Shown: piece by piece, positions 1 through 17,198 of the stretch
Position numbering within the stretch: the first letter of the stretch is position 1
Layout: every line of letters begins with the position of its first letter
NCBI GenBank assembly: GCA_039683575.1
Contig: JBDKRC010000194.1
Coordinates: forward strand, 1-17,198
Source of the DNA: Armatimonadia bacterium
GTDB taxonomy: Bacteria > Armatimonadota > Zipacnadia > Zipacnadales > UBA11051
Length of the DNA stretch: 17,198 bases
Reading direction: 5' to 3'
The notes under the pieces: model-generated
Told to the model about the DNA's origin: nothing
Seen by the model: the letters and a program-made list of their open reading frames with translations, nothing else
The model's database searches: none
Program-made: the position numbers and the translations under genes

Positions 1-1197
1 CGGCTGCCGGAGGTCAAGGAGGGGGAGAATGCTTGGGGGGATTATGTGCAGTTGTTTCACTTGCGGGAGGATGGGAGCGGACCGCGGCTCCGGCGGGTGG
101 GGGAACTGTCTGAGCGGCAGTTGAAGACGCTTGATAGCTTCGGGCCGACAGATGATGAACAGCGAAAGCTGCGGCATGCTCCGGCGGTGCGACGGACGAT
201 TGCGGCTCTGGAGGCGGCGAGTCGGAAGCCCCGGATGGCCGCACCCATCACGTTTGAGGATGGTTGGGTAGATGACAGAGATGTCTCCAAGTTGTGCGTC
301 TGCGGCCGAATCTGCCAGAACCAGGCTCGCGCCGCTGCGCTAGAGGGAGACGTGGCACAGGCGGGGGAACTGCTGCTCGTGGCCCTGCGGATTGCAGGAC
401 AACTGGCCCAACGTCCCACTGTAATGGCCCAGGCCATGGCCCGAAATGTGTACCGCGCAATAGTAGATTCAGGGGAGCAGATCCTTGCCAGCGGCACTAT
501 CCCGGCGCTTCAGTCAAAGCAGTTGCGGCGGGAACTCGATCTGCAGCGCTCTCACCTGACTATGGGCTGGCAGCGGGCTCTGCCAACGGAACGCGCTGAG
601 AAGATGAGCCTCTACCGGTCGTTCGAGTGGCAGCGCGAGGAGGCAGTTCGGTACCCCTGCTGGGAGTTGGTATTCCCATGCTACGGCCCGGCAGACAATG
701 TGGCAGGGACTATCGCGTACAGTCTCGCCAACATCGCGCCGTATTGGCGGCGACAGCAGATGATAACCTTGGACACACTCCAGAGGCTGACCCCTCTGGC
801 GCAGGCCCCGGCTGAGCACTTGACGGAGCTTGTAGCCTTGCGCAATTCGCTAGACAAGGACTCCATAGATATCGCGACGGTCATGGGCTTCGCCCTTGCG
901 GCAACGATCATTCACAGCCAGGTGGCACAGTTGCGGATGAACCAGTTCTCGGTTGCGCTGGCGCTTAATGATTACTACCGCGAGCGTGGGCGGTATCCGG
1001 AGAGGTTGGGGGAGTTGCCGCAGCCTTTGCCGGGGGATGTGCTTAGCGGGGAGGCGTTTCGGTACCGGCGCGTGGGGGCGAAGTATTTGCTTTATGCGAT
1101 TGGGGCGGATCGACGGGATGATGGGGGGAAGGGGCCGAAGCCGAGGCAGGCGGATGAGGCGGGGGATTGGGTTTGGGAGACGGAGAGGCGGCGGTAA
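1..1197 (+). CDS. Hypothetical protein, 5'-truncated by the window; C-terminus resembles the GspG/pseudopilin-type tail
   Basis: Frame 1 is open from base 1 (RLPEVKEGENAWGDYVQLF...) to TAA at 1195-1197. C-terminal ALALNDYYRERGRYPERLGEL...FRY...YLLYAIGADRRDDGG resembles a pattern common in Planctomycetota/Armatimonadota hypothetical proteins. Confidence 0.7.
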   Translation, partial: RLPEVKEGENAWGDYVQLFHLREDGSGPRLRRVGELSERQLKTLDSFGPTDDEQRKLRHAPAVRRTIAALEAASRKPRMAAPITFEDGWVDDRDVSKLCVCGRICQNQARAAALEGDVAQAGELLLVALRIAGQLAQRPTVMAQAMARNVYRAIVDSGEQILASGTIPALQSKQLRRELDLQRSHLTMGWQRALPTERAEKMSLYRSFEWQREEAVRYPCWELVFPCYGPADNVAGTIAYSLANIAPYWRRQQMITLDTLQRLTPLAQAPAEHLTELVALRNSLDKDSIDIATVMGFALAATIIHSQVAQLRMNQFSVALALNDYYRERGRYPERLGELPQPLPGDVLSGEAFRYRRVGAKYLLYAIGADRRDDGGKGPKPRQADEAGDWVWETERRR

Positions 1198-1212
1198 GGC
1201 GAACGGCGTCCG

Positions 1213-1354
1213 GGCCCGACAGGCATGTCGCAGTCTGTCGGGGCCAGTGGCCCCTCCCACGCCAGGCTCTCCCCCGCCTCGCGAAGGTTGGTGGGAGTGG
1301 GTGCGGGACGCACCCACCTACGCGGGGTGATCCTTCACTTCGTTCAGGATGACA
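1213..1354. repeat. Cluster of REP-like palindromes between convergent genes
   Basis: CCCGACAG..CTGTCGGG (1215-1242); GGGGCCAGTGGCCCC-TCCCAC (1240-1260); GTGGGTGCG-GGA-CGCACCCAC-CTAC (1297-1321); GATCCTTCACTTCGTTCAGGATGAC (1329-1353). The last three types recur elsewhere in the window. Confidence 0.85.
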
Positions 1355-1374
1355 AGGCAAGGTGGCGAGGCGTA

Positions 1375-3045
1375 CTAGGCTGGGCGGATTTGGGCTGGCC
1401 TCTCCCCCGCCTCGTGCAGGCGCTGCTGGAGGCGGGCGGCTAGTTGGGCTCTTACCTCTTTGTGGGCGGGACTTGCTACCAGATTTTCCCTTTCGTGCGG
1501 GTCGTTTTCCAGGTCATAGAGGAAGTCCTCTATGTACACGTCGCTGTCCGGAACGTTCCACGGGTGGGATTGTGGGGCGCGGACTGAGTATTTCCACTTC
1601 TTCGTGCGCAGGCAGCGGCCGATTTGGGATTCGCTGATCTGGGCGAAGATGTCCGTGGGCCAGTCGGGGGCGCCCGCGAGGGCTTGCTGGAGGGGGCGGC
1701 CTGCCATGGTGTCGGGGATGGGGAGGCCGGCGGCGGCGAGGATGGTGGGGGGGAGGTCTATGAGGCTGGCGAGATGGGGGGAGACGTGGCCGGGCCGGAT
1801 GTCAGACCGCGGTGAGGCTGCGGTCTGACATTCGGCCCCTCCATTGATGGCGGCGGAGGCGGGCGAGACGCCCGGGGTTGAAACCCCGGGCTGGGGGAGG
1901 AGCGTCCCTCCGGGACACGGAGAAGAGGCGCCAGAGGCGGGCAAGAATGCCCTGCGACGTGGCACGTCGCTTCGCGCACCCACGGCAGGAGCGGGCGAGA
2001 CGCCCGCACTACGCGTGGGTGGAGGAGGCGGGAGTGGATCGTGGATAACGGCATGCGGGCAGGATGCCCGCGCACCTACGGCAACGATGGAGGGAGACGC
2101 CGAACGGCCGGACGGCGGGGTACGAGCCCCCGCCCCACAGTCAGAGGAGGGGAAGCCGGGGCCTGTTAGGACCATGGGGATACGGAGGCTGGCGTCGTGG
2201 CAGGAGCGTTTGTACTCGCTGTTGCGGGTGCAGAAGTGGCTGCCGTGGTCGCTGGTGTAGATTACCAGCGTGTTGTCGAGGAGGTTGCGGGCGGATAGGG
2301 TCTCGCGGACGCGGCCGAGGTTGTGGTCGAGGCTCGCGCAGGCGCCGAGGTAGTCGGGGTAGTTCTCGCGCCAGTTGCCCTCGGTGCCGATCAGGTCGCC
2401 GGGGACGTCGTAGTTGGCGAACCGTTCCTGGGAGCCTGCGGGGCCTACCATGCGGCCGAGGTCGTTTTGGTGGTGGGGCTCGAGGTAGGAGACGAAGAGG
2501 AAGAAGGGGCGCTCGCCGTCGCGTGTATTGAGGTAGTCGAGGACGAAGTCCGTTTCGCGGTCCACGCGGTAGCCCTCGAAGTCTACCCGGTTGCCGTCGC
2601 CGTCGAACATGTGGCCCTCGAAGGGGTGGGAAGTGAATTCGAGGACGTCGGCGGCGAGCCAGTAGTCGTAGCCGCCGCGGCGCTCGGGCGGGACGGGGAG
2701 TTCGCGGAAGTCGTGCTCGGCGTCGGAGGCGAGGTGCCATTTGCCGATGTAGCCGGTTTCGTAGCCGGCGGCGGACAGGCGCTGGGCGACGGTGATTTCG
2801 TCGAGCGGGAGGGCGCGGTTGTTGGTGAAGCAGCCGACCTGAGTGGCCCATTTGCCGGTCTGCAGGCAGGCGCGGGCGGGCCCGCAGACGGGCTGGCAGG
2901 TGAAGGCGCTTTCGAAGCGGACGCCCTCGGCGGCCATTTGGTCGAGGTTGGGGGTAAGGGGGAGGCGCTGGCCGTAGCAGCCGCAGGTGTCCCAGCGCTG
3001 CTGGTCGGAGAAGAAGACGATGATGTTGGGGCGGTCGGCGCTCAT
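1375..3045 (-). CDS. Sulfatase (formylglycine-dependent, Cys-type) with an in-frame insertion of about 118 codons derived from repeats
   Basis: [22 protein letters not shown] (CxPxR), [28 protein letters not shown] and [14 protein letters not shown] are canonical sulfatase motifs. GGAGG lies 5 nt before the ATG. Residues about 299-416 are low-complexity and map to palindromes. Confidence 0.95.
1792..2151. repeat. Intragenic cluster of REP-like palindromes inside the sulfatase CDS
   Basis: 19-bp stem 1792-1838; CCCGGGGTTGAAACCCCGGG 1871-1890 plus GTCCCTCCGGGAC; GCGACGTG-G-CACGTCGC 1954-1970; GCGGGCGAGACGCCCGC 1991-2007; GCGGGCAGGATGCCCGC 2055-2071; GGCGGGGTACGAGCCCCCGCC 2114-2134. Confidence 0.9.
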
Positions 3046-3287
3046 TCCAGCCTCCGGGCGGCAGAATTGGCAGCATCAGGGAACAAAAGTCTCATCCGAA
3101 CCGGCAGGAGAAGCGTCAATACTTGAGGAATAAAGTATTTGTAGTTCCGCGGCGAAATACCTGCTCACGGAGGCCACTAAGGAAGAGCGTGGCTTTGCTT
3201 GAGTCTGGGAGGAGACCTACGTTCGCGGGCAAAACACAGACGCAATATTGTCGGCGTTGCACATACCACAGGTTAGGAGATGATAGC

Positions 3288-3989
3288 ATGAGGAGACGTG
3301 GCTTTACGCTCATTGAGTTGCTGGTTGTGATCGCGATCATTGCGATTCTGGCAGCCATTCTGTTCCCGGTGTTTGCCAAGGCGCGGGAGAAGGCTCGCCA
3401 AGCTTCGTGTCTGTCGAACATCAAGCAGCTGATGCTTGGAGTGATTCAGTATGCCCAGGACTATGACGAAACACTACCGTCTTACCGTGTAAACAACGCG
3501 CTTTACCCGAGCGTGTGGCTAGACCGGGACAATACGGGGGCCATGGACCGGCATTTCTGGATGGAACAGATCGAGCCGTACCTCAAGAACGTGCAGATAC
3601 TCTTCTGCCCGAGCCAGGGCGGCATGGGTCAGGGCGTGACGTCCGGCGGGAAGATGTACCCGAACTACTGCTTCAACGGGGTGGCAAGCGCGCAACGGTT
3701 GGCGGTGTTCCAGAGCACTTCAACGAAGATCATCATCGGCGACATAGGCAAGATTGACACGACCCGGACGCCGGTGGGATATCTGGAGAACTGGTTCATC
3801 AACACGGGCCCGACTACCACCTGGCAGCAATACTTCTGGTGGTCTGAGATCCACAACGGTGGCGGGAACTACGGGTATCTCGATGGCCATGCGAAGTGGC
3901 TGGGCGCCAAAGATGGGGCGCTGGGGCCGGTAGTGGCGACTGGCAGTTCGCTGCCTGGCGACCAGACTGGGTCTTGGATGGCAAACTAA
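3288..3989 (+). CDS. Prepilin-type N-terminal cleavage/methylation domain protein with H-X9-DG C-terminal motif (DUF1559-like)
   Basis: [78 protein letters not shown] at 3275-3280 precedes ATG 3288, so the ORF-track start at 3123 is probably too long. Confidence 0.93.
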
Positions 3990-4004
3990 GAGGTGACGGG
4001 GTGT

Positions 4005-4029
4005 GTGGGTGCGAGACGCACCCACCTAC
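4005..4029. repeat. REP-like palindrome GTGGGTGCG-AGA-CGCACCCAC-CTAC
   Basis: One mismatch to 1297-1321; related to 13816-13840; GTAG end on the - strand. Confidence 0.85.
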
Positions 4030-4084
4030 GCGTGGAGGGAACAGCGGGGGAGGCAGTGTGAGATAGGTATACGTACGAGAAGAG

Positions 4085-4115
4085 AGGCCGCCACGGAAGT
4101 GGCGGCCTTTTTTTT
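4085..4115 (+). terminator. Intrinsic terminator after the first DUF1559-like gene
   Basis: AGGCCGCCAC-GGAA-GTGGCGGCCT perfect 10-bp stem ending in a run of 8 T. Confidence 0.85.
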
Positions 4116-4172
4116 GTGGGCGTCAGTCTGACACGATGAATAGTGGGGAAGACGCCCTAGCCAGCAGGGAGG

Positions 4173-4260
4173 GCGTGCGAAGCCGACGTCGCTTCACGTA
4201 CCTACGGCCCGAGCGGGCAGGATGCCCGCGCACCTACGGCCGGAGTGAACGGCCGGAAGC
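4173..4260. repeat. REP-like pair: ...ACGTCGCTTCACGTACCTAC then GCGGGCAGGATGCCCGCGCACCTAC
   Basis: 4186-4208 resembles 1964-1986. 4213-4240 is identical to 2055-2082 and nearly identical to 7292-7319. Confidence 0.85.
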
Positions 4261-4406
4261 GCCACCGACAGGTCCATTTTCAGGGCAGGGGTGGAGGCAA
4301 AAGCACACGAAAAAGTTTCATCCGTGGCGGAACGTGGAGTGTTTATAACAACGAAGGTAATATTGTGGCGAATTTGCATAGCTCAGGCAGTTCAAGGAGG
4401 CCGTGA

Positions 4407-5111
4407 ATGACAATACGTGGTTTTACGCTGATCGAGTTGTTGGTCGTAATCGCCATCATCGCCATTTTGGCGGCGATTCTGTTCCCGGTATTTGCGAAAG
4501 CGCGCGAGAAGGCCCGGCAGTCGAGTTGCCTTAGCAATGTCAAACAGCTTGGCCTGGCGATCATGCAGTATTCTCAGGATTACGATGAGCGGTTGCCGAT
4601 GGGTTATGACCTGGGGACGCCCCGTTGCGGGATAATCCAGAGCACGCAACCGTACACCAAAAACTTCCAGGTGCATGACTGCCCCAGCGCGAGCGAAAAG
4701 TCACAGAATAGCTATCTGGGCAGCCGTAGCTACGGCTACAACAGCAGCATCATCCAGTCCGGAGCAAATACCTCGGCGAGCCTGGGACAGATAGTGCGCC
4801 CGGCGGAGATCGTGATGTTAGGCGATGTGTGCCAGGACAACAACGCGACGTACCGCTTCTCTCCTCCGACCGCAGGACCGTTCCAGTGCGATCCGGATGG
4901 GTCACACTGCAAAGTGTGCGGCGGGACGCATAACTCACGGTATGCCGACAGCGGGCACGGCAGCATCTATGACCGGCCGGGCTTCAACTTCATCGAGCGT
5001 CATAACGGGATGGGTAACGTCGGCTTCTGCGACGGCCATGCCAAGGCGATGAAGCACATGGACCTGTATCAGAATGGTGTTAACCACCCGTATTTCGACT
5101 GGAACCTGTAG
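4407..5111 (+). CDS. Second prepilin-type N-terminal cleavage/H-X9-DG protein (DUF1559-like)
   Basis: [77 protein letters not shown] at 4395-4400. Confidence 0.93.
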
Positions 5112-5138
5112 ATGACGGTGTGTGGATGACGTGAGTCC

Positions 5139-5187
5139 GGCCGGGGTTGAAACCCCGGCCTGAGGGACGAGCGTCCCTCCGGGACGC
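5139..5187. repeat. Bipartite palindromic element GGCCGGGGTTGAAACCCCGGCC + GCGTCCCTCCGGGACGC
   Basis: Same element at 1871-1916 and 6061-6109, with compensatory changes at the stem base (CCC/GGG, GGCC/GGCC, GACC/GGTC). Confidence 0.85.
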
Positions 5188-5213
5188 CGTCAGACATCCC
5201 TGAATAGGATACC

Positions 5214-5255
5214 AAGCGCCTCATCTGTAGCTGTACAGAGGGGGCGCTTTTCTTT
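5214..5255 (+). terminator. Probable intrinsic terminator after the second DUF1559-like gene
   Basis: AAGCGCCTCATCTGTA-GCTG-TACAGAGGGGGCGCTT imperfect stem followed by TTCTTT. Confidence 0.6.
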
Positions 5256-5267
5256 ATTATGGGCTTC

Positions 5268-6035
5268 ATGCGTCTCTTTGATTCCCATTGTCATCTTAAT
5301 GATCCGAAGTTTGGGGCCGATCTACCTGAGGTGCTGAAGGCGGCGCGGGCGGCGGGGGTGGTGGGGATGATGGTGGTGGGTTATGATCTGGTGAGTAGCC
5401 AGTTTGCGGCGGATATTGCGGCGCGGGAGGGGGATTGCTGGGCGGCGGTGGGGCTGCACCCGCATGACGCGTCGGACGCGGATAAGGCTTTGCTGGCGCA
5501 ACTGCGGGAACTGGCGGGGCAGCCGCGGGTGGTGGCGATCGGGGAGACCGGGCTGGACTACTTCCGGAACCTGTCGCCGCGGCCGGACCAGCGGCGGGCG
5601 TTTGAGGCGTTTATCGGGATGAGCGCGGAACTGGGGCTGCCGCTGATCGTACACTGCCGCGAGGCGCAGGAGGATGTGCTGGAGGTGCTGGACGCGAACC
5701 GGCAGGCGGGGCAGACGGTGGTCATGCATTGCTTCGCCGGAGGAGTCGCGTTTGCGGAGGAGTGTCTGCAGCGGGGGTTCTACCTGGGGCTGGCGGGGAC
5801 GATAACTTATCCAAAATCGTTTGCACTGAAGCAAGTTGCGAAAGAGGCTCCTCTGGAGCGGCTTTTGATTGAGACCGATGCGCCGTGGTTGCCGCCACAG
5901 GCTTACCGGGGCAAGCGCAATGAGCCGGTGTATGTGGCACTGGTGGCGGAAAAGGTTGCGGAGAAGCGCGGGATGACGGTGGAGGAGATTGGGGAGGCGA
6001 CGGAGGCCAATGCGCGGGCGGCGTTTTTGGGTTGA
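5268..6035 (+). CDS. tatD: TatD family hydrolase/DNase
   Basis: LFDSHCHL, AVGLHPH, AIGETGLDY, IVHCRE, MHCF, LIETDAPW, RGKRNEP. The start could alternatively be ATG 5259. Confidence 0.95.
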   Translation: MRLFDSHCHLNDPKFGADLPEVLKAARAAGVVGMMVVGYDLVSSQFAADIAAREGDCWAAVGLHPHDASDADKALLAQLRELAGQPRVVAIGETGLDYFRNLSPRPDQRRAFEAFIGMSAELGLPLIVHCREAQEDVLEVLDANRQAGQTVVMHCFAGGVAFAEECLQRGFYLGLAGTITYPKSFALKQVAKEAPLERLLIETDAPWLPPQAYRGKRNEPVYVALVAEKVAEKRGMTVEEIGEATEANARAAFLG

Positions 6036-6060
6036 TTAGAGAGGGTGTACGCCGCGGGGC

Positions 6061-6308
6061 GACCGGGGTTGAAACCCCGGTCTGAGGAATGAGCGTCCCT
6101 CCGGGACGCGGGAGACGACGGGGACCGGCCGTGAGACCGCGGGGCGACTATTGGTCGGTGATAACGGCAGGGCCGGCTGAAGCTCGGCCCCTCCGGGGAG
6201 AGAATGAGCGTCCCTCCGGGACGTGGGAGACGACGGGGACCGGCTTGAGACCGCGAGGCGACTGTTGGTCGGTGATAACGGCAGGGCCGGCTGAAGCTCG
6301 GCCCCTCC
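6061..6308. repeat. REP-like cluster containing a tandem duplication of about 108 nt
   Basis: GACCGGGGTTGAAACCCCGGTC 6061-6082. Unit 1 (6087-6194) and unit 2 (6202-6308) differ by a few substitutions and one indel; each ends in GGGCCGGCTGAAGCTCGGCCCCTCC. Confidence 0.9.
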
Positions 6309-6331
6309 AGCAAACGGCGAGGAAGAGTAAC

Positions 6332-7186
6332 GTGATAGTTGCCATCATTCAGGCTCGGATGGGTGCCAGCCGGTTTCCTAACAAGACGCTGGTGCCGATC
6401 TTTGAGCATACGCTTTTGGGGTGGACCATCCTGGCGGTTAAGGCTTCGCGGCTCGTGGATAGGGTGGTTGTGGCTACTACTACCGATGCGAATGACACGC
6501 CTGTGTTTGAGCACGCGCAGGAGCATGGGGTGGCGGCGTTTCGGGGGAGCGAGAATGATGTGCTGGACCGGTTCGTGCAGTGCGCGCGGGAGTTTGAAGC
6601 AGATGTGATTGTGCGGATCAGCGGCGATTCCCCCTTGTGGTCTCCCTGGGCGAGCGACTTTGTCATTGACCAACAGCAGCGGACGGGCGTGGACTATGCG
6701 TCGAATTGCGTGCATGACGTCTATCCGCTGGGGGTGCAGAGCGAGGTGTTCACGCGGGAGGCGTTGGAGGCGAGTGTGGCGCTGGCGGATTTGCCGACCG
6801 ACCATGAGCATGCGACGCCGGCCTTGCGGCGGCACTTCCCGCGGTTCAGCGTTTTGAGCGTACTGGCGCCGCCGGAGCTTGAGCGGCCGCAGTACCGGTT
6901 GTGTGTGGACAACCTCGATGATCTGGCAGTAGTGAAGGAGTTGTTTGAGAGGGTGCCGCATGAGGCGGACTTGCCGCCGGATTTGCTGGCGGTATGCGAG
7001 GAGCTGGATGGGGATGAGGAGTTGCGGGGGCGGAATGCGAGTGTGGTGCAGAAGTACAAGACCGGGAATGATTTGCAGGGGAAGGCGCCGACGGTGATGA
7101 TGCCGCTGGCGTGGAGGGAAACGGCGAAAACGGAAAACAGAGAACGGAAAACAGGGGGAAACGGCGGGGGGAATGAGGGAGAGTGA
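6332..7186 (+). CDS. SpsF-like cytidylyltransferase (NeuA/KdsB superfamily)
   Basis: VIVAIIQARMGASRFPNKTL, FRGSENDVLDRF, IVRISGDSPL, YPLG, EHATP, YRLCVDNLDDL. GTG 6332 follows GAGGAAG. The ORF-track extension from 6089 is repeat-derived. Confidence 0.88.
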   Translation: MIVAIIQARMGASRFPNKTLVPIFEHTLLGWTILAVKASRLVDRVVVATTTDANDTPVFEHAQEHGVAAFRGSENDVLDRFVQCAREFEADVIVRISGDSPLWSPWASDFVIDQQQRTGVDYASNCVHDVYPLGVQSEVFTREALEASVALADLPTDHEHATPALRRHFPRFSVLSVLAPPELERPQYRLCVDNLDDLAVVKELFERVPHEADLPPDLLAVCEELDGDEELRGRNASVVQKYKTGNDLQGKAPTVMMPLAWRETAKTENRERKTGGNGGGNEGE

Positions 7187-7198
7187 GTGCGGGGGAGA

Positions 7199-7495
7199 GT
7201 GGGTGCGGACGCCCGCCCTACGAAGAGGGTGAAATCGGCTGTAGGGCGGGGGCTCGTACCCCGCCGCTCGGAAGGTCGGTGATAACGGTCGGCGGGCAGG
7301 ATGCCCGCGCACCCACGGCGGGACACGGCGAGACGCCCGTCCTACTGAGCCGGTGAAATCGGCTGTAGGGCGGGGGCTCGTACCCCGCCGCTCGGATGGT
7401 CGGTGATAACGGCCGGCGGGGTACGAGCCCCCGCCCTACAGCCGGAGCCCCCGCCCTACGGCCGACGACTTCCGGCACACGGAGTGTGCCTACCA
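7199..7495. repeat. Large REP/REPIN-like cluster
   Basis: Direct repeat 7228-7296 vs 7352-7420; perfect 31-bp inverted repeat 7360-7390/7414-7444 carrying GTAG...CTAC ends; further palindromes at 7199-7221, 7292-7316, 7326-7345 and 7474-7493. Confidence 0.92.
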
Positions 7496-7558
7496 CGCGA
7501 CAAGGTGTGCCCGTCACGCGGGCAAGAAGAGATACCGTCGAAAGGACTTTTTTGTTTT

Positions 7559-8833
7559 ATGGCTCCTATTACTACCATCATTGTCGGCGCCGGACATCGG
7601 GGCGTTGGCTATGGTTCTTATTCGATTTCGCATCCCGATGAGTTCAAGGTTGTGGGCGTGGCCGATCCTGATCCCGTGCGGCGGCAGGCTGCGATGGAGC
7701 GGTTTGGCTTTGGCGAGGACATGTGCTTCGAGACCGCCGAGCAGCTGGCGGAGCGGGGGCAGCTTGCTGATACCGTGATCAATGGCACCATGGACGCCGA
7801 TCATGTGCCGACTTCGCTGCCGCTATTGGAGGCGGGGTACCATATTCTGCTCGAGAAGCCGATCTGCCCGACCAAGAGTGAGCTGCTGGCGCTTCTGGAG
7901 ACGGCGCGGCGGACGGACCGGCGGGTGCTGGTGGGGCATGTGCTGCGGCATGCGCCCTTCTATGCGGAGGTGCGGCGGCGCGTGGCGGCGGGGGAGATTG
8001 GCGACATCGTGACCGTGAACACGACCGAGCGGGTGAGCTATCACCACATGGCCGTGGTGTTTGTGCGGGGAAAGTGGAACCAGAAGGCGAGCAGCAACCC
8101 GATGCTGATGTCGAAGTGCTGCCATGATCTGGACCTGATCACCTGGATGAAGACCGGGATCAAGCCACGGCTGGTCGCGAGTCTGGGCGGGAGAATGCAC
8201 TTCCGCGAGGAGTATGCGCCGAAGGGGTCCGGGACGCGCTGTCTGGTGGACTGCCCCATCGAGCGCGAGTGTGACTATTCGGCGCGCAAGCACTACCTGG
8301 AGCAGAATCTGTGGGGCCCGTACACGTGGCATTGCCTCGAGTACCTGGGGACGCCGACCGAAGAGGACAAGATCAAGTCGCTCTCGACCGACAACCCGCA
8401 CGGGCGCTGCGTGTGGAAGTGCGAGAATGATGTGGTCGATCACCAGTCCGTGATCATCCAGTTCGCGGACGGATGTGTGGGGAACCATACGCTGACCACC
8501 GGGACGGCGAAGCCTTGTCGCACGATCCACCTGGTCGGAACCAAGGGCGAGATCGAGGGTAGCGTCGAGGACGGGGCGTTTGTGACGCGGTTCCCGGATG
8601 CGCGGGCGGGCTGTGAGTATACGGAGACGCCCGTGGACCTGAACGTGTCAATGGACATGCACGGCGGCGGGGACATGCGGCTGGTGGAGGACTTTGTGCG
8701 AGTGGTGCGGGGCGAGCAGCCGTCGCTGTCCACGACGCAGCTTGAGGACTCGATCTATGGGCATTTGATCGGGTTTGCGGCTGATGTGGCAATGGAAGAG
8801 AAGCGGGTGGTGGAGATCGAGGATCTGGACTAG
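7559..8833 (+). CDS. Gfo/Idh/MocA family NAD(P)-dependent oxidoreductase
   Basis: IIVGAGHRG, HILLEKPI, VGHVLRHAPFY, KCCHDLDLI, CVWKCENDVVDHQSV, HGGGD. AAAGGA at 7541-7546 precedes ATG 7559. Confidence 0.92.
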   Translation: MAPITTIIVGAGHRGVGYGSYSISHPDEFKVVGVADPDPVRRQAAMERFGFGEDMCFETAEQLAERGQLADTVINGTMDADHVPTSLPLLEAGYHILLEKPICPTKSELLALLETARRTDRRVLVGHVLRHAPFYAEVRRRVAAGEIGDIVTVNTTERVSYHHMAVVFVRGKWNQKASSNPMLMSKCCHDLDLITWMKTGIKPRLVASLGGRMHFREEYAPKGSGTRCLVDCPIERECDYSARKHYLEQNLWGPYTWHCLEYLGTPTEEDKIKSLSTDNPHGRCVWKCENDVVDHQSVIIQFADGCVGNHTLTTGTAKPCRTIHLVGTKGEIEGSVEDGAFVTRFPDARAGCEYTETPVDLNVSMDMHGGGDMRLVEDFVRVVRGEQPSLSTTQLEDSIYGHLIGFAADVAMEEKRVVEIEDLD

Positions 8834-9012
8834 AAGCCAGTCAGAGCCCTTGAGACAGCGGGCGTCGGGCTCTGGAGAGGCCTCCCACTCTGAACCATCG
8901 AATGGGGCCGCAGTCTCAAAAAAGTCACAAAATCCAGAAGGAATCCTGAGGGGGAGTGCGGAACCAGTTCATCGGGGTGCGTGACGCATCGCATCTTTCA
9001 GGGAGGCTTCGC

Positions 9013-9363
9013 ATGGAGATTCGGGTCAGCCCTGCTGTTACCGTGGTCGTGCTCATCGTCGTCGGGGCGATTCTGGTCGGTCTGTACTACATGGTGATGG
9101 CCGCACCAGGCACCAAGGCGGTGGCCGGAATGGTTGGGCCTGCGCCTGAGGTGGCACCGCCGACGGCGGCGGTTGAGCCGACGAGCACCACCGCTCCAGT
9201 GGCCGCCGGGGACAAGAAAGAGGCGAGTGCAGAGGCGAAGAAGGACGCGGCTGCCACGGACAAGGGCGAGGCTGCGGCGACGGAGACGAAGGACAAGGCG
9301 GCCGGGGACGGCAAAGAGGCCCCGGCACCGGAGAAGAAGGACACAGCGCCGGCGGCGTCCTGA
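9013..9363 (+). CDS. Small hypothetical protein with one N-terminal TM segment and an Ala/Lys/Asp/Glu-rich disordered tail
   Basis: GGGAGG at 9001-9006, ATG 9013; hydrophobic AVTVVVLIVVGAILVGLYYMVM; followed by a terminator. Confidence 0.75.
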   Translation: MEIRVSPAVTVVVLIVVGAILVGLYYMVMAAPGTKAVAGMVGPAPEVAPPTAAVEPTSTTAPVAAGDKKEASAEAKKDAAATDKGEAAATETKDKAAGDGKEAPAPEKKDTAPAAS

Positions 9364-9381
9364 GGATAGCTCTCAATTTAT

Positions 9382-9415
9382 GCCGCAGCCTGCTTCATTG
9401 CAGGCTGCGGCTTTT
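9382..9415 (+). terminator. Intrinsic terminator
   Basis: GCCGCAGCCTGC-TTCATT-GCAGGCTGCGGC perfect 12-bp stem plus TTTTGTT. Confidence 0.8.
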
Positions 9416-9499
9416 GTTGTTCTGGAGGCTGAGGAGGGTTCGCGGAAGGTGTCTCTTGACGTCGCGGGGAATCGAGTCAGTGGTCGCGTCGAGGGGCCC

Positions 9500-9683
9500 T
9501 GGAGCCGCCCGGCTGGAAGCCGGGCTCCATTGGCGTAATCTCGCGGCTGGAAGCCGCTCGTACGGCAGTGGGGCGGCTGGAAGCTGCTGGTGCGGCAGTG
9601 GGCGGCTGAGGCTGCTCGTACGGCGATGGGCGGCCCCCCTGCTTTTGCGGCAGTGAACTACCTGAAGCCGCTCGTACGGCAGC
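9500..9683. repeat. Palindrome GCCCGGCTGGAAGCCGGGCTCC followed by about 5 degenerate 28-30 nt tandem units (GCGGCTGGAAGCCGCTCGTACGGCAGTGG)
   Basis: Units start near 9543, 9573, 9602, 9630 and 9658. 9506-9547 closely matches 17038-17079. Confidence 0.8.
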
Positions 9684-9718
9684 AACATAGCACAATACTA
9701 CGTGTGGAGAGGATCGTC

Positions 9719-11209
9719 ATGCCACAGGTTATCGTTGTTGATTGCGGTTCGACCAACATCCGCGCCATCGCTGTTGATGAGACCGGGCAGATTGTGGCGA
9801 GTGCCGGGCGGCCGAATGATTCTACGCCGCAGGAAGGGCAGCCCAAGGGCTACATCATCTGGGACCTGCCGCAGCTTTGGAAGAAGATCTGCGATGTGTG
9901 CCGGGAGGTCGCGCCGCGGGCGACGGACGTGCGCGCGATGACGCTGACGACCTGGGGCGCGGATGGGGCGCCGGTGCGCGAGGACGGGACGCTGGCCTAC
10001 CCACCGATCTGCTGGCAGGACAACAGGACGCAGGGGATCATTGACCACATTGACGACTACCGCAGTGCGTGGGATTTGTATGCAACCACGGGGTATCAGC
10101 TCATCCCGTTCAACACACTGCTGCGGCTGATCTGGCTGCGGGAGAACCAGCCGGAGACGCTGGAGGGGACGCAGTGGCTGATGATGCCGGGGCTGCTGTC
10201 GTACCTGCTGTGCGGCGAGCGCTCGATTGAGCGGACGGCGGCGGGTACCATGATGGCGCTGGACATGGCGAAGGGCGACTGGTCAGCGGAGCTTCTGGGC
10301 CTGGCTGAGCTGGAGGCGTCGTTCTTCCCGCGCTGGGTCTTGCCGGGTGACGTGATTGGGAAGCTGACGACGAAGGCGGCCAAGGAGACGGGGCTTCCGG
10401 CAGGCATCGCGGTGGTCGCCGCGGGGCATGACACGCAGTTTGCGGCGATTGGCTCGGGCGCGCAGCCGGGGGAGGCAATCTTGTCCTCGGGGACATGGGA
10501 GATCCTGATGCTGCGCCAGGACAGCTTCCAGGTGAACCGGCAGGGATTTGACGACGGAGTGTTGGTGGAATGTGATGCTCTGCCGGGGATGTTCAACCCG
10601 CAGCTTCTGATGATGGGGTCCGGGGTCCTGGAGTGGATAAGAGATCAGTTCTACCGTGACTTGCCGGAGGGCGCGGAGGGGTATGCGGAGTTGGCGGTGG
10701 AGGCATGCAAGGCCGGTCCCGGGGCCGGTGGGGTCTCGGTGCTGCCCAGCTTCGTGCCCTCGACAGGGCCGGCGAAGCGGTATGGGACGCAGGGGACGGT
10801 GCTGGGGCTGACGATTACGTCCGAACCGGGGCAGATCTACCGCGCGGCGCTGGAGGGGCTCACGTTCCAGTTGCGGCACGCGATCGAGGTGCTGGGAGCG
10901 TCGAGCGGAGCGGCACCGAACCTGATCCGGGTGGTTGGTGGTGGGTCGAAGAACGACCTGTGGAACCAGCTACGCGCCGACGTCACCGGGCTGCCGATCA
11001 TCACGATTGAGCAGAAGGAAGCTACGGTGCTGGGCGCGGCGATGTTTGCGTTCAAGGGCGCAGGGGAGTTCGCGGACATCCAGGAGGCGCAGGCGGCGAT
11101 GACCGGCGGCCAGACGACGGTCGAGCCAGGGGTGGAGGGGGACGCTTACGGCGAGGCCTATGGGCGGTACCGGAAGGTGCTGGAGGATCTGAGCGGGTTC
11201 TACGGTTAG
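9719..11209 (+). CDS. fucK: FGGY family sugar kinase, most like L-fuculokinase
   Basis: VVDCGSTNIRAIAV, TTWGADG, FNTLLRLIWLRENQP, AGHDTQFA, LSSGTWEILM, YRAALEGL, VGGGSKNDLWNQLRAD, EATVLGAAMF match FucK as I recall it. GGAGAGG lies upstream of ATG 9719. Confidence 0.8.
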   Translation: MPQVIVVDCGSTNIRAIAVDETGQIVASAGRPNDSTPQEGQPKGYIIWDLPQLWKKICDVCREVAPRATDVRAMTLTTWGADGAPVREDGTLAYPPICWQDNRTQGIIDHIDDYRSAWDLYATTGYQLIPFNTLLRLIWLRENQPETLEGTQWLMMPGLLSYLLCGERSIERTAAGTMMALDMAKGDWSAELLGLAELEASFFPRWVLPGDVIGKLTTKAAKETGLPAGIAVVAAGHDTQFAAIGSGAQPGEAILSSGTWEILMLRQDSFQVNRQGFDDGVLVECDALPGMFNPQLLMMGSGVLEWIRDQFYRDLPEGAEGYAELAVEACKAGPGAGGVSVLPSFVPSTGPAKRYGTQGTVLGLTITSEPGQIYRAALEGLTFQLRHAIEVLGASSGAAPNLIRVVGGGSKNDLWNQLRADVTGLPIITIEQKEATVLGAAMFAFKGAGEFADIQEAQAAMTGGQTTVEPGVEGDAYGEAYGRYRKVLEDLSGFYG

Positions 11210-11217
11210 GCGCGGGA

Positions 11218-11291
11218 GGTCGGGGTCTGGAGACCCCTCCCACAAGTGATTGAGGCCACGTGATGGTCGGGGGCAGTGCCCCCTCCCACAA
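11218..11291. repeat. Two REP-like palindromes GGTCGGGG..CCCCTCCCACAA
   Basis: GGTCGGGGTCTGGAGACCCCTCCCACAA (11218-11245) and GGTCGGGGGCAGTGCCCCCTCCCACAA (11265-11291); related copy at 1240-1260. Confidence 0.8.
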
Positions 11292-11315
11292 CATTTTGAT
11301 CGAAGAGAGGTCATT

Positions 11316-11843
11316 ACGCCTGCGATTAACCCCGAGCGTGAGGCCGCTGTTCGGATTGCTGAATTGATGTGCGTGGCTGCCCGCACCGCTCCGAAAGCGT
11401 GCGGGATTGACAATATCGTGACGGCTATCGTGGCCGATGAGGCTGAGAGGGCGGCGCTGGCGGCGGAGATGCGGGCCTTCGGCGAGCAAATCGGCGCGCC
11501 GTTCTTCCTGCGTGACGCCGACAACCTGATGGCTGCCGACGGGTGCGTTATCCTGGGTACGAAGCTGGCCCGGCTCCACATTCCGGGCTGTAACCTGTGC
11601 GGTTTCCCCAGTTGTGACGCGAACGAGGAGGCAGGGGCGCGGTGCGCCTACAACGCGGGCGATCTGGGCATTGCGCTCGGGTCAGCGGCCTCCGTGGCGG
11701 CTGATCACCGGGTTGATTGCCGTGTGATGTACACCGTCGGGATGGCGGCAGTACGGCTGGGGCTGCTGGGTGGAGAAGTCGCGATTGCGCACGGGATACC
11801 GCTGTCAATCAAGGGAAAGAATATATTCTTTGACCGGAAATAG
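11316..11843 (+). CDS. DUF2148-like ferredoxin-domain protein; start codon uncertain
   Basis: AARTAPKACGID, CNLCGFPSC..C, DLGIALGSAASVA, VDCRVMYTVG, GIPLSIKGKNIFFDR. The first ATG is at 11367, but SD GAGAGG at 11305-11310 suggests an earlier start. Confidence 0.8.
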   Translation, partial: TPAINPEREAAVRIAELMCVAARTAPKACGIDNIVTAIVADEAERAALAAEMRAFGEQIGAPFFLRDADNLMAADGCVILGTKLARLHIPGCNLCGFPSCDANEEAGARCAYNAGDLGIALGSAASVAADHRVDCRVMYTVGMAAVRLGLLGGEVAIAHGIPLSIKGKNIFFDRK

Positions 11844-11867
11844 GCGAAAATGGGGGTATAGGGGGGT

Positions 11868-11895
11868 TTTACTGCAAAGGATATAATGATATACT
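11868..11895 (+). promoter_or_regulatory. Candidate sigma70-type promoter for pckA
   Basis: AT-rich island with TTTACT (11868-11873), TATAAT (11882-11887) and extended -10 TG-A-TATACT (11887-11895). Confidence 0.5.
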
Positions 11896-11926
11896 CATCT
11901 GCACCAGGTCCTCGGCCCTGCTTGGG

Positions 11927-12016
11927 ATTCTTCGCTTCGCTCAGAATGACAGTAGTGGGCGCCTGACTTTCGGGCTCCCGGCACTGTCCGGAAATTCTTC
12001 GCTTCGCTCAGAATGA
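11927..12016. repeat. Two identical 23-nt repeats ATTCTTCGCTTCGCTCAGAATGA in the pckA leader
   Basis: 11927-11949 and 11994-12016; a variant lies at 1330-1352. Confidence 0.88.
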
Positions 12017-12060
12017 TCAGCAGTGGCTGCCTGGCCCTTTTTTGCAAGGAGTGCCTGCCC

Positions 12061-13686
12061 ATGAGCGACCACTTCGCGGACTTCGACCACCCAAAGCGCC
12101 ACGGCTTGGAGCATCACGGCTTCAAGAACGTCGGTAACGTCTACTGGACCCCCAGCACCCCCACTCTGTACGAGCAAGTCATCCGCCGCCGCGAAGGTAT
12201 CATCTGCCACCTCGGCCCCATCGCCGTACGCACGGGGCACCACACGGGTCGCTCGCCCGATGACAAGTTCATCGTGCATGAGGCATCGTCGGCTGACCAC
12301 ATCTGGTGGGGCAAGGTCAACCGCGAGTTCGAGCAGGAGCGCTTCAACGCGCTATACCAGCGGCTGATGGCGTACGTTCAGGGTCGCGATCTGTTCGTGC
12401 AGGACTGCTACGTTGGCGCGGACCCGCAGTATTCGATGCCGATCCGGGTCATCACCGAGGACGCGTGGCAGAGCCTGTTCACGCGCAACATGTTCATTCA
12501 GATGAAGGACAGGGCGAAGCTCGATGAGCACCGGCCCGAGTTCCGGGTACTTTGCTTCCCGCACTTCCATGCCCTGCCTGAACTGGACAAGACAAACTCG
12601 GAAGCCTTCATCATCGTAGACTTCAGCCAGAAGACGGTCCTGATCGGCGGAACCTCATACGCCGGCGAGATCAAGAAGTCTGTTTTCACGATACTCAACT
12701 ACTACCTGCCGCGGCAGGAAGTACTGTCGATGCACTGCTCGGCGAACATGGGACCGAGCGGCGATGTGGCGCTGTTCTTCGGGCTGTCCGGCACGGGCAA
12801 GACGACGCTGTCGGCTGACCCCGAGAGGATGCTCATCGGCGATGACGAGCACGGCTGGAGCGACAACGGGATCTTCAACTTCGAGGGCGGCTGCTACGCG
12901 AAGGTCATCAACCTCTCGCGCGAGGCTGAGCCCGAGATCTATGAGTGCACGCGGCGGTTCGGCACCATTCTCGAGAACGTGATGCTCGATAGCGAGATGC
13001 GGCGCGTGGATCTGTTCGATGCGACGCTGACCGAGAACACCCGCGCGGGCTACCCCATCAGCCACCTGTCGAATGCAGTGCGCGAGGGTCGCGGGCCGCA
13101 CCCGCAGAACGTAATCCTGCTGACTTGCGACGCTTTCGGCGTCATGCCGCCGATCGCCAAACTCACGACCGAGCAGGCGATGTACCAGTTCCTGTCCGGC
13201 TACACGGCGAAGGTCGCCGGGACCGAGCGCGGGATGGGCAGCGAACCGGAGGCGACGTTCAGCGCGTGCTTCGGAGCGCCCTTCATGGCGCTGCCGCCGA
13301 CGGTGTACATGACCATGTTCGGCGAAAGGCTGCGACGCCACAACGTAAAGTGCTGGCTCGTGAACACGGGCTGGCAAGGCGGGTCTCCTGCCCATGGTGG
13401 CAAGCGCATTTCCATTCAGCACACGCGAGCGCTGGTTCGCGCAGCGCTTACCGGGGCGTTGGACGACGTGCCGACCTACCAGGACGAGCTGTTTGGCATG
13501 GCTGTGCCCGAGAACGTCCCGGGCATTCCGCCCGAAGTGTTGCGGCCGCGACAGATGTGGTCCGACCCGGCCCAGTACGATATCCAGGCCGAGAAGCTTG
13601 TGGACCTGTTCCAGCAGAATATGGAAAAGTTCAAGGGGATGGTTGGGCCGGAGATCCTGGCGGTGGGGCCGAAGCATAGGGCGTAG
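12061..13686 (+). CDS. pckA: Phosphoenolpyruvate carboxykinase (ATP)
   Basis: TGRSPDDKF, YAGEIKKS, MHCSAN, FFGLSGTGKTTLSADP, LIGDDEHGW, FNFEGGCYAK, TENTRAGYP, FLSGYTAKVAGTE, WLVNTGW. AAGGAG at 12046-12051. Confidence 0.98.
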   Translation: MSDHFADFDHPKRHGLEHHGFKNVGNVYWTPSTPTLYEQVIRRREGIICHLGPIAVRTGHHTGRSPDDKFIVHEASSADHIWWGKVNREFEQERFNALYQRLMAYVQGRDLFVQDCYVGADPQYSMPIRVITEDAWQSLFTRNMFIQMKDRAKLDEHRPEFRVLCFPHFHALPELDKTNSEAFIIVDFSQKTVLIGGTSYAGEIKKSVFTILNYYLPRQEVLSMHCSANMGPSGDVALFFGLSGTGKTTLSADPERMLIGDDEHGWSDNGIFNFEGGCYAKVINLSREAEPEIYECTRRFGTILENVMLDSEMRRVDLFDATLTENTRAGYPISHLSNAVREGRGPHPQNVILLTCDAFGVMPPIAKLTTEQAMYQFLSGYTAKVAGTERGMGSEPEATFSACFGAPFMALPPTVYMTMFGERLRRHNVKCWLVNTGWQGGSPAHGGKRISIQHTRALVRAALTGALDDVPTYQDELFGMAVPENVPGIPPEVLRPRQMWSDPAQYDIQAEKLVDLFQQNMEKFKGMVGPEILAVGPKHRA

Positions 13687-13696
13687 GGGGGAGAAC

Positions 13697-13743
13697 GGCG
13701 GGAACAGATGAGGCGGGAACTGGTGAGGCGGGAACGCGGGAAC
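13697..13743 (+). repeat. Short direct repeats (G)GCGGGAAC x4
   Basis: Copies at 13697, 13712 and 13727 (15-nt period) and 13736. Confidence 0.7.
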
Positions 13744-13766
13744 GCGAGAGGCAAAGACAAAAGGCG

Positions 13767-13803
13767 AGAGCCGCATCCGATCTGGATGCGGCTCTTTTTG
13801 TTT
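13767..13803 (+). terminator. Intrinsic terminator of pckA
   Basis: AGAGCCGCATCC-GATCT-GGATGCGGCTCT 12-bp stem plus TTTTGTTT. Confidence 0.85.
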
Positions 13804-13815
13804 GGGTGGGTGGGA

Positions 13816-13925
13816 GTGGGTTCGAGACGAACCCACCTACGCGGCTGAGGCAGTGGTCTAGCTGGGTTCGAGACGAACCCAGGTACGCGGCTTAGGCGAT
13901 GGCCACCACGGAGTGTCGGCCCCAC
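13816..13925. repeat. REP-like cluster between convergent genes
   Basis: GTGGGTTCG-AGA-CGAACCCAC-CTAC (13816-13840); CTGGGTTCG-AGA-CGAACCCAG-GTAC (13862-13886); GGCCACCACGGAGTGTCGGCC-CCAC (13901-13925, compare 7474-7493). Confidence 0.85.
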
Positions 13926-13932
13926 GCGGTAC

Positions 13933-14907
13933 TTAGACGTCGGCGAGGACTTCGGCTACGGTTACTTCGCGGTTCTCGCGGAGGCTGCGCTTGCCGGCTT
14001 CGCAGGTGGCGATCAGTTCTACTTCCTCTTCGATGGGGACGGTCTGGTTGTCGTTGACGACGTAGTCCACGAAGGCTTCGAGGAGGTAGGTGTAGAGGTC
14101 GGTGAGGTCGGGTGTCATTGGCTTCCAGCCCTTGGAGCCGTAGAGGTTGAACTGCCAGCCGGCGCTCATGTAGGGCTGCTCGCCGACGATCAGCATGACG
14201 TCGCGGCCGCTGGCGAAGCGGACGCGGGCGAGGTTGCGCTTGTCCTGGCCGACGTTCATGACGGAGACTGCGCCGCTGCCGAAGACGCCGTAGGCCATTG
14301 AGAGGGCGTGCATGCCGTAGTAGACGAGGTCGTTGCCGCAGGAGGAAGTGGCGACCCAGACGTCGCCCCACTTGCCCTCTTCGACCTCTTTCTTGGTCTG
14401 CAAGATGTCGGGGACAAAGCGAAGGGAACTGGCGGACATGAACTTGGTGCCGCTTTCGTTCACGGCCTTCTGGACCTGCAGGCACTCCCTGGCGGTCATG
14501 GCGAGGGGCTTGTCGCAGAAGGTGGGCGTGCCCTTGCTGAGGGGGTAGAAGGCGTACTCGTACTGCCGCGCGGTGCCGTCATCCACGATGACTACGGCGT
14601 CGACGTCATCACAGCAGGCTTCCGCGGTGTCGGCGACCTCAGGGATGTTGCACACATCCGCGAGCAACTCGGCGGCCTCGGGCACGCGGTCCCAGACTTT
14701 GACGACCTGGCAGTCAGGGACGATTTTGCCGGAAGCGGCGAAAGTGTACTTGTTGGCGTCGTAGGTTTTCGCTTTCTTCTCGGCGTCGTAGCCGTTGAAC
14801 GTGGAAGCGAAGGCGGTGCCGTGGAATGAGCCCCAGGTGAGGGGGGCGTCCGCCTCCATGTACGTCCGGGCGTATGTTGCCGCCGAGACCAGACCGATCC
14901 TTAACAT
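13933..14907 (-). CDS. Gfo/Idh/MocA-like oxidoreductase (divergent)
   Basis: DDVDAVVIV, PTFCDKPLA, MSASSLRF, YYGMHAL. GGAGG lies upstream of the ATG. Confidence 0.82.
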   Translation of the reverse strand: MLRIGLVSAATYARTYMEADAPLTWGSFHGTAFASTFNGYDAEKKAKTYDANKYTFAASGKIVPDCQVVKVWDRVPEAAELLADVCNIPEVADTAEACCDDVDAVVIVDDGTARQYEYAFYPLSKGTPTFCDKPLAMTARECLQVQKAVNESGTKFMSASSLRFVPDILQTKKEVEEGKWGDVWVATSSCGNDLVYYGMHALSMAYGVFGSGAVSVMNVGQDKRNLARVRFASGRDVMLIVGEQPYMSAGWQFNLYGSKGWKPMTPDLTDLYTYLLEAFVDYVVNDNQTVPIEEEVELIATCEAGKRSLRENREVTVAEVLADV

Positions 14908-14934
14908 CAGAATTCCTCCATATTTGTTACGTCG

Positions 14935-15264
14935 TCAGATTGCTCCGTGGCAGTAGACTACTTGCACCGGGGTGTCGCCGGTGCGACGGGCGCAGTGCTT
15001 TACCCCAGGGCCGACGTAGACGGCGACGCCGGGCTCGAGCGGGATGATCTCCTCGCCGACCTTGATCTCCCCCACTCCGGCGAAGACGAACACGGCCTCC
15101 TGGTCGGCGTGGACCTGCGGATCACCGAATTCGGTGGCAGTGTAGTTGGCGCGGCCGAGGTTGAAGCCGGAGGTGGTTGGGATGGCTTCGGTACCGATGA
15201 GGTCTTTGCTCCAGCGGTCGGGGAACTGGGTTGGTTGGACGGCTTTCTCGTTGGTGGCTGGCAT
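14935..15264 (-). CDS. Cupin domain protein
   Basis: QVHADQEAVFVFAGVGEIKVGEE...LEPGVAVYVGPGVKH is the two-motif cupin signature. GGAG lies upstream. Confidence 0.88.
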   Translation of the reverse strand: MPATNEKAVQPTQFPDRWSKDLIGTEAIPTTSGFNLGRANYTATEFGDPQVHADQEAVFVFAGVGEIKVGEEIIPLEPGVAVYVGPGVKHCARRTGDTPVQVVYCHGAI

Positions 15265-15284
15265 GTGGGACTCCGATTGCTGCC

Positions 15285-15366
15285 GCCCCTTCGGGGCTCA
15301 TAGTGTTGGGTGCGAGTGGCCCAGGGCCTTGCGGCCCTGGCTAGATGCCTCACGGCCCTTCGGGCC
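15285..15366. repeat. Tripartite palindromic element
   Basis: GCCCCTTCGGGGC (15285-15297), CCAGGGCCTTGCGGCCCTGG (15321-15340), GGCCCTTCGGGCC (15354-15366). The large-hairpin then small-hairpin layout matches 5139-5187. Confidence 0.75.
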
Positions 15367-15409
15367 TAACGGCAACGGCCGATAGCGCCTGATGAAGAGC
15401 AGCTTAGCG

Positions 15410-16192
15410 CTATGGGACCAGTAAGCGTCTGGCGTTTCCCGCGCCGATTGCCGCTATGTCGTAGCCCTGCTTTTCGAGGGCTTCCATGCGCACGAGGGCG
15501 GGTTCGGGATAGTTGAACGGGATGCCGCTGCCGAAGACTATGCGGTCGGCGCCGAGGGCGTCGATGAGCGCGAGCGCGTCCTGTGTGTATACAGCGTCGG
15601 GGCGGCAGATGTCTACCCAGTAGTTGGCGGGCAGGTCGGCCTGCTTCTTCACGAAGTCGCTGCCGCCTACGCCGAGGGCGTTGGTGACGAGAAACCTGGC
15701 CTGCCCGTGGGCGGCCGTGAGGGCTGCGAACTCGTTGAGGTTCACGTCGGGAGCGTCGATGAGCCAGTGACGCTGGCGATAGTCTTCGACGCGCTGAGGA
15801 ACGCTGATGACCATGTTAAGGGCGGTGGCGGCGTCTACGAGAGCGTGGCAGCAGGCGTCGGTTAGCTTGTACTGGTGGTAGGTCGGGTACAGGCGCAGCC
15901 CCCTGGCGCCCAGGGTTTCCGCGCACCAGGTGAGGTCCTTCTCCCAGGCGGCGTAGGCCGGGTTGATGACAGCGAAGGGGACCAGGCGGTCGGAGGAGGC
16001 AGTCTGCAGGGATTCCCACAGTTCCTCGTTGCCCGCGTGGGAATTGCGGTACATGATGGCGCTCGCGGAGGAGACCCAGGCGGACTCGATGCCCGCACGG
16101 TCCATGAGCGCGAGGAGGGCGTCCGGTGTGTTGTGCCGCAGGCGGCGGGTGGCCCAGTGGCCGAGGTAGGCGTTGGTGTCGATGAGTGTCAT
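15410..16192 (-). CDS. Amidohydrolase_2-like TIM-barrel protein with degenerate metal ligands
   Basis: LIDTNAYLG, MDRAGI, PFAVINP, RGLRLYP, LGADRIVFGSGIPF. Confidence 0.85.
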   Translation of the reverse strand: MTLIDTNAYLGHWATRRLRHNTPDALLALMDRAGIESAWVSSASAIMYRNSHAGNEELWESLQTASSDRLVPFAVINPAYAAWEKDLTWCAETLGARGLRLYPTYHQYKLTDACCHALVDAATALNMVISVPQRVEDYRQRHWLIDAPDVNLNEFAALTAAHGQARFLVTNALGVGGSDFVKKQADLPANYWVDICRPDAVYTQDALALIDALGADRIVFGSGIPFNYPEPALVRMEALEKQGYDIAAIGAGNARRLLVP

Positions 16193-16194
16193 TT

Positions 16195-16959
16195 CTATGC
16201 TCGCCCCACTAACCGCAGGTAGTTTCCGCCCCAGATTGCCTGCTTGTCTTCTGCTGAGATCTGCGCACCGCGAATTTTGCCCACTCCGGCGCTGAGGCTG
16301 CCGTCGCAGGCGAAGAGGAGTTTGTCGGCACCGATGGTTCTGACGGCCATCTCAATGAGGCCCTCGTCTACCACGCTGCCGCTCGTGTCGGCGTAGAGGC
16401 TGGGGGCCTCGGCTGTGGCCTTGATGACCCATTCCCAGTCGCCGCCGCCGCCGAGGTGGCCGACGATGAGCTTGGCCTCAGGATATGCGGCGGCCATGCG
16501 CGCGAGGTGGCCGGCGTCGGAGATGCACGGCTGGCCAGGCAGCGCGTCGGTGCAGTGGCCCTGGTGCTCCAGAACGGGGATGTCGAGGGCTATGCACTTC
16601 TCGATGATCGGCCGGAGGACTGGGTCGTCGAAGAAGTACTCGTTGTAGAGCTTCACGCCGACCATGTTCTCGACCTGCAGGCAGCGGTCAATCTCGGCGA
16701 GGGCCTCGCGGGTGTAGCCGGGGTTGACGTAGCAATAGCCCCAGATGCGGCCGGGGAACTCCTTCATCGCGGCAATGAGGCGGTCGTTGCCGGCGCGGAA
16801 GGTGTCGGGTCTCGAGGGGCGCGGGGCGAGGCAGGAGCAGACGAAGACATCAATCCCGAGGAGATCGCCGCCCTCAATCTGGGCGCGATCACGGGTTTGT
16901 TCGAAGCTCAGGGAGAAGTCCCCGGGCCAGCTAACGTGAGCGTGGGCATCAATAACCAT
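16195..16959 (-). CDS. Amidohydrolase_2 family protein
   Basis: VIDAHAH, GYCYVNP, VGVKLY, PVLEH, IVGHLGGGGDW, YADTSGS, GADKLLFACD. Confidence 0.92.
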   Translation of the reverse strand: MVIDAHAHVSWPGDFSLSFEQTRDRAQIEGGDLLGIDVFVCSCLAPRPSRPDTFRAGNDRLIAAMKEFPGRIWGYCYVNPGYTREALAEIDRCLQVENMVGVKLYNEYFFDDPVLRPIIEKCIALDIPVLEHQGHCTDALPGQPCISDAGHLARMAAAYPEAKLIVGHLGGGGDWEWVIKATAEAPSLYADTSGSVVDEGLIEMAVRTIGADKLLFACDGSLSAGVGKIRGAQISAEDKQAIWGGNYLRLVGRA

Positions 16960-17037
16960 ATGCGGTCCTAAGAGAGAGTTGTGTGAGCGTACTAACGGCT
17001 ATGTGAATCAGGGAGCGCTGGTTGGTTGGCGGGGGTT

Positions 17038-17079
17038 CGCCCGGCTGGAAGCCGGGCTCCGTTGGCGTCAACTCGCGGC
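17038..17079. repeat. Palindromic element CGCCCGGCTGGAAGCCGGGCTCC plus tail
   Basis: Near-identical to 9506-9547, same orientation. Confidence 0.8.
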
Positions 17080-17133
17080 AGGATCTCCTATTTCGCACTT
17101 TGACAATTGGTCTTCGTTTTTTCTGCAGAAGGA

Positions 17134-17165
17134 GTCTAGACATTTGTCTAGGTTTGCGTTATGCT
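17134..17165 (+). promoter_or_regulatory. Candidate promoter TAGACA-N17-TATGCT overlapped by an operator-like palindrome
   Basis: GTCTAGAC 17134-17141; CTAGACA-TT-TGTCTAG 17136-17151; -10 at 17160-17165. Confidence 0.5.
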
Positions 17166-17171
17166 TGGGGC

Positions 17172-17198
17172 ATGACAGACGATCTGATCGGCAAGTAT
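17172..17198 (+). CDS. Possible start of a divergent gene (MTDDLIGKY...), truncated by the window
   Basis: ATG 6 nt after the candidate -10 box; only 9 codons are visible. Confidence 0.35.

What the first reader, a model, noticed from the sequence alone, without database searches (positions are those of the whole stretch)
1798..2151. A multi-family REP-like cassette sits in frame inside a sulfatase gene
Seen: 354 nt (118 codons, residues about 299-416) separate ...[10 protein letters not shown] from [20 protein letters not shown], which read as contiguous sulfatase sequence. Removing them leaves a normal-sized 438-aa enzyme. The insert has no stop codon and consists of 6-8 palindromes, most with intergenic twins in this window (4186, 4213, 5139, 6061, 7292, 7326, 7415). 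The TAGs of its two GTAG ends fall out of frame. GTCAGA occurs near both ends (1801, 2140; 339 nt apart, in frame). Known: single palindromic elements inside proteins occur in Rickettsia (RPEs), while GTAG-type REPs are normally extragenic. Inference: a permissive loop became a landing pad that accreted several element types under selection to keep the frame. The insert may be translated as a disordered loop or removed at DNA/RNA level.
Basis: partly seen in the sequence, partly recalled or inferred. Interest (0 to 1): 0.85.

Follow-up and report, generated by a model that had tools for sequence, protein, structure and literature searches.

The report
REP hairpin array inside sulfatase gene
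A 360-base string of nine small selfish DNA hairpins (REP elements) sits in frame inside an otherwise intact sulfatase gene of an uncultured bacterium. It is an extreme example of a kind of event already described in other bacteria.

Summary
The sulfatase CDS (window 1375-3045, minus strand, 556 aa) carries 120 codons (1792-2151) where relatives have two. All 13 aligned homologs, 20 of 20 relatives' genomes with both halves on one contig, and all 72 evaluable metagenome loci lack them.

The insert holds nine palindromes from at least five repeat families, which have about 10 to 200 copies in this genome. Several carry the GTAG tag of REP elements. One family flanks an IS200/RAYT-like transposase gene.

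Contigs from public runs bridge both junctions, so it is not a misassembly. One related strain has a cassette 132 nt shorter, which keeps the frame.

Substitutions in the flanks between insert-bearing strains are 16 synonymous to 6 non-synonymous. Residues invariant across 48 aligned sequences, including C54, P56 and R58, are present. AlphaFold2 models the insert as unstructured between two confident strands. Most likely it is translated as a tolerated loop.

It is not unique. At least 37 other genes of this genome (ArgJ, QueA, MutS and others) hold in-frame REPs, and the sulfatase cassette is the largest.

Intragenic GTAG REPs are already in print (Di Nocera 2013, PMC3733652), and this scan found them before on other DNA. 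This is a new, extreme member of a known kind.

The parts
1375..3045 (-). Sulfatase CDS, 556 codons plus stop (P0001). The catalytic domain starts at residue 6, so there is no room for a signal peptide.
2152..3045 (-). Codons 1-298, the N-terminal catalytic part (Pfam Sulfatase 6-297). Holds C54-x-P56-x-R58, D14, Q15, K102, H104, D266, H267 and K279, all invariant in 48 aligned sequences.
1792..2151 (-). In-frame REP array, codons 299-418 (360 nt, 71% G+C). It replaces two codons of the orthologs. Codon usage is non-coding-like and the AF2 model gives pLDDT 27-33.
1375..1791 (-). Codons 419-556 plus stop, the C-terminal subdomain (Pfam SGSH_C 415-542).
1799..1831 (.). Palindrome 1: 12-bp stem, 9-nt loop. 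An imperfect extension reaches 1787-1843 and runs into the G419/H420 codons. Low copy (1-3) and partly like the 74-nt unit at 6121-6194.
   Evidence: (I5, D16, D9)
1860..1874 (.). Palindrome 2: family-A-like core with a 6-bp stem. The surrounding segment has 41-51 copies by short BLAST.
1870..1916 (.). Palindromes 3 and 4: a two-hairpin unit (10-bp stem at 1870-1891, 5-bp stem at 1904-1916). The same family sits at 5132-5189 and 6054-6111 and flanks the Y1 transposase gene on contig C331.
   Evidence: (D3)
1939..1952 (.). Palindrome 5: 5-bp stem, a family-D-like core.
1954..1970 (.). Palindrome 6: 7-bp stem with a degenerate tag downstream. Twin at 4186.
   Evidence: (D8)
1991..2013 (.). Palindrome 7: family A core plus CTAC tag (GTAG on the coding strand). 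The 23-mer has 136 copies in this genome at up to 1 mismatch. Read here as ...RSAGVSPA...
2039..2082 (.). Palindrome 8: family D core at 2055-2071 with a conserved 5' flank and CTAC tag at 2076. Twins at 4197, 7276 and 7400.
   Evidence: (D2)
2100..2146 (.). Palindrome 9: family B core at 2114-2134 with a degenerate tag (CCAC). About 200 copies by short BLAST. Twins at 7239, 7363 and 7410.
   Evidence: (D19, I1, I2)
7200..7465 (.). Intergenic REP array of the same families (B, D, A-like), for comparison. Similar arrays lie at 1286-1325, 3994-4033, 4186-4240, 5132-5189, 6054-6310 and 13805-13890.

Best explanation
The segment is an array of nine REP-type palindromes from at least five families of this genome's GTAG-tagged repeats. 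This is the kind of repeat mobilised by HUH/Y1 (IS200/RAYT-like) transposases. The array lies in frame in a cytoplasmic S1-type sulfatase gene, in the turn between the last strand of the catalytic domain and the first strand of the C-terminal subdomain. It is real chromosomal DNA, is specific to this lineage, and is most likely read through by the ribosome as a Pro/Ala/Gly/Ser/Arg-rich, unstructured 120-residue loop that the enzyme tolerates. It persists because this one frame has no stop and the length is a multiple of three. Insertions without those properties would have been purged. Once a first REP was tolerated, further units could be added or lost. Two family-A cores lie 132 nt apart in the same frame, so recombination between them changes the length without breaking the frame. 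Shown here: the insertion itself, its families and copy numbers, the bridged junctions, the strain variant, the synonymous bias in the flanks, the disordered model, and the same phenomenon in at least 37 other genes. Inferred: translation, retained enzyme activity, and the mode of growth.
For: The insert is absent from 13 of 13 aligned homologs. It is absent from 20 of 20 relatives' genomes where both halves lie on one contig, 0-15 nt apart, including the same-genus G002 at 77% identity. It is absent from all 72 evaluable loci among the 80 metagenome loci (70 abutting, 2 with overlapping HSPs, 8 incomplete). Repeat families: short BLAST gives about 10 to 203 genomic copies for eight of the nine units. 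Consensus sequences of families A, B, D, E and F end in CTAC. Three Y1 transposase genes are flanked by repeated hairpins, one of them by the family at 1870-1916. Not a misassembly: the X1 contig covers 1298-2014 without a gap, and the X2 contig covers 2057-2262. Strain variant: X2 and X3 contigs join 1875 to 2008, skipping 132 nt or 44 codons. Selection: of the 22 listed differences to X1-X3 in the flanks, 16 are synonymous and 17 fall at codon position 3. These flanks are physically linked to insert sequence on the same contigs. Residues C54, P56, R58, D14, Q15, K102, H104, D266, H267 and K279 are invariant across A2, which includes P0001. AF2: residues 303-413 have pLDDT below 50 and no secondary structure, while strands 291-295 and 420-427 flank it and the blocks beyond them mostly score above 90. 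Insert codon log-odds are negative and the flanks positive. Genome-wide: 37 of 606 evaluable REP clusters lie in an open frame with coding-like flanks on both sides, and 26 of those 37 host ORFs have a Pfam family. Ortholog checks confirm lineage-specific inserts in ArgJ, a C43 protein, a DUF6785 protein and a DEAD helicase. Frame use of family A inside genes is skewed: 11, 9, 4, 1 and 0 over the five open frames. That skew fits selection on the peptide.
Against: There is no RNA or protein evidence. No RNA run was listed, and the insert peptide found nothing in the protein collection. One X1 contig shows a joint 2082->2153 that skips 70 nt, which is not a multiple of three. The letters between are unknown, so some alleles may be frameshifted. 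The host turn GPGFxGG has the same length in all 13 homologs aligned in A1, so it is not an obviously permissive loop. By chance about 4-7% of random insertions of such an array would stay open and in frame (0.12-0.20 for an open frame, times 1/3 for length). Only 40 of 133 differences were printed, so the synonymous bias rests on a subset. X1-X3 come from one study.
Confidence: 0.7

Rival explanations
1. Young pseudogene. The array inactivated the sulfatase, and the frame is open only by luck and recency.
For: The chance of an open, in-frame outcome is not negligible, about 4-7%. The genome has many sulfatase paralogs (20 matches in its own genome), so loss of one could be neutral. The conserved turn is disrupted. 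A possible 70-nt joint appears in X1.
Against: The 16:6 ratio of synonymous to non-synonymous changes, with 17 of 22 at codon position 3, comes from flanks of strains that already carry the insert. Residues invariant across the 48-sequence alignment are intact in P0001. The one fully resolved length variant keeps the frame. Dozens of other genes, including the housekeeping-type genes ArgJ, QueA and MutS, carry the same kind of insert.
Confidence: 0.13
2. Exaptation. The array has acquired a role. It might act as an RNA structure that pauses translation at the domain boundary or tunes mRNA stability. Alternatively the loop might serve as a new interaction or localisation segment.
For: The structure is very stable (z = -7.2) and sits exactly at the boundary of the two Pfam domains. 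Frame use of intragenic REPs is skewed. Inserts at the same site of ArgJ and DUF6785 genes appear in a second species of the genus.
Against: Host genes are unrelated and sites are diverse. The insert is absent from all orthologs. Cassette content varies between strains. Codon usage is not ameliorated. These points fit tolerance better than function.
Confidence: 0.1
3. The insert is removed before the mature protein is made, by DNA excision, RNA splicing or protein splicing.
For: Hairpin-flanked DNA is a substrate of Y1 transposases (established for IS200/IS605; recalled).
Against: No joint linking about 1791 to about 2152 is among the 15 listed for 4 runs; one further joint was not shown. No intein or Hint domain was found in Pfam. 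No intron or other Rfam family was found.
Confidence: 0.03
4. Assembly artefact of a metagenome-assembled genome, with repeats collapsed or chimerically joined.
For: The genome is a 352-contig MAG rich in repeats. 105 of 711 REP clusters lie near contig ends.
Against: Separate contigs from other runs, 95-99% alike, bridge both junctions with 95 to over 200 nt on each side. Both gene halves keep strand, order and frame.
Confidence: 0.02

Closest known systems
Intragenic GTAG-tagged REPs (Di Nocera, De Gregorio & Rocco 2013, BMC Genomics 14:522, PMC3733652), especially Opitutus terrae GTAG-17/18/19
   Same: Short G+C-rich palindromes with a GTAG tag, hundreds of copies, mostly intergenic, with a minority in frame inside known genes as singles, dimers or clusters. 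The host lists overlap (QueA, DEAD-box helicases, GH20, DNA repair and replication genes). Some encoded peptides are near-identical in type: O. terrae has HGRDARAT and GTGVSPV, this genome has GGRDARTTR and AGVSPA (supplement 3 part 1).
   Different: The paper's text gives 20-30 aa for most inserts and 43-82 aa for the largest clusters. Here there are 120 aa, nine hairpins and at least five families in one site. The phylum differs (Armatimonadota is not mentioned: 0 occurrences). Strain-level length variation of the cassette is seen here.
Rickettsia palindromic elements (RPE; Ogata et al. 2000, seen only as cited in PMC3733652 and PMC3184786)
   Same: Selfish palindromic repeats inserted in frame in genes that likely remain functional. 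The encoded segment is tolerated as an extra loop.
   Different: RPEs are single units of about 105-146 bp (table in PMC3184786) from an obligate intracellular alphaproteobacterium. Here the array is built of 15-45-bp REP units of several families in a free-living, 6.2-Mb, 63.5% G+C genome.
REP/BIME and REPIN-RAYT systems (Nunvar 2010, PMC2817692; Bertels & Rainey 2011, PMC3116915; abstracts in the search listing only)
   Same: Multi-family REP arrays, and single-copy Y1 transposase genes flanked by their own REPs.
   Different: BIMEs and REPINs are extragenic, and REPINs are inverted doublets. In this cassette all tagged units point the same way (tag 3' on the + strand). No transposase gene was found next to the most abundant families A, B and D.

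Membership tests
GTAG-tagged REP elements | Short (about 20-40 bp) G+C-rich palindrome forming a stem-loop | tested here: met
   Seven perfect stems of 6-12 bp and two of 5 bp lie in 1792-2151. Fold z = -7.2.
GTAG-tagged REP elements | GTAG (CTAC on the other strand) tetranucleotide at one end | tested here: met
   Genome-wide consensus sequences of families A, B, D, E and F end in CTAC. In the insert there are two exact tags (2009, 2076) and two degenerate ones (CCAC).
GTAG-tagged REP elements | High copy number, predominantly extragenic | tested here: met
   1025 perfect repeated hairpins fall in 51 families. The family A 23-mer has 136 copies at up to 1 mismatch, with 0 for the reversed control. 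Only 37 of 606 evaluable clusters lie in an open coding frame.
REP-RAYT (REPtron) system | A Y1/HUH transposase gene flanked by the REPs it belongs to | tested here: inconclusive
   Three PF01797 genes (76-90 bits) are flanked by repeated hairpins. The gene on C331 is flanked by the family at 1870-1916. None was found beside families A, B or D. NCBIfam's REP_Tyr_transpos model is not met (19.8 bits, cut-off 80), while the IS200/IS605 model is met (58-68 bits, cut-off 55).
REPIN (inverted REP doublet) | Two REPs in inverted orientation forming a long hairpin | tested here: not met
   The tagged units of the cassette all have the tag 3' on the + strand, so they lie head to tail.
Rickettsia palindromic elements (RPE) | Single units of about 105-146 bp from Rickettsia-specific sequence families | tested here: not met
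   Units here are 15-45 bp and of several families. The size range is taken from PMC3184786. No sequence comparison with RPEs was made.
S1 (formylglycine) sulfatase, Pfam PF00884 | Sulfatase domain with the C-x-P-x-R motif and metal-binding Asp/His residues | tested here: met
   PF00884 scores E = 2.3e-48. C54, P56, R58, D14, Q15, D266 and H267 are invariant across 48 aligned sequences including P0001. The roles of these residues are recalled, not tested.
Intein, self-splicing intron or other excised element | Hint/intein domain, or a group I/II intron RNA structure | tested here: not met
   No such Pfam family was found in P0001. No Rfam family was found in the window. No excision joint was listed.

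The most novel reading that the evidence does not exclude
In this Armatimonadia lineage, REP arrays inside genes act as a self-seeding source of new protein sequence. A tolerated first REP attracts or recombines with further units. Copies that lie in the same frame let the array expand and contract in multiples of three. Peptide-level selection then filters which REP frames survive. The result is that working enzymes carry strain-variable, REP-encoded disordered loops of up to 120 residues, which would be an observable route from selfish DNA to new protein segments.
Probability: 0.3. Interest if true: 0.55.

Novelty: new member of a known kind. Interest (0 to 1): 0.38.

Why it matters
The finding shows how far an enzyme gene can be loaded with selfish palindromic DNA and still look selected. 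The load here is 120 extra codons, nine hairpins and several families at one site. The cassette also differs between co-existing strains by a frame-preserving step. For annotation, such genes look over-long or 'fused' and break assemblies, and the inserts can be mistaken for novel domains. For evolution, this genome has at least 38 decorated genes and a species-specific burst of one REP family (136 copies against 0-3 in 40 relatives). That makes it a convenient natural system for testing whether REP-encoded loops are translated, tolerated or exapted. The principle itself has been in print since 2000 (RPEs) and 2013 (intragenic GTAG REPs).

Tried and rejected
- RNA evidence: no RNA holder was listed for window 1400-3000, so expression could not be examined.
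- Insert peptide (residues 296-421) against the 5.8-billion protein collection: 1544 candidates shared words, none scored E <= 0.001.
- JGI/ENA metagenome contigs: the best 80 loci are all 46-74% identical relatives. None carries the insert, and no near-identical allele or empty site at high identity was found to date the insertion.
- Donor locus for the whole cassette: none in this assembly. The longest other matches are 100-166 nt at 70-81% identity.
- Empty-site or excised allele: no such joint among the 15 listed for the four runs, with one more not shown. Contigs drop rare variants, so this does not show absence.
- The X1 joint 2082->2153 (70 nt) could not be interpreted, because the letters between are unknown.
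- The +114-nt duplication in the X2/X3 variant is only partly covered. The contig ends at 2076, so only the -132-nt step is counted as shown.
- Ortholog check of the AMP-binding gene was ambiguous. Matches ran through the site, and the G002 gene is broken over two contigs there.
- GTCAGA at both ends as a target-site duplication: rejected (8 copies in the window; the copy at 2140 lies in family B's usual flank).
- Intrinsic terminators or promoters in 1150-3300: none. Rfam: no family.
- NCBIfam's RAYT model is not met by the three transposase genes.
- Earlier notes of this scan, searched by sequence: nothing.
- Searches for Armatimonadota REPs in print returned only CRISPR or survey papers. 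A second search for intragenic REPs since 2013 returned mainly PMC3733652.
Full report
**What is there**

The minus-strand ORF 1375..3045 encodes a 556-aa protein, P0001. Pfam places a Sulfatase domain at residues 6-297 (E = 2.3e-48) and SGSH_C at 415-542, with nothing between. The solved homolog 2qzu aligns query 5-296 to its residues 27-343 and query 415-524 to 345-452. A solved relative is therefore contiguous exactly where the window has about 118 extra residues.

In an alignment with 13 homologs of 439-459 aa, every homolog has a single gap there. GPGF-x-G-G in the homologs corresponds to GPGF-[120 residues]-G in the window. At DNA level the foreign stretch is 1792-2151 (360 nt) and replaces 6 nt.

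The same-genus ortholog (G002, 77% identity) has the two halves on adjacent bases. In all 20 relatives' genomes where both halves were listed on one contig, they lie 0-15 nt apart. Of the 80 best metagenome loci, 70 have abutting halves, 2 have overlapping alignments, 8 are incomplete and none has an insert.

**What the insert is made of**

It holds seven perfect palindromes with stems of 6-12 bp and two with 5-bp stems. It folds far better than shuffles: -203.7 against -164.6 +/- 5.4 kcal/mol, z = -7.2.

Short-word BLAST against the organism's own 6.23-Mb, 352-contig, 63.5% G+C assembly gives about 10 to 203 copies for eight of the nine units. Only the first palindrome (1799-1831) is low copy.

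Genome-wide consensus sequences of the main families end in CTAC, which is GTAG on the other strand and the hallmark of GTAG-tagged REPs. The genome has seven PF01797 (Y1 transposase) matches. The three strongest are flanked by repeated hairpins, and the one on contig C331 is flanked by the two-hairpin family found at 1870-1916 of the insert. These three genes meet NCBIfam's IS200/IS605 model but not its REP-associated transposase model. No transposase was found next to the most abundant families A, B and D.

The family A 23-mer (up to 1 mismatch) occurs 136 times in this genome. It occurs 3 times in each of two same-genus genomes and 0-2 times in the other 38 relatives searched. The reversed control gives 0. 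Outside these genomes the exact 23-mer occurs in 29 places of the species collection, 16 of them in one Planctomycetota MAG.

Earlier AI notes of this scan call the genome an uncultured Armatimonadia. The best named homologs are from Armatimonadota MAGs.

**Is it real DNA?**

Contigs of public wastewater-metagenome runs from one study, 95-99% alike to the window, cover 1298-2014 without a gap (X1) and 2057-2262 (X2). Both junctions are therefore bridged outside this assembly.

X2 and X3 contigs carry a different cassette: 1440-1875 joins directly to 2008-2082, followed by 5 letters and then 1974-2076. The skipped 132 nt (44 codons) lie between two family-A-type cores that are 132 nt apart and read in the same frame. 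Recombination between them, or insertion next to one of them, cannot break the frame.

The following duplication would add 114 nt if it continues as in the window, but the contig ends first. An X1 joint 2082->2153 (70 nt) could not be interpreted.

**Is the gene still working?**

Only the used frame of the six is free of stops. The chance of an open frame is 0.20 by shuffling. Among intergenic arrays of the genome, 9 of 78 frames are open. Times 1/3 for length, that gives roughly 4-7% for a random insertion.

Codon log-odds trained on the genome's long ORFs are clearly positive in both flanks and negative in the insert, so the insert is unameliorated non-coding-type DNA.

Of the 22 listed differences between the window and the X1-X3 strains that fall in the coding flanks, 16 are synonymous and 17 are at codon position 3. 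The same contigs carry insert sequence, so this purifying selection acted on an insert-bearing gene. One search printed only 40 of 133 differences.

C54, P56 and R58 (the C-x-P-x-R motif) and D14, Q15, K102, H104, D266, H267 and K279 are invariant across 48 aligned sequences including P0001. Their catalytic roles are recalled from knowledge of S1 sulfatases.

An AlphaFold2 model (48-sequence alignment, mean pLDDT 76.3, pTM 0.78) gives pLDDT 27-33 and no secondary structure for residues 303-413. This stretch sits between strands 291-295 and 420-427, and most 10-residue blocks beyond those strands score 90 or more. No intein or intron signal, Rfam family or terminator-like site was found.

**It is not a singular event**

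A census of perfect hairpins found 1025 copies in 51 families, grouped in 711 clusters. Of the 606 clusters not at contig ends:
- 37 lie in an open frame with coding-like flanks in the same frame on both sides;
- 26 have same-frame flanks with a stop between them;
- 59 have same-strand flanks in another frame.

The last two numbers are in the 1:2 ratio expected for gaps between co-directional genes. The 37 are therefore an extra, truly intragenic class.

Of the 37 host ORFs, 26 have a Pfam family. They include ArgJ, QueA, MutS, a pseudouridine synthase, a transketolase/E1-beta type protein, FGGY kinase, a second sulfatase (hit in a different loop), GH20, heparinases, an acyl-CoA synthetase and a DEAD/MrfA helicase. 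Three more ORFs that passed only the looser test are DNA polymerase I, a second helicase and an amidohydrolase.

Ortholog checks:
- ArgJ: residues 187-216 are absent in G004 and G001. G002 has a different insert at the same site, with 27-nt tandem repeats and a REP-like hairpin.
- A C43 protein: 50 residues (three REP copies) are absent in 5 of 5 relatives.
- A DUF6785 protein: 42 residues are absent in G004, while the two same-genus genomes have similar length.
- The DEAD helicase: relatives are 14-18 residues shorter over the segment.
- The AMP-binding enzyme: ambiguous.

By the span of multi-copy DNA, the in-gene clusters range from 28 to 302 nt. The sulfatase cassette is the largest and QueA is next at 183 nt.

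The same REP is read in recurrent frames. For family A the counts are RSAGVSPA 11, AGETPALR 9, GGRDARTTR 4 (three in one gene), RVVRASRP 1 and the Arg-rich fifth open frame 0. This skew is what selection on a translated peptide would give. It is an inference, not a test.

**Mechanism**

The best reading (about 0.7) is a tolerated, translated REP array, kept because it is stop-free and a multiple of three. It changes by REP-REP recombination or by further insertions.

No locus elsewhere holds the whole cassette, but modules of two or three neighbouring units recur at 70-84% identity. The array therefore looks assembled from modules like the genome's intergenic arrays, not copied as a block from a present-day donor. 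The assembly is incomplete.

Y1 transposases of the IS200/IS605 type act on hairpins in single-stranded DNA and insert next to a short target that resembles their own end. That is established knowledge, recalled here. It would explain why an existing REP seeds further insertions, but this was not tested.

The rivals are a young pseudogene (0.13), exaptation (0.10), removal before the mature protein (0.03) and an assembly artefact (0.02).

**Comparison with what is known**

Di Nocera, De Gregorio and Rocco (2013, PMC3733652; I read passages and part 1 of supplementary file 3) catalogued GTAG and CGTC REPs inside genes of several species. Opitutus terrae had the most. Most inserts encode 20-30 aa, and clusters in Thauera and R. 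conorii encode 43-82 aa. They noted many hosts in replication and repair.

Their O. terrae list includes QueA, DEAD-box helicases and GH20. It also lists peptides such as HGRDARAT and GTGVSPV, which imply a core hairpin very like family A here.

RPEs of Rickettsia are the older precedent (Ogata 2000, seen only as cited). This scan has also noted in-frame REPs repeatedly in other genomes.

The kind is therefore known. What is new here is the host phylum: Armatimonadota is not mentioned in that paper and did not come up in my searches. Also new are the size and multi-family make-up of one cassette (120 aa, nine hairpins, at least five families) and the direct sighting of a frame-preserving length variant between co-occurring strains.

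**Verdict**

This is a new, extreme member of a known kind, of moderate interest.

Noticed in passing
window 9201-9347: Three 48-nt tandem repeats (67-75% alike) lie inside overlapping ORFs 8956-9363 and 9134-9538. The ORF 8956-9363 has no Pfam family.
   Followed up: no
window 9550-9682: Four copies of a 19-nt direct repeat (spacing 30, 28 and 56 nt) straddle the predicted start of the FGGY sugar-kinase ORF 9590-11209. This may be an operator-like array.
   Followed up: no
window 9506-9551 and 17038-17083: A 46-nt repeat (91% alike) contains a hairpin family with about 25 nt of conserved 3' flank and no GTAG tag. It has 40 copies genome-wide and no Rfam hit. It may be a different kind of element from the REPs.
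   Followed up: partly
window 11927-11949, 11994-12016 and 1330-1352: An A+T-richer 23-nt palindromic repeat occurs twice, identically, upstream of the PEPCK gene. A relative (83% alike) lies just downstream of the sulfatase stop codon.
   Followed up: no
L040 (G002:C15) 2010-2165: The same-genus ArgJ ortholog carries, at the same site as this genome's REP insert, about 50 codons with 27-nt tandem repeats. It also holds a REP-like hairpin whose stem differs from family A by a compensatory pair.
   Followed up: partly
G000 contig C43 9677-11149 (L044): The QueA ORF matches its 322-position Pfam profile over 411 residues. It holds the second-largest in-gene REP span (183 nt).
   Followed up: partly
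G002 contigs C53 and C64: The ortholog of the REP-bearing AMP-binding gene is broken over two contigs exactly at the REP site. This suggests a repeat there too, and that such inserts fragment assemblies.
   Followed up: no
Genome-contig loci L143-L171: The exact 23-base family A core plus tag also occurs in MAGs of other phyla (Planctomycetota, 16 copies in one MAG; Verrucomicrobiota, Acidobacteriota, Lentisphaerota and Cyanobacteria, 1-2 copies each).
   Followed up: no
window 3123-3989 and 4407-5111: Two paralogous prepilin-type N-methylation plus DUF1559 genes (182 nt at 73% identity) are separated by REP-bearing spacers.
   Followed up: no
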